NCBI GenBank assembly: GCA_051530055.1
Contig: CM121341.1
Location: forward strand, 19,074,784-19,138,783
Direction: 5' to 3'
Length of the DNA stretch: 64,000 bases
Source of the DNA: Neoechinorhynchus agilis
Lineage: Eukaryota; Animalia; Acanthocephala
In this document: positions 1-64,000 of the stretch, piece by piece
How positions within the stretch are numbered: position 1 is the first letter of the stretch
Layout of the letters: each line of letters starts with the position of its first letter
Position numbers and translations under genes: made by a program
The notes under the pieces: generated by a model
What the model was told of the DNA's origin: nothing
Databases searched by the model: none
Seen by the model: the letters and a program-made list of their open reading frames with translations, nothing else

Positions 1-159
1 TTAAGAGACGTGAATTGCCCGCATAACAGGACTGCTGTCGTGTATTTTAGATCCATTGCGGAGTCTAATTCTATTTGACGGGCTTATACCTACGGTGCAA
101 CGTAGGAAAGTACCGTTGCATACAATACAATACAATGTAACCTCAGTATTAAATTTGAC

Positions 160-255
160 ATGAGTAAGTTCAAACGTCTACTGAAAACGGCTAAAGCGAA
201 GGCATTAGGAGCACGCAACTTATATTTAGATAATCAAGCCACTAAAACTATTTGA
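160..255 (+). pseudogene. NFS1: Truncated 5' fragment resembling cysteine desulfurase (NFS1/IscS)
   Basis: ATG at 160 gives MSKFKRLLKTAKAKALGARNLYLDNQATKTI*: a basic leader plus LYLDNQAT, like the NFS1 N-terminal YLDxQATT motif. The frame stops at once and no downstream NFS1 motifs were seen. Confidence 0.35.
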
Positions 256-959
256 ACTGCCTGGGCAATCCCAGGCCTCGTCTTTTATTCAAGAGGACCT
301 TCCCCTGAGCAAAGACCCAAATTCGTTGGCACCTTCCTAGAGACTGAGGAAGACCCAATTCGATTGGAAACACAACGCATTGGGCCGACAATATACTCAA
401 TTGGACGAACCTGAACAAATAGGATAAAGAACCTCCATTGACAGTACCTATGCACCTACTGTAGCAAATGGTCTCATTCACTTTGTGTATGTTTTTGCAA
501 CCTGACGTTGCAGCGGAGGGTGACAAACGGCCACCCAATGTTATAAAGGTTCACTTACTCTCGGAGTACAAATTACATTTGCTCTCTACTTGTGTGGTAT
601 ACAGCAGTTAAGCCCTGGAGAAGGATGCCCAACTCAAAGGACCTCATGCCCAGTTGAAATCTTCAAACGTAAATCGGAAGGCCTATTTAGTCTACCCCAC
701 TCAAGGATGGCCAAATGTATTAGCTATCCCGTCCAATCCGGTCATGCCTAAACAATCACTGTAATATTAAACCTTTACCCCGTGGGTTCGTTTATTCATA
801 AACCGCGGCGTAAAAAGGATCAATCATCTCACCTAGTATGCTGGAACAATGAGGTTATACTTAGCAATCCAAAAATAGCTCTTACGCTATCGCGACTTCC
901 TAAATTCCAAGCTTTCCAAGGAAATTTTCAGTCTCCACAACTTAATAGCCGAGTATGAG

Positions 960-1115
960 CCTAGAAGACAGGCAGGAGCCAGAGCAGCAGAAGGGAGGAA
1001 ATTACGAAAATATAGGGATGTAACAAGGGCCCAATATTTTGTCGCCTTCGGAGTAGAGACGTATGGAGCGCTTGGCGCTCGGCACTCACTCTGTTCCAGT
1101 ATCTCTCGAAGAAAT
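960..1115 (+). mobile_element. Remnant of CRE-clade non-LTR retrotransposon (RLE C-terminus)
   Basis: + frame reads [35 protein letters not shown], close to [31 protein letters not shown] in the element at 35298-36524. Confidence 0.7.
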
Positions 1116-1120
1116 TGACA

Positions 1121-1732
1121 GCAAGGAAACAAAAGTTCGAGAAACTTATATCTGGAATGTACCTTGGTGAAATTGTCCGGCTGGTTTTAGTCGATCTTTA
1201 TGAAAAAGATCTTTTCGGCTACAAATATTCCAATAAGAGAACCACGTAAACCATTGGGGTCTTTTCTCGGACAACACATCTTTTTAGTTGAAAGACACCA
1301 ATGGTAAATGAATTCAATAAGTCTGTCCTTTATACTCCAATGGGTTTTCTTACAAAGTATATCTCTGAGGTCGAAAAGGACCGAGGCCTCTCATTTAAGA
1401 GGACGAAGCCAATAATGGATTTATTAGGTCTTGAAGATGCTACAATAGACGATTATGCGATCCTTCATGCTGTCTGCAAATCCGTAACCCAAAGAGCAGC
1501 GAAACTATTGGCAGCGGCAATGGCTGCTACACTTGAGAAAATGAAAAGAAACGATCAGACTATTGGAATAGACGGCAGCCTTTATCGGTACCACCCAAAA
1601 TTCATGCAGACGGTAGAGTTTTACTGTAATCTTCTTTTGGACAAATCAATACAATATAAAATTGCTCTTGCTTCGGACGGATCGGGAATCGGCGCTGCGT
1701 TGGCTGCAGCATCGGCTAATAAAGAACATTGA
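1121..1732 (+). CDS. Hexokinase, C-terminal part (5' exons not found; 84-bp interruption at 1238-1321)
   Basis: [21 protein letters not shown] (1127-1195), then [27 protein letters not shown] and [13 protein letters not shown]: canonical hexokinase large-domain motifs. Confidence 0.85.
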
Positions 1733-1920
1733 TGCACAAGTTTTACAAAATTAATGTTAATAAATTTTAAACAGGGTTTTGGTTTCCAAGAATTAATCGG
1801 GTACTTTTAGTATCAAACACCGATTACTCAAACAAATCGCGAATGAATACAGTACATTCAAAGAGTTCTCTAGATTGTTTTACAAAGTATAGCAAACAAA
1901 AAATCGTAAACGTGACATCA

Positions 1921-2104
1921 GTCGTGAGTAAAGAAATAAATTTTTCTTTCAAAATTAGGCTCGATTACTTGGAAGATAACATTGGAAAGCAAAACTTTTT
2001 AAATTGAAGCGGATTTCTGAGATTGTCACTAAGCAACGAGTACTCCTTAAAATAAAAAATGTATCATATAGATTTGAAGGAACTAAAAATTAAGTTGATA
2101 ACTA
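1921..2104 (+). repeat. 184-bp upstream region duplicated almost identically at 4325-4508
   Basis: Direct comparison by eye shows about 4 substitutions in 184 bp. Both copies end at the ATG of a CAP gene. Confidence 0.9.
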
Positions 2105-2861
2105 ATGTGTTGTTGGGCGGCGTTCATTGTACTTTTCTTAGGACAACAGATCTCTGTTACACTTGGCGACGATATCAATCCTTCAATCCAGTCGCATTTC
2201 AGCAACAATCTTGTTCAGTGCATGAATAACCATCGTAGCCATCATGGCTCACCACCACTTTCTCTGAGTCCGCAATTAAATGAGAAAGCCAAGGAGCGTG
2301 TTAAAAAGATGATGCACGACCAATACCTGATGATCGACAAGGGGGAAACTATGTTTTATTTTAAATCTACGTCAAATATCCGTAATGAAGCGGATAACAG
2401 TTTTGCGCAGTGGGCCATCGGATTGTGTAGAATAATCGATGCATCTAAGACTTTGTTGTGCTCGTGGAAGCATCGTTTGTTGTAAAATGTGGTATTGTCA
2501 AATATTGGATTACGACTTTTTGGAAGGTCGATACTTGCCAAATACAACGAGCTTCACACAAATGGTTTGGAAATCTTCTACATCTGTAGGTTTCGGAGTT
2601 GGCGTTTACGAAAACCGGGTTGACCGAACGAAGTTAGACTACTATTTTCTTAGAATATTCTCTCCGGCAGGGAACGCTCCGAGGACGACCGGTTATGAAA
2701 ACCCGTACATCCAAAATGTCCTTACTACCAAATTTGATTATAAAAGCTATTGTGATGCATATAAAAAGACAACAAAAAGTATGGCAAATAAAACATCAGA
2801 AAGCTTAGTTCAGATCGAGTTGAATATTAGGAAGCATCATTACGGCGAGAGAAGGGATTAG
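2105..2861 (+). CDS. Secreted CAP/SCP/TAPS (GAPR-1/VAL-like) protein, copy 1; probable 25-nt intron 2425-2449
   Basis: Signal peptide MCCWAAFIVLFLGQQISVTLG, then NNHRSHHGSPPL, WYCQILDYDF, FTQMVWKSSTSVGFG and YFLRIFSPAGN (CAP motifs). The frame break is resolved by a GT..AG intron at 2425-2449. Confidence 0.85.
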
Positions 2862-4508
2862 TACCTTGGAACCAAGTTGACGGTCGGAGTAATGTTTATG
2901 TTGATTTATTTTATCACTTTAAAAAATGTTTTTGATTTGTACTTGCAAGTGTTTCAATCTGTATTAGCATTTTACTGCTGATTCAATACTTTTATAATAT
3001 AAAATTACTTTTAATAAATGGCCCGGTAGATATCTTATTTGAGGACTAGTTGAATAAACGGCGATTAAAATCCGTCAAATAGAAATAACCCAATGTTTAC
3101 AAATTTAAAAAATTCTTCTTAAATCTTCTTCATTGATTGTTACAATCGAGTACAAAATTTAATAAATTTCTTTTTTTTATTATTTTCTTGAGGTACTTTT
3201 TGAAAACTTCATTTGCGACAAGATCTGCGAAGAAGATGGCTCGAGTCGGAATCATGAACGATGTTGAGCTTAATTCTTTTATTCCGCATTATGATGATTT
3301 TCTAGGTAGATCGCAGCGAATCCTTAATCACTTGAAAGAAGTCTTAGATAACAACGTTACTTTACGGGTGAGCATTGCATCGATCGAAGCTATTCGGGTG
3401 TCTTTGCTTTCATTTTTGGAAGAATTCAATTTTTTATTTTGTAAGATTCCATAATTTCCTGTTTTCTTTTGGTAGTTTTGCCACAACGGATTTAAATTCA
3501 CTAGTTTATTTCCGATATTTCACGTCGGATAATTTCGACACTATCAAGGTTTGTCATCTAAAACACGAACATTTGCATTATTCTACGGACTGGTTATTTC
3601 GGATTATTATTTTCTTGAAGTACTTTTTGAAAACTTCGTTTCTTGTAAATTCTGACTGATCATTTAGTACTTTTCGTTGTTACCGAGTATCTCTTATTTG
3701 TATTTTGACATTGTTTGGATTTCTAGAACGTCACAGTGTGAGCTAATGTTGTCCACGAGAGAAGATTGACGTTTGTAAATCAATTGCTAGATTTTCAAAT
3801 GTTTGCCCTTGCGACTTATTAATAGTAATTGCCAATTCTGGAATAATAGGAAACTGCCGCCGCTTTAAAGTAAATGGTAAAATGGTGTCACTTTGTTTGA
3901 AGAGTTATACGAGGTATCAAAACTTCTCCTTAGTTCCTTTCCGAAATAACTTTGGCTTTTATTGAGTGCATCATAATATCTATTACGATGGGGCGAATGC
4001 CATTTATAGTCCTTTATCCTTATTTAAATTTCAAAGCATAATTATTATTGCTCCTTTTTTTAAGGTCAAGCAATGTGGTGATATTCCTGAAGGCGTAAGT
4101 CTGTTTAAATATTCAGCGGGATAATTAAGCGTATCATTAATATCTTATATAACATATCTGCAGCAGTATCCCTTTTTCTGAGAGCCCATAAAATATGCTC
4201 AGCATACAGGTTACGACAAGCTGAAATACGTTCCATTACTCAAACTCTGAGAGCGATTGGCTATCCCGAATTGGCGATAAGAAGAGCTTTCCACAAACGA
4301 GAAAAAAATCCTGACATGTACTTAGTCGTAAGTAAAGAAATAAATTTTTCTTTCAAAATTAGGCTCGATTACTTGGAAAATAACATTGGAAAGCAAAACT
4401 TTTTAAATTAAAGCGGATTTCTGAGATTGTCGCTAAGCAACGAGTACTCCTTAAAATAAAAAATGTATCATATAGATTTGAAGGAACTAAAAATTAAGTT
4501 GATAACTA

Positions 4509-5220
4509 ATGTGTTGTTGGGCGTTCATTGTACTTTTCGTAGGGCAACAGATCGCTGTTACACTTGGCGACGATATCAATCCTTCAATCCAGTCGTATGT
4601 CCGCAACAGTCTTGTTCAGTGCATGAATAACCATCGCAACCATCACGGTTCACCACCACTTATTTTGAGTTCAATGTTGGACGAGCAGGCGAAAATACTG
4701 GTTAACAAGTTTCTGAGTAAAATGGTATTTACTAAGGTCACACCAGAAAATATGTTCCATTTGGAAGTTAAAACGCATGATACTATTAAGGCCAGCGGCC
4801 AATTTGCACAGTGGGCCTCTGGATTGTGTAGAACAACCTATGCATCCAAGTTTTTCTTGCGCTCGTGGATGCATCGATTGCCGTAAAAAATGGTATTGTC
4901 AAATATTGGATTACAACTTTAGTATAGGGAAATACTCGCTAAATACAACGAGCTTCACACAAATGGTTTGGAAATCTTCAAGATCTGTAGGATTCGGAGT
5001 TGGCGTTCATGCCCACCAAACGAAGTACGACTACTATGTTCAAACACTTTTCTCTCCTTTGGGTAACATTGAAAACAATTTCTTCGCAAATGTCCTCCCT
5101 ACTAAATTTGATTATAAAAGCTACTGCGGAAATGAACAAATGTTGGGAGGCTCTTTAATATCTGAATGTAGTGGAATGATGTTAAAGCTCGCAGTACTGT
5201 TTTTGCTGGTGTTATTTTAA
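4509..5220 (+). CDS. CAP/SCP/TAPS protein, copy 2, with C-terminal hydrophobic (GPI-signal-like) tail; probable 25-nt intron 4826-4850
   Basis: Paralog of 2105-2861 with the same motifs (FTQMVWKSSRSVGFG, YYVQTLFSPLGN). Ends SECSGMMLKLAVLFLLVLF. Confidence 0.85.
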
Positions 5221-5996
5221 CCGATTGTCGTTTAGTAAATTCTAATCACGAGAATATCTTTGTTTTTTAGTAAAACAATTTATGATATTTGAAAATACGT
5301 TATCTATTACGCGAGTCACAATTTATTTTTACAAAATCTGTAAGCTGTCTCTACTTTCAATAAGTGATCGGTCAATCACACTCGCAAAGAATACACGCGC
5401 TATAAAAAATTAATATTTTGATTCTGGAAGATTCTATTGTTCAAAGACAATCTCTCGATAATTCGTAGAGACAGTGGTAAACAACAAAAACGCAGACTAT
5501 ACGGTTTTTGCAATCAACAAAAAACGCGCATATAAGTCACACTAATTTAAAAATTGGTGGGCATTGTAAAATTTAGCCTAATTTCCAACGATATTGTTCT
5601 AGTCTGTATTCAAAATTTGCGCAAAGCTCTTAGACGAACTGAAGTGTCAAACTAATTTAAATGATTTATTGTAAAGATACCTAATTTCTGGGCTTACGAA
5701 AAACCCGGGATATCAGGTACATTTGATTAGAGTAATACATTGTTGATCAAAACAGAAATGCAACAGATCTCGTGGTTCCTTTTGGGTTACCCTCGCAGGT
5801 ACATTTGCTCTTAATCATTGGTTGTCGTCTGAACAAACAAATGCATTCACAGTATACTCCATATATGTTAATTCCTGGCGTCAAAATATCAATTATGTAC
5901 TTCTCAATCAGGTTTGCCTTTTCAAAGGACACGTTAGCTATGCAAGCCGCGGCTTTGAATAGTTCACCGGATCGAATCGCAGCGTACCGATAAGCG

Positions 5997-7204
5997 TCAG
6001 GAACTCGAGACGTATAATGCAAAATATAACCAACAACAGTAGTTATCGGTCCTCCTCGTAATTGAAGTTCTTGTAAAGGTATGTCTAAGAATCAACGTTT
6101 CGCGTTTCGCCATATCGAAACGTCGATGTACGTTAGGATTATTCGTTGGTGTGTTTAATATTTCGTCAAGATCCAAAACTCTTGACTGCGTCTCATATTC
6201 AGATGCAATCGTTTGGTGTGACTTAATAGTGTCCTCAAAAGCGGCTACGGCCCTACCCATTTTTCTGAAAAATTCTCGACATGGATTTCCATGTGATCTT
6301 GTTCGGTTTAGTTTCCACTTATGATTTTCTTGATGTATAAAATAGAAAGGGTCACGGGACTCTAGGCCATTGTCCAAGTGTTGCCTGGCGCGATTCCTTA
6401 CATAACACATCCAATCGATCGGTTTAAATATGTCATCATCGTCAGGATACAAAATGCTTAAAGCTTGGCTCATTTTTCTCCAATAAAACGGATGTGCGCC
6501 GAAGGTGTATCGCATGTAAAGACTTTCATTGGAGAACGTATTTTTTATAGAATGCCTTAAGAAATTTAAAACTACTGTTGATTAAAGAATGTAACCCCAC
6601 AAATCAGAATGTAAGTCTTTAATATGTGCTATAAGAACCATACCATAATTAGGGCGAATCCAAGTTCAACTTTACTGTAGCAAATTCTATGGCTCAACTT
6701 GTTTATGCATGGTTCGCACCCCATGAAAACCTTATGAACCAGCCTTTCAATCATATTATGTCTCTCTATCAACATACCAGCAAAAGCCAAGCAATGCTCC
6801 TTTGGTAATCTCAAAAGGTCACAAATTGTAGCTACGCTAGCCATCGCCATTGATCGATTGCATCTATAAGCACCCATCGTTTGAAACGTATCATGGAATT
6901 TCCAATCGTAGTTTTCCAGTATCATTGCACTTCGATAATGGTCTGAAAGCAATAAACGCTCTTTCCGGCTTTTAAGCTCGCGGATGCAATTCGCATTATT
7001 TAACAATTCGTCTCCCTCTATTGTTTCAAGGGAACGCGCATAAAATTGATACTTTTTGTGGTAATATTTATCAATTACCTCTATGTCCAACATGGATAGA
7101 AATGGAACGTTGAGCAAAGCACATGCAAATTCGAGAAGATAAATAGTTGTCCGCATTTTAAATCGCATCATTTCATTGACATGAGTCTTTAAGTTTGCTC
7201 CCAA
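5997..7204 (-). CDS. Probable downstream exons of the TAF1B-like gene (or a separate unknown gene)
   Basis: Two long ORFs (191 and 172 aa) on the same strand below the TAF1B-like exon, helical in composition, with GT donors nearby. No diagnostic motif recognised. Confidence 0.35.
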
Positions 7205-7453
7205 ATGTTCATTTCATGACGGTCGTGCTTCAGTAAAAAGACAATAGTTTTCATACTTATCTGCCAAAATTCAAATGAAGATTTGCAATTTAAAAAAGGA
7301 AAGAAAAGATCTACGATTAGACTTTGTATTTACGAATATGCAACAGCTATAAAAAAATTCGTCGTTGTTCATTGCATTTTTGAAAATTTTGTTCATTATC
7401 GTAATTTATGTTAACAAATCACGAAATTCATTATTACTGTTGGGTGAAACGAA

Positions 7454-7609
7454 ATTTGTTTTGTGCGGACACCCAGACGTTTTTTATTACGCAAATTTTC
7501 GGAGAGCAAAGTCTCCCTCTTCAGGCTTTTGGTCCCAAAAATAATGACCAAAAGCCTGAAGAGGGAATTTGCATAATAAAAAACGTCTGGGTGTCCGCAC
7601 AAAACAAAT
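7454..7609. repeat. Long near-perfect inverted repeat (foldback/MITE-like) in an intron
   Basis: ATTTGTTTTGTGCGGACACCCAGACGTTTTTTATTACGCAAATT pairs with AATTTGCATAATAAAAAACGTCTGGGTGTCCGCACAAAACAAAT. An inner stem TCCCTCTTCAGGCTTTTGGTC/GACCAAAAGCCTGAAGAGGGA is perfect. Confidence 0.92.
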
Positions 7610-7673
7610 CACGAAATATTTCCTAATAATAAAGGAATCTTGAACGGGGATTATGTTCGCCACCATTCAATAT

Positions 7674-8396
7674 TTACCATCCTGAACAATCTTCTTGATA
7701 TGATTGAACGAGCAAATTTAAGGAAATAGATTTCCATTTCGTTTTTCCGAGCCCTACAGACCCAAGCACAATACCGGTCGAGAAACGAACACGTTCAATC
7801 TCTCCAATTCTTGTTAAAATTGAATACCGTCGTCGTTGTCTCTCTTGTACACCAACATTGCACGTACCTTCGTCTACTTCAAGTTGAACAGGTTCAATAG
7901 GAAAGCAAGAATTGAACTCATTTAGTTCTTTTCGTGTCATACCATGTCTCAAAGGGACATGCTTCAGAATGAACGCATCGACATGACGAGATACACGAGT
8001 AAAATCGCGATCGCTACGTATTTTAATGTTAAGTGCACCAGATCCTTTAAGAAACTGTAAGTATAGGCGCAGCACTACAACGTAGATGGCAGGTGAGGGA
8101 AACCCCAACGAAGCAAGGATATCGCATTGCTGAAGAATAACCCGGCTGTAAACAGCCCACGATGTTCCTTCGGTGTCAAAATCAACTTGAGCTGAAACTT
8201 TCCGCCTTCGTTTAGTGGGCACAAGCGTCTCATTGATGGCTGCGAAGGGATTGTGCTCATTGGACTCTTGATACTCGTTGTCGTCTTGAAGCAGCATATC
8301 AAACGCACATTGAGTTTGACATGAGGAACAAAAAAATTGGCCATCGTCTTCCTCAATATCATCACAACCGCACGTAGGACAAACACGGCCAATCAT
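7674..8396 (-). CDS. TAF1B: TAF1B/Rrn7-like RNA polymerase I initiation factor, N-terminal exon
   Basis: N-terminal zinc ribbon CPTCGCDDIEEDDGQFFCSSCQTQ followed by ILQQCDILASLGFP...VVLRLYLQFL, typical of the Rrn7/TAF1B layout. GT donor near 7672. Confidence 0.55.
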   Translation of the reverse strand: MIGRVCPTCGCDDIEEDDGQFFCSSCQTQCAFDMLLQDDNEYQESNEHNPFAAINETLVPTKRRRKVSAQVDFDTEGTSWAVYSRVILQQCDILASLGFPSPAIYVVVLRLYLQFLKGSGALNIKIRSDRDFTRVSRHVDAFILKHVPLRHGMTRKELNEFNSCFPIEPVQLEVDEGTCNVGVQERQRRRYSILTRIGEIERVRFSTGIVLGSVGLGKTKWKSISLNLLVQSYQEDCSGW

Positions 8397-9068
8397 TCTT
8401 ATATTACACAAGTATCTAAAAAACAATTCGATTTTAGGTCGTTAATCGAAAAATAGCGAGTAACGTCGGCCCATGGTTTAGGCAAGACAAATTCTCGAAT
8501 ATTTTACTATAAGAAACATTAGATAAGCGATCATGTAAAGATAATTTTGCATTTTTACCATTAGAGACAATGCTCTCTAAGAAAGCTTTCAGTATATAAA
8601 ACACGTCTCATGCGTTTATGAGAAAAATATCATAATGAAGAGTATGCGAATGCTCGTATAAGAAAAGATTAAAGTCTAGAAGTGAAAAGAACATCACTGG
8701 ATTCCGTAGACGTTAAAAAAATTTAAAATTCCTTAGGATTGACATTGGGATATTTAGTAATGTTTGATTTTCAAAACAGCTACACAGCGACTCACACTGT
8801 AAGGGTAAGTTTCGAACAAATCGAATAAACACAACTGCAAAAAAGGTTATAAAGTGTTTCGCGACTCCACTGTCGCTTATTCACGGTGCAATAAACATTC
8901 TTGATAGTCATTTTCGCATCGAGCAGCTTAAAATCACAGCAAATGTCTGCGACGAACGTAATTTGGTGTGCAAATGTACAAAATGGACACATCGATTGGT
9001 ATAGATGAGAACGCAGATCGAACAAAAAGTTAGATATAAGAATCACAAAAAAACTTGCGCTAAAAAGA

Positions 9069-9500
9069 TTATATTAAAATTAGTGAAAAGCGAATGTCCT
9101 GGATTCTATAGTTTGCGTAACACAAGAATTCGATCAAGCAATAAAGATAACACTTTATTGAAAATATCGCAATGACTATACCATAGATGGAAGCCTGCGA
9201 TTTTAGCCGACCTTCATTAGCAGAGGCAGCTACTCGGTTATGCCTCTGCTCATGGCCCACAAAGCTATGTGGTTCCAGTATTGAACCCAGTGGTACTTTT
9301 TAAAATAGTCCGTATACCGATCCCCATAGAGCGCATAGTGGTACTGATACACCTGAGTCAACCAAGTGATTTCGTATTGGAAATCGTTGTAGATCCAGGC
9401 AAGTTCAAGGGCCGTGTACATTTCGTTTCAAGGATGAGTGATGAAGATGGTTCTTTGGTTCGAAAACGGAGTGACGCTCGAACCAAGTAGACTTTAACGA
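9069..9500 (-). pseudogene. Possible GT22-family (PIG-B/PIG-Z-like) mannosyltransferase fragment with in-frame stop and frameshift
   Basis: - frame reads RTIFITHP*NEMYTALELAWIYNDFQYEITW, reminiscent of the family HPDE(F/Y)xQSLEV..TWEW motif. Similarity is weak and the frame is interrupted. Confidence 0.25.
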
Positions 9501-10057
9501 GTGCACAAACGGAAACTATTAATGGTAAACATAGCACCAAAATAGTACACGGGCGTTCAAAGTTTGCTCAACAACTCGAAAACTAATAAGCAAACATGTT
9601 TACTAGAACACCTTTATAATGCTTCAAAACGACGTAAACGACAATCTTTTCAAGGAAAAATTGGGTTCCTCACGCGTAGAATAAAATTACGACCAGGCGA
9701 TAAATTAATTTCGAAAAGTTCAGAAAACATTTAAATGCGTAACGATAAACAAACACTTAAATAAGCAATGCCATACCGAAGAGATGGCGGCAACGAATTC
9801 GATACAAGTATATTCAGGCCCATTAAACAAAGAAGCAATAATACTGCTGCGATTATTTCTCGTAGTCAACACGAGACATTCGGTCAACAAACTACAATCC
9901 CGGAAAATTGCGAACTAACAAAATAAACACAACAACAGCTAGAACCACGGAGGCGTAATATTGAAAACTACATGTCGTAAGAAGATTCTTCCGCGTCTTT
10001 ATATCGCCTCAACGCAGAACGTCCAATAAAAACCTTACTCAAAATAGCGACTTGCAT

Positions 10058-10630
10058 ATGGGTTTCGGAAAGCAAGCGGAAAGTAGTAAACCTGTACAGA
10101 GAATTTCTCGAGGTCGTGGAGGCCCACGTGGGAGAGGAGATAGTCGAGGGCGTCAAAGAGGAGGTCGAGGAGGCGGGCGCGATTTTGATATGGGACCACC
10201 TCAAACCGTCCAACCAGCCGGAGAAATTCTACACCCTTGCGAAGGACAACTCGTTCTCAGGTCAGAGATCAAGTCACACGTCCCCTATTTCAATGCTCCC
10301 ATCTACTTGGAAAATAAAGAACAAATAGGAAAAGTCGATGAGATTTTCGGACCAATCAATGAGTACTATTTTTCAGTAACAATGATGGATAATATGAAGG
10401 CGAATTCATTCAACAAGGGAAAGCAGCTTTTTATCGATCCAAGAAGACTTCTTCCCCTGGAAAGGTTTCTGCCGCAAGCGCCAGGAGCGAAAAGCACTCG
10501 AGGCGGTGGAGGCAGAGGACGAGGCGCTGCAGGCGGACGTGGAATGAATCGTGGAGGAATGAAACGACGTGGAGGTGGATTCGGATCATTCCGTGGACCC
10601 AAGCGAGGACGGTTCGGTGCCCGTAGATGA
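10058..10630 (+). CDS. GAR1: H/ACA snoRNP subunit GAR1
   Basis: RGG-rich N- and C-termini around the core [60 protein letters not shown]. Single exon. Confidence 0.97.
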
Positions 10631-10783
10631 TATTGTAAAATAACGAAGAAAAGTGCATAATGCCCTCTGTCGTCCTGTTTAAGAAATGATAATTTGTCTT
10701 CTGATTTGCGAATTATTGTAGTCAGCTTCTTAGTTCCTTTGCAACACAGAATTTATTCAATTTCTTTAAAATATTTCTTAACT

Positions 10784-13700
10784 GCGAAAATGATGAACAA
10801 AAAGACAGGGACATCCGATTTAAAGGGATGATGATTTGTCTTCTTCTGATTCGCAAATTATTGTAGTCAGTTTTTCAATTGTTCTAAAAAGCACGAATTT
10901 CTGTCTCATTCAAATATTTCTTAATTGCGAAAATGATGATCGAAACCGATTTTTAGAGATGATGATTTGTCTTCTTCTGATTCGCAAATTATTGTGGTCA
11001 GTTTTTTAATTGCTTTAAAAACCACGAATCGCTGCCTATCATTCAAATATTTCTTAATTGCGAAAATGATGATCGAAACCGATTTTTAGAGATGATGATT
11101 TGTCTTCTTCTGATTCGCAAATTATTGTAGTCAGTTTTTTAATTGCTTTAAAAACCACGAATCCCTGTCTAATTCAAATATTTCTTAATTGCGAAAATGA
11201 TGATCGAAAGATAGGGACATCCGATTTTTAGAGATGATGATTTGTCTTCTTCTGATTCGCAAATTATTGTAGGCAGTTTTTCAATTGCTTTAAAAAGCAC
11301 GAATCGCTGCCTATCATTCAAATATTTCTTAACTGCGAAAATGATGATCGAAAGACAGGGACATCTGATTTTTAGAGATGATGATTTGTCTTCTTTTGAT
11401 TCGCAAATTATTGTAGGCAGTTTTTCAATTGCTTTGAAAACCACGAATCGCTGCCTATCATTCAAATATTTCTTAACAGCGAAAATGATGATCGAAAGAC
11501 AGGGACATCCGATTTAAAGGGATGATGATTTGTCTTCTTCTGATTCGCAAATTATTGTAGTCAGTTTTTCAATTGTTCTAAAAAGCACGAATCTCTGTCT
11601 CATTCAAATATTTCTTAACTGCGAAAATGATGATCGAAAGACAGGGACATCCGATTTTTAGAGATGATGATTTGTCTTCTTCTGATTCGCAAATTATTGT
11701 AGGCAGTTTTTCAATTGCTTTGAAAACCACGAATCGCTGCCTATCATTCAAATATTTCTTAACCGCGAAAATGATGATCGAAAGACAGGGACATCCGATT
11801 TAAAGGGATGATGATTTGTCTTCTTCTGATTCGCAAATTATTGTAGTCAGTTTTTCAATTGTTCTAAAAAGCACGAATCTCTGTCTCATTCAAATATTTC
11901 TTAACTGCGAAAATGATGATCGAAAGACAGGGACATCCGATTTTTAGAGATGATGATTTGTCTTCTTGTTATTCGTCAATTATTGTAGGCAGTTTTTTAA
12001 TTGCTTTAAAAACCACGAATCGCTGCCTATCATTCAAATATTTCCTAACTGCGAAAATGATGATCGAAAGACAGGGACATCCGATTTAAAGGGATGATGA
12101 TTTGTCTTCTTCTGATTCGCAAATTATTGTAGTCAGTTTTTCAATTGTTCTAAAAAGCACGAATCTCTGTCTCATTCAAATATTTCTTGACTGCGAAAAT
12201 GATGATCGAAAGACGGGGACATCCGATTTTTAGAGATGATGATTTGTCTTCTTTTGATTCGCAAATTATTGTAGGCAGTTTTTCAATTGTTTTAAAAACC
12301 ACGAATCGCTGTCTCATTCAAATATTTCTTAACTGCGAAAATGATGATCGAAAGACAGGGACATCCGATTTTTAGAGATGATGATTTGTCTTCTTCTGAT
12401 TCGCAAATTATTGTAGGCAGTTTTTCAATTGTTCTAAAAAGCACGAATCTCTGTCTCATTCAAATATTTCTTAACTGCGAAAATGATGATCGAAAGACAG
12501 GGACATCCGATTTTTAGAGATGATGATTTGTCTTCTTCTGATTCGCAAATTATTGTAGGCAGTTTTTCAATTGCTTTGAAAACCACGAATCGCTGCCTAT
12601 CATTCAAATATTTCTTAACCGCGAAAATGATGATCGAAAGACAGGGACATCCGATTTAAAGGGATGATGATTTGTCTTCTTCTGATTCGCAAATTAGTAG
12701 TCAGTTTTTCAATTGTTCTAAAAAGCACGAATCTCTGTCTCATTCAAATATTTCTTAACTGCGAAAATGATGATCGAAAGACAGGGACATCCGATTTAAA
12801 GAGATGATGATTTGTCTTCTTCTGATTCGCAAATTATTGTAGTCAGTTTTTCAATTGCTTTAAAAACCACGAATCTCTGTCTCATTCAAATATTTCTTAA
12901 CTGCGAAAATGATGATCGAAAGACAGGGACATCCGATTTTTAGAGATGATGATTTGTCTTCTTCTGATTCGCAAATTATTGTAGTCAGTTTTTCAATTGT
13001 TCTAAAAAGCACGAATCTCTGTCTCATTCAAATATTTCTTAACTGCGAAAATGATGATCGAAAGACAGGGACATCCGATTTTTAGAGATGATGATTTGTC
13101 TTCTTCTGATTCGCAAATTATTGTAGTCAGTTTTTCAATTGCTTTAAAAACCACGAATCTCTGTCTCATTCAAATATTTCTTAACTGCGAAAATGATGAT
13201 CGAAAGACAGGGACATCCGATTTTTAGAGATGATGATTTGTCTTCTTCTGATTCGCAAATTATTGTAGTCAGTTTTTCAATTGTTCTAAAAAGCACGAAT
13301 CTCTGTCTCATTCAAATATTTCTTAACTGCGAAAATGATGATCGAAAGACAGGGACATCCGATTTTTAGAGATGATGATTTGTCTTCTTCTGATTCGCAA
13401 ATTATTGTAGGCAGTTTTTCAATTGCTTTGAAAACCACGAATCGCTGCCTATCATTCAAATATTTCTTAACCGCGAAAATGATGATCGAAAGACAGGGAC
13501 ATCCGATTTTTAGAGATGATGATTTGTCTTCTTCTGATTCGCAAATTATTGTAGTCAGTTTTTCAATTGTTCTAAAAAGCACGAATCTCTGTCTCATTCA
13601 AATATTTCTTAACTGCGAAAATGATGATCGAAAGACAGGGACATCCGATTTTTAGAGATGATGATTTGTCTTCTTCTGATTCGCAAATTATTGTAGGCAG

Positions 13701-16020
13701 TTTTTCAATTGCTTTGAAAACCACGAATCGCTGCCTATCATTCAAATATTTCTTAACCGCGAAAATGATGATCGAAAGACAGGGACATCCGATTTAAAGG
13801 GATGATGATTTGTCTTCTTCTGATTCGCAAATTATTGTAGTCAGTTTTTCAATTGTTCTAAAAAGCACGAATCTCTGTCTCATTCAAATATTTCTTAACT
13901 GCGAAAATGATGATCGAAAGACAGGGACATCCGATTTTTAGAGATGATGATTTGTCTTCTTCTGATTCGCAAATTATTGTAGGCAGTTTTTCAATTGCTT
14001 TGAAAACCACGAATCGCTGCCTATCATTCAAATATTTCTTAACCGCGAAAATGATGATCGAAAGACAGGGACATCCGATTTAAAGGGATGATGATTTGTC
14101 TTCTTCTGATTCGCAAATTATTGTAGTCAGTTTTTCAATTGTTCTAAAAAGCACGAATCTCTGTCTCATTCAAATATTTCTTAACTGCGAAAATGATGAT
14201 CGAAAGACAGGGACATCCGATTTAAAGAGATGATTTGTCTTCTTCTGATTCGCAAATTATTGTAGTCAGTTTTTCAATTGCTTTAAAAACCACGAATCTC
14301 TGTCTCATTCAAATATTTCTTAACTGCGAAAATGATGATCGAAAGACAGGGACATCCGATTTTTAGAGATGATGATTTGTCTTCTTCTGATTCGCAAATT
14401 ATTGTAGTCAGTTTTTCAATTGCTTTAAAAACCACGAATCGCTGTCTCATTCAAATATTTCTTAACCGCGAAAATGATGATCGAAAGACAGGGACATCCG
14501 ATTTTTAGAGATGATGATTTGTCTTCTTCTGATTCGCAAATTATTGTAGTCAGTTTTTCAATTGTTCTAAAAAGCACGAATCTCTGTCTCATTCAAATAT
14601 TTCTTAACTGCGAAAATGATGATCGAAAGACAGGGACATCCGATTTTTAGAGATGATGATTTGTCTTCTTCTGATTCGCAAATTATTGTAGGCAGTTTTT
14701 CAATTGCTTTGAAAACCACGAATCGCTGCCTATCATTCAAATATTTCTTAACCGCGAAAATGATGATCGAAAGACAGGGACATCCGATTTAAAGGGATGA
14801 TGATTTGTCTTCTTCTGATTCGCAAATTATTGTAGTCAGTTTTTCAATTGTTCTAAAAAGCACGAATCTCTGTCTCATTCAAATATTTCTTAACTGCGAA
14901 AATGATGATCGAAACCGATTTTTAGAGATGATGATTTGTCTTCTTCTGATTCGCAAATTATTGTAGGCAGTTTTTCAATTGCTTTGAAAACCACGAATCG
15001 CTGCCTATCATTCAAATATTTCTTAACCGCGAAAATGATGATCGAAAGACAGGGACATCCGATTTAAAGGGATGATGATTTGTCTTCTTCTGATTCGCAA
15101 ATTATTGTAGTCAGTTTTTCAATTGTTCTAAAAAGCACGAATCTCTGTCTCATTCAAATATTTCTTAACTGCGAAAATGATGATCGAAAGACAGGGACAT
15201 CCGATTTTTAGAGATGATGATTTGTCTTCTTCTGATTCGCAAATTATTGTAGGCAGTTTTTCAATTGCTTTGAAAACCACGAATCGCTGCCTATCATTCA
15301 AATATTTCTTAACCGCGAAAATGATGATCGAAAGACAGGGACATCCGATTTAAAGGGATGATTTGTCTTCTTCTGATTCGCAAATTATTGTAGTCAGTTT
15401 TTCAATTGTTCTAAAAAGCACGAATCTCTGTCTCATTCAAATATTTCTTAACTGCGAAAATGATGATCGAAAGACAGGGACATCCGATTTTTAGAGATGA
15501 TGATTTGTCTTCTTCTGATTCGCAAATTATTGTAGTCAGTTTTTCAATTGTTCTAAAAAGCACGAATCGCTGCCTCATTCAAATATTTCTTAACTGCGAA
15601 AATGATGATCGAAAGACAGGGACATCGATTTTTAGAGATGATGATTTGTCTTTTTATTCGCAATTATTGTAGCAGTTTTTAATTGTTTAAAAACACGGGT
15701 CGATTTAAAGAGATGATGATTTGTCTTCTTCTTATTCGCAAATTATTGTAGTCAGTTTTTCAATTGTTGTAAAACCACGAATCGCTGCTCATCAAATATT
15801 TCTTAACTGCGAAAATCATGAACAAAAAGACAGGGACATCCGATTTAAAGAGATGATTTGTCTTCTTCTTATTCGCAAATTATTGTAGGCAGTTTTTCAA
15901 TTGCTTTAAAAAGCACGAATCTCTGTCTCAATCAAATATTTCTTAGCTGGGAAAATGATGATCGAAAGACAGGGACATCGGATTTATTGAGATGTATATT
16001 TGTCTTCTTCCAATTCGCGA
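10784..16020 (+). ncRNA. Array of box C/D snoRNA genes (SNORD74/snR64-like), one 70-nt gene per repeat unit
   Basis: Each unit: GCGAA stem - ATGATGA (C) - guide AGACAGGGACAT - CCGA (D'; CTGA in the unit at 11335) - ATGATGA (C') - TTTGTCTTCTT - CTGA (D) - TTCGC stem. The guide is antisense to the LSU rRNA UGUCCCU(A/G)UCU tract. Confidence 0.82.
11621..11690 (+). ncRNA. Representative intact box C/D snoRNA unit
   Basis: Stem 11621-25, C 11627-33, guide 11639-50, D' 11651-54, C' 11664-70, D 11682-85, stem 11686-90. Spacing matches kink-turn geometry. Confidence 0.85.
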
Positions 16021-16580
16021 ATTGTTATAATTAGTTTTTAATTGCTTGGCAACACAGAATTTGTTCGATTTCTTTAAAATATTTCTTAACCTCGAAAATG
16101 ATGAACAAAAAGACAGGGACATCCGATTTAAAGTTAAAATCATTTTTTCGTCTGATTCTTGTTTTATTGATGTATTTTTTGCTTTTTTGCGAAAAATGTT
16201 AAAGTATTTTTAATTTTTTGGTTAAAACTTTTAGCTTGAACCTGTAAAAAAATCATAAGGCGACGAATTATTGCTTGTGTACTACACTCAATCCGACATT
16301 TTGCGCATCTTTATGTTCGCAGCTTTAGGTCAAGAATTCAGCTGCTTTTAATTATTCAAAGACGATATTTAGAAGCCGTGGAATTGTGTGACGGTTTCAC
16401 ACGCTTAGAAGGATAAAAATAGATCTATAAAAGTAACGATGTGAATGGAGGAACATCTTTATCCTCCTTTTCCCTCGAGGATGCATCCAGCAGTTCCTTT
16501 CTGAATTGCACAGCTGATGATTCTGTCTTTTGATATCCACATTCACTCAATCGTTTAAAAATTCGCGTAACCAAAGGTTT

Positions 16581-17534
16581 TCAAATTAAAATGCTTGATT
16601 TTACGTTAAATATATTTTTCGGGCAGATATTGACCGACGTGGTCTCAGAATCTTGCACACTGCTGCGACTTTTTGTCGTCTTCATAGTGTAAACGATTGT
16701 TAGCTTGTGAGAGTGTCGTCCTAGGTATCTCCGGAGCATCCGATCATAACGTGGACATGGAAATGTTGGTGGAGATTTCTGTTTTTCCATTTCTTCCTTT
16801 TTCTGATTCTCGTAGACTTCTATTAGATCTTGACAACAGAGAGAATTTCGCAAGAGTAATTTTTTTAGTGAGCCTTTCAAGCTCTTTCCCGGGGTTCCTC
16901 TTGGACGGTGGCCGTTTTCAATTTCTCCGGATAGAATCTGCTTCAAAAGGCCGGTGTTAAGGCGGCGTTGGATACGTCCAATCAAGTGGAATTGGTGCTT
17001 CAAACTCATACCTAAAATACTTGCGATTTTATATTGTTTATCCTATCTTCCCACTTTACTCAAGCGTTCAAGATTGTTGATTTGTTTTCTATAAAGTGTC
17101 CATCTTTCACAGCCATATAAAAGAGTTGATAGGACAACAGCCGTCCGCTATTTGAAAACAGGATTGTATAGACGACAATACGCAACGCGAGAGGCTCACA
17201 TTCTACTCTGGCTATCTGGAGTGAGATCGTTGTTACTGGTGATGCTGCTGCCACGATAGCATAATCTTCCGACTCTTTCTACCGGTTGGTTGTTGCTGTG
17301 TAGTGCTCCTTGAAGGAAGTCTCGGGAAATTGGCTGAATCATGTGCTTAGTTTCATCGACGTTCACTAATAGCCCGGCCACATTGTACGCGTTAGTGAAC
17401 AGATCCGTGCTGCTGTGAAGATCGTCCAAGGATGTTGCTAGAACTTCATTTTCATGAACGTACTGTAGCTCTGTTACATTGATGGAGAATGTTTTCGAGA
17501 TCGATTTCAGACATCTGAGATTGAACAGCACCAA
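16581..17534 (-). mobile_element. Degenerate RTE-clade non-LTR retrotransposon 3' part
   Basis: Fragments FTNAYNVAGLLVNVDETKHM, YRGSSIT, LLKQILSGEIENGHRPRG and a terminal CPRYDR..LGRHSH across several frames. Confidence 0.65.
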
Positions 17535-17643
17535 ATTTGTTTATGGAATGTTTACTTGAGATTGGCTAACTTTGATCCGAAAGAATTTACTTCTTTTGAA
17601 TCGTTGATGGTTGTTTGTACTTGTGTTTAGCCGATATTTTAGA

Positions 17644-19653
17644 ATGTTTGGGAACTTTTCTAAGACTTTGGTTCAATCTAGCGGAGGTGGCTTGTTCGGT
17701 AGCAGTGCAGTGCCAAAAACAACGGCTTCAACGTCCAATAGCATTTTTGGTATGAGCTCGCTGGCGACCCCTGCTGCTCGTGGCACAACGGTTAAATTTG
17801 AACCTGTTACGCTGACTGAGATGGTCAAAAAAGGGAATACGAATGTGAAACAAAACTTAAAGTACATGTCAGTCTGTTTTATGAAGAATTATGAGAGTAA
17901 AAGCATTGAGGAACTAAGATGGGAGGATTATGATGATGGAAGGAAGGGGAAGCCTGTGCCTACGACAACTGCTCCTTCATTGGCTATAACACCGAGTAGT
18001 GGACTTTTTGGCGCTACTGTGGCAACTCCAACGCCCGCTACTACTACATCTTCTACTAGCTTATTCGGTTCTACATTTACGTCTGGATTCGGTACTAGCA
18101 GCACAGGTGGAAACTTCTTTAAGTCAGCCACAACTCCTGCAACGACCACAACTAGTTCATTGTTTGGTGCATCAAAACCAAGCATTTTCGGATCCACGAT
18201 AACGCCCGCGGCTACCACTACTTCGTCATCTTTATTTGGATTTGGCGTCAATAAACCATTTGGTGCTACTTCTACGACTACTGCGTCTTTAACTCCGTTC
18301 GGGTTTGGATCAACTTCAGCAGCAGCAACTACTACCACGAGCTCTCTCTTCGGTTCGTCCATCTTTGGCGGATCTTCGTCAACTGCACTAACAGCGAGCA
18401 AACCCTCTGGACTATTTGGAGGGTTCGCATCGTCAACTACGACCGCGACGTCAACGCCAAGTTTGTTCGCTTCTTCATTTTCAACGCCTGCAACCACACA
18501 ATCAAGCTTGTTTGGAACAACTACGGGCAGTGTCTTTGGCTCAAATTCCATAGCGACACCTGCTGGAGCTTTTGGAGCAAGTTCGTTGTTCGCATCAAAG
18601 CCTCTATCTCTTGCCACTTCAGCCCCGGTCATTGCTTCGACCCCAGTAACCACGACTCCATCGCGATCACCACAGGAAATCGCACGAAAAATGCTCCATC
18701 ATGTTCATTCGCTTCCATATCGCGCACTCTACGAAAATAAAGAATTTCATAAGTACCAGCAAGAAATGATGGAAGCCAAGGAGCGGATGAACGAGCCCTT
18801 AAAACTAAAACCTCTTATTTCTTCCTTCGCGCCGAGCACCCCTAGCATCATCAACAAATCAATCGATGTCTATCTTAAGTCGAAGAATCAAAGTCGATAT
18901 TCCGATAATTTCAAACAGAATACAGTGCCCGTTTTGCGACCCATTGCTCCAAACTTTAGGCGACTTGTCTTGGAACCTTTTGTCGATGAAGTAGATAATG
19001 GACAAGATGAGATTTCAGGTACTTTTGATGAACAAAATACACTTCTTTCACGTCCTGTTGTTACCCTGACAAGACCAGACTATTATACGGAACCACCGTT
19101 AAAAAGAGAAGATCAGACATTTTGGTAACCTTTCCATTAGTTTTGCCTATCAGAAATCGGTTTAAATCTCTTTGTATGCAGTAAGCGTCACCGGCTTACT
19201 TTCATTTGATCGAAATCGATGCCTCTTTTTATCTTCGTTTGATCTTTTTGAATAGATGAACTTAGTGTGGATCCGATAACTGGCAAATGTATGGTTCGCG
19301 ACTTTACAGTCCACCGACGTGCAGTGGGATCGATTCGGTGGCCCGGAGTGACCGATGTACGGAACATGAATCTGGACGAGATTGTGTCAATTGAACACAT
19401 GGAGATATTCGTGTATCCTTCTGGTACTGAACGGCCCATGGTTGGTGACGGTCTCAATAAACCGGCGTTCGTAACGCTCCATGGAGTGTTCCCATTTGAT
19501 GATGCGAGGAATGAGTTTGTAAAGGACCCAGAAGCTATCAAAATAATGGAGTTTCCCAAGTACGTCGAGGAGCAGACTGAACTAATGCCGGCCCAATTCA
19601 TTACTTATGATAATTTACGAGGTACGTGGGTCTTTAAAGTCAATCACTTTTGA
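17644..19653 (+). CDS. NUP98: Nucleoporin Nup98 (FG/GLFG repeats, GLEBS, autoprotease domain), no Nup96 fusion; intron about 19125-19265
   Basis: MFG start, GLFG/SLFG repeats, GLEBS motif GTTVKFEP...YESKSIEELRWEDY, YYTEP, and NKPAFVTLHGV...YDNLRGTWVFKVNHF*. Confidence 0.95.
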
Positions 19654-20547
19654 AAAAAGGCCTTAGTTTTTGAACAACAACTTTAATGGAAGGTGATGAT
19701 GCTGCATCTGTCGCAAGGTTTGAACAGTCACAATGAACATGCCAGATCATCACGCTGATTTAAACATAATATAGCAGAATCGAAATAAAGCCCTCATTTC
19801 ACCGGCTGTATCCATCTGGGTTTTGTTTATTTTGACCGTAAACTATAGATTCACCACGCCATTTTCACATAACGAATCTGACAATGTACAAAAAGCGTTA
19901 TTTTAAACATTCGGTGTCACATCAAGAGTTCAAGAATTTCTCATTGTGTGCAAAAGGTATTGGAATAGTTCTACAGTTCACGGTTTGAAAACGTTTTAAC
20001 ACACAACAACTTCAGCCTATGAATTGTGTTTTGTTACCCAATAGAGAAAACTGCCCTGCACTGATAACCACCAATCTCCAAAATAACGAGCCACATTCAT
20101 TAAACCCAGTTAGAGTCGTTCGGCGTTTCTGTTGAGGTAGTTATAATTTTTTCTTTAAAAATAGTGCAAAGCAGCCTTCAACGGCACTTTTTGAACACCG
20201 AAAATCTCACTGCACTATTACAAGCCTTGTAAAACATCCCAATATTGCTATGACAAACACTAGTCACCTACATTTTTGTGGTAGGTGGCGCTCGAAGCCG
20301 AATTGGCTGGTTCAGGACAAAACATATCATGACTGACTCCTCCCTGCTCTCTTTTGCCGTCATCACCAAGGAACCCGGAGCAGTGGTACCGCTAACCCTC
20401 GGCCTTCGGGAAGGTCGATCTGCTGCTCTCGCGTCAAGTGTCAGCGGCATCAGCGCTCGCACTGCTCTGAGTCCCTTGGTGATGAAGACATTTGTTTACC
20501 AAGCCAACAACTTCCACTGCTGATTGCTTTATCTTTATCCCCAGGTC

Positions 20548-21056
20548 AGCAACCGCCGGTAACATTGACAAGTTAGCGTTGTATGAGCGGTGTATAAAGG
20601 AAAACAACACCACGATGTTCCCAAAGCTCCATGTTTCATTGCAGGACCAGGCTTTTGCCCAACCATTGATTCATGAGATCTGCCTACACCTGAACAGAGT
20701 TCAAAAACACTTGCAAAACTTATTCTCCGACTGTCAACCCGAGAAACACGTTTGGGTGGTGAAGCCGTTTACCGTTGCAGAGGACGCTATTCCAGATGAA
20801 GAGTTCCTAATGAAATTATGCAAAAGAAACAAGTTCAGCCGTCATAAAATAAATTAGCAATGGACTCTAATTGCCTAATGATGGGAAATAAAAAAGATAC
20901 TGTACTCAACTGCTTCTTATATCGCCTTTTTTCTAATATGTGCTTGAACCGCACCGTCTAATTAATTGTACGCAAAACACGAATTACATTTTCCCAGGTA
21001 TATTTTCGGTTTCTAAGGTGGGTTCACTATCGCAAATCAACTTTGGGTCGTGACCA
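20548..21056 (+). mobile_element. hAT (Buster/Charlie-like) transposase C-terminal remnant with its 3' subterminal region
   Basis: MFPKLHVSL..IHEICLHLNRVQKHLQNLFS..WVVKPF resembles the Buster-type C-terminus. 20846-21056 recurs inverted at 60656-60865. Confidence 0.6.
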
Positions 21057-21210
21057 CAAAAAGGTATTTAAACCTATCACGTGGTTCGAATGTTCCCAAG
21101 GATACATGACTCCTCTACTTTGAACAATAAAATGTATTATTATAATTTCTTGCGCAACGAATCTCTAACGCATCCTTAAGAAATCACGTTTTTAATTTCT
21201 CTTGAATTTT

Positions 21211-24200
21211 TCAACCATCAGACATTGCGTTCTTTACAATACTTTTCCTTACGATTCGATCTTGGAGATCTAGACGTAATCGGATGGCCATTTCTGACGC
21301 TTCTTTGCTTTCACCCATCGCAATAAGGCATTCGACCTTTTCTCTAGAGTCCTTCAAATTGTTCATGTACTCGTAAGCTTTGTCGTAATGACCGAACTTT
21401 ATTGCTAAGTAAACCAACTCCTATTGCTGGATATTATAAACAAGACAAAAGAAACGAGCCTCGTAGCCTAGGAATGCTTGCTTCTTTATCGGGACATAAT
21501 GCTCGAAGCTCGTAAAGTCATTAAGTTCGAAACAATATTTTGCCATGCATTTTAAATATCTAAATTGATTAAATTGTATAAACGCACATATCAAACTAGT
21601 TACCTAATTTCGTTGATGGGTACTTGTTGAGCTTTTGAATACTGTTTTGAACACAATAAGCGATCGAGTGTTTGTTGCGCCGTAAGACCTCTGTCAATTT
21701 TGTGCTCAGACTGAAATTTAAACAGTTTTATTTCATCTTCAAGAATCTAGACGTAATGTAAAGGCGGGAATGTTTCGACTTCAATGTCTTCATCGGACGT
21801 TCACCTGTAAAATCAAAGAATTATCCTTCAGCATCTCTTGGCATTTTGTGAGCAATGTCTTCTTATCAGTAGAACCGTAATTGCGTTCTATAAGCAATGA
21901 GTTTTCTTGAAACATAAGTGGACCATTTTTTCCGATTCCAAGTGAAAATGCTATTAATTCAAACGCTTCGTCCGTTCGCATATTTAACGTAGAGTTTGCA
22001 AAAGCATTAAGATGACGTACAACTAGTTAAATTCTTTAAAAAATTCTACATTTTAAAGTTTTGTAGGAGATTTGTAAACACTGAAAAATTCTGCAAATAA
22101 CAATCCGTGTTTTAAAGAACACAACTAAGGAGTCTAAATTTTTTAGAAATCCGTGTTTTCAAATTTAATGCTTTTATCTGTAAACCTCAATTGGCGTAAC
22201 TGTTCCGAATTTAAATTTATTCAATTGACGACACATCTGAAGGAGCTTCATTATGCAATATTAAATTTCTACGTACTTACGTCGATATAGAAGTTTTGTG
22301 AAAATTGATTTTTGAGTGTCTTTAACGTATTTTCTCCGAGTTTCACTGAGACCCCTGCTATTGAGCCGAAATCTCTAAATTCCTCCGATATCATCAAAGC
22401 ATCTTTATAGTTGAAAGATTTTAAGAGCAGGGGGATTCTCTTCGATTTAAGCGTTTCGAGTTGGAGAATTTCGCGTACAAGATTATTTTTTGAATGTTCA
22501 CATGCGACCGAGGCAAAATCAACATAGCTCAGTAATTTCGGAATCTTTTTTAAATATTCACTAGCTGCAGTGACTAAGTCGTCGTTAGATTTACTTCTTT
22601 TGCTAATCTGCATGCACGATAATGTCAGGGTTCGGCGAAATTGCGTACACATACCAATTCTCTAAACCACTCTTGTGCCACATATCGAACTTTATCTTCG
22701 TTTAACGAATTCAGTGCCATTTCTTGCGCAATCGAATAAAGCTTACAGGACAGTAAGCGATTAATAATGCCATTGATTCCGACGTCCATAAATCTATATG
22801 TAAAAACTAATGATGGTATTATTGAACGCGATATTACTGGTCATATGAAATTGGAGCTCGGAGAATGTCTCGGGTGATATTTATAGCAATTAGGATGCTG
22901 ATTGCATCGCTAATAGAATCAGTTCTTGTTAAGATTGAATCCATGTTAAGTATTCTGGCAAAGGAAGCGGCATGTAAATAATCAAGCTGCTCGGTTTTAG
23001 TCCAGCTTTTTCAAGAAGGCGAGTCTTGTATAGGAGCAAAAAATAGTCAGAAAAATTGTAGGACAAAAGTCGTAAAAACCCAAGTTCCCTACGAAGACGT
23101 CATCTTTTAAGTGCTGCAATTATACAAGACTCAATTGCTTCGTCCATATGATTGCTTATTGTCATAATAGCATCACTGCACTTCGAATCTTTTGACTGGA
23201 AAACAAGTCAAAGAACGCAAATATTAAAAGGAAGCTACCTCGTAAAGATTAGCGATGTCCACGAGAACACGTGCTTTGTTAAAACATGGATCGCAAGGTT
23301 CAATAAAGACTCTTCTGGAACTATGGTGATCTATGATTGAAAGTCCATCGGATTCCTGGATTAAAATGACGTCTCTGCTCATTTTATGCTCAAAGGTTCT
23401 ATATAACAACAGAACTGGTGGATTGAAAATACTAAAATCCTTACATTTCAGACGCGGTGTCCTTTGATACTATTGCTAACTTGGTATTTTGCTTACCGAT
23501 CAAGAGCACGCAAATTCCTTTGTTGGCACACCAGCAGAAATCAATCGACTCATAAGGTCGATTGTCGATCGTAATCTGAACTTCCTTTAACACGGCGCTT
23601 GCGTTCGCATTCAAGACAAACACAAGTAAGGAATCGGTTATGACACAAATGAGCTTGCGATTAGGCGATACACATACCGCTTCGATTAATAATGATCGCG
23701 ATGCAATTTGTGGAATCTTTGTAGCCTTGGATGATAGCAAAAAATCAAAAGTATTACCTCCAAATGAGTAACACTCTCGTTTGAAACATAGAATATTGAA
23801 GTGCCTTCGGTGTATATGACCACTGGAGTTTGGGACTCGTTGGACGTTGATATGCACCATTGACGATTATGTACTGGAGAACCTTTGAGTGGATAGAAAT
23901 GTAATCATTAAGTTTTCCGGCGTTTTTCTCCTTTATGGCTCACTAGTAGTATAAACTATGAACCATAAAGAAACATTTAAAATTTAACTTTTAGGGATTA
24001 AAATTTAAAATCTATTATGGACCCAAAGAAACCAGAACATACTTGGACAAATTTGAAAAGCTTCAATGTGCTTTTGAATTCGATTAAAGTCATCGATGAC
24101 ATATAATTGATTTTTGCCACGATTTATAAACACTGCGATAAAATCGAAGTCCACTTCAGAATGAAGGTATTTGCAGAACTTTATCTATACGAAACTTGTC

Positions 24201-24708
24201 ATAAGTTGCGAATTGTCAGTCTTACATTAGCGAATGTTGCTTCAAAAACAGGTTGAATTGAATTTTTGGACATTATATCGTAAATACAAATTTCTAAGCA
24301 GCTTTAATAAGACCAGTTAACATTTTCGTCTAACCATTTTCATAAACCAAAATCAGCTGCTCATTCATTGAACGAAATAATAATTGCTTACAGTTTCCTT
24401 TCAACTAATCCAACAAATCTTGATATAAATTCTTCAGTGATTAACTAACTTTAAAAGAACAAATAGCATGGTTCAGATAAAGGATTCTAATTCTGTATTG
24501 ATTATTTTTTACAGTAACAACAGCTGTCGGTCCGGAATTAGGACAAACTGCAATTAAGCACACAGTTTCATCGAAAGTATATAATAATCGATCACAGGAG
24601 ATTTTCCTAAACGAAAACAAAATTGCAAAAATTAATAATGATTCTGATCTGCTTAACCAACCGAAAACTCGATTCACCGACTTTAATGGTATCGATCTTT
24701 GTATTCAT
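21211..24708 (-). CDS. VPS16: Vps16-like HOPS/CORVET subunit (multi-exon)
   Basis: Beta-propeller-like AVCVSPNRKLICVIT, then LSYVDFASVA..KRIPLLLKSFNYKDAL, and a C-terminal YLAIKFGHYDKAYEY. Exon structure only partly resolved. Confidence 0.6.
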
Positions 24709-25948
24709 CTTAAAATGACAATTGGCAACCGTTTTGCATAAAAAAGAATGAAAAATTTTGCATGGATAAAAATTGACGTTAATTTAAAAAAGACCTTTTA
24801 AAAACGTGATTAAGTTACTGATGTCGTAAGAGTATACAAATGGAAAAAACACAACACAAAAATACAAAAGAACAACAAACATAAAGAAAACAGTTTTACA
24901 CATGTAATAATAACAATAATAACACGTTTATTGGTTACGAAAAACACCTTCAAAAACCCACGTAGCAAATCTATAGAAAACGTGCATAATGTTGCACAAA
25001 AAAGGGACTAAATGCGACTTTACAAATGCGTACGCCGAGTGGTGTGTGCGTTCATAATGCGCTTGATATGTCGCTGGTTCAAATCCGCTGGTCGCCGGGT
25101 TCCACGGGTGTGCGAGGCTGCTGGAAGGGTGGGGTCAGGTTTTGAGATTGGCCCCATAAGAGGGTTGGCCCTGCCCCCTCGAGTGAGACTTAGCGCTTCC
25201 GAAGTGCGTGAGTTAGCCGAGAGGATCCAAAAGAAAAGAGTTAGCCGGAAAATCTGCCAAAAGACATGTAGTGAGACCCTGTGTATTTGCGATTTAAAGA
25301 TAAAAAACGAAAGTAAATTAACAGAACCTAACAAACTTATACGAACGAAAGCGGAAACGGTAACACATTTACAAAAGTGCGCAGGTAAACCTTTACAAGC
25401 TAACGCCGGCCGAAACACACACATAAATACATAAACAAACAAGGAATTTCAAGATATCAGTAAACTTCACTTTTTTCAGACATGAAATCATTCACACCAC
25501 CGCCTTTCTGGATCACTTAGCTGCCGTGCTGGTGTATCGGTCCAAACGACGGATGCAAATGTATTGCAACAATGATTGAAATGACCATTTTTGCATGTTA
25601 GGAGCACTTTAAATTTTCAATCATTTTCTACGTTGGATTATTTCGGTTACTTCGGTGCCAAAATGCTGCATTTGTACGTATGACACTTGGAGAATTCAAA
25701 AACTTGAGCAGTCTTTGTTACGGATTTTGACTATGGTTCGTGTGGAGCAGAAAACAAAATAACTACGTACTGGTTGCGCTGAGCGCTCATTAAATCGACA
25801 AATGACCTCGCGATACCCACGCACTCATTAAAATTGAAAACTTGATTAGAACCAAGCAGTTTTGATTCTTTCGTAAAAGATAGAGATCCGCCCGGCGAAT
25901 ATTCGTGCACAAATCTTGACTGACCATTAGGAATTTCTTCTGTACAGC

Positions 25949-26254
25949 ATGCGTCCGGGTGGTACGAAGGTTCAAAAGGTGATGGTTCAGCCCATAAACC
26001 TTATTTTTCGATTTCTGCAGAATGAACGTCGGGTTCAAGTGTGGCTGTATGAACAAGTTAACCTTAGGATCGAAGGAAGGATTGTTGGTTTTGACGAATA
26101 CATGAATCTAGTCCTTGATGACTCAGAGGAAATTCACTTGAAGAAAAAATATAGAAAAAAACTCGGTCGGATATTGTTAAAGGGTGACAATGTTACCCTT
26201 ATTCAACTTTCACCGGAGGAACTAACAAAGTTGGAAGAGGAAGGCCAAGGATGA
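25949..26254 (+). CDS. SNRPE: Small nuclear ribonucleoprotein E (SmE)
   Basis: [64 protein letters not shown]. Confidence 0.98.
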
Positions 26255-27058
26255 AAAATCTCATGTTACTTGAAAGCTTCCTGAGTGAAAAGAATGTTCG
26301 TGGTTGTTGTCTGTATTTCGGAGATTGTTTTTCTCTATTTTTGTAGGTACCGCGGTGTCACTCGGAATCAAGTCTTTGTTCAAAACATCATCGGGGCAAA
26401 GAAATTCGCATGTAACTTTTTCGTTGATTTTTTCTTGGCGTCTTAGTCCAATGTGTCGAATACCGTTTTAAAGATTCGAAGTAAGTTGATTTTTGCTTTT
26501 GAATTCAGCGCATTATTCATCTGTATTTTTGGGAAATCAGAACTTACAAATTCCCTATTTTTTCAATTACATGCATTTTTGTTATAATAGCACGTTTATT
26601 TGTTAAAAAATACAAAGAATAGGAGGACCCATGACATTTGGGTCCTCATAAGCATTCAAGATTCATAATTGTTCAAAAAAATGTGCGTATCCGTTAGGAT
26701 GAGAATATGCAGTCGAGGGATGTCCGTTCGGGTGATGTCCGTGCGGTGCCGATGGACATTAAAAGTCGTAGAATGTTCTTCCTTTCGCGTTTGATCTGTC
26801 ATCTAAATATCCACCTTCACTGGATAATAAAACTGTATAATTAAAGCCTAATGTGTGTAAAATAAAGGCATTTTATTTTTAAAACCGAGACATAACGTCT
26901 TCGAATGAGTGTCCAGGATTTTAATTCTGAACTATCGACATCGCCAGTTCTTACTGAACGATCGCAGGCAATTTTAACGGTTATTTATTGAATTCCCTTT
27001 ACCTTTAAGTCTCAAATTTGGACGAGAATGTTGAAGATGTGCTATACAACAATTATAT

Positions 27059-28987
27059 TTATTTGATTAACGCTTCGAGCGCACTGTTTTCTTCTTTTTT
27101 ATCCTCCTTCTCCGTTTGAGCGGATTTCAATATTTGCGCGAGGAGATTTTGTCCGTCATCTTTTACTTTAAGTCTTAAAAAGTCTTTTACCTGTCCTAAT
27201 TTCCCAATAAAGTTCCATAACAATATTCCAGCGATTTGATTCTGATCGTTGAGGTAAATAATCACTCCTCGTTTTTGGAATCCTTCATCTTTTCGACTTT
27301 GTGGTTCTGTGAAGAGACCCAGAGTTTTGTACTTCCTGCAATCAACATTCCCTATTCCTTCGATCGATAGATCATCTGTAACATCGCACCTAATAAAAGG
27401 GGATCCCTTAAAAGAAATCAAAATCGAACTTACCAAAATACGGGATCACTTCGATATGGTTTTATATCGCCGCCGATTTCGTCGTTGAACATGTTGAAAG
27501 CGGATGTTCGTCCAGTCATTAGGGCGTGATCGTATTGGAAGTTTATCCGTCTTTTCCGGCTATCCACATCAAAATACGAAATTGATGATCCTGCCGCGTA
27601 CACATCCGGACTGCACTGAAGGAAAGCATTTGTTAGAATGCGACCATTTTCGTCCGTTTCTACTGCACTTTCATTTAAATCTATTGTGCTAGGAACTATT
27701 CCGGAGTCTATAAGAACATAATCGGCTCTCAAATGGCGATTGCGGTTAGATGAGAATATCTTGTATCTGAGTACAACTGGATCACCTTCTTTTGTAGGTT
27801 CGATCGACTGCACTTCAGCCTCATTGAGTACAATAACTCCGCCTAAACAAAATGATTTCTTTGTTTAATAAGTACAACAACGAATATTACCTTACTTTTT
27901 GCCATTGCCTGAACGAGCTGTTTCGACAAGACTGGCGGTAAAATGGTTGAGAGTAGACCTACTTTGGGACAAATCAAATACAGAGAGGATCTTTGACACA
28001 GAAGTTTTGTACAAAAATCAATTTACCATTCAAAAATAGCTTTCAGTAGTTTTTTTAACAAAGACTACTTGTAAGTAGCGATTAAATAGCCTTCGCTTTT
28101 CATCTAACCTCACTTTCTACTGGTAATTTTAAGAAGAAAACCTAGCTAATAATTTCGCCAAATATGTTCTAGAAAAAGATTAGCATTGTAAAGATCCTTT
28201 CTTAAACAGATTGACTTTGACGATACTGCTTGAAAGCACTGGCCGTTTCGACAGCGGCGAAATCATCGCCCACAACGACCAAATTTCCAGTCGATGTATC
28301 AATTCGAGTTTTAATATTTACATAGTCCTGGAAGCTTTGAATTGCTGGAAATACTCTCGGATTATTGCTAAAATGCTTAATTTCTCGCGATTTGCATCCG
28401 AGCGCTAAAAGGCACTTGGAGAAGCAGATTTTGACTACTTGATCAGTTTTGAGGTTTTTAGCAGTTACATAAGACATTTTTGAGTTGAGCTCAGTTACTC
28501 GGTGATTGGTCAATACGGTCAGCGTTTCATTTTGGTCTGAATTTTGTAGTTGGTTTAAATTAGACTTGCCATCATCAGAAAAGTGTTCTGGGGGTGATGA
28601 TTCATCCGACGTCCAAAAACTCTTTTTGCTAAGATAAATCCGATTATAGGGCAATCGTGGTTCTTCGCTGATAATCAATATTCGCTTTTGAACATCATTT
28701 CCAATGCATAGAGCTCGGAGAACCTTTGCAGCTGACGATGCAGCAGATCCGCCTCCGACAATGACAAAATCGACATGTCCGGGATAGCAATCGTTTCTTC
28801 GGGCATACGGACTCCTCCGTGTTGCGTATTTTAGCGCCCCTTCAGATGGTTGATCGTTAACGGTCGATACCCGTTGGTGTACTTCCTTAGCTTTTGCTGG
28901 CGTTTTGTAAAGCGATCCCAGGATGACCCCAGTAGCACCGCTACCCAATACCAGAAGAGATGGTTTTAAAAGTTTAAGGTAGGACAT
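27059..28987 (-). CDS. AIFM1: Apoptosis-inducing factor (AIF) flavoprotein, multi-exon, divergent
   Basis: FVIVGGGSAA, LIISEEPRLPYNR..LSK, DHALMTGR..NM, PY..FWCDV and KGFQKRGVIIYL..IAGILLWN. Canonical short introns, e.g. about 27390-27433. Confidence 0.85.
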
Positions 28988-29371
28988 TATTGTGGTATAA
29001 TTGGTCTTCTAATTTTTAAATTCTCCATTTCTTTTTATTCTTTCGTACGTTCCAGTCGACAGTTTCGTCAGCAAAATATTGTTCATATTCTTGCTAAGGA
29101 ATTTACGCGCTTGTAGTTTTGAGACCCCGGATTTAAATTCACTGATTTATTACCGATATTTTATGTCGGATAATTCCGACTTTTCATCAAGGTTCGCCAT
29201 AGAAAAAGAGCATATTCCCCTGAAGATAATAATGTAAGACACAAATCTTTATTTTGGACCAATACTTGGGAGTTTTACTACTTATTCAAGACCATAAAAC
29301 GCTCACAATTATTTCCTCAAGCGCACTTCACTATATCCACACTCCTTCCTCCATGTTACCCAATCTTCTCG

Positions 29372-29510
29372 AATAATAATTGATTTATTTGATTATTTTT
29401 GGCCTTCGCGTAGGCCTTCTTCAGTCTATTAAGCGCGGATTTAACACTTTTATAATGGACTGAAGAAGGCCTACACGAAGGCCGGAAATTATCAAATGAA
29501 TTATTATAAT
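29372..29510. repeat. Inverted repeat of about 60 bp carrying degenerate hammerhead-like cores (Penelope-like terminus)
   Basis: CTGAAGA-A-GGCC-tacacgaa-GGCC-ggaaa at 29460-29488 and its inverted copy at about 29395-29424. Confidence 0.6.
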
Positions 29511-30104
29511 TCGCAATAAAAAGTAAGTTATGAACATGTTCTCAAATATCAAAACTTGAATTGAACCTGAGAAAAGACTCAATCTCACGAGCTCTCCGGC
29601 AAAAATATCCGCAACCGGATATTGTCAATCGCCCGGACTCGTAATCCACTCCAAAATCAATAGCCAGATTCATTTATCTAATCAGAACTCCAGTGTTTAT
29701 GAGGACCCAAAGGTACATGAGTCCTCTTCCTCTTTGTGCAGCAATAAAACGTGTATGTATAATTCTTGTAGAATGAAACTTGTCTCGTGGAATTGTCCTC
29801 ATTTTAAGCTTTTCCAATTTATTCTTCAGATTTCGTCGCTTTTAGTTTGTTCTTTATATAGCGATAAAAAAATCGATTTTTTTATCATAGGTCAAATTGG
29901 AGTTGGTGCCATCTATACCATTTCCGATTGCGTGATCCGGATATTATCTTTAAACAAATCGAGGACCGATCCTTAGCGATGCATTGCACATGTCACATTT
30001 TCGGATTCTACATCTTCAATTGTCTTCTTTTTTACGACTTTCTGAAAATTGTAAAGAAGTTGTTCAGTTATATATGTGTCCTTTGGTGATGAGAAGAATA
30101 GCTA

Positions 30105-31528
30105 TTGATTTATTGTTATGATAAGAAAATGAACACTGGTATTAACGCCGGTCCAGATAACATTCCGATCGAGCTGTGGCAATCCCTGGGAGTCTTCGGA
30201 ATAAAGTTGCTCACGAGGCTATTTCAGAAGATAGATTTGGAGGAAAAGATCCCGTCGGAATGGCAGGTAAGCATATTGATACCGATCTTCAAAGGCATAA
30301 GAGATGTTCTGTAGTGTCAGAGCTACCGCGACATCAAACTCATGTATCACACAATGAAACTGTGAAAACGAATGATCGATTACAGGATTAGCGAGGTGGT
30401 CCGAATCAGCGAGGACCAACGAGGATTTATGCCCGGCAGAAGTACAATCGATGCAATATTCGTGCTAAGGCAGCTGTATGAGAGGCTCAGTGAGATGCAG
30501 TGCCCTTTGCACAGTGTGTTCGTCGATTTGGAAGAGGCGTACGATACGGTTCCTCGAGATTTGGTGTGGGCATGCCTCAAAAAAAGTAATTGTCCCGAAC
30601 ACCATGTCGCCGCGATCCGAGCGATGTATCGAGAATGCTACACCTGCATGCGATGCCACAGCGGAACGACCGACTATTTCCGAGTATCAATGGGTCTTCA
30701 ACAAGGTTCGGCTCTGAGCCCATTCTTGTTCACGATTGTGATAGACGTCCTAGGAAATGCGGAAAGAGAAATGAACGCACCATTCGCGGACGCTTTGGTG
30801 CTTACGGCTAGGGATGTGGACACGCTCAAGAATTTGCTGGAGAGTTGGCGACAGCGATTAGAGAGCAACGGATTGAGAGTGAGCAGGCGCAAAACGAAAT
30901 ACATGGGACCGGGTAACCTCGATATGGAAGGAACTCAGATCGAAAAGATGGACACCTTTGAATATTTGGGCAGCATGTTGAACATGCATTGTGAGCTCGA
31001 ACCAGAGATCGGACAAAGAGTTCAATGCGGGTGGAACAACTGGAGGAAGACAATAGGCATCCCGATAAGCGTTTCCCGAACAAGCTCAAAGGGCGGGTGT
31101 ACAAGGCAGTAGTGCGACCCCCGAACAAGCTCAAAGGGCGTGTGTACAAGGCAGTAGTGCGACCCGCCATGCTCCACGGAGCAGAGAAGTGGGATACGAA
31201 GAAGGAAAACGTTTAACGATTAGCCGTCAACGAAATGCGGAAGCCTAGATGGTCCACAGGATTGACACGCAAGGATCGAGTGCCCAATGAGGAGGTTCGA
31301 ACGCTGTTTGCTGTCGAGCCGATCAAAGGGGCAATCGTTAAGAGGCGGATGCGATGGTATCTGCAGGTGACACAAGCAGATGAAGACGTCTGGGTGAAGA
31401 GCGCGTGGAGAATCGAGCTCGAGGTGAAAAAGAGAAGAGGGAGGCCCAAGAAGAGGTGGGAGGACAGTGTGAGCGGAGATTTCAAGACGCTGGGAAAGAA
31501 GAACAAAGACGAAAACCAACAATGCTGA
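30105..31528 (+). mobile_element. RTE-clade non-LTR retrotransposon, 5'-truncated, frameshifted
   Basis: GPDNIPIELW, QRGFMPGRSTIDAIF, VFVDLEEAYDTVPR, GLQQGSALSPFLF, FAD, FEYLGS, RVQCGWNNWRK and GRPKKRW. Confidence 0.92.
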
Positions 31529-31888
31529 AAAGAACGACCTCTCAAGTGAGAGAAAAGTTCAAAGAAATGTTTTATTCCGATAATTGCATCTATTTAGAAT
31601 CCGATAAGCCTAAATCTTCGGGTTGGTTCACCAGCAAAGCAGTTTCAGAGATAGATTGTTTGTGCTATTATTTTGCGTTTAAAGTGATGGAAACCTGAAA
31701 ACCGTTGTCACGAAACGAAACGTTCTTGCGTTTTAAATTTAAGTACTCAATCTAGGCGCGTTTCTAATTATTAACTTGTACACTATGAATTAATGATTTC
31801 ATTGTGTGTTGGTATATCTTTGGCCATCACTTCTTTCACTTTTAAGAATTTACCTGCAAATCGACTATTCACCGAACGGATCACACAA

Positions 31889-34665
31889 TTATTCTATAAT
31901 TGGCAAAATAACATAATTGAAAAACTTTGCTCTAAACTCTGAACTGTCGAACATTCTCGCTCGTTTCCGGGCTTCGTCTCGGATCGTTTCCTTCGAAGTG
32001 TTGTCCATTTTCAAAATATTTGAGATTTTGTTGACGTACTCGTCGACACTCGCGGCGCAGTAGCCGCACCGCGACGAAGTTTTCATTGGTGCGATTATAT
32101 CTTCGAGTGGACCGGCGGATTTGTGCGCTACCATAATGAGTCCAGCGTTCATCGACTCGACAATGGCTGTAGTTAAAAGCGTGATTAAAATCCAAGATAG
32201 TATATATTTTAAGATGCTTGCAAACTCACCGATTCCGAAGTGTTCATCAATCATAGTGTGTATCCCAATGGAGCTACGAATAAGAGATTGCTTTAAAGCA
32301 TTGGCACTGATTCCACATGCAAACCAAAGTGTAGTGTCGGTATCCCTTTCCAAATCTTCAACGGGATTTTTAGTAACTTCAAATGAAATGTGCTTAGAAA
32401 ATGCGATTCCAATGAGGTCAGCAACTCGCTTCCGATCTTTTGAATCTCTACAACCTCCTATCATAAGAAGTCTTACTTTGCCCCGGAACTCTGGATATCG
32501 CGAAAACAGCTCATCGATTATTTCAATCTGCATAGCCAGATTCTTCTCTTGTCTAAACTGAGCCACTGATACTATCACGGGTGGAATGAATCTTTCAACA
32601 TTTCGCTCTTCCTCTTGTATAGGAGAGCCATCACATGGAGGATAAATAAGAATGGCATGCCGGTCCCATTGGTTCTCAATGTGACGCTTTGTCCAAGTTG
32701 AATTCGCTACCACAAAAGTACACAGCCTTCCACATTGCTTATATACAAAACTAAGTCCAGAATAGTAAGTATCCTTTAGTTTACTATGGTGATCTCTTTT
32801 TATTGAGTCATTGATGGTCGGATAATGCACATAGGCAATAATATAATGTATTCCACCGAGAAATCGGAATATTGGATACGTGAAAGCATATCCGGCAGTA
32901 TCGATGAGAGCGTCTACATTGCTTATACGAAAACTGCCCTCTGCGGCTGCAACCATTGAGCCAATACTTTGCCCAAGTATTGCAGCGAATTTGTATCTTT
33001 CTGCTTTTAAAAGACCGTGAGTTAAAATTCGTACAATTTCGATCGGACATTCAATCTTTATTCCGAATTGATCGTTAATATGCGTTTTCACTTCGAGCTC
33101 ATCCGGGCACGAACTGGCCGCCAACACAGTGATATGAATGTTTTTTCTACGAAAGCAAACCGTTGAGTATGAACCGATTAATACAAGGGCGAAGAAGAGA
33201 GTTGATTATGGCTCTCATTATAAAAAAAGACTCATTTTAATTGCGTATTTTTTCAGCGAAGAAAAATCTTTGTTCAGCATCGTTGTAAAATGCCCAAGTA
33301 ACGACGAGAGCATTTCATTATGGAAACCATTATGAAACGCCTTCTGCTGCGCTAATAATTTCGCATACGAGTTAAAAAGACATTCAATTGTGAAAGGGAG
33401 AAGAGAGTTGAATACGGCTCTCGTTATAAAAAAAGGACTCATTTGCATTGTGTATTTTTTCAGCAAAGAAAAATCTTTGTTTAGCATCGCTATAAAATGC
33501 CCACGTTAATAATTTCGCATACGAGTTAAAAGGGCATCTAATTGTGAAAGGGAGAAGAGAGTTGATTATGGCTCTCATTATAAAAAAAGACTCATTTTAA
33601 TTGCGTATTTTTTCAGCGAAGAAAAATCTTTGTTCAGCATCGTTGTAAAATGCCCAAGTTACGACGAGAGGATTTCATTATGGAAACCATTATGAAACTC
33701 CTTCTGCTGCGCTAATAATTTCGCATACGAGTTAAAAAGACATTCAAATGTGAAAGGGAAAAGAGAGTTGAATACGGCTCTCGTTATAAAAAAAGGACTC
33801 ATTTGCATTGTGTATTTTTTCAGCGAAGAAAAATCTTTGTTTAGCATCGCTATAAAATGCCCACGTTAATAATTTCGCAAGAGAGTTGATTATGGCTCTC
33901 ATTATAAAAAATTTTTTGTTTTTTGGGTGTGTGTTGTTGTTGAACGAGTAAAAGGGCATCCAATTGTGAAAGGAGAAGAGAGTTGATTATGGCTCTCATT
34001 ATAAAAAAGGACTCATTTTAATTGCGATTTTTTCAGCGAAGAAAAATCTTTGTTCAGCATCGTTGTAAAATGCCCAAGTAACGACGAGAGCATTTCATTA
34101 TGGAAACCATTATGAAACGCCTTCTGCTGCGCTAATAATTTCGCATACGAGTTAAAAAGACATTCAATTGTGAAAGGAAGAGAGTTGATTATGGCTCTCA
34201 TTATAAAAAAGGACTCATTTTCATTGCGTATTTTTTCGGCGAAGAAAATTCCGCTTAGCGTCGTTGTAAAATGCTAACGTTAATAATTTTGCAAACGAGT
34301 TAAAAAGACATCCATTTATGCCACAATCGCTAACTACTTCGCCTGATTGAAATTTTGATTTCTTGCTAAGATTTTACAAAGCAAACCTACATCTTTTCTT
34401 CAAGAGATTTGATGCTGTGCCAGAGGACTTTCTCGCCACCTCCGCCGGCCATACAATTCGGATGGAAAAAAGCCACATGGAAACGATCGTCGGGTCGATT
34501 TAGACGGTTCATCCTCGATCGTATGATCAATATGACCGAGATAACACCAATAGTGACGGCCGTTGTGGATAAAATCGTTATTCCGAGAGGTACCATTAAC
34601 AGAAATGCTCCTAAGGCCAAGGAGATTACCGCAAATGTCAGTATTATCAGACTTGTGATGCACAT
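31889..34665 (-). CDS. ALG11: GDP-Man alpha-1,2-mannosyltransferase ALG11; introns 33147-34390 and 32167-32229
   Basis: [63 protein letters not shown] and [10 protein letters not shown]. Both introns are GT-AG and restore the frame. Confidence 0.93.
33190..34320. repeat. Tandem repeat (alternating about 205- and 150-bp variants, about 7 cores) filling ALG11 intron 1
   Basis: Core GAGTTGATTATGGCTCTCATTATAAAAAA..GACTCATTT..CAGCGAAGAAAAATCTTTGTTCAGCATCG recurs repeatedly. Confidence 0.95.
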
Positions 34666-35189
34666 CTTTGATTCGGATCAGGATTTTATGTTGGTTAAAG
34701 TCGGCTGCAGAATGTCTCCTAAAGAATGAGAAAATTTCGTCAAAAACTAAAACTGAAATATGGCTCAGCCCATTCAATTGGATATGAATGAAATGACTTG
34801 ACGCCGTCTACATTTGACATGGAATTGACTCATCAAAAGACTCAATTGCCGAGAAATAGCGTCGATGCACGGGAAGTCAATATCTCATTTCCACGAAAAT
34901 CATTTTAAAGTGTTCTTTCGTTTTCTCCAAGACTGGCCGCTCTATATGGATCGTATCGATTCCTTTTTGTGGCTCTAAGTATCTTTTTTCCCTAAGAACT
35001 TGTATTCTATAGATTTTTTGATCGTTAATTGTCGCGTTGGAAATAGGGTGGAACGCCGATCATTCGAAACGTCAATTATCTGGATCGGAATGTTGTCCTA
35101 CTCAACTACTGTTGCTCAGGAAAATCAAAGACCCCGTAGCGAAAAACGAAAATGTGCATTGGGGTACAGAGAAGCGTACTTCTGCGCTA

Positions 35190-36524
35190 ATTTTTTGTTT
35201 TTTAAACTACATCCCCACACTTGAAGACCTTTGATATCTATAGTCTTTTTTTTAACTTGTAAGTTTTTAAATAATGAGTATCGACTTTTCTTTACATTCA
35301 CCACCTCCCGCCGAATTCCAGCTTTTGTCCTTCCTCGACCGTCGCCATCACGCTGGCAGCATTGCCCCGTTGTACTGCCAGCGAGATATTTTGTCGAAGA
35401 AATAAGCCTGCTCTTGAGTCTCCGGTTGCCTCTCTCAATTTCTTCGAGAGATCCTTGAGCAGAGAGAGTGCCGAGCTGCCGAGCGCTCCATACGTCTCTA
35501 CCCCAAAGGGGACAAAATAGTGAGCCCTCGATAGCTGCATATATTTTCGTACCTTCCTCCCTTCCGCTGCACTGGCGGCACCACCGGCGATTTCGAGGGA
35601 GTAGGGGATGTTGCTGGCTGCGAGGGTGTCCACACACGTGGCGTCCCAGAGAAGGCATTTGCCCTCCCGCCACGGGAAGACCGAAATTCCATCGGGCCTA
35701 CGGCCGTCTAGTCTACAGAGGTGGGCGGGTTCCAGGATGTTCGGGAAGTTCGCCGTTCTCAACGCCCGAGAAATTGCGTTATTGATTTCAGAATGGCGTG
35801 AAAACCTTCCTGCTGACCTTCTGCAGACGAGACCGTGTCGCCCGAAAGCATCAACCAAAGACCCACATCGACAGCGATGGGGCGTGCATATCGGGAGACC
35901 GAGTCTTAAGGATACTGCGATCCTCGTCACCTCGTCAGTAAGAAGAGTTCCCACAGATGCCAGAGGAACAGCCTCCAACCACGCCCCAGATTCTCGTGTT
36001 GAAACTGCCAACAGTCTAGCTCGGACGACCCCATCGCGAGAACCTGAAAGAAGAGAGCTGTGAGCTCTCGCGACAAGAGGTCCGTCCCAGATCGACTGTC
36101 TGAGGCCATTCACGGGAACTTGGTTAGCGCCTGTCTGCTGGCACCATTCCTCAACCGCCACCACGAAATCCCGGTCAAGACAAAACTTTTCTTTCAAAAT
36201 GTTCTTCGAGACTGGTAGGCTCCCCTCAAACGATCCAAGAAAGGCCGGCAAAGCAAGGTCGACTAGTGCCCGAATTCCCAATCCCCCAGATGACACAGGC
36301 AAAGAAGCTTGTCGCCACGCCTCATCTGAGAGCTGGACATTTAAAATACGCTCGAGGCAAGCCCTCACCTTATTGTCCAGCTTTGCCAATCCTTCTTTGT
36401 GTTTGAAAAATGTTGCTGTGCGAACCTTGTACAATAATTTGGGGATGAAGAGCGCGTTCTTTATGAGAAACAAGGCTTCATGAGCCGAGAGAGCGCACAT
36501 CAATTTAGGTTTTCGGTTATCCAA
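35190..36524 (-). mobile_element. CRE-clade (RLE) non-LTR retrotransposon, 5'-truncated, with an open 3' ORF
   Basis: 408-aa ORF with GLGIR, CCHC knuckle CTPHRCRCG..HGLVC..RH, RPDG...WDATCVDT (PD-(D/E)xK nuclease) and VQRGNAASV. A-rich 3' tail near 35190. Confidence 0.9.
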
Positions 36525-36559
36525 AACAGATCTCGAATCCGAATGGAGTCCACTCCCAA

Positions 36560-36785
36560 TTAATTCGCATAAACGACGTCGTGAATCGATTGAAACAGTA
36601 ATCTCTTTTGTGGGGCATGGAGGTATGGCTCGCTACATCGTCTACTTGAATAAAATTCAAATGATTTCACTCCTTCAAGATAAACATAATATATTTTTAA
36701 CAATTCAAACAATCTGTTTGAAGCACACTCACCACCTCCCGCCAAATTCCAGCTTTTGTCCTTCCTCGACCGTCGCCATCACGCT
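36560..36785 (-). mobile_element. 3'-end fragment of a second copy of the same CRE element
   Basis: 36729-36785 matches 35298-35354 (1 mismatch in 57 bp), followed by a related 3' UTR. Confidence 0.7.
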
Positions 36786-37099
36786 AATTCTTAAAAACCA
36801 ACTGTGATATTAGCCGCGTTTCACCGCGCGGCTTTAATAATAACAACATGTTTTATTCGAAAGTCATAACGCAGAGGACCCATGTACCTTTGGGTCCTCA
36901 TGCACACTCGAGAAAGAACAAATTTATCTATTTTGTCCTCCTCCATCATGATCTTTTTCATACGTTTATCGATCGAAATTAGGTCGTTGTCACTATCGCT
37001 CAATGAAATACGTATCGACTTTTTCTTTAATCTCCTCTTCACCTGTACAAATGCACCTTGTTCACCCATTCGTGAGAACTTCCATACCCTCCCGCATCT

Positions 37100-37987
37100 A
37101 CAGCAAACGTCTCGCAGTGTAGTCATCTATCTCGGTCGACAGGAAGGGATGGCGTTATCGCAGACAATGCGCGCGTGGAGTTTTGGACATCAGCTAGACA
37201 AATCAAAAGAACTGCTCAACAAGAGCAGACAACTGATGCAAAGATGCACAAGATAGAGCTGGTTTGCTCACCTTCATTTACGGAGAAACGGTTGGTGATA
37301 GATAGAGTGAACGCAATTTTCGCTGATAATGGATATACAAACGTAACAAGATCATGCGGGTCCAGCAGCTCGTCATTCAAGAGAGAAGAAACGGAAAGAT
37401 GATCTTTTACGGAACCTATATGGAGGAAAACCGATTCTCAAGATTCCATAGCCTCTACGATCGGGAATGGATGTCCGGTTTGTCCATAGAAGCGCGCCTG
37501 CACTTAGGCATTAAGAAAAGGCATAATAAAGACATAAGCATATCGATTTTAAATTTAGGAATCAAGTTGTCTAACGCTGGAAATATATACAGCATCGTCC
37601 TTGATGTGTGTGTACGTACCGAGAAATTCCATGGACAAAAATCGTTGACAAGATTCAATTTGCACTGGAAGCGACGTGGTTTATGAAATAATCTGGGTCT
37701 TTTCGTCAAGGTTTTACGGGGCCACACCATGTTCAAAGCACGACTGAGAGTGCCACAGCTTAAGTTTGTGTTCAAAGACCAGGTAGAAATATCTATATCC
37801 TCGGTACCACTTATGTCCGGACGGTTGGAAGGGGAAGGAATGGCGTTTTCGCAGACAATGCGGCGGCGAGTTCTGGACATCAGCTCGATAAAACTTTAGA
37901 ACTGCTCAACAAGCGGGACGAACTTTCTTATTCGATGTCGCTACTTTAACACACTTCACATCTCCACGCGCCGTCGTAGATTGCTGA
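37100..37987 (+). mobile_element. Degenerate Penelope-like element RT remnants
   Basis: QEGMA, LELLN and HKIELVCSP..RVNAIFADNGY resemble the PLE RT palm/thumb. 37573-37987 is duplicated at 51946-52360. Confidence 0.5.
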
Positions 37988-38075
37988 AGAAGCCATAAGA
38001 CGGCGAAAGCTTGAAAATGGATGTTGATATGGGTTAGGCACCGGGGTATATGATTAGAATTATTGTTATTTCTTA

Positions 38076-38184
38076 ACCCGGTAAATGATTTTTTATTAAA
38101 AACGTTTCGAAATACAAGTAATAGAACTGATGATGAACCCGACGAGGTTCGAAACGTCTTTAATAAAAAAATTATTTACCGGGT
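38076..38184. repeat. Inverted terminal structure (about 36-bp arms) of a Penelope-like element
   Basis: ACCCGGTAAATGATTTTTTATTAAAAACGTTTCGAA pairs with TTCGAAACGTCTTTAATAAAAAAATTATTTACCGGGT. Confidence 0.75.
38124..38161 (+). ncRNA. Minimal type I hammerhead ribozyme core
   Basis: GAA-CTGATGA-T-GAACC-cgacga-GGTTC-GAAA-C-GTC-TTT: all core nucleotides present, 5-bp stem II, palindromic ACGT stem III, predicted GUC cleavage after 38158. Confidence 0.65.
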
Positions 38185-38800
38185 ATTTAAAAATATTCCT
38201 AATCATCAAAAGAAAATCCTTCGGAATGGTAGAATTGGAGCTCCGGTGAAGACTCAGAACTCCCTTCAAAATATTCTCTTAGTGCTGTGGACATCCCTTA
38301 GACTTCTGATAGTTTTCCTTGGACACACAGCCACGCCGATCTCATACATCAGAGAAGTGATTGAATCACTTGACATATTGAACCACAACATGGTGAGGAG
38401 TTTGTATGCATCCCTTCGGATCCTCAGATACCAGCCGAGGAAGCGGCAATCATCAGGAAATGCTTTCGCCGCCATATACGATTGAACATTAATAGTTTTA
38501 AAGATCAAAATCTCAATGCTGGCGCATGGTATTGATCTACAATTATCAATATAAGAACCTAAAGCACATTTGTGATTATTTTTTAAGTAAAGCTTAGTTC
38601 AAAGGATTTAGATTTAAAAATACACAATTGACGAATATTGTTGGAGGAAGGGAAGAGAAATCCTGTATCATGAATTAAAAAGCTTGAAATGCCAACCTTT
38701 ATATCACATTTAAACGGCGAGAACGACTATTCTGCTCTAAGAAAGTCTTTCGTACTGTTGAGCGAGATTTTGACTTTTTTTCTACTGGATGATTTTCAAA

Positions 38801-39605
38801 ATGCTATGTCCTCTATTTTTGGGGAAGACTTTAGTGAGAAGATTAAAGGATTTTGTTCCCTACACTCGAATTGAGCGTGAGTTTTTGTGGAATTGTCTCT
38901 TGGTGGCTATTGTGCCCTTTCTTTTTTAGCGATTGGTTTTCCTAAAAACGAGGAGGATCGCAAATTGAAGGCAATGGATCATATTCCTTACTTTGCACCC
39001 GGTGAAGATATTGACAAGGGTCGAAAGGAGAAATACAAATTGCGCGGTCCAGAACTAATCCATAATACTTTACTTCACAAACAATATGGGGTTATTGTAC
39101 GTAACTGAAGGTTTTCCTCATTTACTATTTATTTTAGGCGTTATATCCCGGTTATTTCAAAGGCGAGAATATTGATGCCATTAGAGAAAAGGTAAATACT
39201 ACAATGAACACCTTTGATTGTTTCGCCGTATGGCGTATTGAACCTCCATATAAACCCATTACAAGGCACGGTGGTGGTAAAAAGCTTGGCGGAGGAAAAG
39301 GCAGCATTGACCACTACGTGACACCCGTCAAGGCTAATAGAGTTATTTTGGAAGTTGGTGGATACATTCCGTTCGCACAAGTCGAACGAATGCTTAGAGA
39401 AGTCGCCTATTTGTGTCCAGTTCCTGCTAAAGCCGTAAGTCAGCAAATGTTGGATGAATTCGAAACTGAAAAGAAGAGGATTAAAGACCTTAACCGGAAT
39501 CCATTTACTTGGGAATATGTTGTCAAAAACAACATGCTCAATTGCATGACCTATTTGAATCAGTACGATATTGAATTCTCAAAGTACGGCCCCATTATGC
39601 GATGA
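38801..39605 (+). CDS. MRPL16: Mitochondrial ribosomal protein L16 (uL16m); introns 38877-38929 and 39097-39137
   Basis: LRGPELIH..QYGVIALYPG, WRIEPPYKPITRHGGGKKLGGGKGSIDHYVTPVKANRVILEVGG and NPFTWEY. Both introns are GT-AG and in frame. Confidence 0.93.
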
Positions 39606-39836
39606 AAGATGCAGTTTTATTCACTGACCGTTCAAACTAAAGTCACTCGTGTACACTACTGTTTTTGAGATTAATCGGTTGAGATTGAAAAAAAACGTTA
39701 ATACTTGAAACGTATGTTAACTAATCGAAGACAGAAAAATTCGAACTTTATCACATAGCCTCCATTGTAAAATTGTGGCTCTTCTACGATATCTGTCCTA
39801 AATCAATGTCGATGTTTGATCACCTACCTCGATATT

Positions 39837-40270
39837 CCTGTAAATTTTATTAAAAGGGTTTTGTTGGAAATTCGGGCGAAATTGCTTAGCAGAAAAGTGA
39901 TGCAAGACATTCCCGATAATGATCCTGGCGCTTCATGCAATGTAAAAGTGCATGGATTCCAGACAAATTCGGGTTTGTGATATTTTTTAAGTTTTGGTGC
40001 TGAAACTAATCCACACAAACGCTTCTGTTTTAAATGGGTGAGCTATTTTTCTATATAGTTTTAGGGGTTAAGACTGGGTGTTCTTTCAAGAAGCCTATTG
40101 ATTTGTGTCGATATTTGATCGCGTACCTCGATATATTATGATTAGAAATGTGTGTTATTTAGAAGTCTTCAGCCTGTCGTAGGGTTATAACAAACCGACG
40201 ACGAATCCGATGAGGTTCGTATTTAATAAAAACGTTCCTAACAGAATGAAGACTTTTATATAACACTTCC
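39837..40270 (+). mobile_element. Non-autonomous repeat ending in a Penelope-like inverted terminus; copy at 59395-59860
   Basis: About 340 bp (39837-40175) nearly identical to 59395-59735, followed by GTGTTATTTAGAAGTCTTCA...TGAAGACTT..TAACAC enclosing a decayed hammerhead core. Confidence 0.7.
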
Positions 40271-40648
40271 TGTAAGAACATTGTTGTTGATAGTGGTCTT
40301 CCCGTCTTGAGTTTCACAATTGGGTACAGAAGTTAAAGACCTTAAATGGTTGTCGATTTGAGTGCAATGCATACAACTCAATTTATCCCGAAGATCCGTT
40401 TCTTCAAATACACTTCTTACGGTGAACATTGCTTATTTTTCTCAACATTTTCCCAAATAGAATAAGAACTTTTGCGTTACCTAGCAACATCAATGTTAGA
40501 ACACAGGTCGTGTTTGATTGATTGATCAATTGCAAAATCCAGCTTTGCTTGAATGTCACACACGGGTGAAGTTAAAGTGGTCAACTGTGACAACATAAAC
40601 CGCAGTAATAGTTGGTATTGTTGAGCTTTCTTCTTAAATGCATGATAT

Positions 40649-43417
40649 TTGTCGTATTTAGCAGAAGAAATTCATGAAAACGATCGAAACTCAACAGAAC
40701 ATCAACCCGAATCAAAATTTGAACGCGCCGTTAGAGTTCTATCCTCAATGTGCGATGGTTTGGAGGACAAAATTCCTAAAGAAATTTGCCGGAATAGAGG
40801 GATGTACCTGTCATCGACGGTTGCTCCCTATGGTCCATCAGAAAACGATCTTATACCTCGATTGTATCTCGAGAAGAGCGCACGAGAGCGTTTGAATGTA
40901 AAAAAGTGGTATTTATGAGAGCATTTATTAACTAAATAATTAAGGAAGATCGCGATGCAATCTACAGCATTCAAATTTCCTATGCCATGAACGGAAAGGT
41001 GACACCTGAAATATATAGCGCGGCGCAACGGCCTCGAGTACTTTCAGATATGTTTGTTCTTCTTTCAAGTCCACTGGACTTTGAAAAGGTTTTAATTTTA
41101 AGACGATTCGTATCTTTGACACATTCCTCTAGAACGCTGCATTGACAGTTCTTGAGATAATGTCAAGCAATGCACTAGTATTTTGCGAATTCGCAACAAA
41201 TACAGGACTTATGGTAGACCTCTTGTACGAGCTTATTGACTGTCATCCTATGCACTACAAAATGATTTTTGATGCACTTGAAATTTTGCTAAGAGATCAT
41301 GAACTGGTGGAGCAATTTAGAAACATCGGGGGTGTTCCGTTTATTGTATGTATTTTGCGACTTTTCGTGTATGCTTTAACTCTAGGTATTCAGACTTTTA
41401 TCCTCAAGAAAATGCTTTCTGCTGAAACAAAAGACGAAGAAATCGTACACGTTATCAACCGAATAATTTTCGTACTGTGTTCATCCTCAATTAGGTGCAG
41501 ATTTGCCCTATTGAGACATGACATTTTAAAACTTCAACTGGACATTCTAATGTCAAGCCTCTCCCACTCGCAGTTGCCCTGAATTTTCGCCATTATCCCG
41601 GACTTAAATTTACAAATTTATCACTGATATTTCGTCAGATAATTTGGACATTATCAATGTTTGTCAGGTAGATAATAATCCAAGTTCATGTATGTTTTAA
41701 AAACCAATAGGATTTAATTTTAAGTAACACATTGTGGCAACAAACCCACCAGTAAGTAAATTTAGTTGATCGAATCCTTTGTACTTTCCTTCCTCCAGTA
41801 CATTTTTACGAGAAAAGTTCGAATTAAAGATTGTTTTATTGGAAAATTCTTTTAAATTTTAAATTTTTTTCTTATAAAAATAGTATCGCGCTGTGCGTTA
41901 AAATTACCAAATAACATACTCTTCCGCGAAGTCGAGATTTGACTATAAATAAAACTGAAGACATATACCTTCTTCCTACACTTTCGATTATTCAGATATT
42001 CATTGAAAACGTTGGTCTTGGCAACATATTCTGTTTGCAATTCAGGTATTTGATCTTTTAGGGTCACGCAAATGGTGTTCTTAAGGCGTATCCATACGTC
42101 AAAAGATTACTTAGGATTCTGTCGACTATTAACGAGGAAATCTTTCATTATGTGATCTATGAAACTTTTGAAATTTTGCTAAGGCATCCCGAGTTTGCGG
42201 ATGCTGTAAAAGCGAACGAAGACGAGTTCCTGGAAAGTGTTATAAATTTAACTGAATCGAATATCTCAGTTCGTCTATTGGTTCTATATATTGAGATATG
42301 CAAATATGAAAAAATCGCGGAAAAAGCCGCCGCGTTCGCCAGTGCTACTTTATATCTCCTGCACTTTCTGGAATTGGAGGATAGATCGGTCTTAGGACGT
42401 GCTTTCACCACTGTTAGCCGTCTAATGTTTAACGGTCCCTATGCTGTTGAAATGATCAAATTAGGCTTATTTGAATTCGCAATGCCTTTCCTGGAAAGCA
42501 CTGCTAATGACGAGGTCGTTGCGGTTTTAAAATGCATTGTGGCAATGGTGCCTTTTAAACAATTCAGAAAGTCGGTATTTTCTAATAAAAATAATGCAAA
42601 TATGTTTTTTTATTCTGTTAGCAAGATAGGCAGGACGGACTTTGTAAAATTAATATGGCCCAATTTGTACAATGATTCGCCTAATATCCGAGCAGAAGCA
42701 GCCAATGGAATTACAGCAGCTCTGAAATGCACTCCGGTATAATTATTTTAACGCTCATGCGAGATTCGCTTAAACTGTTGACGTTTAGAAAGTCTATGAG
42801 AACATTGACAGCCTCACAGGTTGGTGGCATACTGTCCAATCTCTTGTCACAACACAGGACGAGAATGAAGCGAAAGCAGGATGTTATTTAGTAGCCCAAA
42901 TTGCGTTGAAAAAGGAATTTCATATAGGACTCACCGCAAATCAAATACCTGAACATATCGTTAAGTTGATATTATCGAAGGACAATAGTGTTCGCGATGC
43001 TGCGATCATCGCAATTTCACGTATTGTCTTGATGCCAGCTGCTCGACACGCGCTGCTTAATACCAAGGACAGTCTTAAAATTTTTTTGAAATCGTTTGAA
43101 TCGCCAAGCGAAGAAGTCCGAGTTTGTACCTCGATTGGCTTCAGTGCGCTTTGTCAGGACAAGATATTCGCATTTGAGTATCTCAAGAAATTTTTTATAA
43201 AGGTGAATCCATTTGGCAAATGTTATCACATTCTTTAAAAGAATATTAGTATGTCATCGACAATAACAAAACTGACAGGAAAGTCCGTGGACCCCTTTTA
43301 CGCAGTTTGGTAAGTCTTAGTGAAGGGCGATATGTTGCACCTGAGGAAGGTGACATTCTGACTGCGTTAGAGGACAATGATGTTGAACAGGAGGCGTGGG
43401 ATGACCAAAATATTTAG
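40649..43417 (+). CDS. Armadillo-repeat protein (loosely ARMC3-like), multi-exon
   Basis: Successive helical ORFs with ARM-type segments (FRNIGGVPFIV, LWPNLYNDSPNIRAEAANGI, LILSKDNSVRDAAIIAISRI) separated by short GT-AG introns. Confidence 0.62.
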
Positions 43418-43704
43418 AGTTTAATCGATAAATGTTATTGAGTTTTAAACAAACATTTTGCATGTGTTCGGTTTAGAGTTGAGGGAGCTGCCGGAAACCA
43501 TGGTTTTTTCACACGGGTGATTAAAAATTAAAATAAAGGCACAAATACTCGATTCCATCGTAAGTGACTGACCAAGTAGCAATGTTTGTTCAATCAAAGT
43601 ATTTTCGCTAAAGTTAAACACCAACAGCCTCAACTCATTAAAAAAAGTATACAAAATCATTTCGGAATGTGTCGCAATCAGGCATCGGTGACATTGGGGA
43701 ACAT

Positions 43705-44502
43705 TTATTGGAAGGGAAACCTCCTTTTGATATTTCGGAATTTCGACATTACCATTCTCTTAAAGCTGTGATCCCGAACTTCCACATCGTCGTTTTCTCT
43801 GTATTTGTAATCCGTAAAATTACTCAAAGACGAATCGTCAGGTTCATAGCTCAAGTGAGTTGAGTCGCTAGTGTACTCGAAGTTTGAATATGGTATCCCT
43901 ATTGCGGCGTCCCTTTTCATCTTTACAGCTCGCCAATTAATCATCACGGGTCCGTTATCGAGTCTCGTTCGTTTGACTTCTTGTTCACTAGTAGCTGTGG
44001 ATGAGAGTTTCGAGGAACTGCCAATCGATTCAGGTCTACTGATTTCTGCTAGATGATCGATCGGTGTTGTGCTGCTACCATAATCCGAAATCGATTTCTT
44101 GATGGTTCGTTTCCAACTTACAGACGGTGTCCGCTGTACCTCACCCGATTTGAACGCCCTACTACGCCGATCGATAGAGCGTTTCTGAGAACCCATAATA
44201 AGGCAGTCCAATTCAGTGAGGTCCGAAGAACTATTAGCAAAGTTTCTAGACTGTCGAAGCTCAGTGATGGCGTTGTGATGTTCGGCAGAGATAAGAATTG
44301 GATTTACAAACTTGCCATCGTGGTCACTGTCCAACATATCCAAATACTTCATTGTGATTGCAAGTTCCGCTTGTATTTGGTTGTCCTCGGACTTCATATC
44401 TTCATTTGGTTCATTCATTCTACAAAAAGGCAAAATAGAAGACCTAAGGTGCATGTTTATAAATACAAAGAAACATAAATCCTGCTGGCTAGATGACGGC
44501 AC
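43705..44502 (-). CDS. Orphan protein, paralog A (DxDxDG motif, Ser/basic C-terminal half)
   Basis: 265-aa ORF. Shares a 67-codon core and recognisable C-terminal similarity with 52523-53308. Confidence 0.55.
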   Translation of the reverse strand: MPSSSQQDLCFFVFINMHLRSSILPFCRMNEPNEDMKSEDNQIQAELAITMKYLDMLDSDHDGKFVNPILISAEHHNAITELRQSRNFANSSSDLTELDCLIMGSQKRSIDRRSRAFKSGEVQRTPSVSWKRTIKKSISDYGSSTTPIDHLAEISRPESIGSSSKLSSTATSEQEVKRTRLDNGPVMINWRAVKMKRDAAIGIPYSNFEYTSDSTHLSYEPDDSSLSNFTDYKYRENDDVEVRDHSFKRMVMSKFRNIKRRFPFQ

Positions 44503-44810
44503 AGAAACATAATTCGGGCCAAGAGAACGACCAGATTTTCCAAAAGATAAAACTGATTATGACTGTAAACAATAACCGAATGGATTGGTTTGATGAAACG
44601 CGAATGGGCAGAATGAATGACAGTGTCAAAAACGAATGCTATTTTAAAACGAGAAACCATACCGAAACCAAATACGTTAGCGTTTAAAGTTGGATATTTT
44701 GTAGTCGGTGGATTAAATGCTTGCTTATATAGTCACCGTAAGCGCGATACATTGTTTTTAAGCGTTCATACTCGAAAATTTACTAGGGTTACAATAACAA
44801 CTCATCTATC

Positions 44811-47800
44811 ATGAATTTTTCGGAGACGTTCATATTCATTAAATAAAAAGGGAGCCCATTATCGAATTGCGAGTGTCCTAAAAGCCGAAGAAACACTTTG
44901 ACGTTCAATCGTCATAAACCGCATGGATCACCGATAGAGCGCCAATGTTCCAGAACAGAACCTTGGGTAAATTTGGACGATTTCGATGTACTTTTCGGAG
45001 ACGTTCATATTCATTAAATAAAAAAGGAGCCCATTATCGAATTGCGAGTGTCCTAAAAGAAGAATAAATATTTTGACTTTCAATCGTCATAAAACGCATC
45101 GATCACCGATAGAGCGCCAATGTTCCAGAACAGAACTTTGGGTTAATTTGGACGATTTCGATGTACTTTTCGAAGACGTTCATATTCATTAACTCAAGAA
45201 GGAGCCCATTATCGAATTGCGAGTGTCCTAAAAGAAGAATAAATATTTTGACTTTCAATCACCATAAAGCGCATCGATCACCGATAGGGCGCCAATGTTC
45301 CAGAACAGAACTTTGGATTAATTTGGACGATTTCGACGTACTTTTCGGAGACGTTCAAATTCATTAAATAAAAAAGGAGCCCATTAGTGAATTGCGAGTG
45401 TCCTAAAAGAAGAATAAATATTTTGACTTTCAATCACCATAAAGCGCATCGATCACCGATAGGGCGCCAATGTTCCAGAACAGAACTTTGGATTAATTTG
45501 GACGATTTCGACGTACTTTTCGGAGACGTTCATATTCATTAAATAAAAAAGGAGCCCATTAGTGAATTGCGAGTGTCCTAAAAGCCGAAGAAACACTTTG
45601 ACGTTCAATCGTCATAAAACGCATGGATCACCGATAGAGCGCCAATGTTCCAGAACAGAACTTTGGATTAATTTGGACGATTTCGACGTACTTTTCGGAG
45701 ACGTTCATATTCATTAAATCAAAAAGGAGCCCATTATCGAATTGCGAGTGTCCTAAAAGAGGAATTAATATTTTGACGTTCAACCGTCATAAAGCGCATG
45801 GATCACCGATAGAGCGCCAAAGTGCCAGAACAGAACTTTGGGTTAATTTGGACGATTTCGACGTACTTTTCGGAGACGTTCATATTCATTAAATAAAAAA
45901 GGAGCCCATTAGTGAATTGCGAGTGTCCTAAAAGCCGAAGAAACACTTTGACGTTCAATCGTCATAAACCGCATGGATCACCGATAGAGCGCCAATGTTC
46001 CAGAACAGAACTTTGGGTTAATTTGGACGATTTCGATGTACTTTTCGAAGACGTTCATATTCATTAAATCAAAAAGGAGCCCATTATCGAATTGCGAGTG
46101 TCCTAAAAGAAGAATAAATACTTTGACGTTCAACCGTCATAAAGCGCATGGATCACCGATAGAGCGCCAATGTGCCAGAACAGAACTTTGGATTAATTTG
46201 GACGATTTCGATGTACTTTTCGGAGACGTTCATATTCATTAAATAAAAAAGGAGCCCATTAGTGAATTGCGAGTGTCCTAAAAGCCGAAGAAACACTTTG
46301 ACGTTCAATCGTCATAAACCGCATGGATCACCGATAGAGCGCCAAAGTGCCAGAACAGAACTTTGGGTTAATTTGGACGATTTCGATGTACTTTTCGAAG
46401 ACGTTCATATTCATTAAATCAAAAAGGAGCCCATTATCGAATTGCGAGTGTCCTAAAAGAAGAATAAATATTTTGACTTTCAATCGTCATAAAGCGCATC
46501 GATCACCGATAGAGCGCCAATGTTCCAGAACAGAACTTTGGATTAATTTGGACGATTTCGACGTACTTTTCGGAGACGTTCAAATTCATTAAATAAAAAA
46601 GGAGCCCATTAGTGAATTGCGAGTGTCCTAAAAGAAGAATAAATATTTTGACGTTCAATCACCATAAAGCGCATCGATCACCGATAGAGCGCCAATGTTC
46701 CAGAACAGAACTTTGGGTTAATTTGGACGATTTCGATGTACTTTTCGGAGACGTTCATATTCATTAAATCAAAAAGGAGCCCATTATCGAATTGCGAGTG
46801 TCCTAAAAGAGGAATTAATATTTTGACGTTCAACCGTCATAAAGCGCATGGATCACCGATAGAGCGCCAAAGTGCCAGAACAGAACTTTGGGTTAATTTG
46901 GACGATTTCGACGTACTTTTCGGAGACGTTCATATTCATTAAATAAAAAAGGAGCCCATTAGTGAATTGCGAGTGTCCTAAAAGCCGAAGAAACACTTTG
47001 ACGTTCAATCGTCATAAACCGCATGGATCACCGATAGAGCGCCAATGTTCCAGAACAGAACTTTGGGTTAATTTGGACGATTTCGATGTACTTTTCGAAG
47101 ACGTTCATATTCATTAAATCAAAAAGGAGCCCATTATCGAATTGCGAGTGTCCTAAAAGAAGAATAAATATTTTGACGTTCAATCGTCATAAAGCGCATC
47201 GATCACCGATAGAGCGCCAATGTTCCAGAACAGAACTTTGGATTAATTTGGACGATTTCGACGTACTTTTCGGAGACGTTCATTCATTAAATAAAAAAGG
47301 AGCCCATTATGTGACGAGTGTCCTAAAAGCCGAAGAAACACTTTGACGTTCAATCGTCATAAAGCGCATGGATCACCGATAGAGCGCCAATGTTCCAGAA
47401 CAGAACTTTGGGTTAATTTGGACGATTTCGATGTACTTTTCGGAGACGTTCATATTCATTAAATCAAAAAGGAGCCCATTATCGAATTGCGAGTGTCCTA
47501 AAAGCCGAAGAAACACTTTGACGTTCAATCGTCATAAACCGCATGGATCACCGATAGAGCGCCAAAGTGCCAGAACAGAACTTTGGGTTAATTTGGACGA
47601 TTTCGATGTACTTTTCGGAGACGTTCATATTCATTAAATAAAAAGGTGCCAATTATCGAATTGCGAGTGTCCTAAAAGAAGAATAAATACTTTGACGTTC
47701 AATCGTCATAAAGCGCATGGATCACCGATAGAGCGCCAATGTTCCAGAACAGAACTTTGGATTAATTTGGACGATTTCGACGTACTTTTCGGAGACGTTC

Positions 47801-49164
47801 ATATTCATTAAATCAAAAAGGAGCCCATTAGTGAATTGCGAGTGTCCTAAAAGAAGAATAAATATTTTGACGTTCAATCACCATAAAGCGCATCGATCAC
47901 CGATAGAGCGCCAATGTTCCAGAACAGAACTTTGGATTAATTTGGACGATTTCGACGTACTTTTCGGAGACGTTCATATTCATTAAATAAAAAGGAGCCA
48001 ATTATCGAATTGCGAGTGTCCTAAAAGAAGAATAAATACTTTGACGTTCAATCGTCATAAAGCGCATGGATCACCGATAGAGCGCCAATGTTCCAGAACA
48101 GAACTTTGGATTAATTTGGACGATTTCGACGTACTTTTCGGAGACGTTCATATTCATTAAATCAAAAAGGACATTAGTGAATTGCGAGTGTCCTAAAAGA
48201 AGAATAAATATTTTGACTTTCAATCACCATAAAGCGCATCGATCACCGATAGGGCGCCAATGTTCCAGAACAGAACTTTGGATTAATTTGGACGATTTCG
48301 ACGTACTTTTCGGAGACGTTCATATTCATTAAATCAAAAAGGAGCCCATTAGTGAATTGCGAGTGTCCTAAAAGCCGAAGAAACACTTTGACGTTCAATC
48401 GTCATAAACCGCATGGATCACCGATAGAGCGCCAATGTTCCAGAACAGAACTTTGGGTTAATTTGGACGATTTCGATGTACTTTTCGAAGACGTTCATAT
48501 TCATTAAATCAAAAAGGAGCCCATTATCGAATTGCGAGTGTCCTAAAAGAAGAATAAATATTTTGACGTTCAATCGTCATAAAGCGCATGGATCACCGAT
48601 AGAGCGCCAATGTTCCAGAACAGAACTTTGGGTTAATTTGGACGATTTCGACGTACTTTTCGGAGACGTTCATATTCATTAAATCAAAAAGGAGCCCATT
48701 AGTGAATTGCGAGTGTCCTAAAAGCCGAAGAAACACTTTGACGTTCAATCGTCATAAACCGCATGGATCACCGATAGAGCGCCAAAGTGCCAGAACAGAA
48801 CTTTGGGTTAATTTGGACGATTTCGATGTACTTTTCGAAGACGTTCATATTCATTAAATAAAAAAGGAGCCCATTAGTGAATTGCGAGTGTCCTAAAAGC
48901 CGAATAAATACTTTGACGTTCAATCGTCATAAAGCGCATGGATCACCGATAGAGCGCCAATGTTCCAGAACAGAACTTTGGATTAATTTGGACGATTTCG
49001 ACGTACTTTTCGGAGACGTTCATATTCATTAAATCAAAAAGGAGCCCATTAGTGAATTACGAGTGTCCTAAAAGAAGAATAAATATTTTGACTTTCAATC
49101 GTCATAAGACGCATCGATCACCGATAGAGCGCCAATGTTCCAGAACAGAATTTCGGATTAATTT
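44811..49164. repeat. 175-bp satellite, about 25 tandem copies, with two partly alternating variants
   Basis: ATGTACTTTTCG(A/G)AGACG recurs at 175-bp spacing (e.g. 46036, 46211). Variant blocks are AAAGCCGAAGAAACACTTTG and AAAGAAGAATAAATATTTTG. Confidence 0.99.
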
Positions 49165-51945
49165 AAAATCATGATGATTTCGTATCCTTTTTCTGTGACG
49201 TGGACATTAAATACGGGTTGGTCCACGGTAGAAGTTCGAAAATGGACTTTAAATACGTCACTAAATGGTTTTATTTTGTTCTAGACGAAATAAGGAAAAT
49301 AATTTTATTAATATTTCAACCTCTATATGTGATCGTCTTGACCGAAAATTCTATGGATAACATTTTGATTTTTTATCCAGATTTAAAATCCGATAAAAAA
49401 TGTTGGTTTCATTTCGTTTTGAACATTAGAATTGGCTTTGTGAGATCCTGCGAATTTCAAATAAAGGTTGAATTAAATCGTGTTGAGATATTAACTTGTC
49501 AGACAGCCTAGTGGACACCAGCTTAGCAAACCATTTATGCGTGGTTGTTGCTTTTGATGTTTTCAGACGTCTGAGTAGATCCAATATATACATCTAAGGT
49601 AAATGCAGTCTTTAAGGAAACAAGATTGTTCAGCATTGACGCCAGTATCAAGGAGATCGATTGTAATTATTGCCACAAAAATCGTCCGTCTTTAGTATGT
49701 GATTTGGCTCTGATCAAAAGCGTCAAATGAAATTGATACCAACACGAAACTGATTTTTGGCACACTAAATCCTTTTCTAAATACGGCAAATCTAACTATA
49801 GGCAGTCGTGGTTGAGAAGTGACTTGATCTAGATTTCCTAGAAACAACTACCTATTAAAAAAATAATCTCTCTTAAACACATTAAATGCTTCTTATTTTC
49901 TCAAAATGTCAACATCGAATGTGGTTCGGGTGCTTCCGAATACCTACTCTCCTTACCCTCTACAATTTACGTTCCGAATGATCGAAGTTAAAAGGGTTCG
50001 TTACAGTAGTCTTAAGAAAACGACGAGAAAAACTAAAAGGAGCGATTAAGGAAAAGTGTCATTAGCATACATAGATCATAAGGAGTAGCGAGAAACGACC
50101 CGCGGATGGATATGTCTTTCTAATCTCGAATACAATCCCATTGGTCTCAAGTTGTTATGAAACCCTTAAGGCAAGCACGTTCGCAGCCTCAAAATGTGCC
50201 ATTTTTTAGCTACTCAAATGTGTGTGTTTAGTCGAATTCTTAGTAGATTACGACTAATTCCATTTGTTGGAAACCACATTTTTGTATGACTGACTAATTT
50301 TAATCTATTTGAAACGAGTTTTTCTCAATGAACTAAGCTCAAAAGCGAGCGTTGCATAAAACCCACTTAAAATTGCGCCCAAGTTAAGGTGTACCTTTCG
50401 TTAAAGAAAGCGGTTCTTATTTTAAAAAAGCGTGCTCATCGATATTGAGTTCATTAAACATTTCAGGCTAGAATTCTTTTAAAAGAGATAGTTCTAGTCT
50501 ATTTAGTGTTTAACAAAAAATTTCAACCACGATGATTGTTTAAACCAGTTTTATATGGACTTTTAAACACAAAACAACTTACGATGCTCTCTGGACAATC
50601 TATTCGAATAGCTATGCTCAATGCGTGCACTAACATTCTTTTGTTCTTGAGAGCACTCCCTTTACACAAACCTTCTTTTGTTACTGAATGTAAGGAATAC
50701 CAACGGCATCTTCAGACTCTACTGAGGTCGTGGCTCCGAAGACCGGGGTAGTCTTTGTAAAGAACACACAATGACGTCCATTTCACACATCTTTTTTGTC
50801 TTCTTGTTCTACACTCGACAGTACGTGTCAGCGCCCGGACGATGGACTTAAATACAAATGAAGAAGATTTTAGTTTTTGTTAGGTAACTGTGACCCTAAA
50901 TGTGGCAACATTTGAATCTAACAGTACTGCCGATACCTTAAGCAATCTTATTCTATAATGCCTCAGTTCGAAGACGATACCTTTCGGATAATCTGGAATT
51001 GCCGTCCTCGGTTTAATAAAGTATCAATTTTCGCGTACAAATCATCCAAAAGTAATAATACGCTTATTTGTTAATCCAAAAAGAATAGGACCAATGCCCT
51101 CGTTTGAGTCCTTATAATCACTCGATTTCTGATTTGTTCATTGAATGTGGCTATTCATTGAGGAATCGGTCGGATGTGGGGAAGTGGATGATTATTCGTG
51201 TCGAGGAGAGTTTGTGAGGTTGGGCCGATTAACGGACAAGCTCTGCCTTCGACAAGTTGTTCTGTATGACGTTCAAACCTTCTTTTTGTTCAAGCTTGAT
51301 GATATAGGGTCCAAAATCTATCAGGAATGTCATTGTTCTTTTTATATGATCTTGCCATTACATGTACGGCAGTTAAGATGCATTGTTGGATACTAGGTTT
51401 AAGCGAAGTTGATCAACGAGTCAGGATGTTCGCTTTTATGGTGTGCTTTTTAGAAATCAATTTCTATATTTAGCTACGATTGTTGCATATATGAACATCA
51501 TTAACCACCGTTTAATTACCCCCTTTAAATGCTGATCTCAAACTCTGCGAAAAACGAAATTCCGAGGAAAAGTTTAAAGGCCTATTGCTTTTATCTACTT
51601 AGGATATTATTTCTGCCCAGGAAAAGAAAACGATTTATTGATTTGGAAAGTAAAAGAGTGTGCGGAGGTGGTGTCAATAACGCATCCTTTGTATAACAAT
51701 GAGTAATCTTTTATTCACCATTTAGTATTGCTGACATTTTAAAAAGCGTTTCTCAGTAAATAACTGAGAGATGATGTTTCACGGAATTTATATGGAGAAA
51801 AAATGATTCTCAAGATTAGATATATCAGTGAAAATTTCATCAGTGACGTTCGAAAGCTGCTGCTACGATCGAAAATGGATGTCTGGATTGCCCACAGAAG
51901 CGCACCTACATTTAGGCGAATCCTGACGAGAAATGGACATCTCGA

Positions 51946-52360
51946 AACGCTGGAAATATGTACAGCATCGTCCTTGATGTGTGTGTACGTACCGAGAAAG
52001 TCAATGGACACAAATCGCCAACAATATTCAATTTGAACTGGAAGCGACGTGGTTTATGAAATAATCTGGGTCTTTTCGTCAAGGTTTTACGGGGCCACGC
52101 CATGTTCAAAGCACGACTGAGAGTGCCACAGCTTAAGTTTGTGTTCAAAGACCAGGTAGAAATATCTTTATCCTCGGTACCACTTATGCCCGGACGGTTG
52201 GAAGGGGAAGGAATGGCGTTTTCGCAGACAATGCGGCGGCGAGTTCTAGACATCAGCTCGATAAAACTTTAGAACTGCTCAACAAGCGGGACGAACTTTC
52301 TTATTCGATGTCGCTACTTTAACACACTTCACATCTCCACGCGCCGTCGTAGATTGCTGA
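51946..52360 (+). mobile_element. Second copy of the 415-bp Penelope-like remnant at 37573-37987
   Basis: Direct sequence match, diverged only in the first third. Confidence 0.8.
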
Positions 52361-52522
52361 TCATTGCAACAGATTGCCCAGGTGTCAATTAAAAAATTGA
52401 CCAATCATGCGGCTGCAAAATTAAATAGTATTTCGCAAGATTATGAACATACGGTTTCAATATCTTTCAAATTTGCTTCAATTTGGAACTAATTTAATAT
52501 ATTTCCTAAAAAGCAATATTTA

Positions 52523-53308
52523 TTAAAAGGGAAACTTTCTTTTAAATTTTCCAAGTCTCGACATTAATATTTGCCTTAACGAGCGACCCTTCATCTCCAC
52601 ATCATCGCGTTCTTTGCACTCAAAATTGTAAGTCGTACAACGCGGTGGCGATTCATGAAGTTTGTATTGATGATAAACATTTTCCGATATCGTTTTTGAG
52701 GTCCTTCTTATTTTTGCAGCATCATTCTTTATTTTTACAGCTCTCCAATTGGTCCGGGCAACTCCATCAACTGAGTGACCCTTTTTCACTTCCAATTGAT
52801 TTGTTTGCACTGATGAAGACTTGGAAGAGCTGTCATTTGATTCTAAATGTGTAGTCTTTGGTGCAGTCGACACTCTGCTGCCACCGTAATCGGAGACTGA
52901 CTTCTTGATCTTTCGCTTCCAATTTGGTGCAGATGAAGGAACTGCAGTTGATCGATTGAGCCTAAATGCTTGACTTCTCCTATCGATAAAGCGTTTCTGA
53001 GAACCCATAATAAGGCAGTCCAATTCAGTGAGGTCCGAAGAACTATTAGCAAAGTTTCTAGACTGTCGAAGCTCAGTAATGGCGTTGTGATGTTCGGCAG
53101 AGATGAGAATTGGATTTACAAACTTGCCATCGTGGTCACTGTCCAACATATCCAAATACTTCATTGTGATTGCAAGTTCCGCATGGATAAAGTTTTCTTC
53201 GGATATCCCGTTATCTACTGTGTCGCACATTCTGCAATTTGATGGGGGGGCAAAAAGATTTTGTTGATCGCTGTGAGAAAAGATGTTTCGGTGGGCCCAT
53301 GTATTCAA
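52523..53308 (-). CDS. Orphan protein, paralog B
   Basis: 261-aa ORF with core AELAITMKYLDMLDSDHDGKFVNPILISAEHHNAITELRQSRNF identical to paralog A. Ends KFKRKFPF versus NIKRRFPFQ. Confidence 0.55.
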   Translation of the reverse strand: MNTWAHRNIFSHSDQQNLFAPPSNCRMCDTVDNGISEENFIHAELAITMKYLDMLDSDHDGKFVNPILISAEHHNAITELRQSRNFANSSSDLTELDCLIMGSQKRFIDRRSQAFRLNRSTAVPSSAPNWKRKIKKSVSDYGGSRVSTAPKTTHLESNDSSSKSSSVQTNQLEVKKGHSVDGVARTNWRAVKIKNDAAKIRRTSKTISENVYHQYKLHESPPRCTTYNFECKERDDVEMKGRSLRQILMSRLGKFKRKFPF

Positions 53309-55445
53309 ACTTTTTTGAGTGCATCAACTAGATTATTTTTGTGCAACTAAGTAAGTTTTCGCATGTGATTATATCAACCGCAGTTCTGATTTTTTGTACT
53401 AAGAGATTGCTTATTAAGAAAAGCAATTCTAACGTCCACGGTTTGAAACTGTTTTTCGATTAGCGTGGCTCATTAAAATTCTAGCAATCAAAACTGTTAC
53501 CTATGCTATTTTGCAATCCGCATTTGAAACGAATATTTCGCCTTGGTTTAGATTCCCCGTAGCAACCTGGAAGTTGATCTTAGAGCAACCCGCGTAAAAA
53601 ATATCTAGATTATTTTCGAATGCAATAACAAAAAGCTGATGAAGACAATTTTCGCCTGAATGTCACATGGTGTAGGTCGAGGACGTTTTATCATGAAGAC
53701 GTGAGAAGATCCATGCTTCGTAACTTCTGATCATATTTCCAATGATTTCCAGACCTTAAACGTCCTTCTGTAAGTTCCTTCATCATTTGGATCAAGAGAA
53801 AATCGAGACCCCTTTAATTAGCTTCTCATTAAGACAAACTTCAAAACTAGGCGCTGCTCCAAATTCGATAAGCCCCAGACTAATGACATGATAAGATCTC
53901 GGGAGTTTTCTAGCCGCCCATCCCAGGTGCACATAGTGCTCCTACTTGAATGTAGCCCGCAATCTGAACAGTCGTCACGCATTGGATTTTAGACGACATT
54001 AAAATTATCTATTTACGATTAGGTGGTGTGTAATTGTGGCGTTGACTTTACTCCTCAATCCTTTAGCGACTAGTTGAACCAAGAGTGTTGGCTAGCCCAT
54101 GAACGTCCTATTGCTCAAAAATACCTGAATCACGCCGTGTTTTTTGTAACGCGGCTACGATTATAAGCATTTTTGTTCTTGAGCCAGGCCATTCAAATAA
54201 AAGCAACAGCAACTCCATTAATGTTTATCAGGAACATCATCAAAAAGCTTAAGGCTGCAGCAGCATCTGCATGAGTTGGCTCCAGATTACTTTGGTGCTA
54301 ATGGTGCAGCACAAGTGATCTTCTAATGGCATCATCAAAATGCACTGACAAATTAAAGAACTTTAAAGGCTTTGTCTGTTTACATAAAACGAAAATCTTT
54401 TCGAATTTCAAGAAACCATTAAAACTCATGATTCCTTGTTGAAAAAGCGCTGTCGTAAAATCAAAGTATTGTATTTGATTTCTGTTGCAAGAAAACGTTC
54501 TGATTAGTTTTTGGGCGAGACTGTTCCGCGGTGCAGTTTCATTAACACTCGTTAAATCAACCGACTGATGTCTCTCGTCTATGCTTCCTCAATTGAATTA
54601 ACTTGCTCTTGTTTTTAACGCCGGAACTTCAACAAGATCATGCATAGAAAATCAATTTGCGAACGCTATGTAAATCCTCTCGACGTTTTGAAATCATATA
54701 GCTATTACAGCTTAATCACAATCAATAAAACGGTAATTTAACGAGCCGTAAAACAAGATTCATTTGCTCGATCACTCAGACAATGGCGTGTGCATGTCTT
54801 TTTTGAAATATTCTCACGTTATGAAAGAGATCGATTCATTGAAGTTATCGATTTGTTATGATCATAATCGTGGATATAACATATTTTGTTGAATGATTTT
54901 CTATTGATCATTGAGGTCATCATCGTTTTCATATGGATTGCGTGACCTTTAAAAGTCAAAATGGCGGGTATAGTTGCCATTTTGGATCTTTTTGAAGTGG
55001 TCACAAAATATTAACAATTTACCGCATTTAGAAGGTGATTCTATATTGTTGATTTTTAATGTTTAATGATATAGCTCAGCAATAAACAAAAACTAACAAT
55101 TTTATGTCAGTCACGAATTCAAGTCGCGTTTGTTCCGTTTTGCACTGTGGTGCAAATAAGCCAAAGGGTGACCTTTTTAAGCCTAAAGTTTATTCTGCTT
55201 TGATGCCAAACTAAATGGCTTTTGAATTGACAGAGTTTGTGTATTTTGTGATTGTCGAATACTTATGAACACACAAGATGACTTCAACATTCGCCATAGA
55301 CTGATGTGTTTATTATTGTTGTTATTATTTGACATTTACAACATTTAATCGCTCTGTGTGAGTTCATGATTATTTTTTTTGTGCTTGTGCAGGATGTGTT
55401 CGATTGAAAGGAAAATTGGGGAAAGACAACACAGTAAACCCGAGA

Positions 55446-58406
55446 TCAGTTTCCTTGGTTTCCATTAATGGACTGGCAAGGGGGTCGGCCAGCTTGAACA
55501 GGTATGACAATCTGAGCAGCATTCGGTCTGCGGGTCATTGTTCTCATACGAACGGCATCCTTGATTCGATTGACCTCAAACTGATACCTTTTGCGATCTC
55601 TCATCGCAGTCTCTTTTGCCTCCTTTAATGCAGCTTCCAATGCCTTTAGACGATTCCAAGTTTCTTTAAACTTAGTCTCTAACTTGGGAACTTCACACAT
55701 GAGATCAGCATTCTCGCGAACCAACTGCTTGTGTACTGCAGTTAACATCTCGAGATTATTCTCTAAATATTCAATTTTCTGCTTTTGAACGAGCGAACTA
55801 ACACTCTTTTCTTGCTCTTCCGGTGGCAATTGAGTAGCATCCGATAATATTGAATTAGTCATCGAGTCCGCTACATTGCGAGTTCGGAGACGAGATTGAA
55901 GATCCTCAACAAACTGTTGCCTTAAAACGTGAAGATTTCGAAGCTCCGTTCTAATGGTTTCTTCTACAGTTGAAACTCAAAAACTCACCGAAATAAGCTA
56001 TACCAGACCTAAATCGTGGGATTTGCGTATGGTCTAAAAATTCAAAGGATAAAATAATTTTGGTAAACATTAAGGGCATTCTTAGGCGAAAAAACACACT
56101 CTTAAAAGCAACTTCCCACATTTGGTCTAATATTGTTAATAAATATCTCGGTTTAAGACGCAATTGATTTCCCTTATTGGTAAATCAAAAAACAAGAATA
56201 ATACGAAGCTTAGATATTTCAATAGTAGTACAAAAGAGCAAAAGAGCTTCAACACTAATCCCCTAAGACCCTGCTTAGCTTGCTCTTGACTCTCGTGCTG
56301 TTTGATGTATTCATCCAACTGTGTTGATTTTTGTTCACAGACCTTCTTCATTTGTTCAAGTTCAGCGTTCAGCGTATCTTGCTTCAGTCTTGTTTCGCAT
56401 AACTGTTGTCGCGTATCGTCAAGTAGTCTTGTTCTCTCGCCCAAATCTCGTTTAACCTTCTCGAGATGATGTTCGTGCTGTGAATTAACATCTTTTTGGT
56501 TTACGTCCTTCCTAAGTTCAGTTAACTCATTGCTCAATGATTCATTTTGACTCTCTAGACGTATTTTCAGAGACTCTAGTTCAGTGCGTCCTCGCTCAAG
56601 CAGCAGAATTCTCGCTTGTTGCTCTTCACTTAACACCGAAAGGTCGTCGAATTTCCTTCTTATCACCTCATATTCTCGTTCAACATCATTTAGCTTCTTA
56701 ATTCGATGTTCATACGCATCGACGGCTTGTCTTCTTTCATCGAGTCTTTTTGTTAGATCCCCAATCCGTGCTTCATATTTGGTGGATAATTCTTCAAGGG
56801 CTCTTAACGCAGTCTGGACTTCATCTCGAGTCTTTTCATAACGTTGAACATAGAAACTTCTTTCGACTCTTAGGTCATCCAGCTCAACCTCCATTCTTCG
56901 CATTTCGGTTTCCTTTTCATTCAGGTCCCTTAACAGTCCATTATTCTTCGCTTCCAACATATTAACCTCTTCGTCTTTATCGTCCAGCTGCTGATAGAGG
57001 GCAGTTCGTTCTCGTTCCATTTGAAGTCGTTCATCATCCGTCATTCCATGACTCGACGATCTTCCTCCTTTCATATCATCTTCACTTTCATCAAACAAAG
57101 TATGAGATTCAAGGAGTGACCGTTGCAGCAACTGCTTCAAAGCATCATCATTGATGCTGGCACCAGATCGCCATTTTTGAAGTTCACTCTCAGCCAAAGC
57201 AAACATATTTCTCAGCTTAAGAACTTTCTGTCTCTCTTTATCGAATCTCATCTTCCATTCATCAGCTGTGAGTTCTTCATTGACTGCAACGGTGTTCTTA
57301 ATGGTCTTTGCTCGCTGTCCAAAGTACAGCGTGGATTTGGTTTCGCATTCGTTGTAGCTTGAAGGAGAGCAACAAATAATGATCGTCGTACGGGCATTTC
57401 CTCCTAGTGATTCCTGTAAAATCCGAGTAAGCTTTGAGTCCCTGTAAGGAACATGAGTCTTTGTTCCATCAGCCAGTGCTGCAATTACATTTCCGAGTGC
57501 TGAAAGACTTCGATTAATATTTCTGGCTTCATCAAGAACAGTTCCCTCAGCGCCGGTCTTACTTACCTTCTCACTCCCGGCCAAATCAACCAAATAAAGT
57601 TTCCCCGTTAGTTTCTTATTAGTTTCAGTGTTCTCTTGTTTTACATCTATCAAGAACACACAATGAGATCTAGAACTGTGTTCGTTCATGTTAGTAACAG
57701 CAATGTGCCGATTTGCTTTTCCTTCTTCCATTACCAGCATAACTTCCTCCGGTGTCGATACAAATCTTTCAGTACAATTCTTAACGTAAGGAACGCGATT
57801 TTTGTCCTCATGAACAGCCAAATTCACTTTGGTTGGATCCAACAAGTCCCTAATCTTATCCATATAAATCTCAAAATAAGATATCTTTATGTGAAACTGA
57901 AGGGCTGAGTCCATTGAGTAGATGTGATTGAATATGTCCGATATTATCCGAGGCACAATTCCTTGGTTAATGTCACCGTCCAAGCTGCCTTCCATCGTAT
58001 GCGTTTTTCCGCTCGAGGTTTGGCCATAAGCAAATATTGTCCCATTGTATCCACTAAGGACATCGTCCACAATCTGCTGAGCGACGTCCGTATAAACCGT
58101 TTGTTGGTCAGTATTTGGAGCGAAAACTCTGTCGTACACGTAAACCTTTCCATTGATAAACACAGTGTCACTTGTATTCGCTGGAAACTTGGCTATGAAC
58201 GATGAACCCGCTTGGATTTCGGACTCGTTTAATGGGCGGAAACGGCATACAACTCGGATGTTACATTCAGATCCAGGAGGCGCTGGTGGGTTCGCGGATC
58301 GATAAGACGACAAGGAAGTCATGGACTCGCTGGACGAACAAGCAGCTGCCGCTGTAGAGGAAGGCGGCAATCCGTCCTCTTGGTGGTGATGAAGGTCAAG
58401 AGGCAT
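55446..58406 (-). CDS. KIF5: Kinesin-1 heavy chain
   Basis: [11 protein letters not shown]-loop [44 protein letters not shown], a coiled-coil stalk, and tail [37 protein letters not shown]. Intron(s) at about 55970-56255. Confidence 0.98.
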
Positions 58407-58809
58407 TTTCTAAAAATTACAGACAATTCAAATCTTTTTTTGTTCTTATCGTCAAATCAATCAACAACAAAAGAGTCAACAAACACTAAAAAACTTAATT
58501 TAAAAATAGGATAATGTGTTTTTAAAAATAAGATTACGACAAAACTCAATCGAGACGAATACTCCACAAAAGTGCATCCAAAGCTCCTGTGCGTTTCAAA
58601 ATCAAACGTTCTTTTAAAAACACGTTTTTCATTCTTCCGAGTTTGCCACCCGATTACACAAATTCTTATTATCTAACAAAAATATTGGTTGTGGTTCGCG
58701 CTTCGTTCATAGCTCATTTAAATTGATTAATAAGGTCATGGACTCAGTTTCTTGTAAGGATGAGCCATAAACGAATGTGAGAGCGGAATAACCATTTCAC
58801 CACTTTTAT

Positions 58810-59860
58810 TTTAGAAGTGATAATGATGAACCCGACGAAGTTCGCAGAACGCATTTAATAAACTCTTTACCGGGTGAAGACTTCTAAACAATAAGTCTAT
58901 TAGGTTGGGGATTGCATTCGGGTGGTGGGATTGTCGACACCCGAGGGAGATCGTTGAAGCCGAAAGCATATATTTCGACTGATTGTATCAGTCATTTTAT
59001 CAATTCAATCTAAAATTACAGAGGGATTCGTCACAACACATACCGGATGATTGTTCATTTTGACTTGGGACCCGGGATCGTCAACCCCGCAGGCGAAGAC
59101 CAGTCTCCCTGAGTGTATTTGTGTTTACGCCAACAAAAATTATAGATTCAATCAGTCGAAATATATTCGTCTTCAACGATCTCCCTCGGGTGTCGACAAG
59201 CGACCTAAACAATATGTGTATTGCTGGTTTTTTGAACAAACACTTAATAATAGTTTCACTTTTTATTCGATGACTTTGACAAAAAATAACAATTTCTAAT
59301 GTGCTTTTATATGACACAGGAAAAATTGAATTTATCAGGTCCGATATTTCGGCGAAAAATCTTGTACACACGCTTTTTTTCGGTGCCAAAACTTCCTGTA
59401 AATTTTATTAAAAGGGTTTTGTTGGAAATTCGGGCGAAATTGCTTAGCAGAAAAGTGATGCAAGACATTCCCGATAATGATCCTGGCGCTTCATGCAATG
59501 TAAAAGTGCATGGATTCCAGACAAATTTGGGTTTTTGTGATATTTTTTAAGTTTTCGTGCTGAAACTAATCCACACAAACGCTTCTGTTTTAAATGGGTG
59601 AGCTATTTTTCTATATAGTTTTAGGGGTTAAGACTGGGTGTTCTTTCAAGAAGCCTATTGATTTGTGTCGATATTTGATCGCGTACCTCGATATATTATG
59701 ATTAGAAATGTGTGTTATTTAGAAGTCTTCAGCCTATAAAGAACGTTTTTATTAAAGACGAACCCCATCGGGTTCATCATCAGTTTGTTAGAACCCTACG
59801 AAGTTCGCAGAATGTATTTAAAAAATTCTTTATGGGGTGAAGACTTCTAAATAACACTTC
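58810..59860. mobile_element. Cluster of Penelope-like terminal remnants and the 340-bp repeat copy
   Basis: TGATGAACCCGACGAAGTTC at about 58825, inverted CTGATGATGAACCCGATGGGGTTC at 59761-59784, and a perfect 20-bp inverted repeat GTGTTATTTAGAAGTCTTCA/TGAAGACTTCTAAATAACAC. Confidence 0.6.
58931..59199. repeat. Inverted repeat with about 50-bp arms (MITE-like)
   Basis: TTGTCGACACCCGAGGGAGATCGTTGAAG..ATATATTTCGACTGATT (58931-58984) pairs with 59150-59199. Confidence 0.85.
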
Positions 59861-60655
59861 CTATTGAATTGATATTAATGGCATTCAGCGGAATGCGTAG
59901 AAAAAGAAGCGTGCTAATGGGTGTGTTTGACAGTTAAGTTTCGAAATCCGCTGTTCTTCAAACTCGGTCTGAGTTTAATCCTCGCGATTCTTAAGTAGGT
60001 CTTGAACAACCCGGTGTTTGGGAAAATATCAAGCGTCACAAAGTACTAAAATGAAGGTTTTAAGCCGCTCAATCAGAAATCGAGTTTTGTGAAAGGAGCC
60101 GGAGGTTTGGCTAATGAGGACAATAATGGCGATATGCTGCCAACAAACCTGACGATGTACCGCGATGAAAAGATATGCATGGTGGTTTTGTGGTTGATCT
60201 GCGCTAGATTCCAGGAGAAGTCCCACACATATAAAAATGTTCTGTCATAAAGGCGTGCAGAAGACTTGGGAATTTGCAACAAACGCGGTTGAGAAGGAGG
60301 GTGAAATGAGATATGGGGTTGCGGGAGAGAGAAAATGCTTCTATGAGGAGCCTAATAGCGACAAATTCGGTTTGGATTTTACACGTACCGCGTAGTAAAA
60401 GAACACTGTGTGAATTTCTTTAAGAATGCCAAGATATATTCTCGTTGTGTGTCTGGAATTTGAGCGAGTGAACGTTTATTAAATAGATAAATGGACCACC
60501 CGAATGCAAAATATTTTTCTTCAATCAGCGCAGAAACACAACGTTCAAGATGATGCCGATTATCCAAGTTTTAAAGACTTTAGACTGCACCAAAGCTAAA
60601 AACTAAATTTCGATTCCAAAGCATAAACAACAGTCGCGATGACGGGGAGAACAAG

Positions 60656-61056
60656 GTCACGACCCAAAGTTGATTTGCAATAATGAACCCACCTTAGAAA
60701 CCGAAAATATACCTGGGAAAATGTAATTCGTGTTTTGCGTACAATTAATTAGACGGTGCGGTTCAAGCACATATTAGAAAAAAGGCGATATAAGAAGCAG
60801 TTGAGTACAGTATCTTTTTTATTTCCCATCATTAGGCAATTAGAGTCCATTGCTAATTTATTTCGTTGCTACAACATTATTCTCTCAATATTGAATCTAC
60901 TTTTAAAATTTAGCACCAGATTTACGGCGTACAAAAAAGTGGATTCGAAAGCTGCTATACACCATTTTTAATCAAGAAATTAGAACTACGAGCGACCCCA
61001 ACAGAAAAAGCCAAAACGACCCAACTCGAGTCGTGCCCCAAGGTTGAGAATCACTG
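60656..61056 (-). mobile_element. Non-autonomous hAT element (one TIR visible)
   Basis: Minus strand begins CAGTGATTCTCAACCTT (Charlie/Buster-type TIR) at 61056. 60656-60865 is the reverse complement of 20846-21056. Confidence 0.7.
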
Positions 61057-62104
61057 CTTTTGAAGACCTAAAGAAACAATAACGGTTTTACCGCATTTGC
61101 ATTGAAGTGTTTTTGTATGAGTAAAAAAGCAGGGGGCAAATAATTCAGAAGTTTGGGAGCAAGTACTGTTTAAATTAAGTACGGTTTATTTTTATCTTAG
61201 TAAATCTTTATAAATTCAAAAATTAAACCGTGGCGAGAATTTAGGCTTATGGTAAACTGTCGAGACGTAAACTCCATTTAAAATTCTACCCAGATAAGAT
61301 TAAGGATTGTATTTCGAAAAAGAGAATGATAACACTAAATTGTGATGTTAAAAGATGAAAACATTGAGTGAAACGCAAAAGTTTTGAATAAGCTTTGCAA
61401 CGCTTGAAATCAATAAACATTGCGGAACTGTTATTAGGCATTAAAAAAATTTCCATTTATACGAGTCTAAAAATTATTAACTTCAGGTCACTGCACGTGC
61501 ACGCCAGTAAACCAATCCCAATAAAATGCACTGGTTCAACCTGGTGTCATTTTCTGAAATAATGCAATCCAGCAAGGACATGCACTCTGGGCCTTATTTG
61601 ATCGAAGCAATAGGTCCCTTAATCGCGAAGCTAATTTTATCATTGAAGATTTCGTTTAAATGAGACGGCGAGACAAATTCAATCAACGACAACCCATTTC
61701 CGTTTACCCGGTTGCTTTCATCAGAAAACGTACGAGCAGAAATGCGACATATTTAGACATCCTCAGTTCCAAGTCACGGTCGATGGTAGCAGTGTTTTAC
61801 AATGAGAAGAATTGTTCTTTTTGTTACATGTCACCCCGAAAAGGAGTGTCTCGAGTGGTTCGTCTCTATCGCATTTACCATTCAATCGATTCCACTTTTT
61901 TATCTTTCCAAAAACTGAAGCAAGGATTTTGCACGATTAGTCACTTTTTTGTGCTCATCTGAGCACAAAACACACTTGCGATCTTCTGAGTAGGCTTCTA
62001 AGCATCCTTTATGAAACGAATTTCGGCACAAGAAGTGAACCGACGGAAGATCTAAGGCCACACACACTTCTTATAGCTTTCTCTCGCTCGTATTAGAGAG
62101 GTCG

Positions 62105-62830
62105 CTTTGCCAGCTTGTCCTCAAAAATCAAACTTCATCCGATCTTCTTAGGTCCTCCATCACACTATCTTTCCATCTTTTTTCGGCCTTCCCCGTTTCA
62201 TCTTCCCCTTGACCTCAGTGCATCCGGCGCTTTTTATGCAATCGTCTTCTGCTCGTTAATCGACATGATGGAACCATCGCATTCTTCTTTTGGCTATCAC
62301 TTCCTGCACCGGCTCGACGTCGAACATTTTAATAATCTCGGCATTAGGTATTTTATCCCTGCGTGTTACTCCAGCTGACCATCTCAGCATCCTCATTTCA
62401 TTTACAATTAATCTCTGTACGTCCTCCTTTTTTGCAACCCAAGTCTCCGCTGCGTATACCATTGCAAGTCTTACCACTGCTTTTTACGCGCTCCCTTTGA
62501 GCTTGTTCAGAAGACGTTTATCGCACAGGATGCCCGTAACTATTTTCCAGTTATTCCACCCGCATTGAACCCTCTGCCCGATTTCAGGTGATAGTTCACA
62601 GGACATGTTTAACAGGCTACCCAGATATTTGAAGTTGTTCCTCTTTTCGACATTAACTTCCTGCATGCCTACTTCGCCTGGTCCCATATCGTTTTGCTCC
62701 TGCTAATTTTCCGGCCATTGCTTTCTAAGCACTGTCGCCAATTCTCCAACATTTTCTCGAGTGTCACCGAGTCCTTCCTCGTGAGCACCAGATCATCTGC
62801 AAATAATATCGTCCAGGGCGCGTCTTAGGT
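62105..62830 (-). mobile_element. RTE-clade retrotransposon 3' fragment, same family as 30105-31528
   Basis: FKYLGSLLNMSCEL.PEIGQRVQCGWNNWK and VRLAMVYAAETW..EMRMLRWSAGVTRRDKIPN. Confidence 0.88.
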
Positions 62831-62922
62831 TGATGTGTTGACCTGAACGCAATAACTTATAGTATTCAAAGCTTCGAACTTCCAATCAACAGCAAAATCT
62901 ATCAGGCCATTGGCAATGATTC

Positions 62923-63940
62923 CTAATTCGGCATGAGTTGAAGACCTTGCTTTAATGTATCAGCAATAGTTTCGAGATCAAATTGCATTAAGGCCAGTAG
63001 TTTTAACTTAAGTCCAGGAAAATTCTTAAAAATTTGTTCGAAAATGCGTGGTTCGGAGATGACCATCGTCCTCACGACCGTATTGATCAGCAGGATCAAT
63101 TCAGAAAATCGTCGTCCATGAACGAGACGTTCAAGGTTTTGCATCGATGTCCGGATAACCTTTTCGTCATCTTTATTTGAGATAACTAAATCAATAAAAT
63201 TATCCACTTCGCTGCTGGTTTTTGACAACTCCTCTAGCCGATCGCTGAGGGGCTGTGTGTTGTGAACAGCTAACTTACCGCTCATAAGACTCAGCAGTTG
63301 ACACAACGAGCGACGACTTATATCTAGATAATCGATATTTCTTTCCAATAACGAAATTAAGTGACTGGCTTGATCGACGTTTATGAACTTTTCAATAGCA
63401 TCAAAGGCGATTGCATTCAAGGCACCCGACAAACAATATTGATCAACTGCATCAGCATAATCGCCACGCGCGAATAGATAGTTCCCATAATTGTAGTAAA
63501 TTCGGTTTAATAGATTCAGCGAAGCGGATGCTTTGCAGTCAGGGATTCATAAATCCTGGATGTATTATCTATAAATCCGACAAGAAGTTGGTAATCGCCA
63601 CTCTTAGAGACACATTTAACAGTCCTATCAACGACTAATGAGTTTTTTCTAGTATCTTCTTCGTAAATCGTTATTAAGTTTCCAGAGGCCAATATTAATT
63701 CTTGTTTTTCAGAAAGGGAACAAGCATCGCAACTACGATCTTCAATGAAAACGTGCGTAAGTGACCGAGTTAGTGCATTTTTGATTAGAAATACCGACGA
63801 ATCTGAAATGACAAACAGATGAATATATGGATTATCCGTCGATTTTGCGAAGAATAAATGACGAATTGGATACTTCATTTCCGACAATTCCTTACGAGAT
63901 TTGATTCCTCTATAGATTGAACCCTTGGTTATAAAAATCG
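62923..63940 (-). CDS. VPS11: Vps11-like HOPS/CORVET subunit (5' exons beyond the window; 3' end unresolved)
   Basis: IYYNYGNYLFARGDYADAVDQY..IEKFINVDQASHLISLL matches the Vps11 YGDHLY.KGDY..A..QY / KFLD motif. Propeller segment upstream, acceptor near 63946. Confidence 0.75.
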
Positions 63941-64000
63941 ACCCGCCATCGCTAATTTAATTACAATAAAGCTTCAATTTTTAATTCGTTGAAGTCTATT

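Follow-up and report, generated by a model that had tools for sequence, protein, structure and literature searches.

Thirty-eight head-to-tail units of 142/144 bp, each built around a 70-nt box C/D snoRNA, form an array at positions 10677-16160 on the + strand of a 64-kb window of the Neoechinorhynchus agilis genome (the whole stretch of DNA that we analyzed, 64,000 nucleotides). We consider it rather likely that this is a working multi-copy snoRNA array, expressed as one long transcript and guiding methylation at the equivalent of human 28S C3820. The layout is unusual for an animal; the RNA type and gene arrays of this sort are already known.

The presence of a tandem snoRNA array, put forward in the initial annotation of this DNA, was confirmed with two approaches. 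Tandem Repeats Finder reported positions 10769-15694 with a period of 286 (17.4 copies, 95% matches) and a period of 142 (32.5 copies), followed by a degenerate array tail at 15701-16133, and the anchor GCGAAAATGATGA (at most 2 mismatches) was found 38 times between 10784 and 16092, always on the + strand. Anchors were spaced 131-144 bp apart, with the exception of one composite unit of 213 bp. A two-unit repeat of 286 bp underlies the array and its edges are decayed; this long head-to-tail organization, with its multi-unit periodicity, is typical of a satellite-type layout. At the upstream edge, a degenerate partial unit (unit 0, 10677..10783, +), about 80% identical to the consensus dimer in a local alignment, stretches from the D'-C' linker across a C' box that has decayed and the D box plus 3' stem into the spacer. 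The array core (units 1-34, 10784..15595, +) is made of units of 131-144 bp, contains the 26 fully intact snoRNA copies and mostly alternates 142-bp and 144-bp units in the two-unit repeat, with recombinant unit types. In the decayed tail (units 35-38, 15596..16160, +), which includes the 213-bp composite unit, the C, C' and D boxes are mutated and Rfam scores go down to 27-34 bits; the last unit keeps its C box, guide and D' box with a diverged 3' half, and weak array-like similarity extends to about 16160 in the local alignment to the consensus dimer. The spacers between snoRNAs are 72-74 nt long and hold most of the common variation among units. As an example, the 74-nt spacer of the 144-bp unit type at 13971..14044 (+), read directly from the consensus, lacks both a canonical poly(A) signal and a consensus 5' splice site. 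A second, unrelated satellite is located 29 kb away. The two-unit repeat, the recombinant unit types and the older variants kept at both edges show, at the sequence level, that the array evolves by unequal crossing-over and gene conversion, and the expression "massive, homogenised amplification" of one snoRNA, used in the initial annotation, proved accurate.

The array copy number is approximate, because the assembly is a hybrid one, built with MaSuRCA by combining Illumina with Nanopore R9.4 reads from about 50 pooled worms. It could even be imagined that the true locus has one or a few copies that were inflated by the hybrid assembler, and the several single-base deletions of unit 35 could indeed be read errors. 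However, the units differ from each other, with ordered unit types, private substitutions and a graded decay towards both edges, and expansion by an assembler would create none of these. Moreover, most of the 5.4-kb array can be crossed by Nanopore reads of at least 5 kb, and we regard such an artefact as very improbable.

Each unit has the layout GCGAA-AA-TGATGA-N5-AGACAGGGACAT-CCGA-N10-TGATGA-TTTGTCTTCTT-CTGA-TTCGC, 70 nt in total, with the terminal stem and the C, D', C' and D boxes in the order initially described. The C box AUGAUGA lies 2 nt past GCGAA and CUGA abuts UUCGC, leading to a 5-bp terminal stem; under strict criteria, C and D boxes with a terminal stem were found in 26 units. 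The internal D' box (CCGA) and C' box (a perfect UGAUGA) are separated by a 10-nt linker, and the D' boxes of metagenomic homologues read CCGA, CUGA, CAGA or CGGA. The commonest intact variant (15 copies) is exemplified by the 70-nt snoRNA at 13901..13970 (+), with the 5' stem at 13901-13905, the C box at 13908-13913, the D' guide AGACAGGGACAT at 13919-13930, the D' box CCGA at 13931-13934, the linker at 13935-13944, the C' box at 13945-13950, an 11-nt stretch at 13951-13961, the D box at 13962-13965 and the 3' stem at 13966-13970. The second intact variant (8 copies, for example 13759..13828, +) differs from it solely in the D'-C' linker, with TTTAAAGGGA instead of TTTTTAGAGA; as RNA labels, the two linker variants of the array read UUUUUAGAG and UUUAAAGGG. 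The C'-D guide position, which has shrunk to 11 nt, is probably no longer guiding.

Rfam covariance models matched single units with E-values as low as 3e-7, a pattern far beyond chance, and strong matches were observed on the + strand only. The top match of every guide-bearing unit was RF00357 (snoR44_J54), a member of clan CL00069, which includes Drosophila Me28S-Cm2645 too, and the best match spanned the full model length. The Rfam match expected from the initial annotation was thus obtained at E = 3e-7, but not at the gathering level, with a best score of 45.8 bits for a RF00357 cut-off of 48 bits. This shortfall of about 2 bits is due to the plant-type second guide, which is missing here. 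Against RF00530, genuine animal-type homologues score low too, at or below the cut-offs (48.1 bits for locus L014 and 35.4 bits for locus L013), and therefore the near miss is no argument against common descent. The guide AGACAGGGACAUC is identical to the RF00357 (plant) consensus, and guide and D' box together also correspond to the plant consensus. A homologue pattern, C box-N3-10-AGRYAGGGACATCNGA, recovered 82 metagenomic loci from plants, algae, fungi and animals, many of them with a D box and a terminal stem whose sequence is lineage-specific and whose pairing is kept. The guide pattern of the group, AG(A/G)(C/U)AGGGACA, then one further nucleotide and the D' box, located 3-10 nt past the C box, is present in the array; in the rest of the 64-kb window we found no further copy of the guide and nothing similar. 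The SNORD74/snR64 family assignment of the initial annotation survives with the clan CL00069 match and the identical guide, and these comparisons support the snoRNA as the local representative of the SNORD74 / snR64 / snoR44-J54 / Me28S-Cm2645 group.

In the literature, human SNORD74/U74 is linked to 28S C3820, within GAUUCCCACUGUCCCUACC, and yeast snR64 to 25S C2337, in agreement with the targets given for them in the initial annotation. The 12 nucleotides of the D' guide (AGACAGGGACAU) are complementary to UGUCCCU(G/A)(U/C)CU, a conserved site seen in the human sequence, and, judging from the rRNA of other species, the guide would pair with LSU rRNA UGUCCCUGUCU. Fibrillarin would then sit on the first C in UGUCCC, the counterpart of C3820 in human 28S and C2337 in yeast 25S rRNA, and the D'+5 rule picks that same C, as previously proposed. 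The N. agilis 28S rRNA would be expected to be complementary to AGACAGGGACA at the target site. In yeast and Drosophila, the rRNA at this site reads CCCUAUCU; if the worm rRNA had the same sequence, pairing with the common guide would include a C-A mismatch, at position 9 of the guide.

To be considered strictly intact, a unit had to possess both stems, C, guide, D', C' and D. This was the case for 26 of the 38 units, in 5 sequence variants, and not for about 30 as first estimated; the other 12 units (about a third) carry disabling changes. An 11-nt deletion has removed the guide from units 2, 3 and 30, 3 nt are deleted at the C' box in units 25, 33 and 36, and the D box is mutated in units 5, 9, 11, 35, 36 and 37. 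The unit at 11191 does have the yeast-type AGATAGGGACA and the unit at 11335 the CTGA D' box reported for it, but the latter also has a broken D box (TTGA). The guide and C' deletions, shared by three units each, imply that defective copies have been duplicated. These 12 disabled units would fit a snoRNA-derived satellite, in which one SNORD74-type gene and its flank were amplified by unequal crossing-over and most or all of the array is now inert. A working copy, if there is one, would be a single unit or a gene elsewhere in the genome, and box conservation would reflect recent homogenisation and not selection. Several other observations point in this direction: the two-unit repeat, decayed edges and recombinant unit types are typical satellite dynamics, the unrelated satellite is 29 kb off, a distance of about 290 kb separates the locus from the end of its 19.4-Mb chromosome, and relatives normally have 1 or 2 copies only. 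In addition, neither transcript nor annotation support was found, since the assembly annotation has no gene in the array region, the N. agilis genome paper does not mention the array, and its translated sequence gave zero matches in protein collections built from public assemblies. We view the satellite explanation as a serious alternative, albeit one with the lesser chance of being correct.

The distribution of variants among units argues against it. We analyzed the 31 central units, defining common variants as those present in at least 5 units, and compared 52 functional columns (boxes, guides, stems) with 93 others. All 12 common variants were located in the linker or spacer and none in the functional columns ((93/145)^12 = 0.005), and the ratio of rare to common variants was 9:0 within the functional columns, compared with 6:12 in the remaining ones (Fisher P = 0.001). 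The even spread of variation over the unit that characterizes a satellite without a selected product was not seen (P about 0.005); common variants avoid all 52 functional columns while rare ones hit them freely, which fits purifying selection and not neutral homogenisation. The D'-C' linker, inside the mature RNA, has 3 common variants, indicating that the RNA region as such is not simply shielded from mutation. The common variants do not spread independently, being linked within a few unit types, but they are independent in position. Furthermore, disabling changes remain at 1-3 copies, the conserved guide has no other copy within the 64-kb window, and, as a weak argument, a 5.4-kb inert array right after a stop codon is less expected in the compact 46-Mb genome of N. 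agilis. Overall, these results suggest that selection on the RNA preserves boxes, guide and terminal stem in the majority of units, and between a working cassette and a satellite, the variation pattern leans towards function.

The array fills the space that separates Gar1 from the Nup98-like gene, and all three share the same strand. The Gar1 gene, which encodes an H/ACA snoRNP protein, is located at 9434..10630 (+; coding region with introns, 1197-bp gene model), and its last exon matches the N. agilis protein ACOME3_004577 at 100% identity (Pfam PF04410, Gar1). Its ATG and TGA were verified, and the stop codon is at 10628-10630, 47 nt ahead of the first array-like sequence. On the other side, the Nup98-like nucleoporin gene (17607..19653, +) consists of an FG/GLEBS part and an autopeptidase domain, annotated as two models. 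No AATAAA or ATTAAA was present on the + strand between 10630 and 16585, and the first canonical poly(A) hexamer past the Gar1 stop is an ATTAAA at 16585..16590 (+), beyond the array. Because the units have no evident promoter of their own, share the strand of the flanking genes, start 47 nt past the Gar1 stop and contain no canonical poly(A) signal, a single long precursor is most likely. It would be made by polymerase II, possibly by read-through from Gar1, and each 70-nt RNA would then be freed by snoRNP protein assembly and spacer trimming. No 5' splice site resembling GTRAGT is present in the unit consensus, where GT occurs in GTCTTC, GTAGTC, GTCAGT, GTTTTT and GTCTCA (the last being absent from the 144-bp unit type), and an intronic layout of the SNORD115/116 type was not found.

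Alternatively, every unit could be a separate gene driven by a promoter within its 72-nt spacer, either of the snRNA-type polymerase II or of the polymerase III class, so that the array would work like tandem snRNA or 5S rRNA families and not through a long precursor. Even the decayed units at the edges retain the spacer blocks AAATATTTCTTAAC (upstream) and AAATTATTGTAG (downstream), and a T5 run is found about 17 nt past the 3' stem in every unit. However, the A/T-rich block is only 8-15 nt upstream of the RNA 5' end, too close for a TATA box, and the commonest intact variant contains an internal T5 run that would terminate polymerase III and argues against this enzyme. The window has no snRNA genes for a comparison of promoter elements. 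We regard independent transcription of the units as quite unlikely.

Going beyond the long precursor itself, the array may belong to the transcription unit of Gar1, or to an operon-like precursor comprising Gar1, array and Nup98, and represent a selected high-dosage cassette; we propose this tentatively and with more doubt than conviction. If true, an H/ACA snoRNP protein gene would carry about 26 working box C/D rRNA guide copies in its 3' extension, and guide supply would be coupled to the expression of a ribosome-biogenesis gene. To our knowledge, no mRNA-plus-snoRNA-array arrangement of this kind has been described in animals. In the related Pomphorhynchus laevis, the Gar1 locus has no such snoRNA within 10 kb, and the arrangement is thus not conserved across acanthocephalans. 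Spliced-leader trans-splicing has been reported in bdelloid rotifers and not in a monogonont. A Gar1-array precursor would resemble the polycistronic arrays of trypanosomatids and Euglena.

Among known snoRNAs, plant snoR44/J54/Z268 (RF00357) agrees with the N. agilis RNA in the positions of the C box, guide AGACAGGGACAUC, D', C', D and stem. Its genes also occur as adjacent duplicates, in a same-strand multi-snoRNA cluster (L038). By contrast, the plant RNAs are about 90-97 nt long instead of 70 nt and have a second guide, AUGGGAAUCUCU, before the D box, where N. agilis has an unrelated 11 nt; plant clusters mix different snoRNAs and hold 2 copies, whereas N. agilis has 38 of one. Human SNORD74, yeast snR64 and Drosophila Me28S-Cm2645 (RF00530) address the same conserved rRNA site as predicted here, the N. 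agilis guide having a C where the yeast-type guide has a U. Metagenomic animal-type homologues, of about 70-77 nt, are similarly small. Human SNORD74 is a single gene in a GAS5 intron, and in one of the metagenomic homologues (L068) reading of the exon translations placed one copy per intron in a DEAD-box helicase gene, unlike the 38 tandem copies of N. agilis, which have no annotated host intron.

Euglena reportedly possesses tandem snoRNA gene arrays. Like the N. agilis array, those of trypanosomatids, Euglena and plants are on one strand, head to tail, with short spacers and no visible promoter per gene, and processing of a long precursor is the expected route. Clusters of this kind are treated in the literature. 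For the N. agilis array, polycistronic transcription is predicted. Repeats in those organisms usually contain several different snoRNAs per unit, in contrast to the single snoRNA seen here, in an animal. The mammalian SNORD115/SNORD116 (and SNORD113/114) loci likewise hold box C/D copies by the dozen, nearly identical and in a single tandem array. There, each snoRNA sits in its own intron of a host transcript made of repeated exon-intron units; these snoRNAs are imprinted and orphan, with no rRNA target. The N. agilis unit differs from them in having no consensus 5' splice site and a canonical rRNA guide. Among parasitic worms, the W-elements of Schistosoma mansoni are tandem repeats with C and D box motifs, whose snoRNA predictions, weak matches to assorted families, were called uncertain by their own authors (PMC8490949). 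In N. agilis, by comparison, the whole RNA is recognisable, including the conserved rRNA guide.

We analyzed the organization of the repeat with Tandem Repeats Finder, which described positions 10769-15694 as an array of period 286 (17.4 copies, 95% matches) or, alternatively, of period 142 (32.5 copies), followed by a more divergent stretch up to 16133. When up to two mismatches were allowed, the anchor GCGAAAATGATGA matched 38 times between 10784 and 16092, always on the + strand and with a spacing of 131-144 bp, save for one composite unit of 213 bp. A partial + strand unit (10677-10783) was about 80% identical to the consensus in the alignment, and weak similarity to the unit consensus extended to ~16160. 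Each unit was aligned as a 70-nt segment followed by a spacer of 72 or 74 nt. The segment reads GCGAA-AA-UGAUGA-UCGAA-AGACAGGGACAU-CCGA-UUUUUAGAGA-UGAUGA-UUUGUCUUCUU-CUGA-UUCGC. Between the two halves of a 5-bp terminal stem, the elements thus follow the canonical box C/D order, from C box, guide and D' box over the linker to the C' box, a second guide position that is short, and the D box, as located in unit 13901. Repeat finder, anchor search and unit alignment confirmed the tandem snoRNA array described in the initial annotation. Most units are intact, as it had stated, and its number of about 30 was lowered to 26 by a strict pattern requiring every element. These 26 units represent five sequence variants, the top two with 15 and 8 copies.

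The other units are defective. The guide is exactly missing from units 2, 3 and 30 (10927, 11060 and 14896, + strand) through the 11-nt deletion of GACAGGGACAT, which affects neither the stem nor any of the four boxes. The C' box has a 3-nt deletion in units 25, 33 and 36, and the D box is mutated in units 5, 9, 11, 35, 36 and 37. The very small N. agilis genome (46.2 Mb) was assembled from pooled worms by combining Illumina with Nanopore R9.4 reads (PMC12690905). Because of this hybrid assembly, the exact copy number and some single-base deletions in unit 35 need caution; we attribute a small probability to the array as such being an assembly artefact.

Two main unit types alternate, one of 142 bp with the linker UUUAAAGGG and one of 144 bp with the linker UUUUUAGAG, and several recombinant types were observed, such as the one in units 12, 16, 18, 20 and 27, in which the second linker is joined to the first spacer. 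An older variant, AACAAAAAGACAGGG (versus UCGAAAGACAGGG), is shared by the two edges, in the first unit and in the last ones, and decay grows toward both array ends. Recombinants, shared edge variants and end decay are typically left by unequal crossing-over and by gene conversion homogenising the centre. One of the three guide-less units lies far from the other two, which indicates that the deleted form was copied within the array. A retroposition or SINE origin was rejected because the units are head-to-tail with a constant spacer, no poly(A) tails and no target-site duplications.

Variation was then tested among 31 central units over 145 alignment columns, 52 of them functional (stems, four boxes and the two guide positions). 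Variants were considered common in at least five units and rare in one to three units, the guide deletion being counted once. None of the 12 common variants fell in the functional columns, three being located in the D'-C' linker and nine in the spacer. If mutations were random, the chance of this outcome would be (93/145)^12 = 0.005, a value to be read with the linkage of the common variants within a few unit types in mind: their spread is non-independent, their positions are independent. Nine rare events were found in functional columns, giving a rare to common ratio of 9:0 versus 6:12 elsewhere (Fisher P = 0.001). Mutations of the boxes and guide thus arise without spreading whereas linker and spacer changes spread, the pattern predicted by purifying selection on the RNA. 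Since three common variants lie within the mature RNA, this is not a mere mutational protection of the RNA region. From these sequence patterns, we consider that the locus is probably a working, selected multi-copy snoRNA gene array. A largely inert satellite derived from a snoRNA seems less likely to us; if the array were silent, it would be a clean case of a functional RNA gene having given rise to a satellite.

The comparison with Rfam covariance models proposed in the initial annotation was negative at the curated (gathering) cut-offs, at which the whole window gave no match, and positive by E-value. RF00357 (snoR44/J54/Z268, clan CL00069) then matched every guide-bearing unit over the full model length, always on the + strand, with scores up to 45.8 bits versus a cut-off of 48 (E = 3e-7). 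The array guide AGACAGGGACAUC shows no difference from the model consensus, and the shortfall in score is due to the 11 nt before the D box, where plant members have a second guide. The plant model's cut-off is the one formal membership limit below which the array RNA narrowly falls. Scanning the metagenome collection with the pattern C box-N3-10-AGRYAGGGACATCNGA retrieved 82 loci, most of them recognisable as snoRNAs that measure 68-102 nt and have a D box; a scan with an N. agilis-specific 33-nt motif gave no match. Terminal stems of the metagenomic loci vary by lineage with pairing kept (GAGCA/UGCUU, GUGCA/UGCAC, UGUAUA/UAUACA, CGUG/CACG). Their D' boxes read CAGA, CUGA, CCGA or CGGA, so that the CCGA of the array is normal for the family. 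Rfam assigns some of these loci to RF00357 and others to RF00530 (Drosophila Me28S-Cm2645), both of clan CL00069. Short animal-type members score just 48.1 and 35.4 bits, so that genuine but divergent members typically score near the threshold. Judged from sequence, the array RNA is a member by descent of the conserved SNORD74-type guide family, and the SNORD74/snR64 assignment initially made is supported by the RF00357 match, the identical guide and the clan.

Human SNORD74/U74, a GAS5 intronic snoRNA, has been linked to 28S C3820, located in GAUUCCCACUGUCCCUACC (PMC6856654), and yeast snR64 to 25S C2337 (PMC2806949), which confirms the target sites given in the initial annotation. Five positions upstream of the D' box, the array guide points to the first C of UGUCCC; the D'+5 rule thus selects the same cytosine, as had been proposed. 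The LSU rRNA sequence predicted from the guide is UGUCCCUGUCU. If present in the worm 28S, it would give a perfect 11-bp duplex with the common guide; UGUCCCUAUCU would leave a C-A mismatch, and unit 11191 would then be the best-matched copy. We take the yeast and Drosophila rRNA to have an A opposite the guide C at this site. With an A in the worm rRNA, position 9 of the common guide would be mismatched, and perfect pairing would be left to unit 11191 (AGAUAGGGACA) alone.

Within the 11-nt stretch before the D box, 8 nt (AAGAAGAC) presumably match a conserved LSU segment. A second rRNA target is not claimed, as an 8-nt match is about chance level and a similar-looking metagenomic homologue (L068) would pair in another register. 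In every intact unit, this stretch, UUUGUCUUCUU, could also pair over 7 bp, one of them G-U, with the D' guide in its 5' part (AAGACAG/UUGUCUU; 13918-13924 with 13952-13958 in one copy). The pairing is marginal compared to shuffles (p = 0.03-0.08); it recurs with a matching base change in some metagenomic homologues (L041, L043 and L014) and is absent from others. It was rejected as a family feature, being marginal and not general, and could be an internal helix or chance.

Concerning the genomic setting, the locus lies at ~19.084-19.091 Mb, ~290 kb from the end of the 19.4-Mb chromosome record CM121341.1 (GCA_051530055.1). Gar1 occupies 9434-10630 (+ strand); its last exon, which ends at 10630, matches a Gar1 protein of N. 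agilis at 100% identity, the next best match being Pomphorhynchus laevis. On the other side, a Nup98-like nucleoporin gene is annotated at 17607-19653 (+ strand), so that all three elements share the same orientation. The annotation splits the latter into two genes, 17607-19128 (FG/GLEBS part) and 19291-19653 (autopeptidase domain), which look like two halves of a single Nup98-type gene. The 7-kb gap occupied by the array has no annotated feature, and the genome paper does not mention snoRNAs or satellites (PMC12690905). Two further repeats were observed in the window: an unrelated satellite at 44817-49164 (175-bp unit, ~25 copies, 93% matches), in which neither C/D box motifs nor an Rfam match were found, and a 360-bp segment repeated 1.9 times at 33193-33879 (98% identity, internal 154-bp periodicity; Tandem Repeats Finder).

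The first array-like sequence begins 47 nt past the Gar1 stop codon, and no AATAAA or ATTAAA was found on the + strand from this codon to 16585, ~400 bp beyond the array. The unit consensus contains no GTRAGT-like 5' splice site, which makes a SNORD115/116-style exon-intron repeat unlikely. The A/T-rich block upstream of each RNA lies just 8-15 nt from the RNA 5' end, too close to be a TATA box. We give a separate promoter in each unit a small probability. The commonest intact variant contains an internal T5 run, which disfavours polymerase III transcription. The most economical model would be one long polymerase II precursor, possibly produced by Gar1 read-through, from which snoRNP assembly and spacer trimming would release the RNAs, similar to what happens in the clusters of plants, trypanosomatids and Euglena. 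In the 142-bp units, the spacer contains UCUCUGUCU (e.g., at 13863-13871), which is complementary to the guide and pairs with it in the minimum-energy two-unit fold; compared with shuffles, this fold has just a marginal advantage (z = -1.95). Given this z value, and since neither a conserved hairpin in the spacer nor an extended external stem was convincing, a structured processing signal was rejected. Searches of protein collections with eight array reading frames (exact look-up) and with a query of 577 residues drawn from the six frames of the repeat returned nothing, which is uninformative on expression either way, and a bacterial-type promoter/terminator scan was set aside as irrelevant to animal DNA.

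Overall, one of the smallest animal genomes contains a canonical, deeply conserved guide that is repeated ~38 times in tandem, right after the gene for a snoRNP protein. The array neither opens nor settles a major question. It offers a natural system to study how snoRNA dosage gets set, whether snoRNAs can be processed from long tandem precursors in animals beyond the mammalian imprinted loci, and how selection and concerted evolution interplay in a small RNA gene family. In practice, an unannotated array just below the Rfam cut-off would get masked as a plain satellite.

Animals normally possess one or a few copies of an rRNA-guide snoRNA, within host-gene introns, and tandem snoRNA arrays are known at mammalian imprinted loci; they are also already known in protists and plants. 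In the P. laevis Gar1 locus (27 kb), Rfam and guide pattern searches found no homologous snoRNA within 10 kb. Among the 82 metagenomic loci (median 3 kb), ten have two copies and none more, a weak comparison because short-read contigs would collapse longer arrays. The plant-type locus L038 (259-838, Ga0041060_1003185) groups snoZ267, two adjacent snoR44/J54 copies and snoR122 on one strand within 600 bp. By contrast, the animal-type eukaryotic locus L068 (~940-1250, Ga0194135_10031701) shows the ordinary animal intronic arrangement, with one SNORD74-type snoRNA in each of two consecutive introns of what we take, from reading the exon translations, to be a UAP56/DDX39-like DEAD-box helicase gene. 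For schistosome W-chromosome satellites, weak snoRNA-like predictions have been published (PMC8490949). Compared to these cases, 38 tandem copies outside any annotated intron are unusual; the guide family is already known, and the novelty is a gene layout unusual for animals.
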